Shown here: in pieces, positions 1 through 64,000 of the stretch | Numbering within the stretch: the first letter of the stretch is position 1 | How the letters are laid out: every line of letters starts with the position of its first letter | Assembly (NCBI GenBank): GCA_000004985.1 | Contig: GG738857.1 | Reading direction: 5' to 3' (one strand) | DNA: 64,000 nucleotides | Source: Naegleria gruberi | Taxonomy: Eukaryota | Notes under the pieces: model-generated | Database searches by the model: none | Seen by the model: the letters and a program-made list of their open reading frames with translations, nothing else | What the model was told of the DNA's origin: nothing | Position numbers and translations under genes: made by a program

Positions 1-1826
1 AGTTTAACGGGAAACAACAAGCAAAGTTCCGAAGATCATGTCTGGATAAATGGTTTGTATTGTATTGTATAAGAATATGAATTAATTGTTCTTCTTTAGC
101 TTGGTATGATCCTCTTGCTTCCGTTACCTCTCTTTCACAATGTATGATGTTTTCTGATATTAATGGTGATGGAGACTACAAACTTGTGGTAGCTACTGCA
201 AGTAAGAATCCCTTAGAAAGTAAAAAGACAAAACAAGCTCACAGATTGAGAGTCTATAAAGGTACTGGTATTATCAGCGAAAATGTTTTAATGGAGGAAC
301 CTATTGCACTCGCTTCCTACTACACTGACTACTCATCACCTAAAAGACCTATGATTGTCGTCGCAAGTAGTAATCACATTTACTATTACAAAAACCTACA
401 ACCATTCTACAAGTTTACTATGCCGGCAAAGACTACAGAAGAAAAGGAAGTGGAAATTTGGCAATATTTAAAGGAATCTAAATATGATGCCAAGACTGGT
501 TACGCTGAATTAGCAAGACTTAGAGATCATAATATTACTCTTAGTACAAGGAGTTACGAACTTCTTTCTCTTACATCAAATGAAGATATTAAGGCGTTCA
601 TTGATACCAGGAAAAATTTTGCCTTGGAGAGTCCAAATAATATTACAACTCTATCAATTCTTCCAAAAGACAGAGAAGGAGATGACGCAATTGGATGTCC
701 AGTTGTCGGTACAGAGAGCGGAATAGTTTTTATCTTAACTCCCCAAGGATCACAAATCATGAAAGCTGTTCAATTGCCTTCAGCACCTGTAAAATTTTGT
801 ATTGCTGGTAACTATGATAGTGATTATAGAATTACAGCAGCATGTAGAAATGGAAATGTATATACCATTAAAAATGGAGAAGTGAGTGGCGTGGTTATTG
901 AGTTGGAATCTCATCCAGTTTCTATTGTAAAAATAGACAAAACTTTTGCTATTGGCCTTATGAACAATAGTATTCATTGCTACAATACAAGAGGAAAGAA
1001 ACAATACTCTATCTATTTACCATCTAATATTAAGGACATGGAAGTTCTTGAAATGAGAGGCCAACGTAGTGTGAAATGCATAATAGTAGCTATGGAGAAC
1101 AAGGAATTGAGAATTTATAATGGTAAAAATTTGGTAAATAGGATTGAATTATTTGAAAATATTGCCAGTCTCAGATATGGAATATACGGATCTGAGGTTA
1201 ATAGTTTAATCATTTCTTATAGAAATGGCGGTCTTGATTTTAAAGTTATCTCAAGAAAGGCAAGTTTGGAGAGCAAATCCAAAACTGGTCCACCACCAGA
1301 ACAGGAAGAGCCTTTGGATTTACCCTCCAAGACTTTCCTTTATTTGGAACAAACAAAGAGAGAAGTGGATTATTGCTCTGAAATGCATAATGTTTTCCAA
1401 AAAGATTTGGCAAGAATTAGACTTCACACTGCGAGGGCATATGTTAAAATTTTGACAGATGGCCAAGGTCCATTATCTTACACTTCCGGATCCTCTATTC
1501 GCTTGACGGCCCAAGTGCAAGGACTAGGTCCAAAGTTTAAGATTAATATTGAGGTTCAGAATACTGGCAAAAAGTCAATTTCCCAGTTATTCATTCTATT
1601 TGTTTTTAATGAAGATCTTTACTCGGTGGAGGGTGATGCAAGAAGATTGCTTCTTCCTCCTCTTCTTCCAGGACCAGTATACAGATTTAGTAAGGCAGTA
1701 ACCATGCTTGATCCTTTAGTTGCCCCAGAAACAATGAAATTATATGTTTGTAGTAAGGAGAGTCAAACACCTGTAATAACTGCTGTTGTAAATATGCCAC
1801 CAACAGAAATGATTGAATTAGTATAA
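1..1826 (+). CDS. BBS1: Bardet-Biedl syndrome 1 protein (BBS1, BBSome subunit). 5' partial: exon <1..52, intron 53..99 (GTTTGT..AG), exon 100..1826
   Basis: The translation matches BBS1 in several places, e.g. DINGDGDYKLVV vs human HGDGEYKLVV. Other matches: IYYYKNLQPFYKFTMP vs VYVYKNLRPYFKFSLP; AACRNGNVYTIKN vs AACRNGNIYILR; GPPPEQEEPLDLPSKTFLYLEQTKRE vs [33 protein letters not shown]..QNT.. vs QGLGPTF..QNT... The upstream frame stays open to position 1, and the small intron restores WYDPL (human HYDPM). Confidence 0.85.
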
Positions 1827-2334
1827 ACTTTTTATTAATAATTTGAAACTCTATAATTGCCATTTTACCAGAGAATATTACGATTAATTGAGATATGGAA
1901 ATATCATGATTTAACTTCGCAAGCCATAATGTTCATGATCTTAGAATTCTTTTAAATTCACGGTTTTGTTTTTTGGAGTGCTCCCAAAAAGTCATTCTGC
2001 AAACATTGTGATTTCTTCCCAGTGCTCTGTGGAAGCAAAATAGATGTTAATTTGGTTTGGAATCTTTAGTAAGGGTGTTGAAACAACTCAAAAAGCTCTC
2101 TAATTTTAAAAAAAAACCACTGCTAAAATATTTGGGCCCCTAAAGATTCCAAACCAAATTAATATTTATTTTGATGGAATCATTCTTGAGAAGTGATACC
2201 ATCATTCCATTAGAGTGGGTCCAGTCTTTGTGCTATTCTTTGAATCCAAATTTTGAGGAGAAGGACAAATCAAATTGATAAAAATTCTACCATGGCATTC
2301 CTGTGTCAAAAGTGAATTGACGAGTCAACAAAAA

Positions 2335-3500
2335 ATGCGTAAATCAACATCTGAAAAAACTCTTCCAGAAACAATCAACATAAAAAACCCATCCGAAGAT
2401 GAAAAATCCACTCTCCAACAACAAGATTGGTTTTGTGAATTAGTTTCAACCTACACAGAGCACAAGATAAACGCACTTGAGAAGGAAAATCAAAACCTAA
2501 TCCAAAAGTTGTTGGCTCTAACAGTTGATCAACGCTATATTAAATTTCTTGAATCTATTCCTTCATTGATGCAAAAACAACAAGAGCACAACAAACAAGG
2601 AAACTCTGACAATGAGTACAAAAAGTTAAACGAGAAGCTTGATGAAGTAATTGATGATTATGAGGACGTCAAGAGGAAATTAAAAAAAGCAGAAGAGAAT
2701 GCAAAAAAACCAAAGATGCTTTTGTTGAACAGCACTATTATAATGAAGAGAATATTAAAGAAATCACCAGGAAAGAAGAGAAGGTACGTGAAGAATTGGC
2801 TACCTTGAATGGAAAGTACCTTTATGAAAAGGAATCGTTCTTGAAACAAGTGTCCGAGTTAACAAAAGAAAGAGATCAACTAAATGATCAAATTTCAATT
2901 TACAAAACTCGAAATGATCCTGCCTTGCTGATGAATGACTTTTCTGATAACACAGTCAAAAAGATACATGATGAATATGTCACTTTGAAATCACACGATT
3001 TGAATTCTTTTGTGGGAAGAGTAGTTGAAGAACATTCATTAAGTGAAGATCAGGAATTTGATTTTGATTTAAAAATTGTTGCATTTGCATTCAAAACAGT
3101 CCGTAAACTCATTGAAGAAACCTATTCTGAAATGAATTTCGAACTAATTGGCAAGAAACTTACAAATGAAGAATCAGAAAGAAACCGCCTTATTGAAACC
3201 CTCGTCCAGACAATTGCAAAAATGGAAGAAATTGGAAAGAACAAGAAATTACAACAAGCTGCCAGAGAATTTATAACCAAACTCGTGAAATTCTATTGTA
3301 ACATGTTTCTCATTGATAAGAAGCTTGAATTGGTTTGGGCTTCAACTGGATCTCTCTACAATCCTGAATGGTACGATTCAAGAAATGCAACCAGTAACAT
3401 TGTAGTCACTAATGTTTTCAAACCTGCTCTCATGGACACATTCACCAAAACAGTCTACGAAAAAGGAATTGTTGAAACTACCCAAAAAAGGAAAAAATAA
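2335..3500 (+). CDS. Coiled-coil protein, paralog family member P1, with a conserved C-terminal domain. There is an apparent 1-nt frame change near the A7 run at 2702-2710 (ORFs 2275..2808 and 2796..3500 are the same gene)
   Basis: The ATG at 2335 has an A-rich context. It shares the motif NDPAL(L)MNDFSDN and the C-terminal block LELVW...NPEW...PALM with the ORFs 6801..8432 (-) and 8567..9778 (+). The frame of the second ORF stays open back to 2664 and reads as coherent coiled coil (KDAFVEQHYYNEENIKEITRKEEKVREELATLNGK). Confidence 0.55.
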
Positions 3501-3522
3501 CAATTATTACCTATATCAATAT

Positions 3523-6500
3523 TTATATTAAAACTCTCTTGTATGTAATTAAATATTCAGGATAGCATTGATTCCTATCATAGATAATATATTCATTGTA
3601 GGTGTGTTGTGATACCGACTTGGATCTTCCAATAACACTGTCATAAACTCTTCCATTTGAGTTTTCAATGACAGGTGGTCTTCTTTCATTTCTCATCTTT
3701 TCCCTTGTTTTGAAAACCATCTGACCTAACAGAACTCTACTGAGAAATATAAAACACTCACCATCCTTATTCGAAACACAATATTGATCACTCTTACTAC
3801 AGCAATCAGCAAAGTATATTCCAGCTCCAAACAAACCACTCAAAGCACTCAATCTTTCATCAAAGCCGTGTTCTGAAATGATTGACTTGACTACTTCTGT
3901 TGTTCCATGCCATAAATAAACTTCATTCACATTGGAATCTAATTCACACATTTCGTCAACAAAATCATTTCTAATTGGTATATCCATTACCTTCTTTTTA
4001 TCCTTATAGGAAATTAGGTGTTTCTTCTTTGATAGATACATTTCATAAAGTGATAAATTCTCAATTCTTTCCACTTTTAGAACTTGTAACTTGTTATATG
4101 GAAATGAATCTTTTTCATGGTTTCGTTTCTTTCCTAATGTAATTGTTACACATGTCTTATCCAATAAATCTTGAATATCCTCTTTTAATTCAGCGGTAAC
4201 ATCTATAATTGACATGTTATTTTGATTTGATTTCCAATAGGAAGGCTTTTGTTTCGTTTCCTTTCTTCTTGTCCCACGAAAGAATTCATGTCTTAATAAC
4301 TCAGATGCAGATAAAGTACAAATTTCTTCACGAATATTAATTGAGTCCATTAGCGTTTTCAAAAGAGATGAATATTCATCGAGTCGTTCCATTGACATGA
4401 TGTCAATTACCATTTTCACGAAACAAAACATTTCTTTCTGGAATGGTAATTTGTTTCCCTTTTCCTCTATTTTCACAACATTATCAAATCCATCCAATAT
4501 TAATTTAACTTGTTCATCTTCAATAATTTTCACATACACATTCGCAGCTCTAATATTTCCATGAACAAATGAATAGGTATGAAAATGATGAATGGCTGAA
4601 AGAATCTGAAACCAAATATCTTCCCATCCTGATCTAATGGATGAAAAATCTTTCAATGTTCCAATTGAGTAATATGGCATAACAATACAAAGTTTATCTT
4701 GACAAAGATAAAATCCAATTAATTCTGCAATATTTGAATGTTTGATTTTCTCTAGAATTTCAACTTGTTCAATTACCATTTCAATTTTATCCAATGAATA
4801 TTGTTTAACACGATAGAAAATATTCGAATTCTTATCAACTGCCTCAATAAGCATATAATTCAGAAATGCAGTTTCACTAATTGTAGTCAATTCCAAAGTG
4901 CTTACATCTTGAATTCCTATAATTTCTGATAGTAAATCATAGAATCCTGATCGATAGAGTGTAATTGATTTGTTTCGAATATCATTTCTGTTAATTTGAA
5001 GAGTTTCGAGTTCAGTTTCTTGTTCCATAATTTTTAGACAGGGCGCAGTTGATGTTGAGTTGTTTGTTTCCCACAATTTTTTCTCAATTTCAATTGATCT
5101 TTTGCGTGCTTCAATGTTCTCACTCATTAATTTGTAATTAATTCCATATTTAGAAATATCAAATTTAGAAATTATTGTTAAAGTTAATTGCATATTTTTA
5201 AATTCATTACAGATGGTAGTAATATTATTGATAAAATCAAGGCAATTATTTTTCATATCATCAATAAAGTAGCAATATCCTTTCAATTTCTTTTTCAATA
5301 AATGATACAATTCCAAATTTGGATTTTCTTTCAATAAGGAAAATAATTTTGAAATGGAATCTCCAATATCATTTGTATCATTGCTTATTTCTGAAAATTC
5401 AAGTGTTGAAATATTACTTGAAAAATTTGAAAGAAAATTTGCAACTCCACTCAATTGCTTATTACATGTATTAATCCATTTCTCCAAATTAGTCGAATAT
5501 TCTTCAAATGTTAATTCCAATTCTTCATAATTCGATATTTCATTACATGGAATTTCTTCTCCACCATTCAAAAATTCATTAATTTCTTTAGAAATTTCAC
5601 TCAAACTCTTTACAAATTCAATAAGAAAATTTCCATAATCACTTTTCTTAATTTGATTATTCATTGATTCATGGATTTGAAATTTGCTTCGAAATTCAAT
5701 TAAATCTTGAGGATTTTGTGATGAATAAATCGATTTTGAATTAATTTGGATAGGGCTGAGAAGATTCTTAATATCTGTAAACTTTTTCATGTCATATTCG
5801 TTAATTATGATATTTCTAATAAGTCTATCAGTGGTAAATCTTATAGTTTCCAATTGATTTTTCCTATTTTTGTATTCGAAACCTAATTGGGAAAGCTCTG
5901 TAAATATTGATGCAAAATGAATGAATTTAATTTCTATTGGAGATGTGCTAGTAGATGCTTGACTCACTTCTACATTAATTTCTTTTGTTTCCACATTAGT
6001 CTTATTTCTTTTTTCAGATTTCATTTCCTTTTGAATCGTTTTTATGGATTTCCCGCCACATTTCAATGCTATTGATATTTTGATATTAGGATGTTCTAAT
6101 AATAATTTTCACAATTTCAATTTTATCTCTTTCGCAAGCAACTTGCAAAGGTGTTTTAACCTTCCAAAATTGGTAAAATAAAAACTTGCAAATTAATACT
6201 TACCATCTTTAATCTTAAAACTCAATTAATTAAATATCAAACTTACATTCTGAATAATTCAATAAATGTATACTCATCATTAACAAGTTACTTACACCCT
6301 TATTAACATCCAATTCATTTGATTCCAATAATAATTTCACAATTTCAAGATGACCATCATAACATGCAATAAACAAACAAGTTTGTTCTGATTCTACACC
6401 ACAAAATGTCTTGAATAACAAGCTAATAAGTATTCATTTTGCTTCAAATCATACTTACTTCATTGACATTGACAAGTGACAGTAAATATTTGACAATCTC

Positions 6501-6782
6501 AACATTTCCACTTCTACAAGCATGATACAATGGAACCTAAACACATTTAACAATATATGATGATATAAAACCTACTCCGATTCTTGGATTTACCTTCTTT
6601 TCTTCTAACAAGTATTTTGTAATTCTTGTTGAATTATTAGAAATTGATTCTTCTAATAGAGTTTTGTTCGAAACAAGAGTTTTTGAAAAATCGGACAAGG
6701 ATTCAGCTAATGAAATGAATTGCTCTAAATTATCACTTGAAATTGACGAGATTACTTTCTTCTCAAGTTTCTTTTTCAACAT
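3523..6782 (-). CDS. Ankyrin-repeat / pseudokinase-like / PARP catalytic domain protein (tankyrase-like ADP-ribosyltransferase). Exons on the minus strand: 6782..6594, 6536..6459, 6409..6296, 6160..3523, with an apparent 1-nt frame slip at the T4 run 6106-6109
   Basis: The C-terminus (LWHGT...GAGIYFAD...HTYNEYIIYD...YPEYLITYK) matches PARP1 LLWHGS...GKGIYFAD...LYNEYIVYD...YLLKLKF, with an intact H-Y-E triad. The central region is kinase-like but has HGN in place of HRD and DGF in place of DFG. The N-terminal exons encode ankyrin repeats (VPLYHACRSGNVEIVKYLL; TCLFIACYDGHLEIVKLLLES; KTPLQVACERDKIEIVK). Minus-strand GTAAGT donors and AG acceptors were located by hand. Confidence 0.8.
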
Positions 6783-6800
6783 TTTTTTTAAACTAAACTT

Positions 6801-8432
6801 TTAATTCTTTTTTGACACTCTGACAATTACTTTTGCCTTCTCATAAATACTTCTCGATTGCAACTGCATTAGGGATGGAAAGACTGTGCACTGAATCTTT
6901 GGAATGGTTGTGTTATTTCTTGCATCTTGTTCGTATGGATTAAAATTGTCCTTTGCTTTATACCAAACGAATTCCAACTTTTTTGAATTGGTAAACATTT
7001 TCATGTAGAGTTCAATTGCCTTATCAAGTAATTCTGAGGTTAGATTACTAACTTCCCGATCTCTACAAATATGCTCAGGATTCTCAACTTTGAATTTGTT
7101 GAAAACGTGTTCAATGGAGGTGAAAATCTCATTGTGGCAGCTTTTGAGTAGTTTTTTCTTATCTGAATCTTCCAATGGCTTGCATCCATAACCTAATTTC
7201 TTGTCTTTCAATCTGTGTTGTAATGATTTGCCCTTATTGTCGTCTTGAGCTGGTGAAAAGAGGTATTTGGCTAATTCCATTTCAATTTCACATTCAAAAT
7301 CTTGTGCTACATCATCTCCATTAAGATTTTCACTCATTTCTTCACAAAGAGAACCCAATGAATTCTTAATTTCAAAATAAGCATCCTTAATTGACTTGGT
7401 GGTATTGTCGGAGAAATTGTTCATCTCAAGAGCTGGATCATGTTCTGCTTTGACAATTCTAAAATTATCTTCAAGTTGAGCAATCTTTGATTCTAAACCA
7501 TTTTTCAGTTCGATTAGTGCTTCTTTTTCTTTCTCAAATCTTGATTGGTTTTCACTTGCTTCGGTTCTCATTCTGTTTTTATCCTTTTCCAGATTTGAGA
7601 TTTTACTTTCAAGAGATTGAAGGTTTGCCTGGAGTTCAAGTGTGTCATTTTTAAGATCCTTATTATCACTTCTCAAATCTTCAAGCTTTTTGGTTGTATT
7701 TTTGTGGCTGTCTTGTTCAGTCTTCAACTTTTGTTTAGTTTCATCATGTTCACTTCTCAATTTGTTGAAATTCTTTTCTAAAGTGTCCTTTTCCTTCTTG
7801 AGATCTGTAAATTCTTTTTTCTTTGTATTCAATTCAGTAATCTTTTGATCTTTTTCACTAACCAATTGCTTTTCACGGTTCTGCAAATCATCATTTTCTT
7901 TCTTTAATTTCTTCTCATTATCTCTTGCTTCATTGCTTTCTTTGGTTAATTTTTTAATTCTTTCATCTTGATTTTGGGATTTTTCTAATGAGATTGATTT
8001 AAGGAATTCAACAAGTTTCTTATCAACTTGTACAGTGTCTAATATGTCTCTTAATCTGTCAACTTCCTTGGTATGCTTTTCTGACTCTTCCTGGATGTGG
8101 TTAACTTTGTTTTTTTCCTTATCAAGATTACTTTGGAGAATAGAAACTTGTTTTCTTTGACTCTCTAAATCTTGTTTAACCTTGTCAAGTTCGTGTTGGA
8201 GGATTTGTGCTACATTCTTTTCCTGGTCCCAATTACTTTGCAGATTGGAGGTTGTTAGCTTTTCTTTATTAAAGGCCTCTTCAATTGACTTGAGTTGAGT
8301 TTGAAGTTGTGAAATTCTTTTTTGATAATGGGAGGGATCTACTTCTTGTGTTGGGGGTGGAACATCACTTGTTGGTTGTTGTTGGGGTTTGATGGTGGAT
8401 GATGGTTTATTTGAATTGGATTCGTTTGTCAT
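6801..8432 (-). CDS. Coiled-coil protein, paralog family member P2, with a conserved C-terminal domain
   Basis: It is a long heptad-rich ORF (K/E/L/Q) with the motif HDPALEMNNFSDN and the C-terminal block LEFVWYKAKDNFNPYEQDARN...FPSLM, shared with P1 and P3. The ATG at 8432 has an aaaaaaaATG context. Confidence 0.6.
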   Translation of the reverse strand: MTNESNSNKPSSTIKPQQQPTSDVPPPTQEVDPSHYQKRISQLQTQLKSIEEAFNKEKLTTSNLQSNWDQEKNVAQILQHELDKVKQDLESQRKQVSILQSNLDKEKNKVNHIQEESEKHTKEVDRLRDILDTVQVDKKLVEFLKSISLEKSQNQDERIKKLTKESNEARDNEKKLKKENDDLQNREKQLVSEKDQKITELNTKKKEFTDLKKEKDTLEKNFNKLRSEHDETKQKLKTEQDSHKNTTKKLEDLRSDNKDLKNDTLELQANLQSLESKISNLEKDKNRMRTEASENQSRFEKEKEALIELKNGLESKIAQLEDNFRIVKAEHDPALEMNNFSDNTTKSIKDAYFEIKNSLGSLCEEMSENLNGDDVAQDFECEIEMELAKYLFSPAQDDNKGKSLQHRLKDKKLGYGCKPLEDSDKKKLLKSCHNEIFTSIEHVFNKFKVENPEHICRDREVSNLTSELLDKAIELYMKMFTNSKKLEFVWYKAKDNFNPYEQDARNNTTIPKIQCTVFPSLMQLQSRSIYEKAKVIVRVSKKN

Positions 8433-8566
8433 TTTTTTTAAAGACGTACGAAAATTTGACGAGTTGTAATGTAATTTTGAAACCTGCATTCCGTGTTCCG
8501 TTCTGTGAATTGACGAGTCATCATTCACTTGTCAAATGTTTAACTATCAAACAAATAATCAAAAAA

Positions 8567-9778
8567 ATGGGATTCTTTGGGTTTTTCAGTGATGACAATA
8601 AAGAAGAAATAAAGAAGGAGTTGAAGGCGGCAAAGGAACAAATTGAATACCAAAAGAAAGAGGTAGAAAGCCAGCGAAACAAAATTATAACATTAGAAAC
8701 AAATAACACCAATTTGCAAACTAGAAACACAACTTTACTCCAAGAATTTAAAATTTTAAACCCGAAACTTGAAAAATTAACACTTGAAAAACAAAATTGC
8801 GAATATATTTCCTCTCAATATCAAGCAAAAGCACAAGAATTGAACAAGAAATTACAAGAACTCGACAAGCAGTACAATTCCACTGTTCAAAATCTCAACA
8901 CTGAATTACAATCTTGTAAATTTCAATTCAATCAAGCAATCACTGAGTGGAAGCAAGAGAAGAACAAATTTGAATTAGAATTGAAAAGTGTAAAACAATC
9001 AAGAGATCAACAAATTTCTTATTCCACTCAATTACATTCAGCATTGACTGAAGAAAGAGAGAATTTCATAAACTTGTCCCAAACCAAAGAACAAGAAATT
9101 GAAAAGTTGAAAGCTGACATTATTTTAATCAAAGCTCAAAATGATCCAGCACTTGTTGTCAATGATTTCTCAGATGAAAGTCCTAAACAAATTAGAGATT
9201 TGTATCTTCAATCAAAATCAAGTATTGACACTTTGACAACAACCTTGGAAGACAATTTGACAGAAGATGAACAAGAACAATTGGAAATTATTATAGCCAA
9301 GACACTCTTTGAGAAATTAGAAGAGACTGTTATGAAATTTGTGTGTGAAACAAAACAAGTTGACAGCAGTGATAGAAAGCTCATTGGTGAATTATTGAAA
9401 TCAGATATTGAAATGAGAAAGCTTGTTATTTATCATACTTCAGTTGGATTAATGAATCAAATTAAGGAACAATTTGCCAGTTTTAGTAATTTTATTGAAA
9501 ATTGTAAAGATGAAGAAAGAATTCAAATTCAAAATGAAATTGACACAATGTCAACAAGTTCAATTTCAATGCTAGCAATGATCTTGAGAAATGAGCAAAA
9601 TATTGGTTTCGTTTGGTATAAACCAAAATCAGATTTCAATACTTTAGAACAAAGATCAAGAAATGCTGATAAGAAAATTGTAATTGATACTTGCATTTAT
9701 CCTTGTTTAATGTTGAAGGGATCAAGAAGTGTTTTTGAACAAGCAGTTGTTACAACAAAATTAACAAAACACAAATAA
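8567..9778 (+). CDS. Coiled-coil protein, paralog family member P3, with a conserved C-terminal domain
   Basis: The ATG at 8567 (aaaaaaaATG) is divergent from P2, with about 134 bp of shared upstream region. It carries the motif NDPALVVNDFSDE and the C-terminal GFVWYKPKSDFNTLEQRSRN...YPCLM. Confidence 0.6.
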   Translation: MGFFGFFSDDNKEEIKKELKAAKEQIEYQKKEVESQRNKIITLETNNTNLQTRNTTLLQEFKILNPKLEKLTLEKQNCEYISSQYQAKAQELNKKLQELDKQYNSTVQNLNTELQSCKFQFNQAITEWKQEKNKFELELKSVKQSRDQQISYSTQLHSALTEERENFINLSQTKEQEIEKLKADIILIKAQNDPALVVNDFSDESPKQIRDLYLQSKSSIDTLTTTLEDNLTEDEQEQLEIIIAKTLFEKLEETVMKFVCETKQVDSSDRKLIGELLKSDIEMRKLVIYHTSVGLMNQIKEQFASFSNFIENCKDEERIQIQNEIDTMSTSSISMLAMILRNEQNIGFVWYKPKSDFNTLEQRSRNADKKIVIDTCIYPCLMLKGSRSVFEQAVVTTKLTKHK

Positions 9779-9994
9779 ATATTTACAAATATTACAAAAT
9801 ATTTAAAAATATTGAAAAAATTACTGTAAATTTTGATCATCACACTAAATCTGCATTAACTTTCTACACAATTGTAGTTGACGGAATTTACGGAATTGAA
9901 AATTGTAATATGACTTAATTTGACATGGGAAGTGTCCATTTCAACACGTCATGTCAAAGTTTCTAATTATCAATTCTCAAAAAACAAAAAAAAT

Positions 9995-11871
9995 ATGAGC
10001 ACCAGCACCCTCATCAAACCACAAGCAGGTAAAAACTTTGTCGTTTGCATTGACTTTGGATCTTCAGGTTCTGGCAGTTCAATTCTCTTCGTAAAGGATG
10101 AAGATAAAATTTTCACTCTCAAAACTTATCCAGACTCCCCTAACGTAGTTTACAATAAGAATATGTCATGTATTTTATATGAAGATGGTAAGAGACATAG
10201 TATTGGTTATACTGCTAGAAAGACAATGTTCTTTGAAAATGATGACGAAGATTCAGATGAAGATTCCGGTGAAGATTCGGATAGAGATTCAGATAGTGAA
10301 AGTGAAGAATCTCATGGATCAACTTCAACTGCTCCATCAAAAAAATCAGCAACTCCACTAAAAGATAGAAAATTTATCAGAGATTTAAAAATTCAATTCA
10401 TGGAAGCAACAAAAGATGAGAAGGAAATTTCAATTCCAGAAATAGTAATTTCCAATGATGGAACAACCAAATCTTTACTTGATGTGATGGCAGATTACTT
10501 ATCCATGTTATTCACAGATTTTATCATGAAGAGTTTAAAGAATAACGATAGCTCTGTTAAGAAAACTGATGTTCGTTGGTGCATTACAGTTCCCGCCAAC
10601 TATTCAGAACATCAAAAATCCCTAATGAGGAAAGTGGCATGTAAGGCAAAGATTATAGATAAGGAAAATTGTGATGAGAGTGATTTGATTATCATTTCTG
10701 AACCAGATGCTGCTACCATGTTCTGTATGAAACATAAGGCTAAATCTAAACCACTTACAAATGGTGAAACTTTTATGGTAGTTGATGCTGGTGGTGGTAC
10801 TGTAGATGGTAAGTTTGAGAAATTCTTGATTTAACATTTAAATTCTGTAACAGTCAGTTGTCATATGCTTGAAAATGGTAAATTGAAAGAGTTGGCAGTT
10901 CAAAAGGCAGAGCTATGTGGTTCTACATTTATTGATAGAGAATTTATTAAGATTTTAGAAGAAAATTGTGATAATTTCAAAGAATTTACAGAGAAAAATC
11001 CAGAAACTCTTGTCAAGATATTATCAATTTGGGAAGATGTTAAGAGAGGTACTTTGACAGTTGACAAGAAATTGACATTTGACACATCTCCAATGTTTAA
11101 AAAAGCAAAACCTAATAGTTCAATTTACAAATCAAGATCTACCAAGATTGCATTAACAGATGAACAAATGAAAAGAATATTTGACAGTCAAGTGTCAAAA
11201 GCACTCAAATTGATTGATGAAGTTTATAGAGATTATGAAGAAGATTATCCAAGTAGAAAGATGGATCACTTATTTATTGTTGGTGGTTTAGGAGATAATG
11301 GTTATTTCCAAAATCGTATTAAGGAAAGATTTGAAAAGAAATTTAAGGAAATTTTAATTCCACTTTTCTGTTCGACAGCTGTCATGGAAGGAGGTGCATT
11401 ACTTGCTAAGGATCCATCATTCGTTCAAGAAAATCAAAGTTATCATATGGTGTTGGTGTCATGGAAGAATTTGAAGAAGGGCATCATGCTGAAAGCAAGT
11501 ACAAGGTCATTAATGGTAAACATATGGCAGTTGACGTGTTGGATGTTTTTGTTGAACAACGTGAAGAAGTTGAAATTGATAGAGAAATTGTTAGAGAATA
11601 TGAATGTTTACCAGGTGCTACTCAAATTGATGTTGTTCTCTATTCATCTATTAAGAGAAGAGAAGCAATTCCTTATATTGATTCACCACTAGTTTCTAAA
11701 GAGGAAACAATTACAATTCCTTTTAGAGATTCATCAAAGGAGGCAGATAGAAGAGTTTTTATTAAATTCTTCTTTGGTAAATCAGAATTAATGATTACTG
11801 TTGAAAATGCACAAGGTGAAGTTAAGGAAATTAAGAGAGATTTTGAAGCAAACTCACTTGCCCTAAAATAA
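9995..11871 (+). CDS. HSPA12-like Hsp70-superfamily ATPase, paralog A. Exon 9995..10808, intron 10809..10853, exon 10854..11871 with an apparent 1-nt frame change near 11410-11420 (possible pseudogene or assembly indel)
   Basis: Shared motifs with HSPA12A: VVCIDFGSSGSG (HSPA12A VVAIDFGTTSSG); WCITVPANYSEHQKSLMRKVA ([21 protein letters not shown]); MVVDAGGGTVD then splice to VSCHMLENGKLKELA (VVVDSGGGTVDLTVH). After the frame change the reading frame gives LSYGVGVMEEFEEG..., which matches paralog B RMTYGVKAQKGSEE and human PLTYGVGV. Confidence 0.6.
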
Positions 11872-12116
11872 ATAGTTGAAATTCCATTCACAAAAATCTT
11901 AATATTTATTAGTATGAGCGAAATATAACCTCAATATCATTATTACAATCTGATCTTTTTCGTTTATCAAAACTGTAGAAAGCTTTTTTTGAACTGTAGT
12001 CACTCTCGAATCGTGATTCATTGTAAAACTTGTCAAACTTACCGATCAGAATTCCGTATGACGTACGATTTCTCATTTCTCATCAGTTTATTCTGTTCCA
12101 TTAACACACAAAAAAA

Positions 12117-13901
12117 ATGTCATCATCAACTGTTCCTGTTCGTTCAGGTTCCCTCAACAAGAAGAAAGTTGTCATTTCCATTGATTTTGGTACATCAAGA
12201 ACTGGTTTCTGTTATTCACTCACCAATGATGTGAAAAAGACTCGAGTTAAGAATACCTCATGGAAAGATGCACCAAGTGGAGTTTCATTCCCAAAGACTC
12301 TCACTCAATTACTTTATGAAAAGAGTGATACAAGAAAACCTGTTGCTTGGGGTTACACTTCACTTGACATGTTGTCAAGAGAATTTGAAGATGAGAGTGA
12401 ATCTGATGAAGATGAAGAAGGTGGTGAAGAGATTCCAGCACAAAATAGCAAGTATTATCATTTCAAGACATTCAAAATGGGATTATTCAATAATCCATCT
12501 GGTATGGTGAAGGATACAACTGGTGTTTTTGAAAAGAATGTTGGTGAATTGATAGTTGACTATTTGAAATTATTATTCCATGATCAGATTAAGCCAACTG
12601 TTGAGAAATCATTGGGATCTAAATTGAATCTTGATGAAGTTACTTGGTGTTTAACAGTTCCAGCCATTTGGAAAGATGAACAAAAATCAGATATGAGATT
12701 AGCTGCTTACACTGCTGGTTTAACAAAGACACCTGAAGCATCTTCTGATGATTTTAAGATTATTCTTGAACCAGAAGGAGCTGCTGCTTATTGTATGGAA
12801 TATCAAGCTTCTAAAGGTAAACCATTGAGAGAGGGCGAATCATTCCTTGTTTGTGATCTTGGTGGTGGTACAGTTGACTTGACATGTCATAAATTTGAAA
12901 AGGCAAGATTGAGAGAATTAGCTGAAGGATCTGGTGATGCATGTGGTTCTACATATTTAGATGATGCTTTTATTATTTATTTGGAAGAATGTTTTGGTAA
13001 GAAATTTGTTGAAACCTTAAGGAAAAAGTATGGCCAAACTTATTTGGACATTTTAAAGATTTGGGAAAGAACAAAAGTTACAACAACAGATTTAACAAAA
13101 GATATTAATGTTGATATGCCTGGTCAATTAAGTAGTTTTTTAGAAAGTGCCAATGTTAAAAGTGATAAATTCAGAGCTAAAAGAGGTCAACTCAAAATTA
13201 CAAGTGAAGCTTTACAAACAATTTATCAAGATTCATTAGAAAAAACAAGAAATCTTGTTGAAAAGCAATTAGAAACAATCCAATCAGAGACTGGTAAAAT
13301 GGTTGATTATATTTTCATAGTTGGTGGTTTTGGTGCTTCCAAAGTAGTTCAAAACTTTCTAATTGACAATTTCTCTTCACAAGTTAAGGGAATTGTAATT
13401 CCAAATGAACCTGCTGAAGCTGTTGTTGATGGTGCTGCATTATTAGGTATTGATGATTCATTAATTTCAACACGTAGAATGAGAATGACTTATGGAGTTA
13501 AAGCTCAAAAAGGAAGTGAAGAAATATTCGATACTTTTGTAATTGCTAATCAAGAACTTGAAGTTGATCAAGGAATTTCAAGAGAATACAAAGTTCAAAG
13601 AGCTAATCAACAAGCTATGAAAATAATCATCTACAGCACTAAATTGAAATCAATTACAAAAGTTGACGAAACTAAATGTCATAAGATTGGTGAAATTCAA
13701 GTACATATGACAGATATGACAGGTGGCATGGATAGAATAGTGAAAGTTACAATGTATTTTGGTAGATCAGAAACTAGAGTTACTGCCATTGAAAAGAATA
13801 CTGGAATTGAGTATAGTGCATTAATTAAGTATGATGGTGAATTATTTTCACATGGTGAAAGTATTGCTGACACTCCACCAGTTCAACCTCACCATTTGTA
13901 A
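12117..13901 (+). CDS. HSPA12-like Hsp70-superfamily ATPase, paralog B (single exon)
   Basis: VISIDFGTSRTG, WCLTVPAIWKDEQKSDMRLAAYTAGL, ILEPEGAAAYC, FLVCDLGGGTVDLTCHKF, YIFIVGGFGASK and RMTYGVKA are colinear with the human HSPA12A motifs. The ATG has an aaaaaaaATG context. Confidence 0.8.
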   Translation: MSSSTVPVRSGSLNKKKVVISIDFGTSRTGFCYSLTNDVKKTRVKNTSWKDAPSGVSFPKTLTQLLYEKSDTRKPVAWGYTSLDMLSREFEDESESDEDEEGGEEIPAQNSKYYHFKTFKMGLFNNPSGMVKDTTGVFEKNVGELIVDYLKLLFHDQIKPTVEKSLGSKLNLDEVTWCLTVPAIWKDEQKSDMRLAAYTAGLTKTPEASSDDFKIILEPEGAAAYCMEYQASKGKPLREGESFLVCDLGGGTVDLTCHKFEKARLRELAEGSGDACGSTYLDDAFIIYLEECFGKKFVETLRKKYGQTYLDILKIWERTKVTTTDLTKDINVDMPGQLSSFLESANVKSDKFRAKRGQLKITSEALQTIYQDSLEKTRNLVEKQLETIQSETGKMVDYIFIVGGFGASKVVQNFLIDNFSSQVKGIVIPNEPAEAVVDGAALLGIDDSLISTRRMRMTYGVKAQKGSEEIFDTFVIANQELEVDQGISREYKVQRANQQAMKIIIYSTKLKSITKVDETKCHKIGEIQVHMTDMTGGMDRIVKVTMYFGRSETRVTAIEKNTGIEYSALIKYDGELFSHGESIADTPPVQPHHL

Positions 13902-13974
13902 GTATAGAATGTTATATTGAAGTTTACAATTTCTAACTGTTAAAAGAATTTTTGCAAATGATGTTTCAGGATCA

Positions 13975-14556
13975 ATGTGGGCAAGAGATGCTTTACCAAC
14001 AATGAGTTTACTTAAAGTAAGTATTCTTCCATGATGTTTTTTACTAATATTCAATTAGACCTCTCATAATAACAGAGTAGGAGCACTTTATGAAGCATGT
14101 TATGCCTTTTTAGAAACAAGAAAAGAAACTTCAGATATTTCATCGTGTATTCTTCATAATCATGATTCAATCATTATTTATGATAAAAAACCTGCAACTC
14201 CATCACTTGTTTCTGATTACATGATGAAATATAATGCCGACGGTGGCAACAACTTTTTAAAAGTATTCGAAACTGTCGAACAAGTTCTCAAATCGAGTAA
14301 TAACGAGGAATTCAAACCAATAGTTTTCTTTATGACAGATGGTGCTTGGCACGACGACGGAGCACCTGCCTACTTGGAAGGCTTAATGTTAAGATATCCA
14401 GATTTAACAGTTCATGTCATTAATTTGGGTAGTTCAATTAATTTTGAATTGATGAATAGAATTGCAAAGATTGGTAGAGGAACCATTTCAACATCTGGAA
14501 TGAGCGCTGTAGAATTGAAGAGTACCTATCTCAGCTTGCTTCCTTACTTGGATTAA
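13975..14556 (+). CDS. VWA-like (von Willebrand factor A) domain ORF. Exon 13975..14016, intron 14017..14058, exon 14059..14556. The 5' structure is uncertain and it may be an alternative C-terminal module of the upstream HSPA12-like gene
   Basis: SIIIYDKKPATPSLVSDYMMKYNADGGNNFLKVFETVEQVL...KPIVFFMTDGAWHDDGAP is a typical VWA beta4/MIDAS-Asp region (hydrophobic-TDG). The intron runs GTAAGT..AG and is phase-consistent. It lies only 73 bp after the HSPA12-B stop codon. No DxSxS MIDAS start was found. Confidence 0.45.
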
Positions 14557-14659
14557 TAATATTTCCCATAAAACATTCCCATGGTGGATATCCTTGTATT
14601 GTACAATATTATGAAACTAATAGTATTAATGAATAATTTAATAAAAAGTATTGGTAGTA

Positions 14660-16539
14660 CTACCAATTTGGTTGTGGATTTTTAGTTCTAGATTGATATT
14701 TTCTATCAAACATTTGATATAAATAACCTTCACACATTCCTTGTACTTTGTTGAAATGACATCTAACAAATGGATCAATTTTAGATGCTAAAATAGTTCT
14801 CTTAACATTTGGTCCTAAAATTGGTAATAAGAATTTCTTAAACCACCAATTACCACCTTTAGCATCTAATTGTAAATCAACCATTGTTGCCATAATATAT
14901 GGTGGAATATAAATTCTATAAACACGTGTTTGGAACTCTTCAAATGTTTTGTAATCAATTGTAGAAACATCTCTTCTTAAAATTTCATCTAAAATTAATT
15001 GACATTCTGTCATACATGTAACACCTTGTCCATAGACAGGATTTAATGATCCAACTATTTGCAATTAGTTAATGAATTAATCAATTAGTCAATTAGTAAA
15101 TGAATCAATCTTAATAAATCTTAATAAAATTGCTTACCTGAATCACCAAGTGCAAGGAAATTTTCAAGAACATGTTGATTTCCATTTTCATCCTTATATT
15201 GTGTAATCTTTTCCCAATGATTTAAAACAGTTCCATCCTTCTTATAATTTGACCAATCAATAACTGGACCTTGTTCTAAATCACAATGTTCAAAGAATAA
15301 TTTAGTCTTTTCTGAAATATCAGGTGAAACCTTACTTAAATAATCAATACAATCTTCATGATTCTTAATTTTAACACATTCTGGATTTTTACTACCAGTT
15401 TCACCAATAATAAACATTCCCTTATCTTGTGAAACTCTATAGTAAATCATACCACTTTTAGTTGGAAAACCAACATTACCAATATATGCCCAAACAGGTG
15501 TTTTACCATCTTTTTTAAAGAATCCATCTTGCATATTTGGATCTTTCAATTTGTAAATTGCTGAAGTGTAGGTTGTTGTGAGAATAATCTTACTCTTTTC
15601 CATTTCAAATTTTCTATTAGAATCTTTGGAAAATTCTTCTTCAACCCAAATTGGTGTTTGAGTTGTTAAACCTGAACAATCAATTACTAAATCTCCATAA
15701 ACTTGTTCACCTTCTTGTAATTTAACACCTTTAACACGATGAATAATTTTAGAATCTTGTGTTTGAACCTTTTCAAATATTAAACCACTAACTGTTTGAT
15801 CATCTCTGAATTGAATTTTACCCAATGGTGATGAATTTTCATCAATAGTACTACTATTATTACTACTATTATTACTATTACTATTATTATTGGTGTTGAC
15901 ATTAGTTGAAGTAGATGATTTTCCAATTAATGATGAAGAATTCTTATTAATATTCATAATTAAATCTCTAATATAAGATTCAATTTGATATCTTGTCATT
16001 TGATAACCAGGTGGACAAATAGTTTGACCTTCAATTAAACCACATAATTTATCAGATTTACCATCAATGGCAGCATAATCTGTATTTTCAATTAAAATTT
16101 TAAAAGCTCCCATCTTTTCAATTTCATTAATAAAATCAATATTTAAATAACCACCAAATAATTTCTTGAAAATTGTAATACATCTCAATAAAAAAATGTG
16201 AGTTTGAGTTCCTTGTGGAGCAGTTGACTATTACAATAATATTTAATATTAAATATTAAATTACAATATTTAACATACCTTGTTAGTTTCATATCTCTTC
16301 TTTTCAAATAAAATAACATTTTCAAAATGGAAACAAGCATTGAGTGCAGTTGTAATACCACCAATACTACCACCAATAATAATACATGTACCTTTCTTTT
16401 TCTTATCTGAAACTTGTCCAAGTTTAGAATTTTCCAATTTGACTTGAGCATCAAAGAATGGTTTAATATTATTTAACCAATAATAATAGGCATAACATGG
16501 AAGTGCAACTAGTGCAGACAATGCAAGATATCCTAACAT
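14660..16539 (-). CDS. Class A flavoprotein monooxygenase (FAD-dependent hydroxylase/epoxidase-like) with an N-terminal TM helix. Minus-strand exons 16539..16279, 16227..15138, 15054..14660
   Basis: It has an N-terminal hydrophobic helix and then a Rossmann GxGxxG (IIIGGSIGG). The spliced junction gives GDS|VGSLNPVYGQGVTCM, i.e. the GD...P..GQG FAD-binding fingerprint of class A monooxygenases. The introns are GTATGT..AG and GTAAGC..AG. There is an internal poly-Asn/Ser insert. Confidence 0.65.
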
Positions 16540-17180
16540 TTTGGACTATAGTATAGTTTAGGTGTTGAATTAATAATTATAAATATATTTGTATATTGGA
16601 GTGGTGTTATATGATGAAGTGGAGAAGAGTAATATGAATCAACCATTCGTTATATGGTTTAATAGTAATAGTTGTTGTTGTGATAATGATGAGAGGAATG
16701 GAGCGGCTATTAACACTTACTTTTTTTTCTATTCGAAAGATTTTAATTGATGCGTGCTGGAATGCTGTCATTCGATTGATTTGGAAAGCTACTTTGAAAG
16801 ATGGTAGTCAAAATACGGTATGAAACCTTCAACAGTTGATTATCAGATCTGATTACGAATTTTTCAAAAGGCTTTATGAAATTACTGTGAAATAATTGAT
16901 GAAAATATTATTTCTCAGAACTGGTAATTATTTGGTACCGAGTATTACGACATCTACTGTTACTTTACAGTTTTCCGATTTCAACAGCATCATCAAATGA
17001 GAAAAGCCTTATTCCTTGTTACTCCTTCATCAAACACAGATTGTGCTCACTATTAAAAATCAAATGCATTTTTTTAATAATCTAGATTATTGATAAGAAT
17101 TTTAGCAAACCAAAATGCAATCGAATTAAAATCTGCTCAAACAACTAGTTCTTTCGAATACGTTATTCATGATTGAAAAT

Positions 17181-17340
17181 GGATGTGTAGCTCAGTTGGA
17201 AGAGCAAGGAAAACTAGTCCAAGCTGTGTATCAAGTGAAGTGGATGGGAGATGGATGGGAATAAAACTTGATTAAAAAACAGCTAGACTCTGGGACAGAT
17301 CCCAGGCCCCTGGTCGCACGATCGAAACGTGTCACATCCA
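17181..17340 (+). ncRNA. tRNA-like RNA polymerase III gene of uncertain identity (possible intron-containing or degenerate tRNA, or a tRNA-derived element)
   Basis: The 5' end GGATGTGTAGCTCAGTTGGAAGAGCA is a canonical acceptor plus D-arm (A box). The 3' end GCACGATCGAAACGTGT-CACATCC gives a T-arm-like hairpin (B-box-like GATCGAAAC) and a strand complementary to the 5' acceptor. A T5 run follows at 17351-17355. Between the halves sits an insert of about 85 nt that forms a long hairpin (AGCTGT..ATCAAGT / ACTTGAT..ACAGCT). No canonical anticodon stem could be paired. Confidence 0.3.
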
Positions 17341-17413
17341 ATAATATTAATTTTTCATATAAATTGATTGGCAAACAAATATCAACTATGACTAAAATAG
17401 TTTATTTACAATT

Positions 17414-18790
17414 TTAGTAACTTTCTATTACACACGCTTTTAAAGATGAAATAATTATTTCAAATTGTTGTGAACAATTAATATTATGATTTCTTTCTTT
17501 GCAAAATTCAATTAATGGAATAAAATTAGCAAGAAAATGAGTTGTAAAAAGAGATCTCTCACCAATTTCAGTTTTAAATTCATTCTCCAAATTGCTAGAA
17601 TCACAGCAATCGTCACAAATATCAAATGAATCATAACCATCCACTGTTGATTGATAAAATCCTGAACATGTTTGATCACATATTTTACATGTCTTTGTTG
17701 ATTCAATTTTAAAAATATCAAAATTATTTCCATACTTTTGTTTCATGTTTGGAATCAAGTTACTTATTTCTGATGGTAAATGATTTAATAATTCAAAATA
17801 TTGTAAAAATTCAACAATACTTCTTCCTACACATGTCAATTTGTGATCATTTAGGTATGATTTGATTAACCATTTTAGTGATTCTTCCATATTTGGCAAT
17901 GTACCAACACCAACACAATACATGTAAGCTACTCCATATTGTGCAAAGCAATAGTTTTGTTTGGCTGATTTTAACAACCATTCAAGTCCAAGTTTTAAAT
18001 CTTTTTCATAATATTCACCAGAATAGTAATAAATACCAATCCAATATTGAGCTAAACAATTTCCATTTCCAGCAGATTTGAAATACCAATCTGTTGCTTT
18101 TTTGAACTCTTCATTAAGTCTATAATGTCTAGCGAGTTTATGTTGATATTTACTATTTCCTAATTCAGCTCCTTTTAAAAGCCATTTTTCTTTCATTTCT
18201 GATGAATTTTTGTTTAATTTTTTCATTTTCTTTATGGCAGGAAAATAATTTAATTCTGCTGATTTTTCCAAAAATGTAATATCCTTATTATATAAATAAA
18301 TTAAATAGTTAAAAATTGGATTATTGGTTTGTTTGGCACATTTTTTATAAACCTTGTTCAATTTAATTCTACTTTTAATATTTGGTAAATCAATTTCAAA
18401 TTTTTTTAATTGTTTAATAATTGAATTTGGAGAAATAATTAATTTTTCCAATACTTTTAAACTAAAATCACCACTTAAATATAATTTTTCCAATTTTGTA
18501 AATAATTTACAATTAAAAATAGTTTTTAACATTTCAGTATTTACATTATTAAAACTACATTTACAAATTTGTAATACTATTTGACTATTACAAAATTTTT
18601 CCATATCCGAAAGTGAAACAAAACGTGTAGAAACCATTTTCAATTTTAAATAGTAATAAATAGACATATCAGACCAATATTTACAAACAAGTCTATGAAC
18701 CAACCATTCATTTGGTAGATAACTTGAAATGTGTGCTAAAATCTCAGGTGGAATTTCATCATTGAAATTTCGTTTTGATAAATTAGACAT
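17414..18790 (-). CDS. F-box / Sel1-like repeat / ZZ-type zinc finger protein
   Basis: The N-terminal IPPEILAHISSYLPNEWL is an F-box. The middle has Sel1/TPR-like repeats (AQYWIGIYYYSGEYYEKDLKLGLEWLLKSA; AQYGVAYMYCVGVG). The C-terminal Cys cluster CKICDQTCSGFYQSTVDGYDSFDICDDCC is ZZ-like. It is a single exon with an aaaaaaaATG start. Confidence 0.7.
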   Translation of the reverse strand: MSNLSKRNFNDEIPPEILAHISSYLPNEWLVHRLVCKYWSDMSIYYYLKLKMVSTRFVSLSDMEKFCNSQIVLQICKCSFNNVNTEMLKTIFNCKLFTKLEKLYLSGDFSLKVLEKLIISPNSIIKQLKKFEIDLPNIKSRIKLNKVYKKCAKQTNNPIFNYLIYLYNKDITFLEKSAELNYFPAIKKMKKLNKNSSEMKEKWLLKGAELGNSKYQHKLARHYRLNEEFKKATDWYFKSAGNGNCLAQYWIGIYYYSGEYYEKDLKLGLEWLLKSAKQNYCFAQYGVAYMYCVGVGTLPNMEESLKWLIKSYLNDHKLTCVGRSIVEFLQYFELLNHLPSEISNLIPNMKQKYGNNFDIFKIESTKTCKICDQTCSGFYQSTVDGYDSFDICDDCCDSSNLENEFKTEIGERSLFTTHFLANFIPLIEFCKERNHNINCSQQFEIIISSLKACVIESY

Positions 18791-19212
18791 TTTTTTTAAA
18801 GTTGATCAAAACTCCACAATTTCTAATTCTATTAATAAAAGTGCAAAATCACCATCACGTTTATCACGTTTTGTCAAGTTAGAAAGTTCCAACTCAATTT
18901 TATTTAAATAAAATTTCATTGTTTTTGAATATTACTTAATCATTGAGAGTTGATGAAACCAGGCTTCAATACATGTCTTAATGAGCCTTCCGAGTTCTCG
19001 CATTGGATTAAAAAAATTGTTTAATATTCTTTACAATCCATTCAACAATGAAGGCTTGATTGAAAGGCTTTCATGAATTAGAACTCATGAACTTGATATT
19101 AATATCATTAGAAAAAATATCTTTTCATCATCAACTACCACTCTCTTGTAGAAATATTCATCATCCGATCACATCAAAGTAGTACTGATAGAAACAATTT
19201 GCTATTTTGTTC

Positions 19213-20668
19213 ATGGGTAATAAATCTTTTAAACAAGCGAACAACAAATCAATTTCATCAACAAGTTTATCATCACAACCCAATTCCAATTTTAATAACA
19301 ATAACAACAACAATAATAACATGTATCAAAGAAATACTCATCATCTTAGAACTGGTGGGAAGAGTGTAGTTTTTGGTTGCGGATATAATTCAGCATCATT
19401 ACTCGGAGTATCACACTCTGATGTTGAAGATAATGGAGTTCATGGATCAAATTCCTTTTCTCAAGATGTAACACAATTTGTTTTCTTATCAACATTACAA
19501 GAATTATTGAATAATGATTCTCCTGGACAACATGTTTGTCAAATTGTTGTTCAATTTTCCAAAACCTACTTTTTAACATCTCATGGTCATGTCTATACTT
19601 CATTTCCATTAGCAAGAGATGTTCAATTTGATAGTATTTTACCTGATCGTGTTGTGGAAATGAGATCAGGACAGAATAGAACATTATTTAGAACTGAATT
19701 TGGTCAAATTTATGTAAAAGCAGATGGTCCACTCTCTAAAATTACTGGAGTTACTAATACACAAGTAAATAATGTAAAATTATTTGGAGTTGGTGGTTTA
19801 CATTACTGGTTATTAGATGATGAAACTAATCGTTTATATGGTGAAGGAGAAATTAATGGAGCTAGTGTTGAAAAAGTTATAGAATTGAATGATTATTTAC
19901 AGAAAGATGAAAAAGTTAGAGATATTGTTACAGGTGGTAATTCGTATGTTTTTTTTATTTCATTTTATAGTAACAATTATATATAACATTGTTTAAATAA
20001 TGATGAATTGAAATTTGAAATTTGATAATAGATTTGTTTTAATAACAAATAAGAATAATATTTATGTATATGGAGAGAAGGAAGCTTTTGGATCAACAGT
20101 TGATGAACATTATTCTAAACCAACAAGATTAAGACAATTTGATGGAATGGTAAAATCAGTTGTTTGTGGATGGTATTTTACAATTATTTTAACATTTAAT
20201 GGACAATTATGGATGGCAGGTAGAAATACATATCAACAACTTTCATCTAAAAATCTATCATCTCATGATAATGTTGTTCAATGGTTTATAGATGATTCAT
20301 TAGTATTAAATCCAAATGAAGAAATTGATCAAATTGGATCTGGATCAGATCACGTTTTAATATCAACAACAATTGGAAGAATTTTCACAAGAGGAATGAA
20401 TACATATGGTCAACTTGGTAGAGATAATAGAACTCAATCTGGAGTATTTATGGAACCAAGTTTTAAAAATCAAAATTACAAGGAAATTATTTCTAAATTT
20501 GTTGGACCAAAATTTTCAATTTCATTTGCAGATAATAATTTTAATACTTTAAGTTCCTTTTTAATTATTCATTCAGTTAGAGAATCAAAGGAACTTATTC
20601 AAATGAGATCAAAACTTTTAAATTGTTCAAAACAATCTTTATTATCAGATTTAGTAATTTTACATTAA
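19213..20668 (+). CDS. RCC1-repeat (regulator of chromosome condensation-like) protein. Exon 19213..19943, intron 19944..20031, exon 20032..20668
   Basis: It has repeated G.N.YGQLG-type blades (RGMNTYGQLGRDN; MAGRNTYQQL; VVFGCGYNSASLLGV). The GTATGT..AG intron joins ..VTGGNS|FVLITNKNNIYVYG in phase. Confidence 0.7.
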
Positions 20669-21247
20669 AACATTTTAATTTATTATTTAATATATTATTT
20701 TGATGATTGTAAAGTTAAAATGATGATCATGTGAGGATTAGTTATTATTGATTCAAGTCATTAGAGATAGATGAATAATAATTGATGAAATTTGAATGAA
20801 AATTTATTGTTTTTAGAATGTACTGTCAACATAATTTTTCCATAAAAGTAACAATTGTGAATCTTCGTAATGTTAAATATCAAAAATCAAAAACTGATTG
20901 ACGTTGTGTAAAACCAAACGTCATCAAAAATCGACTCGTCATTAAAAAAAATATCTGAACAGCTCTTAACAATAACAATCATCATCACCTGTTTCTGATA
21001 ATAAAATTATTATTATTTGATTATTATCGGTTTCTAATAACAATAGAGGTTAAGTGGCAGTAGAGTAATATAGAAGTTTTTTATAGAAGGAGTAGAAACA
21101 AATCATCATCATCATCATCTCTCTCCAGTTACTCACTCCATAACTATATTGTTATCATCATCAATATCATCAATTTATTATTATTATTAATAATATTAAA
21201 TAGTGTACATATTACAATAATAATAATAATAATATTAAAAAATTAGA

Positions 21248-22992
21248 ATGTCAGGTTTTTCATCACAATCTATTCAAGCATCACTTGTTAGACCATCCAA
21301 ATATAGACATTTAAATGGATTTGAAACTAAAAGTGAGAGATATGAAAATATTAATGTTGGTTATGGTCAAAAATTAAGTAATACATTAAAAACCAATGGT
21401 TCAATCTATGCATTACCATTTAATGTAACAGGTGGTACTTTATCATTTAAATATTTAAATGATTATGGTAGATGGGATGAAAAATTACAAAATTATGGAA
21501 TTATTAAGGCTCACAAGGGAAGATTATCAGATTTTGATATTTCCCCTTTTAGAAATAGAGATCATTTAGTAACTGTTTCTAATTCTGATAATATTATTAG
21601 ATATTGGAAATTACCTACAAATAATAATGATAATGATAATAATAGCAATGATATTTCTTCTTCTAATATTACTTCTACTAATACTTCCAATATAAATGGT
21701 AATAATACTATATATAGAACCTATGAAGAAATGGATTGTGATTTGGAATTAAATGATACAAATAATACAAAATCAACTATTAGTAGAATATCATTTAATC
21801 CACTTGTTGATAATTCACTTGTTAGTATTCAAGGAGATTTAATCCATTTTTGGGATGTTGAAAAAAAGAAAATTTTAAATTCAATTCAAAATTTACCAAA
21901 TCCATCAATTTCTAGTAAAACATTACCAACAGTTGAAAGTTTAGGATGGAATGAATATGGTAATTTATTTATATGTGGTACAAATGATCGTTCCATTAGA
22001 ATTTATGATATTAGATTATCTTCCAATTATAGTAATAATAATAATAATAATAATAATCAATCTAATAATCAACAAATATGTATAACTGAAGGACATTCAA
22101 GTATGAAACCATTTCAAACATTATATTGTGAAAATATGTATATATGTAGTGTTGGATTTTCTAAAAATGGAGGTAGAGAATTAGCCATGTATGATATTAG
22201 AAAAGATTTGAAATGTTTACAAAGAATTTCCATTGATAATGGTGGTTCAGTTTTAACACCATTTTATGATTCAGATATTAAATTACTATATTTAGTAGGT
22301 AGAGGAGATGGTAATATTAGATTTTATGAATTAGAAGGTGGTATTATGCATTATTTAAATGATTATAATTGTCAATCTACATCTGCATCTGTTGATTGGT
22401 TACCAAAATGGAAATTAAATGTTAATAATTTTGAATTGGCTAAATTTTTAAGATTAACAAATGAAAAAACAATTGAAACTCTTTCAATGAGAGTTTCTAG
22501 AAAATCAAATATTGAACAATATTTTCAAGAAGATATATTTCCAGATACTTGGAATGGTCAACCTATTTATAATAATACTAATCAATGGTTAAATACTATT
22601 ATTAATAATAATACTACTTCTATTAATAATAATACTATACAAAGTAATATTAATAATAGTAATGGTAATGGTAATGAAAATTTGAATGAAAATGAATTAT
22701 TACAAACTAGACCAACCATGTCATTAAAACCATCTGATAAAATATCTATCTATGATGTACCTATTAGTGAAGGTGGTAAAATTAGACCATCCACTACTAA
22801 TTTAAGTAAATTACATTCATCATCATCTTTAAATAGTATTGAAAATACTCCAACTACTACATTAGATACCCCAACTACTATTACAAATTATAATACAAAT
22901 GAACAAGTTGATGATGAATTTAAAGATTTAAATGAAAATCAACAATTTGATGACAATGAAGAAGAAGAAGAAGAATTAATTACCATTAATAC

Positions 22993-23023
<31 letters not shown>

Positions 23024-26000
23024 GAACATAATCATAATAATTTTAATGATTTAAATGATATAGATTCATTAATGTCACCAACAGAAGCAACTTCCAAATC
23101 CATTTCCATTGGATTAGTTTCTAGTTTAGGTAAAAATGTAGCACTTGCATCAGCTCATATTCCATGGTATAAAAGAATTACAATGGGAATGGGTTATTAT
23201 TTAGGAATGGCAATGTTTTTAATATTTAAATTTACATTCATTTCAATACCTGTTTGGGTTTATCGTAAATCTACTGGTTACACTCCTCCACCTATTAAGG
23301 AACGTTTCGAACAAGTACCTGTTATTAAGGTTATTAAGAAACCTTCAAGAAAAGTTTCATCAAATATCAATTCTTCTACAAGTGTTAAACGTAATATTGT
23401 TGGTGGTGGTGCTAATACTAATAATAATAATACTGATAATAATAATATAACACCTACTACACCAAATGATTATATTAAATCATCAGTATCTAATACATCA
23501 TTATCATTAACTCCACAAACTCCAAGTGGTAGCGGCAATAATTTAATCATTTCAGATCCACTTGCAAGTGAATCAAGTCGATTACTATCACGTGAATATG
23601 GTAGAATTATTATGGAAGAATATATTGGTAAATTAACTAAAGAAGATATATTTCCTAAAAGAGCACATGATAAAGATACCAATCTAAAACAAGTTCTTGA
23701 AATTGATGTAGTTGACTTGAAAAAAGGTCTCACTCATGTACTAATTTGGGTAAAAGGACGTAAAAAATCGAGAGCAACACTTGCACCACTTTATTGGACA
23801 AGTTTAAATCATAATGATTGTTTCATTTTGGATTGTGGTAAAATTTGTTACATTTACAATGGACAATATTCTAACAAATTATGTAGAGCTAAAGCATTAG
23901 ATATTTCACAAATGATTAAATATAAGGAAAGAGGTGGTGATTGTCAAGTTGTAATTATTGATGGTATTGATTATTCTAATAATGGAAATAATTCTAATAA
24001 TAATTCTAATAACAATGACATGACACCATTATATAAAAAACAAGTATTACAATTTTGGAAAGAATTAGGATTAACAAGTGAAAATGAATTTTGTGAATTA
24101 TTAAATATTCACTTTCCTAAAAAGGAAGATTCTAGTAGTAGTAGTAATAATAATGTATTAAACAGATTAAAATTAACAGATAAATCTAAATTTACATCAA
24201 AAGATGAATTAAATGATGATTTATATCAACAATTTAATGATTTAGGTCAAAGATTATATAAATTAAATTCAGAAATCTTTGAAGAACTTCCACTAAAAAT
24301 AGAATTAAATGAAACACAAGATGAATACATAGAAAGAATATCACCATATATGTTAAGTGTTATAAAATTAAATCAAATACCAGGTGGTGAAATTGTAAAT
24401 TTAAAAGAATTAGAAAATTTATTAAATAATGAAAAGAATTTAATTGATCCAAATAAGGTATCAGAAATTACACAACCATCACATCATGTTTTACATTCTG
24501 ATCAATGTTACATTTTTGAAAGTTTATTTACAAATGAAGTTTTCTTTTGGAGTGGAAAACAAAGTAATTTAAATATTAGAAAATGGGGAATTGCTATTGC
24601 TAAAAAATTAGCACAATATAGATCTTTAAATAATAATCCATTTTCATTGAAAAATCCAATTTTACAACGTTTTAAATCTATTTTAAATAATTCTATTAAT
24701 ATTACTATAAATGGAAGTAATTCTATAAATGGAAATCAATTACCTAATAATAGAAAATATTTATCATCCATTACACGTGTTATAGAAGAAGGTGAACATT
24801 CTATTTATAAACAAAAATTTAGTGATTATCCAGGAATGTTAATGATTCAAACACAATCACAAGAATCACGTGGAAATGTTGCAGAAAAAAAGAAACAATC
24901 AAAAATTAATTTTTTAGAATTATTAAAATCTAAAAATAATTTAAAAGAAGAATTAAAATCTAATTCACAAAAACAATTTATTGATCCAACTTTAGTAACT
25001 ACCATATATAGTAGTAAAATTAGAATGTGGAGAGTGAGTGATTTTCAAAAAATACCATATCAACATTTAGGTCATTTCTTTACAGGTGATGCATTTATTA
25101 TTTTATTTACCTATACAAAAATAGAAGGTGGTAAATCTTTCCATAAATTATTCTTTTGGCAAGGAAGAGATATTAAAAAGAAAGATAAAGGAACATCTGC
25201 ATATAAAACTGTTGAAATTAATGAAATGATTGATGAAGGTGTTGTAGAAAATCAAATTAGAGTTGTACAAGATAAGGAACCTAAACTATTTTTAGATTTA
25301 TTTAAATTTAACCCAAATAGTATGGAAGAGAGTACTACTATTGAAAATGATAAACATTATAAGAAGGTACCTTATTTTATTCATAAGGGTAAATATAGAC
25401 CTTCTGTTTTGGAATCTTTTGAAAAGGCTAACAAATTATCTTCTATTATTGGTAATATTTCTAATAATAATAATAATGGAAATATTAATCCAAAATCATC
25501 ACCATTACCAAAATTAAATATTTCTAATAATACAAATGATAATAATAATACAAATAATACCACTACAACTACACCAACAACACCTACAATTTCAAATGAT
25601 GAAGAAATGAATCTTGCACCTGTTAAATTATTTACTTCCATAAATGGAAATTTAGATGAAAATGAAAAATTTTCACCTCAAATTTTACAATTCCAAACAG
25701 AAATGATTGAAAGAATAATTTCTAAAAATATAAAATTAGAATATTTAAAATCCTATGATTTTAGAAATGGAATTTTATGTGAAACTGATGATTTACATCC
25801 AAATTATTTAAATCCATTTAATTTAATAATTTTTTCAAATTTAAATTTTAATGTTTATTTAAATAGAATTGAACTAAATAAGGAAATTGAACAAGATGAT
25901 TTAAAAACTATTATTTATTATGGAAAATATTGTAAAGAATCTGATAAGAAATTTATTGAAAATAATGTTTTAAATTTATTTAATAATAATAATATAATTA

Positions 26001-26908
26001 CTATAAATGGAAATAATCAAGAATTATTAGAAAATGTATTTACTAAGGAAATTGATCCAACATTTGAATATTTTATTTCTAGATTTAATAATTATTTAAA
26101 TACTTTTGAATTTAAAAATAATTATAATATTTCCTTTTATAATATTAATGATCATTCAGGTGAATTTACTTTAAATAGATTGGATCCATTTGGTGAAATT
26201 GATTTATCTTCTTCACAAGCCTTTATTTTAGATTGTCTTGATTTAGAAGGTAAAATCTATGTTTGGATTGGAATGTTATGTAATATTGAAACAAAGAAAT
26301 TTGCACTTTCAACTACCATTCAATATTACTATACATGGAAATCACAAACTTGTAATGATGAATTTTATAAGAAGAAACCTCAAAATGATGACATGGATGA
26401 TTTTGATCCAAGTAAATTTTTACAAAAATCAGATGAACAATCATTACTTGTCATTCAAGAAATGGAAGAACCACAAGAATTTACAAAACATTTCATTTCA
26501 TGGTCAATTAATTCAACTTCATTCAAAGTTAGATTTAAACAATTACAAGATCCAAATTTAATTTCAAAGGGTTTTGTTAAAACACCAAGAACTCCAAGAA
26601 GATCAAATATTAATGTTCAAATTTCTAAACATGAAAAGAATTTATTTGAACATTCTTCATCCATTTTTGAAATTGAACATTGTTCAAATGTTTTACAATT
26701 ATATAACAAATTATTTACTCACAAAACTTATAGTTATGCAATTTTAACAAGTGGTGCAAATATTCCAGAAGGTATTGATAAATCTAAATTAGAATCTTAT
26801 TTATCAAATGAAGAATTCCAAAAAGTATTTGGAATGGATAAAAAGAAATTTGCTACTTTACAAAATTGGAAACAAACCTCTTTGAAAAAGGAAAAGAATT
26901 TATTTTAA
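21248..26908 (+). CDS. Villidin-like giant actin-binding protein: N-terminal coronin-type WD40 domain, long low-complexity linker, several gelsolin repeats and a C-terminal villin headpiece (1886 aa, single exon)
   Basis: The N-terminus has the coronin signature RPSKYRHLNG plus WD blades. Gelsolin repeats include LNHNDCFILDCGKICYIYNGQYS, IRMWRVSDF..GDAFIIL..FFWQGRD..IRVVQDKEP and LDPFGEIDLSSSQAFILDC. The C-terminal LSNEEFQKVFGMDKKKFATLQNWKQTSLKKEKNLF is a villin headpiece (cf. [35 protein letters not shown]). This architecture is known from Dictyostelium villidin. Confidence 0.85.
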
Positions 26909-26975
26909 ATCACTCGCATATATTATTATTAAATTTGTATATTTTTTAAAATGATCATATTCTTTCAAAAGAAGA

Positions 26976-29607
26976 TTAATAATTTGTACATCCATTTTCC
27001 TTCATGTACTTTTCTGCATCAAGTCTAGAAGTAAATGATTTAAATTTTGCTCCTTGAAATTGATCAACTTGAATTTTACATTCGTCCCACGTATTAAATA
27101 TACCTGTTCTTCTACCAATACAAACACAATATAATTTACCACTCTTTGACATTCCACTACTTCCACTTCCACTTCCACTACTACCATAACTTTTAGATGT
27201 ATTACTGTTACTGTTGGATGTTATTGCTCTTCCAGGATTAAGTTTTGATTTTTTCATAATTTGTGAATGATAAGATGTTCCACTCTGAGTAGAATTTGAA
27301 TCATTTTTACGTTTCTTTGTATTTCCACCACCACTTGTAAAATCTGATAAATCTAAATTTTGTAAAGTTTCTTCAAATATTTTTCTTCTCTTTTCAAAAG
27401 ATTCTTCATTCTTTTTTAATAAATTTTCAATAAATAAATCTTTTGAACTTGTATCTTGTGCTGAATATTGTTCTTGTTTTTTAAGTTTGTTATAAAAATC
27501 AATTGCTTCTCTATTTATATGTCTAGTTAAATTATATGAATTAAAATTTGTAACTTTTAAATATTTCATTGTTTTTGCACGTGATAATGCAACATAGATT
27601 TGACCTGGACTAAACACTGTTGATAAATCAATTACACATTTTTGTAATGTTAATCCTTGTGTTTTATGTACTGTCATGGCTATTATTATTAAATTTAAAA
27701 ATATAAAATATTAAATATTAAATATTAATATAAATTAAATATTAATATAAAAATATTAAATTATTAAATATTAAATTAAAAAACATACCATAAGCTAATT
27801 TTAAAGGAATTTGAATTCTAACACCTTTAGATTTTTTTGGACCATCTGTTTCAAAAATGGTAGGATGTACAATTTTAATAATTTTAATTTCCTTTCCATT
27901 TTCTTCTCTTGTAAAAACCACTTTTGGAAATAATTCACCATTTTCATTAATATATTGTTCAGCATATTGTTTAATATTCTTATTTGAACTTTGTAAATCA
28001 CTTGGTGTTTGTTTAATAAAACCAATAATTTCACCTCTTGTTCCATTCACTAATTGATTTGTAAAATCATTTTTAATTATCATTACTTGTGCTCCAATAC
28101 GTAAATTAATTTCCTGTGATGCATTAGATGAATTAAAATTTGTTAATATAGCACTTTTAATATATTCTTTAATAGTTGGATGATCTACTTTTGGATCATA
28201 ATCTCCATATGAAAAAAATGTTTGATCTCTATAAGTATATTGTGGTGGTGATAATTTTAATAATTCTGTATCATTCACTGTATCTACATTCTTATTTAAT
28301 GTATGAATAACTGTTGCCTTTTCAATTCCATCAAATTTATTATTTTCTAATCTTTTTAATGTTTGTACTATATTATTATTAGTTTGACAACATCTAATAG
28401 AATTTAATATTGATATCCATTCTTTTTCTTCCTGTCTAAATACATTACTCAATTCAAATGTATATTTAATTGTACGTTCCCAACATGTAGCTTTAAAACA
28501 CATTTCCTTTTTTTGATAAATAGTTTCACCATGTTCATTTTTAAATGATTTACTAACAGGTGGTAACTATAAATATATTTGATAGATTTTGAATAGATAT
28601 TGTAGTAGAATTATTATTATTAGATTAGATTAATGTGAATATGAATATTATATTTTGAGATTAAATTGAATGGTATTAGATTTGATTGGTGTGAATATGA
28701 TTGAAAATCATTAAAAAAAACAAACCTGTAAGAAATCACCACATAAAATAACTTGAATTCCACCAAATGCAGGTAATTGTTTCATAATAACTTCTTTAGG
28801 TGCTCTAGATGCAGCAATTTCAAAGAAACATCTAATTTCAGTTGCAATTGATTCTAATTGATCAAAATATTGACCATCAATCATTGAAATTTCATCAACA
28901 ATTAAAACATCAACACTTCTCCATTCTTTTTCATTTCTCCAAGCTGTTTTACTATCAACTTTACCATTATCCAATGTTCTAATACCTGCAAATGAGCTAA
29001 TTAATTTTTAAATAAAGTATTACAATATAATTACAATGTTAAATATAAGTATACTATAATAATTAGAAATATTTACATACTGTATAGTTGATCCACCAAT
29101 ATTAACAGCAGAAATACCAGTTGAAGCAGTCACCACAACTTTCTTTTGTTGAACATTTGATAAAGTTTGAATAATACATTCTAATAAGAAACTTTTACCA
29201 GTTCCAGCAACACCTGTAATAAAAACTGAATGTCCTTCCATTACACATTTCAAAACATTCATTTGTTCATCACTTAATTTTGATAACAAGCCTTGATAGG
29301 TATCACATTGATTTAAATCAAAACTAGCTAATTCGGGAAATATTGTTGAAGGTAATTCTTGTTGTTTACTTTTCAATTTCATATCATTTGCAAATGATGT
29401 AATTGATCCGAGTGTTTTTGGAGGTGCTTTAGTTGTTGTTGCTGTTGATGTTGTTGTACTATTACTAACACCAGTACTAAAGGAAGGCTTTTTAGATGCT
29501 GAAGCTTTCTTAATTTTAGGTGGTGCACCTCCTCCGGAAGAAGGCATTGATCTTGGTTTTGGCTTTGCATTTGCAGGTACAAATACTACTCCATTCTTTT
29601 CTAACAT
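26976..29607 (-). CDS. PIF1: PIF1-family 5'-3' DNA helicase with a C-terminal RNase H1 N-terminal-type hybrid-binding domain (HBD/Cauli_VI). About 4 exons on the minus strand
   Basis: It has Walker A VFITGVAGTGKSFLL; GGSTIQ|HSFAGI after the spliced intron (cf. Pif1 NIGGITIHSFAGIG); motif II VLIVDEISMI; FGGIQVILCGDFLQ; and MTVHKTQGLTL..VDL..PGQIYVALSRAK. The last exon ends with KLYCVCIGRRTGIFNTWDECKIQVDQFQGAKFKSFTSRLDAEKYM, which matches the RNase H1 N-terminal HBD consensus (FYAV.RGR.PGIY..W.EC..QV.GF.GA.FKKF.T..EA..F). Confidence 0.85.
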
Positions 29608-30226
29608 TATGATGATGAATTTGTGTTCAAAGCCTTTGTTGAATGTTTGAAGGCTTTTTTTTTGATTCAAAGTGTTTTTAACGTTCTATTAAAAATTAGA
29701 ACATTTTGGCGGGTTGAACGATTCTTGAACTAAGACACTTCTCAATAGAATTTATTAACAGGTAACAATGTCGAAATAACTTTATGATTAAGGGCATCCT
29801 GCTAACTCCCACTGATTTAAAAAGTCAGACGAAATTCACTAAAGTGGTAGTAGCATTGAATAATAATAAATAATTTAATTTTAAAATTGTAAAACGAAAT
29901 GATTATTATTCAATAATATCTTCACTGTTGGAGCACAATTTCCAATAATAATGCGATCATCAATGTCATTGTCATTTCCTTTCACATCATAATCACAAAA
30001 AAATCACTGATTCAAATCTATTCAATTAGCCTTTGTATTTGACTCTACTATTGTTGTTTCTCTGATTTTAACGTTTGATTCTCTCCAACTCACCTCTATT
30101 GGAGCCTTCATAACTTATAATACTCAACAGCGCTCTCTTTCACGAAATATCACAACACCTCATCAATAATAATTCATTGAAAAAAAACAATTCTATTGTA
30201 TCATATATATATTGTAGAGCAAAGAG

Positions 30227-31675
30227 ATGAATAACCGATTACTTGATGATGATCATGACGATGATAATGATTCACTCCTTACACCTGGATTAAATCAACA
30301 ACAACAACAACAACAAGCCTTCAGTAAGTCAACAAATCCAAACTCAACTAGTAGTTTACACGACCGATATGATGATGATGATGATATTTCTGGTGATGAA
30401 TATTTACCTCATAATTCACTATTATTGAATAATCAAAAAGACTCCAATACAACACAAGCCTCTAAAACAAATAAGAAATGGTGGAATTTAAAAAAGGATC
30501 GTAAATCACACGTCGTTTGTTGGATGATGATTTTAGGATCTGGATTATTATTGACTTCTATTGGTATCGTTTCAATGGTTTTATTAGTCATTTACTCTCC
30601 AACTCCAAAGGAAATGTATGTTTTCATATCGTTTTGATATATTTAAATAATAATATTATTTTTTACTTCAATATTTTTTATTCAATTAAATGAATGAAAA
30701 AATTTTGTAATAATTTTAATAATAATTTTAATAATAATTTAAAAATAGTTTGAATGGTACAAGTCCAATTAGTGAAAAACAATGGAAAGAAATAGTATTA
30801 GAAACATTTGGAGTAGTGAGTGGATTTGTTATTGGTATTGGAATAGTTTTATCAGTTACACNNNNNNNNNNNNNNNNNNNNNNNNNNNNNNNNNNNNNNN
30901 NNNNNNNNNNNNNNNNNNNNNNNNNNNNNNNNNNNNNNNNNNNNNNNNNNNNNNNNNNNNNNNNNNNNNNNNNNNNNNNNNNNNNNNNNNNNNNNNNNNN
31001 NNNNNNNNNNNNNNNNNNNNNNGCACAATTGTCATCTCAATTGAATCACAACAAGAAACAGCAAGTCAAGCTCAAAGAGAAGTTGGTACTAAATCAACTT
31101 CAGTGATTGCTGTATTGAAGAATATTAATTTTGTAACAAAATTAAGAACTGCCTCTATTACATTATATCCAATTTATCCATCAACATTGAATCCATCTGT
31201 TACAATACCATATAATGAAAGTATGAGAATTGTTGGATATAAATCATCTAATACTATTTCATTCACAGTTACAAGTTTAACAATTATTGGTGAAGTATTG
31301 GATAAATTAATTGAATTGGGTGTAACACAAATATCAAGTATTAATATGCAAGCAAATGAAACAGCTGTTAATAATGCACGTGAACAAGCTCTTTCATTGG
31401 CTGTACAAGATGCTAAATCTAAAATTGAAAAAGTTGTTGCAACATTGAATCCTGATTTAACCATTGAAACTATTAGAAGTAGAATGTATACCTATGATGT
31501 TAATATTGATAGTGTTAATAGACCAATTCCAATCGCATTCCCTTATTTTGCTCAAGGTGCTTCATATAGAATGGATGCTGCTCAATCACAATCTGTTCCA
31601 GTAGTAGGTGGTGATCAGACTATTGATTCATATGTTACTGTAAAGATGGTTTTTAGACAACAACAACAACAATAG
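30227..31675 (+). CDS. SIMPL/DUF541-domain membrane protein. Exon 30227..30615, intron 30616..30748, exon 30749..31675 interrupted by the assembly gap 30862..31022
   Basis: The second half (SITLYPIYP...ISFTVTSLTII..LDKLIELGVTQISSINMQANE..A..A...A..KIEKVV..L..P..) resembles the SIMPL/BP26/DUF541 family. There are two predicted TM helices (VVCWMMILGSGLLLTSIGIVSMVLLVIY; VVSGFVIGIGIVLSVT). The frame across the N-gap is unknown. Confidence 0.6.
30862..31022. other. Scaffold gap (run of N)
   Basis: 161 n characters; the true length and the reading frame across it are unknown. Confidence 1.
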
Positions 31676-31942
31676 AATATTTGAATTATGATTCCTTATT
31701 GATTTTTTTGAGATTAATTTGAAAGACCTTTTTGTATTTTTTAATAATAAATTGCGAAACTTTTTTGTCAAGTTTTTGGAAGAAATTTCTGACAAGCCTC
31801 TTGTGAAGATAACTTGAAAGGCTTTGTTCTTCGAGCAAAAAATAGAATATCACCACTCAAAAAAATACCTAAGTGATCCACCTAGTGATTCACCCCAACA
31901 ACTGTAAATAACAATCATTCCGAATCAAAGCCTTTGTACAAT

Positions 31943-32560
31943 ATGTCCCGTAAAACAACCTCTCAAGAAGAAAAGCTCGACATTGTTGTTGACTTTTTCC
32001 TTCAACATTGTGAACCATTCTCTCTTAAAGAATTAGAAAAGAAATTACCAAAATTCAATTCAGCCATCAAATTCCCTCTCATCAAAGATCTTCTCACATC
32101 ATTATCAGCTGACTCTAGAATTGATACAGATAAAGTTGGTTCATCGAATCAATACTGGTTGTTCCCTAGTGCAGCCTCTGAAGTAAGAAAGAGAAAAAAG
32201 TCAGAATTGGAAGATCAAGTTGAAAATGAAAAACAAAAGAAGATTAAATTGGAAGAAGAAATTCAAGAAGCCTCCGAAGGAAAGGAAAATACAGAAGAGA
32301 GATCAGGTTATCTAGAAGAATTACAAGAAATCAGAAAGGAAAGAGAAGGAGTGAATGCACAATTAAAAAGATTTGAAGATTTGGATCCGGAATTGATTGA
32401 AAAGATTAAATCGGATGTTAGTGTCTGTAAAGATTCTGCTAATAGATGGACAGACAATATATTTTCATTGGTTGGTTATTGTAAAAAGACCTTTAATATG
32501 GATAATAGTACAATTTATCAAATGTTTGAAATTCCAGAAGATTTTGATAACTTGGAATAA
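31943..32560 (+). CDS. MND1: Meiotic nuclear division protein 1 homolog (Mnd1, Hop2-Mnd1 complex)
   Basis: It is colinear with human MND1: EEKLDIVVDFF (EEKRTRMMEIFFE); LKELEKKLPK; GSSNQYWLFPS (GTSNYYWAFPS); ANRWTDNIFSL (ANRWTDNIFAI); FEIPEDFDNLE (FGIPEDFDYID). Confidence 0.85.
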   Translation: MSRKTTSQEEKLDIVVDFFLQHCEPFSLKELEKKLPKFNSAIKFPLIKDLLTSLSADSRIDTDKVGSSNQYWLFPSAASEVRKRKKSELEDQVENEKQKKIKLEEEIQEASEGKENTEERSGYLEELQEIRKEREGVNAQLKRFEDLDPELIEKIKSDVSVCKDSANRWTDNIFSLVGYCKKTFNMDNSTIYQMFEIPEDFDNLE

Positions 32561-32941
32561 ATACCTAATGTAGATGTAATTTCATCATCAATTATTATAT
32601 ACTACGGGAATTTATTAATGTGGATAGTCGTGTAGGATCATCATGTGATCTTTAAAATAATAATTATCATTGGCCGATGATACAATATCTGTTTAATGTT
32701 GACTTGCTGGTAGTAAGAACAAACATCACATAAAAAATTTCATCAAGGCTGTATTCATCACGGAGAGTAATTAAATTTTGATAGAAGAAGAACAAAGACT
32801 ACTTTTTGTATATATTCTTCTCGAGATTGAACCACTATTAACAACTACTCTAACCAATCAATCAATAACATTTATCAACAACAAAAGCATCAAAAAGTGG
32901 TGCTACACCAACAACAATTTTCTACAACAACAACAAGAACC

Positions 32942-35900
32942 ATGAGTACACCCACCAACCACGATTCATCAACCAACTTGACCATTCAAGTAAATGGTGA
33001 TGAAATGTCGTTTAATCCAATCCTTCTTGGATCCATGAGTAATAATAATAACAATGAAGCAACAAGCCTTCTTCAGCCTGAAACTAGTGATGATTATAAT
33101 ACTTCTACTACACAACAGTATCATGATGATAACAACAACAACAACAACATTAATAATACATCATCATCATCTTCAACACAAGTTGTTGAGGGAAGTATAA
33201 TAGTAGAAGGTAATATTATGAGTGAATCTAAACTAAGTGAACAAGATAAACAAAGTCTTGTTAAAGAATTATCAAAAGCAATACTAGGTATATATATGAA
33301 TAATGTTATTCAAACAAGTGTTAAAGACAAAATAATAGAAACTGCAACAGATAAAACTACAGCAAACATTCTAAGTTTTTATTATAAACGAAGAGAATAT
33401 TTAAAACAACAACAACAATATCAACAACAACAAGTAAAACAACAAGTAGAACAAGTAGAACAACAAGTAGAACAAGTAGACCAAGTAGAACAACAATTAA
33501 ATAGAATAATAGAAAAGGAAGAAGGCTTGATTTCATTAGATCATCCAACAAATTTAGATGATTCTATCACAAGAATTGATTTAAATGATGAATATCAACC
33601 TCCTATTACAGAAAATAATAGTAGTAGTAATAATAATATATTAAATAATATACCTTCTTCTTTACCTTCAACAATAGATATTAGTAATAATGATAATGAT
33701 ATTGTAATGATTGATCAATCTTGTAATGATGATAATAGTAATATTAATAATATTAATCATCAACAACAATCTAATCAATTAAATGAACATCAACAACTAG
33801 ATATTAATCATCAATCTAATCAATTAAATGAACAGCAACAACTAGATGATCAACAATCTAATCAATTAAATGAACAATATGATCAACAATCTAATCAATT
33901 AAATGAATCAATTATTCAATTAAATAATGAACAATTAAATGAATCACCAATTCAATTAAATAATAATCAACAATTAAATCAATTAAATAACAAGGATATT
34001 GAAACAGATGTAGAAAATGAAGAAGAAGAATTCTATAAAAAGTATATGAATGATTTTAGAAATGATGATTTAATTGTAAACAAACATGAAGAATTATATC
34101 CATGTGAAAATTCATATATAGATCATTTTAGAGAAGCAATTTTATTAGAATGGAATGAATTTAAAAAACCAATTGAATTTAAATATGAATATATACAAAC
34201 TAGAATTGAACAATTAAAAAAAGAATATAATAATATTATACATTTAATTAATACAGATACTAAATATAGTAATAATAATAATAATGAATTAAATTGTTCA
34301 AAATTATCAGGTATTTCAAATGATAATATTAAAAATAATATAATGATAAATAGATCATCTGAATTATATAATGCTTTTTATACTCCATATAAAAGAAGAT
34401 TAGATTTATTACAACATCCATTTTTTGGAAGTTTTCATGATGTTTTTAATAGAGAAATTGAACATTTAAATCAATTAAAAGAAAAACAATCAGATTTAAC
34501 TATAATTTCATCAAATTGGGTTTCTGCTACTTCAACTAATACAACAATTAATAATAATAGTATTTTAAATGATACAAATACAAATAATAATACTAATAAT
34601 ACTACTAATAATAATAATAATACAAATAATAATTTAAAAATAACATATCCATTTCCATATATAACAACATTGGATATATTAGATTCTATTGAATTATTTA
34701 AAACAGCATCAATATCATATCCACCTAATGATAGAGCAGTACCATTATCATTTTCATCAATATTAAAATATAATAATAATAATAGTAATATTAATAGAAG
34801 AAATGTTTCATCTTCAAATAGAAGAGGTAGAAGAGGTGCAAGTAGATTATCACAAGGTAAAAGAGTTGGCAATAGATCATCTACATCATCATCTACAGCA
34901 ACAGCAACAAGTGGTGGTGGTGGTGGTGGATCAACAAATAAATCCAAACTAAATGATCTTAATCAAGATGAAGATTATGAAGAGAATTTTATACTCTATG
35001 ATAGTACTAAAGATGTTAAAGCAGCAGAAATTACAGTACCTAGTTTTAGAATATTAACAAATGAACAAGTATCTGAATTAAGTGATGAATTTTCAGATGA
35101 TGAAGATATATCAGATGTTAAATATTGTTATTTACATATTGATAAGGAAATGCAAGAACGTCAAAAATATTATATTGCTTCTTTACCTTCTTCTTCTGAT
35201 AAAAAGAAAAAGAAAACTTCAGATCAAGATTCAAAGAATTTACATTATACTATACCTAATCATGATACTTTTAAATTGGCATTTGAAAAGTTTAATAGTA
35301 CTAATACAAATACTAATAATACAAATACAAATAATAATCATAGTACTACTACTACTACACATAATGATCATTCACACCGATTTAAATATAATGATGATTT
35401 ATCAACAGAATTAAAGAGTGGTAAAAATTTAATAAGCATGTCTAATAATTCTATTAATAATACTAGTATAACAACAACATTTAATGATAAATTAACATAT
35501 CTTGTACCAATAGAAGATTTACAACAATATTCATCACAACAACAACAATCAACAGGACCAATGAATGCTAAATTAGCATTTAGTAAACATCAATTTCAAT
35601 CCAAATTAGGATCACCACAAAAAAAGAAAGATTTAAAAAAGGAATTAACAAGTATACCTAGATGGAAATTAATTTCAATTGAATCCTATGTACCATATCC
35701 TATTTTAAAAAAGTGTGATGATCCACGTGGTAATTGGAATGATTTAAAACTTAAAAGTTTAGAAAGAAGATCAAATTTAACACTTGATTTAAATACTGAA
35801 CTTACAAATAATTTATTATTTAATGATTTAAATACTATTAATACTATTAATAATAATACCATTGATACTATTAATACTAATATTAATAATTCTAATTCTA

Positions 35901-36460
35901 ATTCTAATAATATAATTGGAAGTAGTAGTAATATTAGTACAAGAAAAAGAGCTAAAAGTGAAGTAGAAAATGAATTAATTACAACAGGATCATTTATTAA
36001 AAGTAATTCATCAACAACACCCTATCATCATCTTCAACAACCTAAAAAGAAATCTAAATATGATTTTGATGATATGGTAATGGCAGATGAAGATACAGAT
36101 GAAATTGAAGATACAGATGATGATGATTTTCATCAAGAAGATGATGAACAAACTGATTCAGAAGATGATATTTTAATTTCAACTCCAAAACATTCAAATA
36201 TTACTACTATTACTACTACTACTACATTTAATACAAATACTACATTTAATACTACAGCACCACCATCAAGTAGTAATAGTAATAATAATTCTACAACTTC
36301 AATTACAACAACAACACCAACAAAATCATCATCTAAAAAATCTAAAAAGAAGAAATCAACTTCATCTAAAAAGAAAAAGAAGAAGCAAATTACAACTCCT
36401 GTTCGTGTTGATAAAGTTATTAATGATGGTACAAAGATAGTATTTAAATTACAAAAATAA
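32942..36460 (+). CDS. Hypothetical Gln/Asn-rich, coiled-coil low-complexity protein (single exon, about 1170 aa)
   Basis: It is a long ORF with Dictyostelium-like codon bias and poly-Q/N/T tracts. The internal tandem peptide repeat is QSNQLNEQQQLD x~6. No recognisable catalytic domain was found. Confidence 0.5.
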   Translation: MSTPTNHDSSTNLTIQVNGDEMSFNPILLGSMSNNNNNEATSLLQPETSDDYNTSTTQQYHDDNNNNNNINNTSSSSSTQVVEGSIIVEGNIMSESKLSEQDKQSLVKELSKAILGIYMNNVIQTSVKDKIIETATDKTTANILSFYYKRREYLKQQQQYQQQQVKQQVEQVEQQVEQVDQVEQQLNRIIEKEEGLISLDHPTNLDDSITRIDLNDEYQPPITENNSSSNNNILNNIPSSLPSTIDISNNDNDIVMIDQSCNDDNSNINNINHQQQSNQLNEHQQLDINHQSNQLNEQQQLDDQQSNQLNEQYDQQSNQLNESIIQLNNEQLNESPIQLNNNQQLNQLNNKDIETDVENEEEEFYKKYMNDFRNDDLIVNKHEELYPCENSYIDHFREAILLEWNEFKKPIEFKYEYIQTRIEQLKKEYNNIIHLINTDTKYSNNNNNELNCSKLSGISNDNIKNNIMINRSSELYNAFYTPYKRRLDLLQHPFFGSFHDVFNREIEHLNQLKEKQSDLTIISSNWVSATSTNTTINNNSILNDTNTNNNTNNTTNNNNNTNNNLKITYPFPYITTLDILDSIELFKTASISYPPNDRAVPLSFSSILKYNNNNSNINRRNVSSSNRRGRRGASRLSQGKRVGNRSSTSSSTATATSGGGGGGSTNKSKLNDLNQDEDYEENFILYDSTKDVKAAEITVPSFRILTNEQVSELSDEFSDDEDISDVKYCYLHIDKEMQERQKYYIASLPSSSDKKKKKTSDQDSKNLHYTIPNHDTFKLAFEKFNSTNTNTNNTNTNNNHSTTTTTHNDHSHRFKYNDDLSTELKSGKNLISMSNNSINNTSITTTFNDKLTYLVPIEDLQQYSSQQQQSTGPMNAKLAFSKHQFQSKLGSPQKKKDLKKELTSIPRWKLISIESYVPYPILKKCDDPRGNWNDLKLKSLERRSNLTLDLNTELTNNLLFNDLNTINTINNNTIDTINTNINNSNSNSNNIIGSSSNISTRKRAKSEVENELITTGSFIKSNSSTTPYHHLQQPKKKSKYDFDDMVMADEDTDEIEDTDDDDFHQEDDEQTDSEDDILISTPKHSNITTITTTTTFNTNTTFNTTAPPSSSNSNNNSTTSITTTTPTKSSSKKSKKKKSTSSKKKKKKQITTPVRVDKVINDGTKIVFKLQK
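33760..33995 (+). repeat. In-frame tandem repeat (~36-nt units, caatctaatcaattaaatgaaca...) encoding the QSNQLNE(Q/H)QQLD repeats
   Basis: Direct repeats can be seen in the sequence between 33766 and 33990. Confidence 0.6.
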
Positions 36461-36802
36461 TACTATTTAAAATAAATTTAATTTTTTTGAAATCAACATA
36501 TTTAAACCTATTTTGAGATATTAATATTTAATATTTAGGGTAATTGAGGTAATTGGATTTTTTAAATAGTGACTTGATTTTATTTCTTTCAGTGACTGTT
36601 TTGAATAAAGTTTAAAGGCTTGGAACATTAAGGCGAACAAGAAACATACTCTGATTAAGAACAGATAAGGTTGATCATTGTTTACAAAACTCTCAAAAGA
36701 ATATTCATTTCATGCGCGGACATGAGTTCATCGTCATCTATTAATTCCGACCAGTCGGGAGAGAGGAAGAATAGCACCTAATCAATAAAAAAAATATACA
36801 CA

Positions 36803-37129
36803 ATGACTGGAAGCCAACATATCAGTAATACTTATGCAGGACTCCTCACTATCGGAGGTATTGCAGCCTACGCAAAGAAAGGTTCTACACCAAGCTTGGT
36901 TGCAGGTGTTGGTTTAGGTGCGGCTTTTGGAGCATCTAGTTATCTTATTATGCAACAAAAGCATTTTGAAGGACATGCTTTAGCTAGTGCTGCTTCTGTT
37001 GTATTATTGGGTGCTGGTGTTAGTAGATTTTTAAAGGCTTCAAATAAGACTATTCCTTCCATTCTTACCATCTTGGGTTTAATTTCTAGTTATTATCAAA
37101 TTAACAAGGCTATTGAATGGAAGCAATAA
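36803..37129 (+). CDS. TMEM14 family small membrane protein (UPF0136)
   Basis: It is 108 aa with four hydrophobic segments and Gly/Ala-rich helices (GLLTIGGIAAYAKKGSTPSLVAGVGLGAAFGASSY), as in TMEM14 proteins. It has an A-rich ATG context. Confidence 0.65.
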   Translation: MTGSQHISNTYAGLLTIGGIAAYAKKGSTPSLVAGVGLGAAFGASSYLIMQQKHFEGHALASAASVVLLGAGVSRFLKASNKTIPSILTILGLISSYYQINKAIEWKQ

Positions 37130-37443
37130 ATAATTATATATTGGGAATATATGTTTAGTAATACTTTTAATTTATTAAATATTATTTAATTAAATATTTA
37201 ATTTTATTTATTAATTTTAATAATATTATTTCATTATTATATCTAATTGTAATATGATATCTCTCTAATTTTTATTTGAAACATTAACAGTATTTTAATT
37301 TACAAAATAGTAACTAGACTATCCAATAATAGAAATCCATAAACAGTAGTTTCAAAATAGCCTTAACGAACTTTACCGCACACAAAAATAACCATTTCAC
37401 TGTGATGGTTTAATAACAACTTGTAAAAAAGTCAGAATAAGAA

Positions 37444-40400
37444 ATGGCGAATAGAGTAAGACCAATTAATAATGTTGAGGAAAGACGAATGCAACACGAA
37501 CTTCAACAACAATTATCATCCTCAATAATACACAATTCAAATCATCATCTTCAACAACAACAACAAGAATATTATAATAATACCTCCTCTCAATATAGTA
37601 ATAATAATAATAATTCACAACAACATAAACCATCTTCAGCGAGTAAAAGTCATCATCACACTAATTATTACCTTAATACAAGTCAACAACAACAATATTT
37701 TAATAATATACAACCACCACCTCCAAGTAGTAATATAATTAATATTAATGATATTAGAAATAATCAAATAGTAGCATCACAAGCTAGTCAACAACAACAA
37801 AAGACTTCCAATTTAATTCATTCAAATTCATCATCTTACTATCATTCTCATCAACAACAACAACAACAACAATTACCACAAACGTCAGTGCAACAACAAC
37901 CCTATCAATATCAACAATATCTTGATGAACCAATTTATATAGCAGCATCATCATCTACTACTACAACTCCAACTACTAATAATAGTCAACAAAATACAGA
38001 ACAATATTCATTTACCAATTCAAGATCACACGCATCAATAATATCATCTTCAAATTCAACAAATATTACAAATTCAACTAATCAAACAAATACAAGTTCT
38101 AATACAAATATAACAAATATAACCAATTCAAGTAATCAAACTAATGAATCATATATACCTTCTACAGAAATAAATATAGATAGTAATAATGGAGATGAAG
38201 TTGGAATTAAAGTAGTAGTTAGAGTTAGACCATTTAATGAAAGAGAAATTAAATTAAAATCAAAACCAACAATTTCAACTTTAAAACAAAATCATGAAAT
38301 TACTTTAAAAAGAAAATTTAAAGAAGATAAGAAATTTTATTTTGATGATATTTTTGATGAATATTCTACTCAATCTGATGTTTATGCTTCTACTGGTAAA
38401 AGAGTTTTAGATCGTTTTGTTTTGGGTTTTAATGTTTGTTTTATTATTTTTATATTTTTATATTTAATAATATTTAATTTTTATATTTAATAATATTTAA
38501 TAATTTAATTTAATATTTAATAATTTAATATAGTGTTGTATATTTGCATATGGACAAACAGGATCAGGTAAAACAGTATGTATATAATATATTTATAATA
38601 TATTTTAAATTAAAATAGTGGACAATGCAAGGTATAAAAGGAAATGAAAGTAAAGAAGGTATAATGTCTAGATTTGTACGTGAATTATTTACCTATATAG
38701 AAAGAGAACGTAATAGAACAGATATAACATTAAAAGCATCCTATTTTGAAATATATAATGAACAAGTATATGATTTATTAAATCCTAATACAATTAATAC
38801 TCATCCTATTTTAGCCTTTGGATCAAATGTTAATTCAACTTGTTATAATCAAAATAATAATCAAAATAATTCAAATTCAAATAATAATTCAAATTCAAAT
38901 AATGATGATGATAATAATAATAATATAACAATAACAAATATAAATTCAACAACATATGAAATTAGAGAAGATAAAATTAAAGGCATTCATATAAATAATT
39001 TAATAGAAAAACCAATAATACTAGTAAAAGATTTAAATGAAATGTTAATAGAAGGAGCTAGTCGTAGAACGATAGGAGAAACTAAAATGAATCAAGAATC
39101 ATCACGTTCACATGCCTTATTACAAATATATATGGAACAAATAGATAAAGATGATATGGAAGGATATTCTAAAAGAACTAATAAAATATCCTTAATAGAT
39201 TTAGCAGGATCAGAAAGACAATCTGCAACATCAAATATAAATAGACAAAAAGAAGGATCTAAAATTAATTTATCATTATCTAATTTAGGAAATGTAATTA
39301 ATGCAATTGTTAAAAAATCTAATTTTATACCATATAGAAATTCTAAATTAACAAGATTATTAAAAGATTCAATTGGTGGTAATTCATATACTTTAATAGT
39401 TGTATGTTTATCTCCATCAGATTTAAATATGGAAGAATCTTTATCATCTTTATATTTTGCTGATAGAGCTAAACATATTAAAAATAAGTTAAAAATTATT
39501 AGAGGTGATCCTAATTTAGATAAAATTAATTTATTATTACAAAATGAAAAAATATTAAAAAATAGAATTTTAGAATTAGAAAATCAATTATTTTATTATT
39601 TAAATAATAATATTTTATTAAATAGTAATACTTTAAATTCTAACATTTTAAATAGTACTTTACATAATGGTATGATTATATCATCTTTAATACCTAATAA
39701 TAATAATAATTTAAATAATTTAAATAATTTAAATAATAATATAAATAATAATTTAAATAATAATAATAATATAAATAAAAATGAAATATCAATAATGACA
39801 GATTTATATGGATATGAAGTAGATGAAGCATTAGATTATTATAGAACTATTAATGCTATTGAATTACCACCACAATCACAATCAAAAGAAATACAAACTG
39901 ATTATAATTTAAATACTAATAATCAAAATAATTTAAATACTAGTACTTTAAATATTAGTAATCATAGTAATCATATTAAAAATGAAGAAGAAATAAATTT
40001 AAATAATCAACAACAAGAATTAATATTTGATGAAATGAAAGAAGAAATGATTGAACAAGAAAGAAGAGAACAAGAATTATTAGATCAACAAAGATTAGAA
40101 CAAGAAATTATAGATCAATTAGATATGATTGATGATCAACCTGGTGGTATTAATCATCAATATGAATCAAATGTTGGACCTTTTATTCAACATCAACAAT
40201 ATGAATTAGATGATGATCAACAACAATATTATCAACAACATTCACATCCTCATCATGATCAATATGATCAATATCAACAACATGAATTAGATGAACCTTA
40301 TTATAATAATCAACAACATCATTCAAGAAGAAATATAATTGCTGATAAAAGATCAAATGATGATACTCAATATAGAGAATATAATAATACTAAGGGAAGA

Positions 40401-40481
40401 AATCAAATTAAACAAGAAATACCTTCACAAACTGCAAGTGAATATTATAGAGATGAAAAGGAAAAATGTATTATTTTGTAA
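37444..40481 (+). CDS. Kinesin motor protein with N/Q-rich N- and C-terminal extensions. Exons 37444..38433, 38534..38575 (42-nt micro-exon encoding the P-loop), 38619..40481
   Basis: The kinesin motifs appear in order: VRVRPFNERE; spliced ..GFN|CCIFAYGQTGSGKT|WTMQG..GIMSRFVRELF; SSRSHA; LIDLAGSER; NLSLSNLGNVINAI. The introns are GTTTGT..AG and GTATGT..AG and are phase-consistent. Confidence 0.85.
38434..38533 (+). repeat. AT-rich tandem microsatellite (atttaataat/tttatattt units) filling a kinesin intron
   Basis: Visible direct repeats. Similar AT-repeat introns occur at 27690-27780 (PIF1) and 62690-62745 (Sec5-like). Confidence 0.5.
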
Positions 40482-41241
40482 TATTGGGTTGGTTACATTA
40501 TGATGCTTGAATCAAAATGTAGAAGCTTTGGAAAAACTGGTTGTATTTGCTGCCTGTGTTTGTGTGAGCATTTTTATTTGATGTTGTTAACGACAGTTGA
40601 CTCGTAAAATGGTTACGTGATTGATGAGCTGATTTGGGTAATTAACATGTCTATCACAACAAATAGCAGACTTTGTAAAGTTTCAATTTGTTAGAATTTT
40701 CGATTATTGGTGTTATCATATTTTATCACTGTGGATAAGATCCTAAAAAGAAAATACCACTAAATATTACATTATTTATTGGGTGGTTTAGCATGGTTCG
40801 CTGTTCTGACTTTGGTGTTTTTTATGAGTTATGTTGCTCACATTTGATATCGTAGCAAATCCAACATACCTCAAATTGGGTTGTACTTCTATGTATTTAC
40901 ACATACGTAACTATAGTATACCATACATATTGATGAGCACTTTATATTTTATTAGTAGTTTTCAAACTATGTGATTTTGCACGGATGTTAACGAGTCTCT
41001 ATAGTGCACAACAATACTGTAAGTAGGTGCTGATATAGAACAAAATGGAAACATATCCACCGTACGTAGCGTAAATTGATTTTAAATGTTGTATAAAACC
41101 ACATCAGATACAAGCAATTGGTGTGGTTTTAAATGACTACCCTATTGTCTGTTTAATTCCAAAGTTATCCCTGTATATCATTACCAGTATGGTAAATAAC
41201 AGGAGTTAATGGTCATCCAAACATTGGTAACTTAAGTACTC

Positions 41242-41595
41242 TCAATGAATAGTTTCCCAGTTTTCCACTTCCAAGTGTTTAAAGTTAAACCAACAGAAGA
41301 TGATTGAGAGTATATCATGTCTTGTTGAGAATAATTTGGGAATGATTGTTAAGAATAATATATCTGGACATGTCATTTTTGAAATTATTTCCCCATGAAA
41401 CATAGATAACCTCTTTTGTTTAAAACAGCCATATGGCATGTAAATCCTTCTCAAGAATAAAAATAATTGTTGAGATAAGCCAATTTCACTAAACTGTTCA
41501 CATATTCTTCCTTGGTCTTTGGCCACTAGTGAGCCAATTTCATACAATTCATTGTCAGTCACCAGTGGTATGATTTTCAATACAATTTCCTCCAT
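41242..41595 (-). other. Degenerate ORF inside a 2.2-kb ORF-poor region. Weak resemblance to the C-terminal dimerisation domain of a hAT transposase (IP....ER.FS..G order); possible transposon remnant
   Basis: IIPLVTDNELYEIGSLVAKDQGRICEQFSEIGLSQQL matches the hAT consensus ..IP.SS..sER.FS..G only loosely. The surrounding region 40482-42725 lacks the codon bias of neighbouring genes. Confidence 0.15.
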
Positions 41596-42725
41596 TGCAG
41601 GGAATTACACTTCTTGGATTTGTCTAGGAATGAGGGGTTATAGTGAGAATTATTTTACAATCAGAGAGTGGAATTCAGAAGCAACAATCGTTGTGAGTCA
41701 CCATTGAAAATGGTTCTCACTATCACAAGTAATTATTATCAATATCACAATTCGTTTGCAAACATCAAGTTCTTTATCAATATCACCCCTCGAATATGAC
41801 CAAGAAGAAACAATAAATGAAATTTGTTAATTGACATTCAAAGTTGCCTTACTACACTGTTTGATGTGCTTTTCAAATGATAATGTAGCCTTTAATAATT
41901 TATCAGGAGGTTTTGATGTAATTGCTGTTTAAAAAATTTGGAATAGTTTTGTTTTCCAAATTTAATTGACAAAAAATGCATTTTGTATCAAATGTTGTAC
42001 ATTCTCCGTTTACTAAAAAGGTTCTGACTGAATAAAGACCTCACATAAATAAATGAAGAGTTTAGATAGATCTCAGATAATGTCTCTTAATACTTTGGAC
42101 CTATAACTGGTATAATTGATAAACCTTAATATGTTCAAACTTGGGGCGGAAACAAATTTAGTCCCTACAAAGAAAATGGTTGAAATAGCGCACCCTGATC
42201 ATTCACCAGTTCACCTCAACAAATATCTAATAGTCAATAAATTCGCTAATGTGAGAGCGATATTACAAAATCAACGAACACATTTTTCACCATAGGTTAC
42301 CACCTGGGCAATAAATTCGCGAGATTTTAAACCAGAACCCAAACTAGACTCCAATCAAAAATGGATTTAAAGTCGCTTTGTATCTATCTTGGGTCCATTT
42401 AATTTCAAAAAAAAAAGTCTCAATTATTTCATCACTCCCTAATATTAAAATAATAGAGGTAGCGTATTATTATTGTATTAATAATTTTATATTAATATTC
42501 AATGTTTATTAATCTGATGATTGATCCATTTACAATTGATCAAAAACATTATGATCATTTTATGCAATTCCTCCTATTTTCCTCCAAAACTGTTATTTAT
42601 GCAATTCCTATTTTCCTCCCCTACACTGTTAATCATAATATGATAATAATAATATGATAATAATAATAGAAAAATGTCAAATTTAGCCAAACATTTAGCA
42701 CCAACTGTTCATCAAGATAATCAAC

Positions 42726-44456
42726 ATGCAGCAGCAGATCATACCAGTATTATATGAACAAGCATTAAAACATGAAAGAGGTACAGCATTAACTTGTACA
42801 GGTGCACTTGTTGCTTTTAGTGGACAAAAGACAGGTCGTTCACCTAAAGATAAACGTATTGTTTCAGAAGAAACATCAAAAGATGATATTTGGTTTGGTC
42901 CTGTTAATATTCCATTAAGTGAAGATTCATTTATGGTTAATAGAGAACGTGCTGTTGATTATTTAAATACACGTGAACAATTATACGTTTTTGATGGTTA
43001 TGCTGGTTGGGATCCAAAATATAGAATTAAGATTAGAGTTGTTTCTACACGTGCTTATCATGCTCTATTCATGAGAAATATGTTAATTAGACCAACTCAA
43101 CAAGAATTATTAGATTTTGGTGAACCTGATTATGTTATTTATAATGCAGGTGAATTCCCTGCTAATCGTTATACTAAGGGTTTGTTTTTTTTTATTTTTA
43201 TACTATAACATACTAATATTTTATTACTTTATACTCTATCATTTATACTATCATATATACTATCATTTATACTATCATATCAATATATACATACTATTAT
43301 ATATTATAAAATAATAGGAATGACATCAAGTTGTTCAATTTCATTAAATTTTAAGAGACGTGAAATGGTAATATTAGGATCACAATATGCAGGTGAAATG
43401 AAGAAGGGAGTATTTACCATAATGCATTATTTAATGCCAAAACAAGGAGTACTTTCACTTCATAGTAGTTGTAATGAAGGTAAAGATGGTAGTGTTTCAT
43501 TATTTTTTGGATTATCAGGTACAGGTAAAACAACATTATCAGCAGATCCTAATAGATATTTAATTGGTGATGATGAACATGTATGGACAGAAAGTGGTGT
43601 TTTTAATATTGAAGGTGGTTGTTATGCTAAATGTATTGGTTTAAAGAGAGAAACTGAACCTGAAATTTATGATGCATTGAAATTTGGTTCAGTTTTAGAA
43701 AATGTAATGATGGATGAAGTTACACGTCAAGTTGAATATGAAAGTTCAGAAATTACAGAAAATACTCGTGCTTGTTATCCATTAGAATATATTCCAAATT
43801 CTAAAATACCTGCCATTACAAAACATCCAAACAATATCATTTTATTAACTTGTGATGCATTTGGTGTTTTACCACCTGTTTCTAAATTGAACATTCCACA
43901 AACAATGTATCATTTCATTAGTGGTTATACTGCTAAAGTAGCTGGTACTGAAGTTGGTGTTACTGAACCACAAGCTACATTCTCTGCCTGTTTTGGTGAA
44001 CCATTCCTTGTTTTACATCCAACTAAATATGCTGAAATGTTAGCTGAAAAATTAGAACAACACTCTGCAACTGCTTGGTTACTTAATACTGGATGGGTTG
44101 GTGGTAGTGCTGGTTCTAAATCAAAGGTACGTGGTAAGAGATGTCCATTAAAATATACACGTGCCATTATTGATGCTATTCATAATGGTGAATTGGTTCA
44201 AGCTCCAACTGTTGAAATGGAAATCTTTGGTTTGCATGTTCCAACTAAATGTACTGGTGTTCCAGATGATTTATTATTACCAAAGAATGCTTGGTCTGAT
44301 AAGGATGCCTACGATGATGAATTGAACAAGTTATGTATCTTGTTTAATAAGAACTTTGAAGCTTATGCTGATAGAGCTTCTCAACAAGTTCTTGCTGCTG
44401 GTCCAAAATCTACCTCCACTAAACATTACGATGTTAAACTCATTCGTGAAGCTTAA
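42726..44456 (+). CDS. pckA: Phosphoenolpyruvate carboxykinase (ATP-utilising). Exon 42726..43179, intron 43180..43317, exon 43318..44456. The start codon is uncertain
   Basis: It is colinear with ATP-type PEPCK (E. coli PckA / yeast Pck1): [21 protein letters not shown]; [11 protein letters not shown]; [29 protein letters not shown]; [16 protein letters not shown]; [15 protein letters not shown]; LNTGWVGG. Confidence 0.9.
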
Positions 44457-44590
44457 ATAAATTTTATTATTCTTCTATTTTTGTACTATAATATTATTAA
44501 AGAAAAAGAGACAGAGTTGGGATGATCGTGCATGTTTACCTTTGAAATATTTCAATGATGAGTAACAAGTCCAGTCATATTAATTGAAAT

Positions 44591-45952
44591 TTAATGTTTT
44601 TTAACAGATAAAACAATTAAACCTCTTGGTACTAATTGAGCTTCCAATAATGTAACCTTCTTAAATTGACGAGAATCAAAATCCATGTTTGGATATTGTC
44701 TTCTGAACTGTAAATCATCAAATCTAATATCCTTTAAACCATCCGATGAAATTTTCAACAATACTTGTTGATATAAATCATTTAGAGTATTCTTTCCATA
44801 CAAGGTATTTTCAATCTTGACACAATTCCCATTTGGTAATCTTACTTGAATTGAACATGGAGTATTTATATTACATGATGAAATGGAAATTACATTGTTA
44901 CTACTTGAATTACTTGAATTGTTACTATTTGAATTACTATTACTTGAATCAAATATAGCTGATGGTGAATGTGAATTGGATGATAAATTATTTAATTTTT
45001 CTAATTTTTCTAATCTTTCTTTTTTATCTAATTCTAAATTTCTTCTAACTTGTTCCATTTCCTTCTTTTTTTTTAATTTTTCTAATTTTGCATGTTCAAT
45101 TTCCTTTTCACGTTGACGATTTCTAAATTTTTCCTTCTCTTCAATTGTATCACCTTTTAATCTGTAGGATGAACCAAAATTTTGTAAAATATATTCAACA
45201 GGTAAATAATTTAATTCATGATTAATATTTAAATCTTGAATTAAATTATTAATTGTAAATGCAAATTCACTTTCATCATTTTCAATAATTAAATTACCAT
45301 TTGGAGTTAATTCTAATTCTTTTAAATTATATAAATTCATATTTTAAATAATGGTATTTTAATTTTAATACCATTATAATCTTTTCCTTTTTCAGAATTA
45401 AATATATATTGACATATTTGTGTTAATTTATCATTTGATTCAAATTTAACTTTACTAATTGAACCATCTATAAATCTAATTTGTAAAATACATGGTTCAT
45501 TTTCTTCTAATTGACTTTCAAATATAGTTTCAGTTATTTCATTTGGTTTAGTTGGTGAATTTAATTTTAGACTATTATCTATATTCATTTTCAGAATTTA
45601 ATTTTTCTAAATATTTCTTTTTTTCTGTATTTGGATTTAAAATTGAAATTAAATTTGATGGAATTAATGATTCTCTTTCTTTTAATATTTCTTCATTGGA
45701 TTTTTCAATTAATTTTAATTTTTTAGTTTTTATATTATTATTATTATTAGGAGTATTTGATGATATATTATTATTAATAGTTGTCGTGTTATTTGATGAT
45801 GAAGGTGATGATGATGATATACTATTATTATTATTATTTAAATTTGATGGTGATGGAGGTGGAGTAGAAGTATTGTTGTTACCTAATAAACGATTTCTTC
45901 TCTCTGCTGCTAAACGACGATAATCAGCAAGTGGATCCGATGATGATGACAT
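44591..45952 (-). CDS. UBX domain-containing protein (p47/UBXN-like). Three consecutive ORFs (45952..45575, 45588..45337, 45340..44591) overlap by a few nt in different frames, implying two 1-nt frame changes at A-runs
   Basis: The C-terminal CSIQVRLPNGNCVKIENTLYGKNTLNDLYQQV...RQYP...TLLEAQLVP is a UBX beta-grasp fold. The middle ORF has a second ubiquitin-like segment (PCILQIRFIDGSISKVKFESNDKLTQICQYI). There is a Glu/Lys coiled coil. The ATG at 45952 has an aaaaaaaaATG context. Confidence 0.6.
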
Positions 45953-46315
45953 TTTTTTTTAATGTTCATTGTTCAAATTGATCCAATATTTACTGTTACA
46001 TTGATTCAATAGGATGAACTTGAAGTGACACTCATAATTATTTTAAAAATTACCAATGGAAAACCAACAACTTCATTTGAATAATTGTAAACTTTTCCCA
46101 TTGAAATAGCTTGTAAAACAATTTCTATGTCTGATTCTTTAAATTAAACTTGAACTTGTTTCCATTGAACAAGTTTAAATTGTTTAAGTTTACCAAACTC
46201 TTCAGCCTTAATATCAAAAAATTTTTATTGAAAGCAATATTACACTTAAAGCTACAATTAAGGTTCCTTTTTAGAACAGCTAGAAATATTATGTTGAAAG
46301 AGAATTAATGTGAAA

Positions 46316-46386
46316 TCGGGTGTGGTATAGTGGTAGCATTCCAGACTGTCACTCTGGCGACCCGGGTTCAATTCCCGGCACTCGAG
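46316..46386 (+). tRNA. tRNA-Asp (anticodon GTC)
   Basis: TCGGGTG-TG-GTATAGTGGTAGCAT-T-CCAGA-CTGTCAC-TCTGG-CGAC-CCGGG-TTCAATT-CCCGG-CACTCGA-G. The acceptor stem has 7 bp including one G.U pair. The anticodon loop CTGTCAC gives anticodon GUC, and the T-loop is TTCAATT. A T5 run at 46392-46396 serves as the Pol III terminator. Confidence 0.85.
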
Positions 46387-46391
46387 ATTAA

Positions 46392-46396
46392 TTTTT
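46392..46396 (+). terminator. RNA polymerase III T-run terminator downstream of tRNA-Asp
   Basis: TTTTT lies 6 nt after the discriminator base. Confidence 0.5.
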
Positions 46397-47084
46397 GACA
46401 TTATCTCCAAAATTTGAGTTTTAATTTTTTCATCATAAGAGGAATGATATGTAATCTAGCCAATTATCAATTTTCAAAGTTATATCTCTTAAAACCACCG
46501 AGAAAATAATCAAAGATTTTAAAGTGTCATATTCCTTAAAAATATTCCAAGATGCCCTTTTTAGTTCCATTTGTTCTTTCCTCTCATTGTTTTCCTGCAT
46601 AACTCAATGGTTGTTGATATGATGGAATTGCCTTCTTATCAAATGTCTTAATTTCAACACGAAGAGCAAGAAGAAGATATCTATTTGGGAGAAAATTCAA
46701 ATCCAAAATTGGAATATATTCTCTAACTTTAATATTTTGTAAAATATTGATTGACAAAATTGAAAAAACACACCTTCCCATTTGAGATTAGGAATTAATT
46801 TCCAAAAGTATTGAATACTTGCAATCATGATTACCTTGTTTTTGGTTTCTTCTGCATTGATGGATTGAAAATTTTTGGGTTAACATTTGTCGAGTAATGG
46901 AGCTAGACCATTGATCAGTTTGATTGTTGGCAGTTAAAGCTTTTGTGTAAAATGGAAGAAACAACTTGTTTTGGATCTAGATCATCTAATCTAGTTTCTG
47001 ATAGATTGTTGAAAGATAAGGAAATTTCCACTGCCAGTAAACGAAGATATCCAATCTTATATTCATTGTGTTTGGGAAATGAAT

Positions 47085-47202
47085 GGCTACGGCCATATCA
47101 CGATGAATGCACCTCATCCCGTCCGATTTGAGAAGTTAAGCATCGTCGAGCCACATCAGTACTGAGGTTGGAGACAACTTGGGAACCTGTGGTGCTGTAG
47201 TC
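47085..47202 (+). rRNA. 5S ribosomal RNA, copy 1
   Basis: GGCTACGGCCATATCACGATGAATGCACCTCATCCCGTCCGATTTGAGAAGTTAAGC...GGGAACCTGTGGTGCTGTAGTC aligns along its length to eukaryotic 5S consensus (GCCTACGGCCATACCAC...CCCGTCCGATCTG.GAAGTTAAGC...GGGAATACCGGGTGCTGTAGGC). Helix I pairs, and TTTTT follows at 47203-47207. Confidence 0.9.
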
Positions 47203-47207
47203 TTTTT
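47203..47207 (+). terminator. Pol III T5 terminator after 5S copy 1
   Basis: TTTTT run immediately 3' of helix I. Confidence 0.5.
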
Positions 47208-47368
47208 ATCTTTATGGAGAGTTTGTTCATTTACAAGTAAGTTTAACGATGATTAATCTGTCTTTGGAAAGAGGTTAATGAAAGGAAGAAGTTTTGTTTG
47301 ATATTAACAATATTGGAAGCTTGTTTTTATTGATTCATTACAATATTGAGTACTGCCATTTTAAACAA

Positions 47369-47905
47369 TTAGAAAGCATTAATCAACTTTTTAGCTTCAG
47401 AATCAGCAGATGGACTTTGTCTTTCATTAGCAACCTTCATAATAAGAGTCAAATTGCAATCCAAAGTGACAACCAAATCAGTACCATTAACCTTGTAAGA
47501 ATATCCAAGGAAACCAGAAGATTCCTTACTATCAGCATTGTGGACAACTCTGAAAATCAATTTTTCCAATCCCATGAAAGCATCCTAACAATCAGGATCC
47601 TTGATGAATACCTTGGCAATTTCACTCATATTACTCAATCTTGGACTTTCAGTTAAGAATTTGATGCAATTATTCAACAAGGTATCTTCAGCAAATCTAT
47701 CACCATACTTGTATTTGGTTTCAGTTGGCAATGCAGCAAGAGAAGCCCAATCCAACAAGATGATCATCTTTGAATTGACTTGTTGAAGATTCTTGGTTGC
47801 AGGAACAATACGATTGTTGAATAATTCACGAACTACCTTCTTGAATGCCAAACCACTTCCACACATGTTTTCATTGAATAATTCTTCGTGAGTTTGTTGA
47901 GTCAT
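47369..47905 (-). CDS. Hypothetical small conserved-looking protein. Two ORFs (47905..47585 and 47575..47369) sit in the same frame, separated by a single in-frame TAG
   Basis: Codon usage is gene-like. The first ORF is MTQQTHEELFNENMCGSGLAFKKVVRELF...VFIKDPDC, then comes TAG, then DAFMGLEKLIFRVVHNADSKESSGFLGYSYKVNGTDLVVTLDCNLTLIMKVANERQ... No family was recognised. Confidence 0.4.
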
Positions 47906-49052
47906 TTTGATATAAAGTTTGTTGAGGAGTTTTCAGATACAATCCAATATTGAATATTGTTTTTTTGTGTTGTTTTTATCATAAAGAATGGTCAATTGGA
48001 ATTTATAGAAATTTTATTGTGTAAGATTACAATATTTACAATGGAGTTTAATAGAGTCAATGGTTTTCTGAGAATTGAATTGGTTGAACATTTGTGGAAC
48101 AACCTTATTGAGAAGTCAGTAAGAGGAATGGTAACACCTCAGTATCATCTAACTATCGAATAGAACTCAACACAATTGGATATGAATAAAGGGAGGATAT
48201 TAGTTTACAATATTCTCATTTAACAGTCCTGATCGAGTTGCTTAAAATAATTAGTTGGGAACTCATTGTAACTTTTGGAACCACCAAAACGAAAAAAAAC
48301 TACATGGACATGTAAACACGCTCTCATGCAACATGCATGAATGGAAGTTGTCTTATGCCTATCAAAGTTAATATGAACCCAAAAATCTTCATTTCAAACA
48401 GGAATTCGTAATAGAACAAATTACGATTATGATTCAATATTATGAGGACGAATAAGCACATTATTACAAAACCTTAATATAGTGATATTCTAAAACTGGA
48501 GAACTAGTTACTTTGGAATGATCAAGGTGAGGAGTAATGTTATTGAAACGGAACGACAATTTATTGATTAGGACGGTTGTTTTGTTGTTTTTTGTCATTT
48601 TCTTTTGTTTATTCATGATTTTCATTAAATCAAAAATGTATCAACTTGTAAATAATTAAGTTGGAGGAATGGCTATTGCAATGCCAAAGGATTTTTTTAT
48701 CATCTTAATTGAAACATTCTACATTATTGCCTAATTTTTAATTTCTAACTACTACATGTTACGCAATTTCAAAGGCAATACTAAACTTCAAAGTGTTACC
48801 TCATCTTGGATGCTTGCAAACTGATAGCAAATAATGCTCAATTGAGAGTTGGTGTTTGGAATTTGTTTTGTAAAGACTTTGGAAAAGTTCAATATTTTCA
48901 CCTCTACTCTTATTTAAATCTTCAGCAGACAAATCATAAATATTTCCCAAAGAAATTTGAGAAGGTTGTTCAAGTGTGTTTCAATTAGGAGGTGTTAATA
49001 TTAACCGGGTTGATGATGTTAGCCTTATATTCAATATATTAATGTAATTGAT

Positions 49053-49170
49053 GGCTACGGCCATATCACTATGAATGCACCTCATCCCGTCCGATTTGAG
49101 AAGTTAAGCATAGTCGAGCCACATCAGTACTGAGGTTGGAGACAACTTGGGAACCTGTGGTGCTGTAGTC
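49053..49170 (+). rRNA. 5S ribosomal RNA, copy 2
   Basis: It is 118 nt, identical to copy 1 except ...CACtATG... and ...CATaGTCG.... TTTTT follows at 49171-49175. Confidence 0.9.
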
Positions 49171-49175
49171 TTTTT
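49171..49175 (+). terminator. Pol III T5 terminator after 5S copy 2
   Basis: TTTTT run immediately 3' of the 5S gene. Confidence 0.5.
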
Positions 49176-49284
49176 ATCTTTTGAAACATCAAACATTTAC
49201 AAGTTCAAATTAAGTTTAATGATGATTAAGGTTTAAGAGTCTGTCTTGAAAGGAAGATGATGAAGATTATTTCTCTAAGAAAAA

Positions 49285-52212
49285 TTAATCAATCAAAACA
49301 ACCTTATTGAAAACTCTTTTAACAAGAGAGGCTTGATAAGTATTACATCCCAAAAGAAGTGAAGGTAGAATTGGTGCAAAAAAGACAGCAACTTCATCTA
49401 AGGCAATTGATTCAGGATGATAATCCATCATGTAATCAGTTAATAAAATTAATGAAAAGAAAAGGGAAATATCACCTGCACCATTCGTCTGCATTTCTTC
49501 AACAACAATATCACATAAGGATGAAAAAATCTTACCAAATTGTAATCCTATTAACTCAATTGCTCTAGATTGAACAAGTAATAAACCAGAGACTAGTATC
49601 TTATCTTGATAAGTTAATAGTAGATTTCTAATCTCTTCAGTTGTGTAAAAATCATAACTTGTCAAGTATTTCACAACCATAAGATATCGATCAATATTTT
49701 GGGCAAATATAGCTTGTGATCTATTACCATCATTTCTCAGTAAATCGTTATACATTAATCTTCCAAGTGCCCAAGAGGCATGAGTGAGAGTATCTATACG
49801 TTTTGATAAATTACTTGCATCAATGATAATTTGATCAGTAAAGAAAGTTTTAGGAGGTAAAGCTTCCTCAAATATTGTTGGTAATATAAAGTCATAGACA
49901 AAGCGTTTTCCTATAATTGTTGAAATATTAATATCACATGTTGTTGTATTTGTATCATGACCATCATTATCAAAAGGACACAAATCCAATAGTCCAACAT
50001 TACTCAGAATTCCAATTAACTGATAAATAGATCCTCTGGAAGTAGTTGATGAAATCTCAGTATATTCAATATAAGATCGTATCAACTTGGTCAAGAAGGT
50101 AAAGTAATTGCTCTCATTGAAAAAATTACAAATAGATTCAAAATTAGTAATTCTAGAAATTTCCTTAATAGCAACAATGTACGCTGATACAATTTCAACG
50201 TGCTCTTGAAGAGTACCATCTCTCCATATTTCTTCAATCTTTTCCTTAATATATAAAAGTATAGTTTTGAATTCAAATCCATCCTTAATAAAATCATACG
50301 AATCGTGTAGAGTTTCAAAATAGAAAATAATATTCTTCTTGTGATTTTCTGCTTTCTGTTCATCTGAAATATTTGATTGTGTCATGTATTCCACTCCATT
50401 ATTAGATTTACAAATAATTTCAAATAGACGAGTCAATAAATTTCTAAAATCGTCTACAAATGGACTATCAGAATATTCAATCTTATCAATTAGAGCACTT
50501 AATAAGATGCTATATTGTGACATGTTTGAAATGTTGGCTTCAAATGATTTGATGACACTTTTTATCAAATCATCAGTGATTCTAGATTCATGTACTTCAC
50601 TAAAATAGATTGATAATGAAAAACATGTATTCTCCCTCAATATTTCATCTGATGAATATAAATTCCTTTTCCATATTTCTAAAATTTTCAAATTAAACTC
50701 TGAAAGGTAATTAAAAGGTATTTTGAATTTTGAATTTCTCCTAATAAGTTGTTGCAATTTGATTTCATTACCAGATAGAAATAGTCTACTGAGTGATAGG
50801 GAAGCAAGCGTAGCAATTCGTTTTAAAATAGTATTTGATGGATAGTCATCATTTTCATTCAAGGTATTGATTAGAAAATCTCCAAAAGGGAATACAAAAG
50901 CCAATGCAAATTCTAGCTTGGCAAAACTAGTACTATACTCTGCATCTGTTGGAGGAGTACACAATTCTTCTAAATTTAAGCAAATAGTATTTAAAATTTT
51001 CGTTTTTACAATCCAAACATATTTTCCACAATTTCTAGAATTTACATTATTGATAATTGAAGAGTTGGACAAATCCTTCACTTCCTCATAGTCCTTATCT
51101 ATGAGGGATTTGATAAATTGTGCACTCAATGGTTTGGAGCCAGAAATATAAACCAATACTGAATTGGCAACATCTGAAGTTTCATCCTTCACTTTTTGAT
51201 TCCCTAATAATTGCTTTAATTCTGTATTTGGAAGTTCTGAAAAGTCATAAATACATTCTGCCAATATTGGTAAGTAAAATACAAATATTATACAATAGAA
51301 CCCCTTTAAAGTACTAATAGCTTGTGAATCCATATTGTGAGGAAGTTTTCTCTTTGGAATTACATCTTCCGAATCATCTTCCGAATCATCATCATCTGAA
51401 ATGTCATCATCTTCAACTGAACGTCTATCCATAAACTCTTGAAAAATAGACCAAAACAATAAAATTTGACGTAATAGTGCAGAATCTTGTTCTCGCAGTC
51501 GCCACTCTTGTCCACTAGTATTATCCTTGTAGAATTTTTCCTTCTTTTCTGAAAAGTATTTCAATAAAGCCAACATTGTGAAACATGATAATGAAGAACA
51601 TCCCTTCTCTCCAAATTCATAAATTGATTGTTTGCCCCAAGTTGTGAAGTCAACCTGCAACAATGTATAAAAGTGCATAATTATGTGTTGCCAATCTTGC
51701 ATATCATCCATAATATTCATTTGAAATGAATTGACAGTTTCTTTTAATATTGCTTTTGCAGCAATTTCCTTTGCACACTTTACAATACCAGGTGCAACAC
51801 TTTCTTCAATATAACTAAAGAATTGTAATATAGGTTCACTATCTAACTCTTCAACCATTTTAGTATACAATCCAGCATAAAGAAATATTACAATCATAAT
51901 TCTAATAGAAATCTTCTTTCCATCATCTTCTTTTGCAAAAGATTCAGTCAACCAAAACTTTTCACTCTCGGAAATTAAATCCTCATAACCGTATAGTTTT
52001 AAAACTTGATTAATCGTTTCTATTGTTTCCTGTTTGATTTTTGCTAAAACTTCTCTCTTCTGATCAAGTGTTTCAAGATGATGAATTTTATCTCGGATAA
52101 AAAGACAAGCCTTTTCAAAAAATTGTTTTAAACTATTATCTGATAGAGTACATGGATGAGAGGTGGAAACAAATTGTTTGGGTGTGAGTGGAAAGGATGG
52201 CATTGATGTCAT
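49285..52212 (-). CDS. Hypothetical large (975 aa) alpha-helical protein, single exon, family not recognised
   Basis: It is a long uninterrupted ORF with consistent codon bias and an acidic Asp/Ser stretch (DDDISDDDDSEDDSEDV). There are no antisense alternatives of comparable length. Confidence 0.5.
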   Translation of the reverse strand: MTSMPSFPLTPKQFVSTSHPCTLSDNSLKQFFEKACLFIRDKIHHLETLDQKREVLAKIKQETIETINQVLKLYGYEDLISESEKFWLTESFAKEDDGKKISIRIMIVIFLYAGLYTKMVEELDSEPILQFFSYIEESVAPGIVKCAKEIAAKAILKETVNSFQMNIMDDMQDWQHIIMHFYTLLQVDFTTWGKQSIYEFGEKGCSSLSCFTMLALLKYFSEKKEKFYKDNTSGQEWRLREQDSALLRQILLFWSIFQEFMDRRSVEDDDISDDDDSEDDSEDVIPKRKLPHNMDSQAISTLKGFYCIIFVFYLPILAECIYDFSELPNTELKQLLGNQKVKDETSDVANSVLVYISGSKPLSAQFIKSLIDKDYEEVKDLSNSSIINNVNSRNCGKYVWIVKTKILNTICLNLEELCTPPTDAEYSTSFAKLEFALAFVFPFGDFLINTLNENDDYPSNTILKRIATLASLSLSRLFLSGNEIKLQQLIRRNSKFKIPFNYLSEFNLKILEIWKRNLYSSDEILRENTCFSLSIYFSEVHESRITDDLIKSVIKSFEANISNMSQYSILLSALIDKIEYSDSPFVDDFRNLLTRLFEIICKSNNGVEYMTQSNISDEQKAENHKKNIIFYFETLHDSYDFIKDGFEFKTILLYIKEKIEEIWRDGTLQEHVEIVSAYIVAIKEISRITNFESICNFFNESNYFTFLTKLIRSYIEYTEISSTTSRGSIYQLIGILSNVGLLDLCPFDNDGHDTNTTTCDINISTIIGKRFVYDFILPTIFEEALPPKTFFTDQIIIDASNLSKRIDTLTHASWALGRLMYNDLLRNDGNRSQAIFAQNIDRYLMVVKYLTSYDFYTTEEIRNLLLTYQDKILVSGLLLVQSRAIELIGLQFGKIFSSLCDIVVEEMQTNGAGDISLFFSLILLTDYMMDYHPESIALDEVAVFFAPILPSLLLGCNTYQASLVKRVFNKVVLID

Positions 52213-52256
52213 TTTTTTAATAATTAAATTAAATATTTTAAATATTTTTTTATTGG

Positions 52257-54879
52257 TTAATCAGTATTATTTAAAGATGATTGATATAAAATACAATCAT
52301 TAAAAAATTGTTGAACTTGTTTTTCTTTTTGTTTAAATAAATCTGAAGCATGTTGAAGTGATAAATAGGCCAATGAATCTAAATTTTGAGTTAAACAAAA
52401 TCTATATAAATGTTCAAATAAATAAGAATCATTTAAATGAGAAGCAATTTGAAAACATTTTTCATAAAATCCCTTTCTCAATGTATATAAAAAGTATTTT
52501 CTATATATAGTATGAAAATATGAATCTGATTCTAAATGTTTATGTAGGGATGCATATTTTTCTAATAACATGTCTAAAAATTCCTCAGATAATGGATCTA
52601 CATGTATTCTACTTAATAAAAATGTTAAAAATTCTTTCAAACATAATTGAAATTCTTTTGGATTTGTTAAATTTCTAATAATTGAATATCCCTCTTTTAA
52701 TTTGTGATGAATATTCAAGTGAATAGATAGAAAATGTGCATTAGATGCTGGTTCAATATTATTATCAATGAATGCACTTAATAATCCAAAATCAATTTTA
52801 AATATACAAATAGGTCCCTTCTCAAAACAAATTAACAATCTTTCATAGGGTAACATTGTACCTTTCATTAATTGTTGTTGTTGAACTGCTGCTAATTCCA
52901 TTGAATTGTTACGACTTCTTTTGAAAAATCCATTTCCACCACCACTACCACTACCACTACCACCACCACCTGAATAATTATTGGAATTATTGGATAATGA
53001 TTGATTATTACCTAATAAAATAGATGTTTGATTAGAGGAGGAGGAGGATGAATTAAATCTAGGTGATTGATTGGTAGCTGATGAGGATGATGAGGATGAT
53101 CTGGGTGTATTAGGTGCATGTGTACCTGAATCTGTGTGTAATGATGTTGAATCTAATGTTGAATCACCACTTGTCATGAATTGTACTGAACTAAATATTA
53201 AATTATTATTAGTTGTTGATGTTGAATTATTAATATTATTATTGGTAGTAGCATTGTTATTATTTGAATTTGAATTTGAATTAATTAAATTACTTGGTGT
53301 AATACATTTAATAATTGAATTTCTTAATGGAATTTGAAAATCAATAAAATTTAAACCACAATCGAATAAACAAATTTCATTAGGTGAAGAAACTAATAAC
53401 ATTGAACCTGATGGATGCCATTCAACATGTGTAGGTCTAAATCTACCAGGTAATGATTGTACTGTTATACATTTAAATTTAGATGTTTTACTATTTATAT
53501 TATCATTACCATATAAAGATAATTTAAATGATGAAAATAATTTAACTTCACCATTTGCACAACAAATACAAACATGTTTTTCACTTGGTCCAATTGCACA
53601 ACATGTTATTTCACTTTCTGTTTCAATAGTTTTATATTTACTTTTTTTAACTTGTTTTCCAATAATTTCATAAACACACCAAACAACTGACATGTTGTCA
53701 CTTGACAATTCTAATGTATGAAATGTATTACTTCTATAATTACTAAATGTATAAAATACTATTATACGACTAGCTTGTACTGTTCCAATCACTTGTATCA
53801 TTTCTCTATTTTTTAATATTTTTAATAAAATTAATTTAAATATAATTTATATAAATTAAATTAAAATATTAATTAAAAATTAAATTAAATTTTTAAAATA
53901 TTAATTAAATTAAAAACATACTTATCATCTTGTCCTCTTAAACTAATTTGTGCAATTAATAAAGAATTTCTAGTAGCTTGTCCACATAAATAAGTTTTTG
54001 GTAAATTCATTTTCATTGATTTTAATAAAGTTTCTTCATGTATTTTATCCATCATTAATTTTACATTTTTACTATTTTTAGATAAAATTTCTAAAAATAT
54101 ATTATTATAATTTTGAAATAATGGATTTTCTATAAATATTAATTCAGCATTCATTGATTGTACAATAATAAATTCATTACAAATTGAACCAGTTGATAAT
54201 AATTTAGATTCCATCATTTCATAAAATAATCTATCAATTTGTACTATTTGAATATCAGATGTTTTAGGATGTAATTTCCAATGAATTAAATGTCCACTTT
54301 CTAATATGGTTTGTAATATACATGTTTGGGAATCATAATATATGGAAATTACTTTAAATGAATTTAATTCTTCTGCACTTTCTTTAAATATTTTATTTTG
54401 TTTATCAGAAAATTCACATGAATGTCCTCTTTCTATATTTATATTATTATATTATTATATTATTAAAATTAATTAAAATTATAATATTTTAAAAAATTAA
54501 TTTAATATTTTAATTAAAAATAAAACATACTTTTTAAATAATCTTTTAATAATTTTTGTTTATCAAAATTATAAGAATAACCATTAAATAAAATATTAAA
54601 AGTATTAGAAAGTGATGTATTTGTATTAGTATTTGAATTATTAGATCTACCACTATATACTATTATATTATTACCAATACCATTATTATTATTATTTAAA
54701 GAAGATGATCGTTGATGTGGATTAAATATACTCCTCCGATTAAATGATGATGATTCGGATGATGATTGTTGTTGATTATTATTGTTGTTGGAGGAGAGAG
54801 TGGAGAGTGGTGATGTTTGTTGTTGTGAATATTGTTGTGTTAGAGTGGGTGATAATATTAATACATTCGCTTGAAACAT
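52257..54879 (-). CDS. Hypothetical beta-propeller/WD-like protein with a Ser/Asn-rich low-complexity insert. Minus-strand exons approximately 54879..54514, ~54440..53885, 53801..52257
   Basis: Three same-strand ORFs are separated by short AT-rich introns whose GTATGT/GTAAGT donors can be seen on the minus strand. WD-like segments include GHLIHWKLHP and VEWHPSGSMLLVSSPNEICLFD. The C-terminal region is helical. The family is not assigned. Confidence 0.45.
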
Positions 54880-55152
54880 TTTTTTTAATATTTTAATATT
54901 TAATTTAATTGAAATATGTGATGATTGACACTTGATGAGTTTTGGTTTATTTAATAAATTATATCATCAATTAATTGATGAAGATTATAGTATAATAGCT
55001 GTGAATGGTTAGTAAAAGTACTATGAGTTTATTTGTAAAAGGAATGACATACGAATAAAAGATAGTGATCGGAGGAAGATGGATAATATCATGATAATAA
55101 TAATAATTATAATAAACATTGATGAAAATACGTCACTAATCTTTATTAAAAA

Positions 55153-57120
55153 ATGGTTACACTGTTACCCACACATTCTAATAATATTTCATCCACTAGT
55201 AGTAGTAGTATTGGTATTGGCAGTGGATCATCTTCCACTTTTACCAATAGAACATTTTCTAAATTATATTTCAATATTAGAAAATTAACATTTAAACAAC
55301 AATTTATTATTATCATTTCATTATTATTGGTATTTTACTTGATTTATACTTTATTATTTGTTGGTTCAATGTCATCATCTACTGCTATTATTGATGGTCA
55401 ACAACAACAACAACAACAATTAAAATCAGATCCAAATATTGAAAGTTTATTAATTAAACAACCAGTCATTACCACTCCACAAACACCAGACATTGTACAA
55501 TTTAAGAAACAACAAGAACAACAACAAGAATTAAAACCACTCACAAATAATAATAATAATAATTTAAAGAAGAATGATAAACAACAACAACAACAACGAG
55601 AACAACAACAACAACAAATTGAAAAGAAACAAAATAATGAACATTTGAATGAAAAGAAGAATAAGAAAAAGAAGAAAAAGGTTCCAAAGGAATATAATCC
55701 ATTTGATTATCCTGATGATGATTTTACACATAATCCACTTCATCATGCAAAGGAGAATGATAAATCTTCAACAACACAATCTACTATTACTACCACTACT
55801 CCATCAAATACTAAATCTACAACAACACAACCAACTACTACTGCCACAAATAACAAACAAAGTAAACAAACAACTACAACAACAACAACAACTGAAGGTG
55901 GTAATGATAGTAAGTTAGCAACAACAACTACAACAACAACTGCAGATAAGAATAAGAAGGAAGAAATATTGAAACAACAACCAATTGATTTTGATGAATT
56001 GGATGAATTAGATGATAAGAAGAGTAATGTACAAGATACTAATAGTATAGTTGGTGCACCAGATAAAAAAGAAGAGAAAACACAAGTACAACAACACAAA
56101 GATATTACTGATGATGATACCTATCATGATGATAATTTAAATCACGATGAAGAATTGTTCAATGAAAAGAAAAAGAAAGTTGAAAAATTATTAAACAAGG
56201 AAATTAAACAAGATAATGATAAGAATACTCCGACTACTCCTGCTACTCCTAAAACTGCAGAAGTCAATAATAAGCTAGAGAAAGATTCAACTCTTCAAAA
56301 TACTAAAACTAATTCAGCATCCGAAAAGAATTCAAAGAAATCTGAAAAGAATGAAGATAATGTTATTGTAAAGAAATCTGAAAAGATTGAAGAAAAGAAA
56401 ATTGATCCAATGATTGATGATGATGACGATGTTATTATTGTAAAGAATTATCAACAAATTGAAGATGAGAAACCATCCAATACTGGAGAAACTAAACCTC
56501 TCATTACTGAAAAGAAAGATAATCAAGAACCTGTGAAAAAGAAGGAAAACGAAATTGCTGAAAAGAAGGACAAGACAAAAGAAGACAAGAATGAAAAGAA
56601 AAATATTGAAACCAATGAAAAGAAACCAGATATTACCGATAACAAGTCTTTAAATAAGAAGGATGAAAAGAAGGATTCAATTATTGTTGAAAACAAATCA
56701 AATGATAAGAAGAAACCAGAAGAAAAACCAGCAACCGAAGTCAAGAAGATTGAAAAGAAACCAGAAGAAAAGGAAGATAAATCAATTAATAATCAAAAGA
56801 CCACCACAACTGCCAATGCAGATAAAAAGCAAGAGGCCTTGGTTGACAACAAATCCTCTAATACCAAGTCAAATGAAAAGAAAGATACTGCTACAGCTCC
56901 AAAGGATTTAACTGATAAGAAAGTTAAGGAAGCACCAAAACAATCAAAGAAGAATTCCAAGAAGGATTTGAGATCACCTAGAAAACCAATTGATACCAAG
57001 AAACAAAAAGCAATTGATGACCAAACTAAAGTAATAACAAAGAAATTAGAAGATGGTGTAAAGAAATTGAAAGAATCAAGAGTTTTGGATGAATTTCTCG
57101 AGGATGAAGAACCTTTATAA
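55153..57120 (+). CDS. Hypothetical Lys/Glu/Thr-rich protein with an N-terminal signal-anchor helix
   Basis: It has an A-rich ATG context, a TM helix (FIIIISLLLVFYLIYTLLFVG) and then 600 aa of K/E/T/Q low complexity. It is probably lineage-specific. Confidence 0.4.
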   Translation: MVTLLPTHSNNISSTSSSSIGIGSGSSSTFTNRTFSKLYFNIRKLTFKQQFIIIISLLLVFYLIYTLLFVGSMSSSTAIIDGQQQQQQQLKSDPNIESLLIKQPVITTPQTPDIVQFKKQQEQQQELKPLTNNNNNNLKKNDKQQQQQREQQQQQIEKKQNNEHLNEKKNKKKKKKVPKEYNPFDYPDDDFTHNPLHHAKENDKSSTTQSTITTTTPSNTKSTTTQPTTTATNNKQSKQTTTTTTTTEGGNDSKLATTTTTTTADKNKKEEILKQQPIDFDELDELDDKKSNVQDTNSIVGAPDKKEEKTQVQQHKDITDDDTYHDDNLNHDEELFNEKKKKVEKLLNKEIKQDNDKNTPTTPATPKTAEVNNKLEKDSTLQNTKTNSASEKNSKKSEKNEDNVIVKKSEKIEEKKIDPMIDDDDDVIIVKNYQQIEDEKPSNTGETKPLITEKKDNQEPVKKKENEIAEKKDKTKEDKNEKKNIETNEKKPDITDNKSLNKKDEKKDSIIVENKSNDKKKPEEKPATEVKKIEKKPEEKEDKSINNQKTTTTANADKKQEALVDNKSSNTKSNEKKDTATAPKDLTDKKVKEAPKQSKKNSKKDLRSPRKPIDTKKQKAIDDQTKVITKKLEDGVKKLKESRVLDEFLEDEEPL

Positions 57121-57126
57121 ATATAA

Positions 57127-58645
57127 TTATTGAGTATTATTATTATTTCTAGTTTGTCTAATTATCGTTTTAAGTTCAGACACTAATTGTTTGAGATCTT
57201 TAATTTCTTGCGTCTGAGCTAATTGTTTCTTCCACATTAAAACAACTAAATCTTCCAAAGTTGCATTCCCAGAATTATTTCTCATAAATTCTGATGGATT
57301 TTCTGCTAAATCATTAACATTTGTAATTTCATTTGTTGAAGAAAATAATTCTAATTGATCTGCAAGTTCTACATCTTGAATTTTCTTTTCAATTTGAGAT
57401 TTTAATATTGAAGCATCTTGTGTTATAATATCAACAACATCTTCTTGTGTATCTTTTGAAATATTAGTATTAGTATTGGTATTGGTATTTGTTAAATTAT
57501 TATTTGAGGAAGGAGATGGATGGGAAGGATATTCAGGAAAATTCGTAATGACTGGTGAATGAGTTTCTGATAGAAAATCTAAAGGAGAAGAAGGAGGTAA
57601 AAAAGGTGAGAGAACATTTCCACTTGATAATATACTTGTGGAAATAGTATTATTATTACTACCTGTAGCTGTTGATGAAGATGTACTTGTCGATGATGAT
57701 GATGATTGATTGGTAATACTATTACTTAATTTCCCTTCATTTGAAAATGCAGAAAGAGAAGATTGTAATCCTGTCGGTGTTGAATTACTAGGTTTTGAAA
57801 GAATTGGAGGTGGAATAGTTGGTGGATAATTTAAATGTAACATTGAGGATGGATCATGATTTTTAAACCCATGATTCATTGGGAAGAAGGTTGGTTGAAA
57901 TGGAATCATCATGACATTACTTTGGGTTGGTGGTTGTGATTTAATGGAATTGGTAGAGGATGAAGATGGAGCATTAATTGGAATAGTTGGAACAGTTGCA
58001 GTAGTTAGCATTGGTATCATTAACATTTGATTTCCTATTAATGCTGTATTTGGTGGTGTCATTAAATTATTTTCCATTGGATTGTAGAATGGAAATTGTG
58101 GATTTGATGGTTGAGTTTCATTTGGTTTTTGTTTCTTTCTCTTTTCTTCATTAGAAGAATCATTCTTTGATTTCTTTCTAACTGCATCAACACATTTATC
58201 TCCCATACCTAGTGATACACATCGTTTACATGGTCTTTCGGAATCACAAGCTGCATGAGATTGTTTACCTAATTAATTAATATTTAATTGATAATATTGA
58301 AGTGAATTATGGATATTATTTGGTGGTTTGACAATTCAAAGAATATGATGGTTAAATGCCTTTTTTAAAATACTACTACTTACAATTTACACATGCTCTT
58401 TTTACATACTTTTTCCTAGTTTTAGTTTTTGATGGTGATTTTGAAGGTGATGAAGTTTTACTATCGGATCGTATTGATGAAATGTCACTGTTAGAAGTTT
58501 GTGGTGATTCAGTGATTGGAGAAGATGAAGAAGATGAAGAGGAGGATGGTGTTTTATTGTTAGTTAATGGTGATGAAGAATCTAACAGAGGAGGTGGAGA
58601 TTCTGTGAATATTAATTCACCATCACAAGTTGATGAAGGCAACAT
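57127..58645 (-). CDS. Zn(II)2Cys6 binuclear-cluster transcription factor. Minus-strand exons 58645..58384 and 58268..57127, intron 58383..58269
   Basis: After splicing (GTAAGT..AG, phase 1), RACVN|CKQSHAACDSERPCKRCVSLGMGDKC gives C-x2-C-x6-C-x5-C-x2-C-x8-C. The ATG at 58645 has an aaaaaaATG context. The C-terminal half is Ser/Pro/Asn-rich. Confidence 0.7.
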
Positions 58646-59113
58646 TTTTTTAATTCTTCTCAAAATTCTTGATGCTTTTAATCCACAACAGACAAAGGCT
58701 TGTTCTTTCTGGTGGTTATCAAAGCTTGGTGGAGAGGTTATTGTTAGAGGAGATCAAGAAGAAATGATATTATTGAAGATTGGTTGGCTTCCGAGACTAG
58801 GAACTTGATGATGGTGTATATAGGAGGCTACAATCACACCATCGTTTTGAAGTTTTTTATTTTGATTGAGAAATTTTCCTTTGGCGCATTCCTTAGCATT
58901 TCATGCTCTCATGTTATTATATTTGGATGAAATTTTAAAGGTGGTCAACACTAATTGCTTAACAAATCAATTATTCTTGCTTCCAAAACTCCTTAGCAAA
59001 TAGCTTGTATGCATCAATGTTTCCACATACATCATAAGGCTTGTTGTTGTATGAAATATTAATACAAGCAGGAAAGAAGAAATATTTTTAGAATTTAAAA
59101 CACAATCAAAAAA

Positions 59114-60332
59114 ATGAGTCATACATCTTACCTGAAGCAATTTGCATCAAATCATGCTTCTGTAGCCTCCTTGATCGAGGATATTAGACTTGACCATGAA
59201 AATAAGTATGTAAATTAGATGAAAATGTTTAATTAGAATAACATGATTAATAATAACCTTGTACGGAAATTAAATTAGGATGTGGCACAATATTTCTGAG
59301 AAATTAATGCAATTAGTTAAGAGTGATCTTTCCGGATCTGACTTGTTAGATTTTTATACAAACTTTATTTCATCATTCGAATTAAAGATTAATCACTTAA
59401 AATTAGGAAAAATAGTTGTAGAAATATCAAAGAGACTTCCTCTCAACAGCTCTGAAGGTTATCCTTTTGTTGAAAAAGTTTTTAATGCTCTCTCCAAGCA
59501 AGATAGAGAGGCTTCTTGTATTTTAAAAATTGAAATGGCAATGTGGAAGTTGAAGGAATCTGATCTTACTGCTTGTAAAAGATTGTTGGGTGAAGCTAAG
59601 GAAACTATCTCTACTTTAGGATTTGTTGATAATGTTGTAAATGCTGCTTACTATAAGACATATTCTAATTATTTGAAGCATATTGATGATCCAAATGAAT
59701 TCTATAAGAATGAACTTCTCTATCTTGCATATACACCAATTGAAGAAATACCTTTCATTGAACAACAATCTATTGCTTTTGATTTGGGTATTGCTTCACT
59801 TCTCGGTGATTCAATTTACAACTTTGGAGAATTTTTACAACATCCAGTTGTTGAATCATTAAATGGTTCCAAGGCTGAATGGCTCTACAAGTTCTTGATG
59901 GCCTTCAACAAGGGTGACATTAGAGGATATGAACAATTATTGGTTCATTTCGCTAGTGAAATTGAATCTAGACCTGCATTGAACGAAAAGAGAGATTTCT
60001 TGTATGAAAAGGTTCAATTGATGTGCTTGATGGAATTAGTTTTCAGTAAGCCAGCCGATGATAGAAATATTTCCTTCGAAGAAGTTTCAGCAATTACTGG
60101 AAAGTCATTGGATGAAGTTGAACCACTTCTCTTGAAGGCTTTGGCTTATAATTTGATTCGTGGTGTTATTGATGGTGTTAAGAATTCTATTCACGTCAGT
60201 TGGGCTCAACCAAGAGTTCTTGATAGAGAGCAAATTTCAGTCTTGAGTAACAAATTGAGCGTTTGGTTAGGTAAGGTTGATGAAACCTTGTCTTTCTTGG
60301 AAAAGCACGGTTCTGAAGAAATTGTCAAATAA
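59114..60332 (+). CDS. PSMD13: 26S proteasome non-ATPase regulatory subunit 13 (Rpn9/PSMD13, PCI domain). Exon 59114..59205, intron 59206..59278, exon 59279..60332
   Basis: It is colinear with human PSMD13: FYTNFISSFELKINHLKL (LYENFISEFEHRVNPLSL); QQSIAFDLGIASLLGDSIYNFGEFLQHPVVESL ([31 protein letters not shown]); IHVSWAQPRVLDREQI (VHMTWVQPRVLDLQQI). The GTATGT..AG intron is in phase. Confidence 0.85.
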
Positions 60333-60355
60333 ATTGTAAACATATAATTAATTTA

Positions 60356-63325
60356 TTACTCAATTGTGTGACCTGATTCCATCATTCTGAAAGAGCTTGA
60401 AATTGATAACAAATTGAATGAAGTCTCAACATGAATATCAAAGCAATCCAATTGGGTGAATGATTTCTCTGCAGCTGAGGCAATAAGAGTATTCTTAAGA
60501 ATTTGATATTGTTCACTTGAGGATGAAAAGTTTGATAACTTTGTCAAGTGCTTGTTAATCTTTTGATAAATTGATTTAGTTCTAGATGTTTCAAAACTTT
60601 GTAAAGCTCTTCTAATAAATGAAATATCAATATCTAATTGGAAAGCAGCATTTTCACAAACATCTTCAATAGTCTTGGAAAAATGAAGGAAAGTTTCACC
60701 AAGTCTCTCAGTCAATAAGGAGAATATCCTACTTGTGAATGCACGATTAACACTCAAATTTTGATTGGTAAAGTTATTATTCTGTGCGTTTCCATTAGTT
60801 GATAAATTAACATTATTAAAAGTAACACTAGTCATCTTTTCAGTCTTTGAATGAACCATTGATAATTCCAATAATAAATCTAAAATATAAGATCTAATAG
60901 ATGAAGGTGCAGGTGATGATTTCCAATCATATCCACTTAATAATAGACCCTTCTCAATACGTTTGTAAAATGTTAGAGATTTCCTTTTAACAAAATCATT
61001 AATCAATAAATCAATTAATGTATCATAGACAACATAAACATGTTGAACTGATTCTGTTTTCATAAAATCATTAGTTTGATTTTGTAAATGTTTGCTTGTC
61101 ATGTGAAAACTCAATTCCATTTGAGCAATTGCTTTCTGTGCACCAGTTGCGACAGTTTTCATATTATTTGATTCTTCATTATCTGATTTATCCGAATATT
61201 CATCCTCATCATCATCAATGAATGTATTTTGATCATCATCAAGTAGATCATTCTTTCCATCTTGAAGTGTAGTCTGATCATTAGAATGACTTTTAAAACC
61301 AGCCACAAATGCAGACAATATATTAAATACAATTACATTCTTAGTGTGTGAACAATTGGAGAGAGTTAATAAGAGACGACTATCCTTCTCTTCAATCTTA
61401 TTAAAATTATAAAGTGAAAATCTATATTTTCCACTATTATTAGAATTAGCACTATTCATTATTGAATTATTATTGGATGATAATTGTCTAAATGATAATT
61501 CATGGAAACAATCAGCAAATACTTGAATACATTCTAATAAATATTTTTCAACTTCTGAAACTAATTCACTATTATGAATTGAACCCTTTGACATGAATGG
61601 TCGAAGTAAACTCAAAGTTTTAATGACAAATTCTTGAAATTTTAAAGGTAATTCAGTGATGGTTAAAGTTTCAGAAATTGTTTTCCAATTTTCTAATTTA
61701 TGAAATCTTGAAATTTCCATAATAGTTCTATTCCAAATTTCATTTACAATATATCTTGTCATTAAATTTGTATATTCACCAAAATTGGAAATAAACTTTT
61801 TTGGTATTTTTAATTTTTCCAATTGTTCATTACATTTAATAATTTCACAAATACATTGACAAAGAGATTTTTGATGTGCAGTATTATTATCAATAGTTTC
61901 AATAGCAGTATTTACAATATCTGAATATTTAACTGTTAAATCTTTCATTAAATTTGAAATTTGAATTTCCAAATTTGAATCTAAATTCTTCTTCTTATTT
62001 TTCTTTTTTTTATATTTTCCAATTATAATATTTTGTGAAAGTTGCCAAAAATCTGGAATTGTTTTTAGTAAAACATTTGTTAAATCTGAAACTAATTCAA
62101 CAGTTTTCTTTTCTAATAATTGTCTAAAAAAGGAAGTATTACTATAATTAGTATCTTCATGATTAAATAATTCTTCTTGTTCAATTAATTCTGAAATATC
62201 TTTTGTATTTTTTTCATAATTATTTAAACATTTTTGTAATAAATCTTTAATAAATTGATGCATTTTTTCTAAATAATGCCAACCAGGATCAATTTTACAA
62301 TCTAAATTATTTAAATATCCAATTATACGTTCTTGATTTTCTGTTAATAATTTAATATTTCCATTTTTAGTAGTATTTATAGATTTTGTAAAATGATTTA
62401 ACATATTTTCAACATCTGAATTTGAAAAACTTAATTTTTTCAATAAAGTTTCAATTAATTGTGCAATATCTTGTTCTATTGTTGTAAAAACACTTTCGAA
62501 TAATTGAAAATGTCCAAATTTTTGTTTAAAATATTTGTAACGTGAAAAATCATGAACAATTTTCTTATATTCTTCTTTTTTAATATTTTCTTTAATATAA
62601 CTTGGTAAATATAATACAAATTTAGTTTTTTTAAATAATGTTAATACTTGAATCATTTCCTCACATTCTATTTTTGTTAATATTAAATATTATTGTAAAG
62701 TATTTAAAAGTATTTAAAAATATTTAAAAATATTTAAAAACAATAAATATTATTAATCAAAAATATATATAAAATGAAACATACCCTCTTTTCTCTGAAT
62801 TAAAGGATCAAATAATTTTTCAGCATCTTGAATTGAATTTTCCAAGGCTTGATCCAATCTCTCAACACTTCCATCTCTAAATTTAGCATCCTTATTAGAA
62901 CACAACAGATCAACAATATTTTTTGCTTCTGCAAATTTATGAATATTCCGTTCACTGAGTAAAATCATTTTCATATTCAAATCTTCCATTGTAGTTTGTA
63001 AATTCTTTTTGGCGCGATTAAATTCTTGATATTTGATTGGATGATGTTTTGTAGCTAAAAATAAATGAGGATTAAATTTATCAGATTCAATATCAACATT
63101 TCCATTTTGAGATAAAGAGGCTGTAATATTATATTTTTGTACTTCCTTCTCGGGATATGTTTGTACTAATTTTAATGGATCATCATCTGATTGATCGGAG
63201 ACTGATGTTTTTTTAGCTGCTTTTTGAAGAGATAATTTATAATATTTTTGATTAATTTCTTCACATTCATCCCAAGTTGTTGGTGCTCGTAAGACGATAC
63301 CACTTCCGTAGACATCACTGGTCAT
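60356..63325 (-). CDS. Hypothetical large protein, tentatively exocyst Sec5/EXOC2-like. Minus-strand exons 63325..62785 and 62667..60356
   Basis: FNPHLFLATKHH...RNIHKFAEAKNIVD resembles the Sec5 segment FDPTLFL..H....ENFHKFISCKDTID. The rest is helical with acidic inserts. The GTATGT..AG intron was confirmed in phase (..IQRKE-E-CEEMIQVL..). Confidence 0.4.
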
Positions 63326-63468
63326 ATTTTTTTTTAAAGAATTTTTTAATAGATGACAGTTGACATTTTTTGGAAAATTTAAAATTATTTTTTTTTAATT
63401 GATTGTTTTTTAGGAAGTAGATCAAAATTGAATTTATTTTGTAATGTAATATTAGTTTACATTACATT

Positions 63469-64000
63469 TTAATTAAATAAATCTGAAAGTGGTAATGAAG
63501 TTCTTTTTGGAGCTTTTTGATTTGTTGTTTGTAAATTTGTTGGCATTTCACAAACTTTAATTGTAATTCTTTCTGATTGACTTGATTGACTGTTTAAACT
63601 TTGATTTGAACTTGAATTCGAATAACTATTCGAATGTGTTGATCTTTCATCTGTTGGTTGACTAGATGTTGAATTCATTTTCTGCTGTTTCTTTAAAGTG
63701 AATTCGAATGTGTTTTGTTTCATTGATTCGTATGGAATCTTTTGTATTCTTCCTCTTCTTCTAAAAAGGAAAGTTTGTGCATAGTTTCGTACTTCATCTT
63801 GTTGATTCAAATTATTATTGGAAGCGAACACATATTGTGGTGATGTTGTGTTATTCGAATTTACACTAATTGAACTTGTGGTTGTGGACATTTTAGTTTG
63901 CTTTCGAATACCTTTACATGTTGGTGAAGAGCTTAAATTGTTCATTAAATTAGACTGTTTAATAGATGAATTAGTAGTAGACATGTTAGGTGAGGATGAA
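63469..64000 (-). CDS. Hypothetical Ser/Asn-rich protein, 5' end outside the window
   Basis: The ORF is open to the window edge on the minus strand with gene-like codon usage. No domain was recognised. Confidence 0.3.
   Translation of the reverse strand, partial: SSSPNMSTTNSSIKQSNLMNNLSSSPTCKGIRKQTKMSTTTSSISVNSNNTTSPQYVFASNNNLNQQDEVRNYAQTFLFRRRGRIQKIPYESMKQNTFEFTLKKQQKMNSTSSQPTDERSTHSNSYSNSSSNQSLNSQSSQSERITIKVCEMPTNLQTTNQKAPKRTSLPLSDLFN

Follow-up and report, generated by a model that had tools for sequence, protein, structure and literature searches.

Helicases of the PIF1 family, such as Pif1 and Rrm3 of Saccharomyces cerevisiae and human PIF1, are built around an SF1B core that includes the full set of motifs and a 2B domain. 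Their N-terminal regions are disordered or PIF1-specific (PF25344 in the animal proteins listed), and they carry no hybrid-binding domain (HBD) of the kind found in RNase H1. Yeast Pif1 unwinds RNA-DNA hybrids preferentially, faster than DNA duplexes, without binding them preferentially (PMC2034482). At tRNA genes, R-loop damage is suppressed by PIF1 helicases (PMC5413955).

Accessory modules have been described in other members of the family. The C-terminal WYL domain of Thermotoga elfii Pif1 (TePif1) is an accessory nucleic-acid-binding domain that modulates activity, raising substrate affinity and tuning both the ATPase and the helicase (10.1101/163188). Andis et al. (10.1101/163188) also refer to earlier work on amoebae, which had found PIF1 helicases whose accessory domains include one described as “RNase H1-like RNA binding”; from its topic and from the reference lists of other papers, this work is identified as Harman and Manna, 2016 (Mol Phylogenet Evol 103:64-74). 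No biochemical follow-up of these amoebal fusions was found in the literature searched. Among the homologues of the protein described here, PIF1 is also joined to U-box (PF04564, Dictyostelium discoideum DDB_G0293212), BRCT (PF00533) and SAP (PF02037) domains. These proteins follow the same principle of a generic motor with a targeting module; the modules differ from the HBD, as presumably do their modes of targeting (ubiquitin, phosphoprotein or DNA binding).

Eukaryotic RNase H1 consists of an HBD (PF01693), a connection domain and an RNase H domain; the HBD is N-terminal, and a flexible linker joins it to the catalytic domain. The substitutions W43A and KK59/60AA in the human HBD abolish hybrid binding (PMC10639055, PMC6868509), and the same three residues are changed in the standard binding-dead WKK mutant.

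The Naegleria gruberi gene described here joins a PIF1 core to this RNase H1 module. It lies on the minus strand of the window (the whole stretch of DNA analyzed, 64,000 nucleotides), and the limits that the initial annotation gave for a PIF1-HBD fusion, 26976-29607, coincide exactly with its coding sequence, from the ATG at 29607 to the TAA at 26976-26978 (Table 1). The length of the gene model is a multiple of 3, it has no internal stop, and its GT..AG introns have a GC content of 3-18%. Upstream of 29607 there is no in-frame ATG before a stop, and the model is colinear, from the initial Met through to its C-terminus, with the orthologues of 752 aa in N. lovaniensis and 769 aa in Willaertia.

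Table 1. The PIF1-HBD gene of N. gruberi and its parts, in positions of the window.
Feature	Position	Strand	Remarks
PIF1-HBD gene, whole CDS	26976..29607	minus	4 exons, 759 aa; ATG 29607; TAA 26976-26978
Exon 1	29081..29607	minus	low-complexity N-terminus (aa 1-104), motif I / Walker A, start of motif Ia
Walker A GVAGTGKS (exon 1)	29191-29214	minus	
Intron 1	28997..29080	minus	84 nt, GTATGT..TTAG, GC 12%
Exon 2	28726..28996	minus	motif II / Walker B, motif II-III region (..FGGIQ..), first half of motif III (GDFLQ)
Walker B DEISM (exon 2)	28882-28896	minus	
Intron 2	28567..28725	minus	159 nt, GTTTGT..ATAG, GC 18%
Exon 3	27789..28566	minus	second half of motif III, motif IV, 2B/SH3-like domain, start of motif V
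Motif IV LSNVFRQ (exon 3)	28432-28452	minus	
2B/SH3-like domain (exon 3)	28018-28122	minus	Pfam PF21530, aa 415-449
Intron 3 (last)	27680..27788	minus	109 nt, GTATGT..ATAG, GC 3%
Exon 4	26976..27679	minus	motif V (MTVHKTQGLTL), motif VI, tether, HBD
Motif VI GQIYVALSRAK (exon 4)	27573-27605	minus	
Post-core segment	27336..27530	minus	aa 576-640; modeled as a long helix in the orthologue
Flexible linker	27138..27335	minus	aa 641-706; 77% Ser/Gly/Asn/Thr/Lys
HBD (PF01693)	27006..27137	minus	aa 707-750; W723 at 27087-27089

Each splice junction reconstitutes conserved sequence. Removal of intron 1 restores the motif Ia sequence GGSTIHSFAGI and that of intron 2 restores GDFLQ/LPPV, which is invariant across PIF1 homologues, while the junction left by intron 3, LKLAY/AMTVHKTQG (IPLKLAYAMTVHKTQG), is the same in N. 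lovaniensis and Willaertia. The last intron had initially been placed at 27678-27741; its actual limits (27680-27788) leave the conclusion unaffected, and it appears that the ends of open reading frames (ORFs) had been taken for exon ends. The last exon does encode the module of about 45 aa that was assigned to it, together with part of motif V, motif VI and a tether of about 130 aa. A single uninterrupted ORF (26976..27677, 233 aa) holds the motif V/VI part, the tether and the HBD; the fusion is therefore independent of any splice.

The PIF1 (SF1B) helicase core is intact and spans aa 105-575. Pfam recognizes PF05970 (PIF1) at aa 110-314 with 127.1 bits against a cutoff of 25.9 (E 1e-36), and PF21530 (Pif1_2B) with 29.3 bits against a cutoff of 23.9. 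The motifs are complete (GVAGTGKS, TASTGISAVNIGGSTIHSF, DEISM, GDFLQLPPV, VFRQ, TVHKTQGLTL, and YVALSRAK), and in an alignment of 47 PIF1 homologues all 47 invariant columns are kept in the N. gruberi protein. The Walker A residues G135, G137, and K138 are invariant in both homologue alignments, with S139 invariant in one and nearly so in the other. The PIF1 signature region between motifs II and III (FDQLESIATEIR...LPAFGGIQ) is likewise present and, as judged by alignment only, lines up with that of the homologues. The best solved relatives of the core are C. albicans PIF1 (7OTJ, E 4e-68), ScPif1 (5e-63) and human PIF1 (7e-59), and core identity to the canonical S. cerevisiae and human proteins is 32-37%. 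In a fold search, the AlphaFold model of the full-length N. lovaniensis orthologue matches 7OTJ and 6HPQ with E-values of 1e-40 to 1e-43, whereas the non-PIF1 SF1 helicases RecD2 and Dda reach only about 1e-14 to 1e-15. By these sequence criteria, the protein is a PIF1-family helicase with an intact motor, and 5'-3' unwinding is predicted.

The C-terminal module, KLYCVCIGRRTGIFNTWDECKIQVDQFQGAKFKSFTSRLDAEKY, occupies aa 707-750 of the spliced product (window 27006-27137) and is preceded by SYGSSGSGSGSSGMSKSG, the Ser/Gly-rich linker between core and module that had been noticed at the outset. The profile search proposed for the C-terminus finds PF01693 (Ribonuclease H1 N-terminal domain) at full length (model positions 1-44 of 44), with 58.6 bits against a gathering cutoff of 21 (E 7e-16) and 63.9 bits when the tail alone is scanned, a match well beyond chance. 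In a phmmer search of PDB sequences, the HBDs of human RNase H1 (3BSU, E 1.7e-10) and yeast RNase H1 (1QHK, 1.8e-10) are retrieved, with identities of 43-50%. When the C-terminal 64 aa are modeled with AlphaFold, the core has a pLDDT above 92 and the elements follow the order E13-18, E23-25, H28-35, E42-46, H49-59, that is, β-β-α-β-α. The model superimposes on 3BSU with an rmsd of 0.7 Å over 46 columns (target-normalized TM 0.91) and on 1QHK with 2.2 Å, and the fold search with this model gave no other fold at E < 1. The predicted structure thus is of the RNase H1-type HBD fold.

The alignment with the human domain also allows its ligand-contacting residues to be placed. In the phmmer alignment W723 corresponds to human W43, K739 to K59, and S740 to K60, and the equivalents of human Y29, W43, F58, K59, and F61 are all kept; on this alignment the domain retains both the Trp and the first of the two lysines on which hybrid binding by the human HBD depends. 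Among PIF1-fused HBDs, the W43-equivalent Trp is present in 69 of 69 copies and the K59 equivalent in 61 of 69. Of about 295 sampled HBD copies from outside PIF1, a set picked by similarity to the N. gruberi window sequence, 86 have Ser at position 60, where Ser, Gly and Ala are common. Because these residues are common at position 60 in HBDs, the change from K60 to S740 would lower the case for hybrid binding only slightly, and decay specific to PIF1 is rejected as its explanation. Scanned with Pfam at E up to 0.1, the complete protein shows no RNase H catalytic domain (PF00075), and the ORF ends 9 codons past the HBD, which rules out that the gene is an RNase H1 gene.

The tether as a whole (aa 576-706) is helical and disordered, and rich in Ser, Gly and Asn. 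In the N. lovaniensis orthologue model a helix runs from 618 to 655 (pLDDT 82-95), and the stretch equivalent to the linker has pLDDT values below 50. The survey of related genomes suggested by the initial annotation finds the C-terminal HBD in common among the N. lovaniensis, Willaertia, and Acrasis orthologues. Identity to N. lovaniensis and Willaertia is 79 and 67% in the core and drops to 36 and 24% in the linker, which contains indels (20 gaps against N. lovaniensis); the post-core segment is 46% identical to that of N. lovaniensis. Across N. lovaniensis, Willaertia, Acrasis and metagenomic relatives, linker identity is 8-36% with many indels. HBD identity, by contrast, is gap-free, at 65% to N. 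lovaniensis, 54% to Willaertia and 38-46% to Acrasis and the metagenomic relatives. Because ungapped identity stays high while the adjoining linker is evolving fast, the HBD is, at the level of sequence comparison, an island of conservation.

The impression in the initial annotation that this architecture had gone undescribed for canonical PIF1 proteins is not supported. Besides the amoebal proteins mentioned above, which as cited by Andis et al. (10.1101/163188) represent the same kind of fusion (Naegleria being an amoeboflagellate), PF05970 and PF01693 occur together in the precomputed database annotation of 20 of the 120 PIF1 homologues listed. As far as these sources go, the PIF1-HBD fusion, which is widespread in eukaryotes, is already known from reports on amoebae and from database annotation; the architecture is genuine and makes sense, yet it is no novelty. 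Among the best 150 representatives of 50%-identity clusters, PIF1 and HBD are combined in 29, forms with two tandem HBDs included. The HBD is C-terminal on PIF1 in Naegleria, Willaertia, Acrasis and three metagenomic relatives, and N-terminal where its position was mapped elsewhere, in Physarum, Agaricomycetes (seven named proteins), Mesostigma and others, sometimes in tandem. Named taxa with the fusion include Mesostigma, the dinoflagellate Durusdinium and Colletotrichum. From the C-terminal position in Heterolobosea against the N-terminal one elsewhere, it follows that the fusion arose at least twice in eukaryotes; in a neighbor-joining tree, which has no support values, the C-terminal group and the fungal N-terminal group are separate helicase clades. 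A profile search with 20 HBD sequences returned only short stand-alone HBD fragments, with no Naegleria RNase H1 and no fusion taxa among them. The breadth of HBD-PIF1 fusions may exceed that of the 2016 amoeba survey.

The best account of these features, with a probability of roughly 70%, is that the protein is a cellular PIF1-family 5'-3' DNA helicase with an added module for binding nucleic acid, in which the HBD would tether the motor to RNA:DNA hybrids from which the RNA is then stripped. That the HBD directs the helicase to such hybrids, as the initial annotation proposed, may reasonably be inferred. The HBD would dock on the duplex part of a hybrid (R-loops, Okazaki primers and the hybrid of telomerase RNA with the telomere are examples) and would thereby place the motor at high local concentration beside its substrate. 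The motor could then load on adjoining single-stranded DNA, travel 5'-3' on the DNA strand and strip the RNA. The HBD would in this way supply the substrate-binding specificity that yeast Pif1 lacks. An HBD clamped on the duplex that is being unwound could also hinder the motor instead of helping it.

The N. gruberi protein shares with RNase H1 the same PF01693 module (human 3BSU/6VRD, yeast 1QHK) and the arrangement of HBD, flexible linker and engine, with an unwinding engine replacing the nuclease, and the two presumably act on the same substrate, RNA:DNA hybrids. It differs in that the RNase H domain is missing, so that RNA is predicted to be displaced by ATP-driven unwinding and not cut, and in that its HBD is C-terminal with Ser in place of K60. 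As an analogy, TePif1 with its WYL domain is the best precedent from experiment for the working of such a PIF1 tail, although TePif1 is bacterial and its WYL domain binds single-stranded DNA rather than hybrids and has a fold unrelated to the HBD.

The most serious alternative accepts the fusion and gives the HBD another partner: double-stranded or structured RNA, or a regulatory or protein-interaction role such as tethering to an RNP or auto-inhibition of the motor. Since HBD-type domains bind dsRNA too, though less tightly, something other than a hybrid could be the ligand. Originally, PF01693 was described as a family of domains that bind both dsRNA and hybrids, and it occurs in caulimovirus P6 as well. 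The serine at the position of human K60 and the stand-alone and multi-copy proteins without a catalytic partner in which the HBD is found in the database sample also speak for such a role. It nevertheless seems unlikely, given that the modeled domain finds its closest structural match, at 0.7 Å, in the human HBD in its hybrid-bound form, and that the equivalents of W43, F58, K59, Y29, and F61 are all retained. The partners of the domain point the same way: in a Pfam census of non-PIF1 representatives, RNase H is the other main one (50 of 119 proteins), and the recurrent partner is a helicase with a documented preference for the RNA-DNA hybrid as substrate (PMC2034482). That the HBD is instead a decaying remnant of an old fusion, with no present function, would fit the replacement of one canonical contact lysine (S740). 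This is very improbable in view of the gap-free conservation of the HBD beside a linker of 8-36% identity with many indels, of a model core with pLDDT above 92, and of the Trp kept in every one of the 69 PIF1-fused copies.

Two further readings concern the gene itself rather than the ligand. The helicase could belong to a Helitron-type or other mobile element whose PIF1-like helicase captured an HBD, and a weak sequence match to the Helraiser transposase (E 6e-11, about 80 aa) is accompanied by a fold match. Such a match is expected, however, because the Hel domains of Helitrons are themselves of the PIF1 family (PMC8788227), and cellular PIF1 structures are matched at about E 1e-59 to 1e-68. 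The Pfam scan contains no Rep/HUH domain and no transposase family, the 64-kb window holds one PIF1 and one HBD only, and colinear orthologues exist in three heterolobosean genera. A mobile-element origin is thus extremely improbable, and a Helitron Rep/Hel transposase as such is rejected on the missing Rep domain, the single copy in the window and the existence of orthologues. The last reading, that a separate PIF1 gene and the start of an RNase H1 gene were wrongly joined in the gene model, can draw on the fact that the spliced 759-aa model has no exact match in the protein collection. It is scarcely conceivable against motifs V and VI and the HBD lying in one ORF of 233 codons with no stop between them, and it is effectively ruled out by motif VI and the HBD sharing that ORF. 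Moreover, the ORF ends 9 codons past the HBD without any RNase H catalytic domain, the next gene is convergent, and independently annotated orthologues share the layout. The joining of PIF1 to an RNase H1-type HBD, as initially described, is supported by Pfam, by the search of PDB sequences, by the fold prediction, by the colinearity of the orthologues and by the continuous ORF that links motif VI to the HBD.

A natural PIF1 helicase with a module predicted to be dedicated to hybrid binding, invented more than once, is evolutionary evidence for hybrid removal as a selected function of PIF1. The tail also provides a clean experimental handle, since the protein can be compared with and without its HBD, or the HBD grafted onto yeast or human PIF1. 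A wider and more doubtful proposal is that HBD-PIF1 fusions, spanning at least five major eukaryotic groups and joined independently at the C- and N-terminus, mark the non-nucleolytic removal of hybrids as a core, repeatedly reinforced job of PIF1. HBD-PIF1 proteins might then be dedicated “R-loop helicases” parallel to RNase H1, and in Naegleria such a protein could be the main PIF1.

Within the linker, a basic KKRK patch noticed by eye is a candidate nuclear localization signal. The PIF1-HBD ORF ends 9 codons past the HBD, and the next gene is convergent at a distance of 67 bp; the neighboring ORF, which encodes a coronin protein, is identical to XP_002679446.1.

The PIF1 gene whose product carries an RNase H1-type RNA:DNA hybrid-binding domain (HBD) lies in very AT-rich DNA (22-35% GC). 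Its introns of 84, 159 and 109 nt are all GT..AG and contain 3-18% GC, and the three splice junctions rebuild conserved PIF1 motifs (GGSTI/HSFAGI, GDFLQ/LPPV and LKLAY/AMTVHKTQG). The last intron is located at 27680-27788, and not at 27678-27741 as proposed in the initial annotation. The last exon, previously described as encoding a ~45-aa module, does encode the HBD, but it also includes part of motif V, motif VI and a tether of ~130 aa. Motif VI and the HBD therefore share a single uninterrupted ORF (26976-27677), and a failure to splice the C-terminal exon, considered at that stage, could not part the HBD from the helicase.

Features of the PIF1-HBD locus and of two further genes in the window
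Feature	Position	Strand	Description
PIF1-HBD gene, whole	26976-29607	minus	four exons, CDS 2280 nt, 759 aa
Exon 1	29607-29081	minus	assembled gene model
Exon 2	28996-28726	minus	assembled gene model
Exon 3	28566-27789	minus	assembled gene model
Exon 4	27679-26976	minus	motif V (part), motif VI, tether, HBD
HBD, aa 707-750	27006-27137	minus	Pfam PF01693
Coronin ORF	21248-26908	plus	single exon, 1886 aa; identical to XP_002679446.1, 'coronin' of N. gruberi
tRNA-Asp (GTC) gene	46316-46386	plus	sole tRNA of the window

Two annotated proteins, one from Naegleria lovaniensis (752 aa, 66-69% identity) and one from Willaertia magna (769 aa, 53-55% identity), both run colinear with the product from its first Met through to the last residues. 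The exact 759-aa protein was not found in a collection of 15 billion proteins, and the best match in a search of 5.8 billion clusters is that of N. lovaniensis, only 69% identical. The same collection includes the N. gruberi protein of the adjoining gene (XP_002679446.1). The PIF1-HBD gene may be absent from the public N. gruberi protein set or modelled differently there; alternatively, the search may hide self-matches.

The PIF1 helicase and the HBD each occur once in the window. The helicase matches PIF1 (PF05970, E 1e-36) and, over its cutoff, the Pif1 2B domain (PF21530). The closest solved relatives of the core are eukaryotic PIF1s (C. albicans 7OTJ, 4e-68; ScPif1 5O6B, 5e-63; human PIF1, ~1e-58), followed among PDB sequences by bacterial Pif1s. 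Motifs I, Ia, II, III, IV, V and VI are all intact, and the protein keeps 47/47 columns invariant across 47 homologues. At the C-terminus, the HBD similarity proposed initially is upheld by Pfam, in which the whole 44-position model of PF01693 (Ribonuclease H1 N-terminal domain, formerly Cauli_VI) is matched with a score of 58.6 bits, the cutoff being 21 (E 7e-16), and by phmmer, whose significant matches among PDB sequences are RNase H1 HBDs only (human 3BSU, 1.7e-10; yeast 1QHK, 1.8e-10; human 6VRD). The AlphaFold prediction for the C-terminal 64 residues, based on an alignment of 20 PIF1-attached HBDs, displays a beta-beta-alpha-beta-alpha topology with core pLDDT above 92. Its best PDB match is 3BSU, the human HBD complexed with a 12-mer RNA/DNA duplex (rmsd 0.7 Å over 46 columns, TM 0.91), and its second is 1QHK; beyond these, the fold search against the PDB gave no match with E below 1. 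In the full-length model of the N. lovaniensis orthologue, which best matches C. albicans, human and yeast PIF1 in the PDB, the core (pLDDT mostly above 90) is followed by a long helix, ~40 residues with pLDDT below 50, and the HBD (pLDDT ~95). The prediction is thus of two folded units linked by a flexible tether.

Identity to N. lovaniensis and Willaertia is 79 and 67% in the helicase core, 46 and 34% in the post-core segment, 36 and 24% in the Ser/Gly/Asn-rich linker, which contains indels, and 65 and 54% in the gap-free HBD. Acrasis and three metagenomic relatives show a like pattern (HBD 38-46%, linker 8-24%). Judged by these comparisons, the HBD is a conserved island rather than a decaying appendage, and it is under purifying constraint. 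Hybrid binding by the human HBD is abolished by W43A and by K59A/K60A (PMC10639055, PMC6868509); of these residues, W43 and K59 persist here (W723 and K739), and K60 is replaced by S740. Among 364 HBD copies sampled by similarity to the window sequence, the Trp is present in 69/69 PIF1-fused copies and the Lys equivalent to K59 in 61 of these 69, and position 60 is variable (Ser, Gly, Lys) in PIF1-fused and other HBDs alike. Because of this variability, S740 was rejected as a mark of PIF1-specific decay.

The protein combines an intact motor, a well-formed HBD with the key Trp and Lys, and a flexible tether. The functional idea of the initial annotation, that the HBD targets the helicase to RNA:DNA hybrids, is plausible. 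The HBD would dock on the duplex part of the hybrid and hold the motor close, and the motor would load on adjacent single-stranded DNA, travel 5'-3' and strip the RNA, with the HBD providing a binding specificity absent from the bare PIF1 motor. PIF1 helicases suppress R-loop-dependent damage (PMC5413955), and in TePif1 the WYL domain, a C-terminal accessory nucleic-acid-binding domain, raises affinity and tunes activity (10.1101/163188). The layout is like that of RNase H1 (HBD, linker, catalytic domain), but this protein would displace the RNA, whereas RNase H1 cleaves it; the Pfam scan found no RNase H catalytic domain. Architecture and targeting together are given a probability of about 0.7, in which the joining of PIF1 to an HBD, as first interpreted, is practically certain and the targeting somewhat favoured.

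An unlikely alternative is that the HBD binds dsRNA instead of hybrids, or serves a regulatory or protein-contact role. That the domain is vestigial is much less probable, given its conservation relative to the linker. Derivation of the helicase from a Helitron or other mobile element is highly improbable: the Helitron transposase match to the core reaches just 6e-11 over ~80 aa, and the Pfam scan found no Rep domain. Least credible is a fusion created by the gene model, against which stands the ORF common to motif VI and the HBD.

Precomputed annotation places PF01693 in 20 of the 120 top-scoring PIF1 homologues. N. lovaniensis, Willaertia magna, Acrasis kona and three metagenomic proteins have the HBD at the C-terminus, and the orthologues do share the fusion. 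At the N-terminus it is found in Physarum polycephalum, in several metagenomic proteins and in seven named proteins of agaricomycetes (Volvariella, Phanerochaete, Tricholomella, Hypsizygus, Antrodiella and Mycena). An exhaustive HMMER search with the last-exon ORF against 1.84 billion cluster representatives yielded 29 PIF1 + HBD proteins among its best 150, the named carriers including Mesostigma viride, Durusdinium trenchii (a dinoflagellate) and Colletotrichum fructicola (an ascomycete). Some (retrieved homologues P0130, from M. viride, P0132, P0143 and P0246) contain two tandem N-terminal HBDs, resembling the engineered RHINO sensor, whose multi-HBD arrangement increases hybrid avidity (PMC10639055). 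In a neighbour-joining tree of helicase cores, computed without support values, the C-terminal-HBD group forms one clade, with Acrasis outside, and the fungal N-terminal-HBD group another, apart from HBD-less agaricomycete PIF1s; Volvariella has PIF1s of both kinds. From the opposite domain order alone, the modules must have been rearranged independently at least twice. The fusion is recurrent and independent, and the architecture is common.

The PIF1 motor often receives targeting modules. Other homologues carry U-box (PF04564), BRCT (PF00533) or SAP (PF02037) domains, and animal PIF1s among the matches listed carry PF25344; the proteins concerned are P0014, P0015 and P0045 (Dictyostelia), P0031, P0079, P0082 and P0091, and P0102 and P0120. 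P0007 (Ceratobasidium theobromae, 1165 aa) contains two complete tandem PIF1 cores (aa 55-562 and 652-1129), which could reflect a true duplication or two genes merged in the model.

In the remaining 119 top HBD proteins, the domain is combined with RNase H (50), a reverse-transcriptase-like RNase H family (15), UvrD/Rep-type helicase (PF00580, PF13361; one or two) and RNase HII (PF01351; one). PIF1 is the commonest non-RNase-H partner in this sample, and through the UvrD/Rep type the HBD is also joined to a second, unrelated helicase family. An RNase H domain is found in only 50/119, so many of these are repeat proteins made of HBDs alone. The HBD occurs in 2 to 8 copies in most of the nearest non-PIF1 proteins that carry it (P0123, four in 242 aa).

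The literature search found no paper naming Pif1 together with Cauli_VI, and papers mentioning Pif1, RNase H1 and the hybrid-binding domain jointly are R-loop reviews that treat the proteins separately. The architecture is nevertheless not undescribed, as had been supposed: a passage in Andis et al. (10.1101/163188) refers to earlier amoeba work on PIF1 helicases with 'RNase H1-like RNA binding' accessory domains, and public databases annotate both Pfam domains in the orthologues. This kind of fusion is already published. The amoeba work is presumably Harman & Manna 2016, Mol Phylogenet Evol 103:64-74, an attribution drawn from its topic and its entry in other reference lists. No biochemical study of any HBD-PIF1 was found in the literature searched. 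The remaining value lies in the evolutionary argument from repeated HBD fusion at both ends of PIF1.

The stops of the PIF1-HBD gene and the convergent coronin ORF are 67 bp apart. By eye, the latter is far longer than a typical coronin, with long Asn-rich tracts and a villin-headpiece-like C-terminus (...WKQTSLKKEKNLF).
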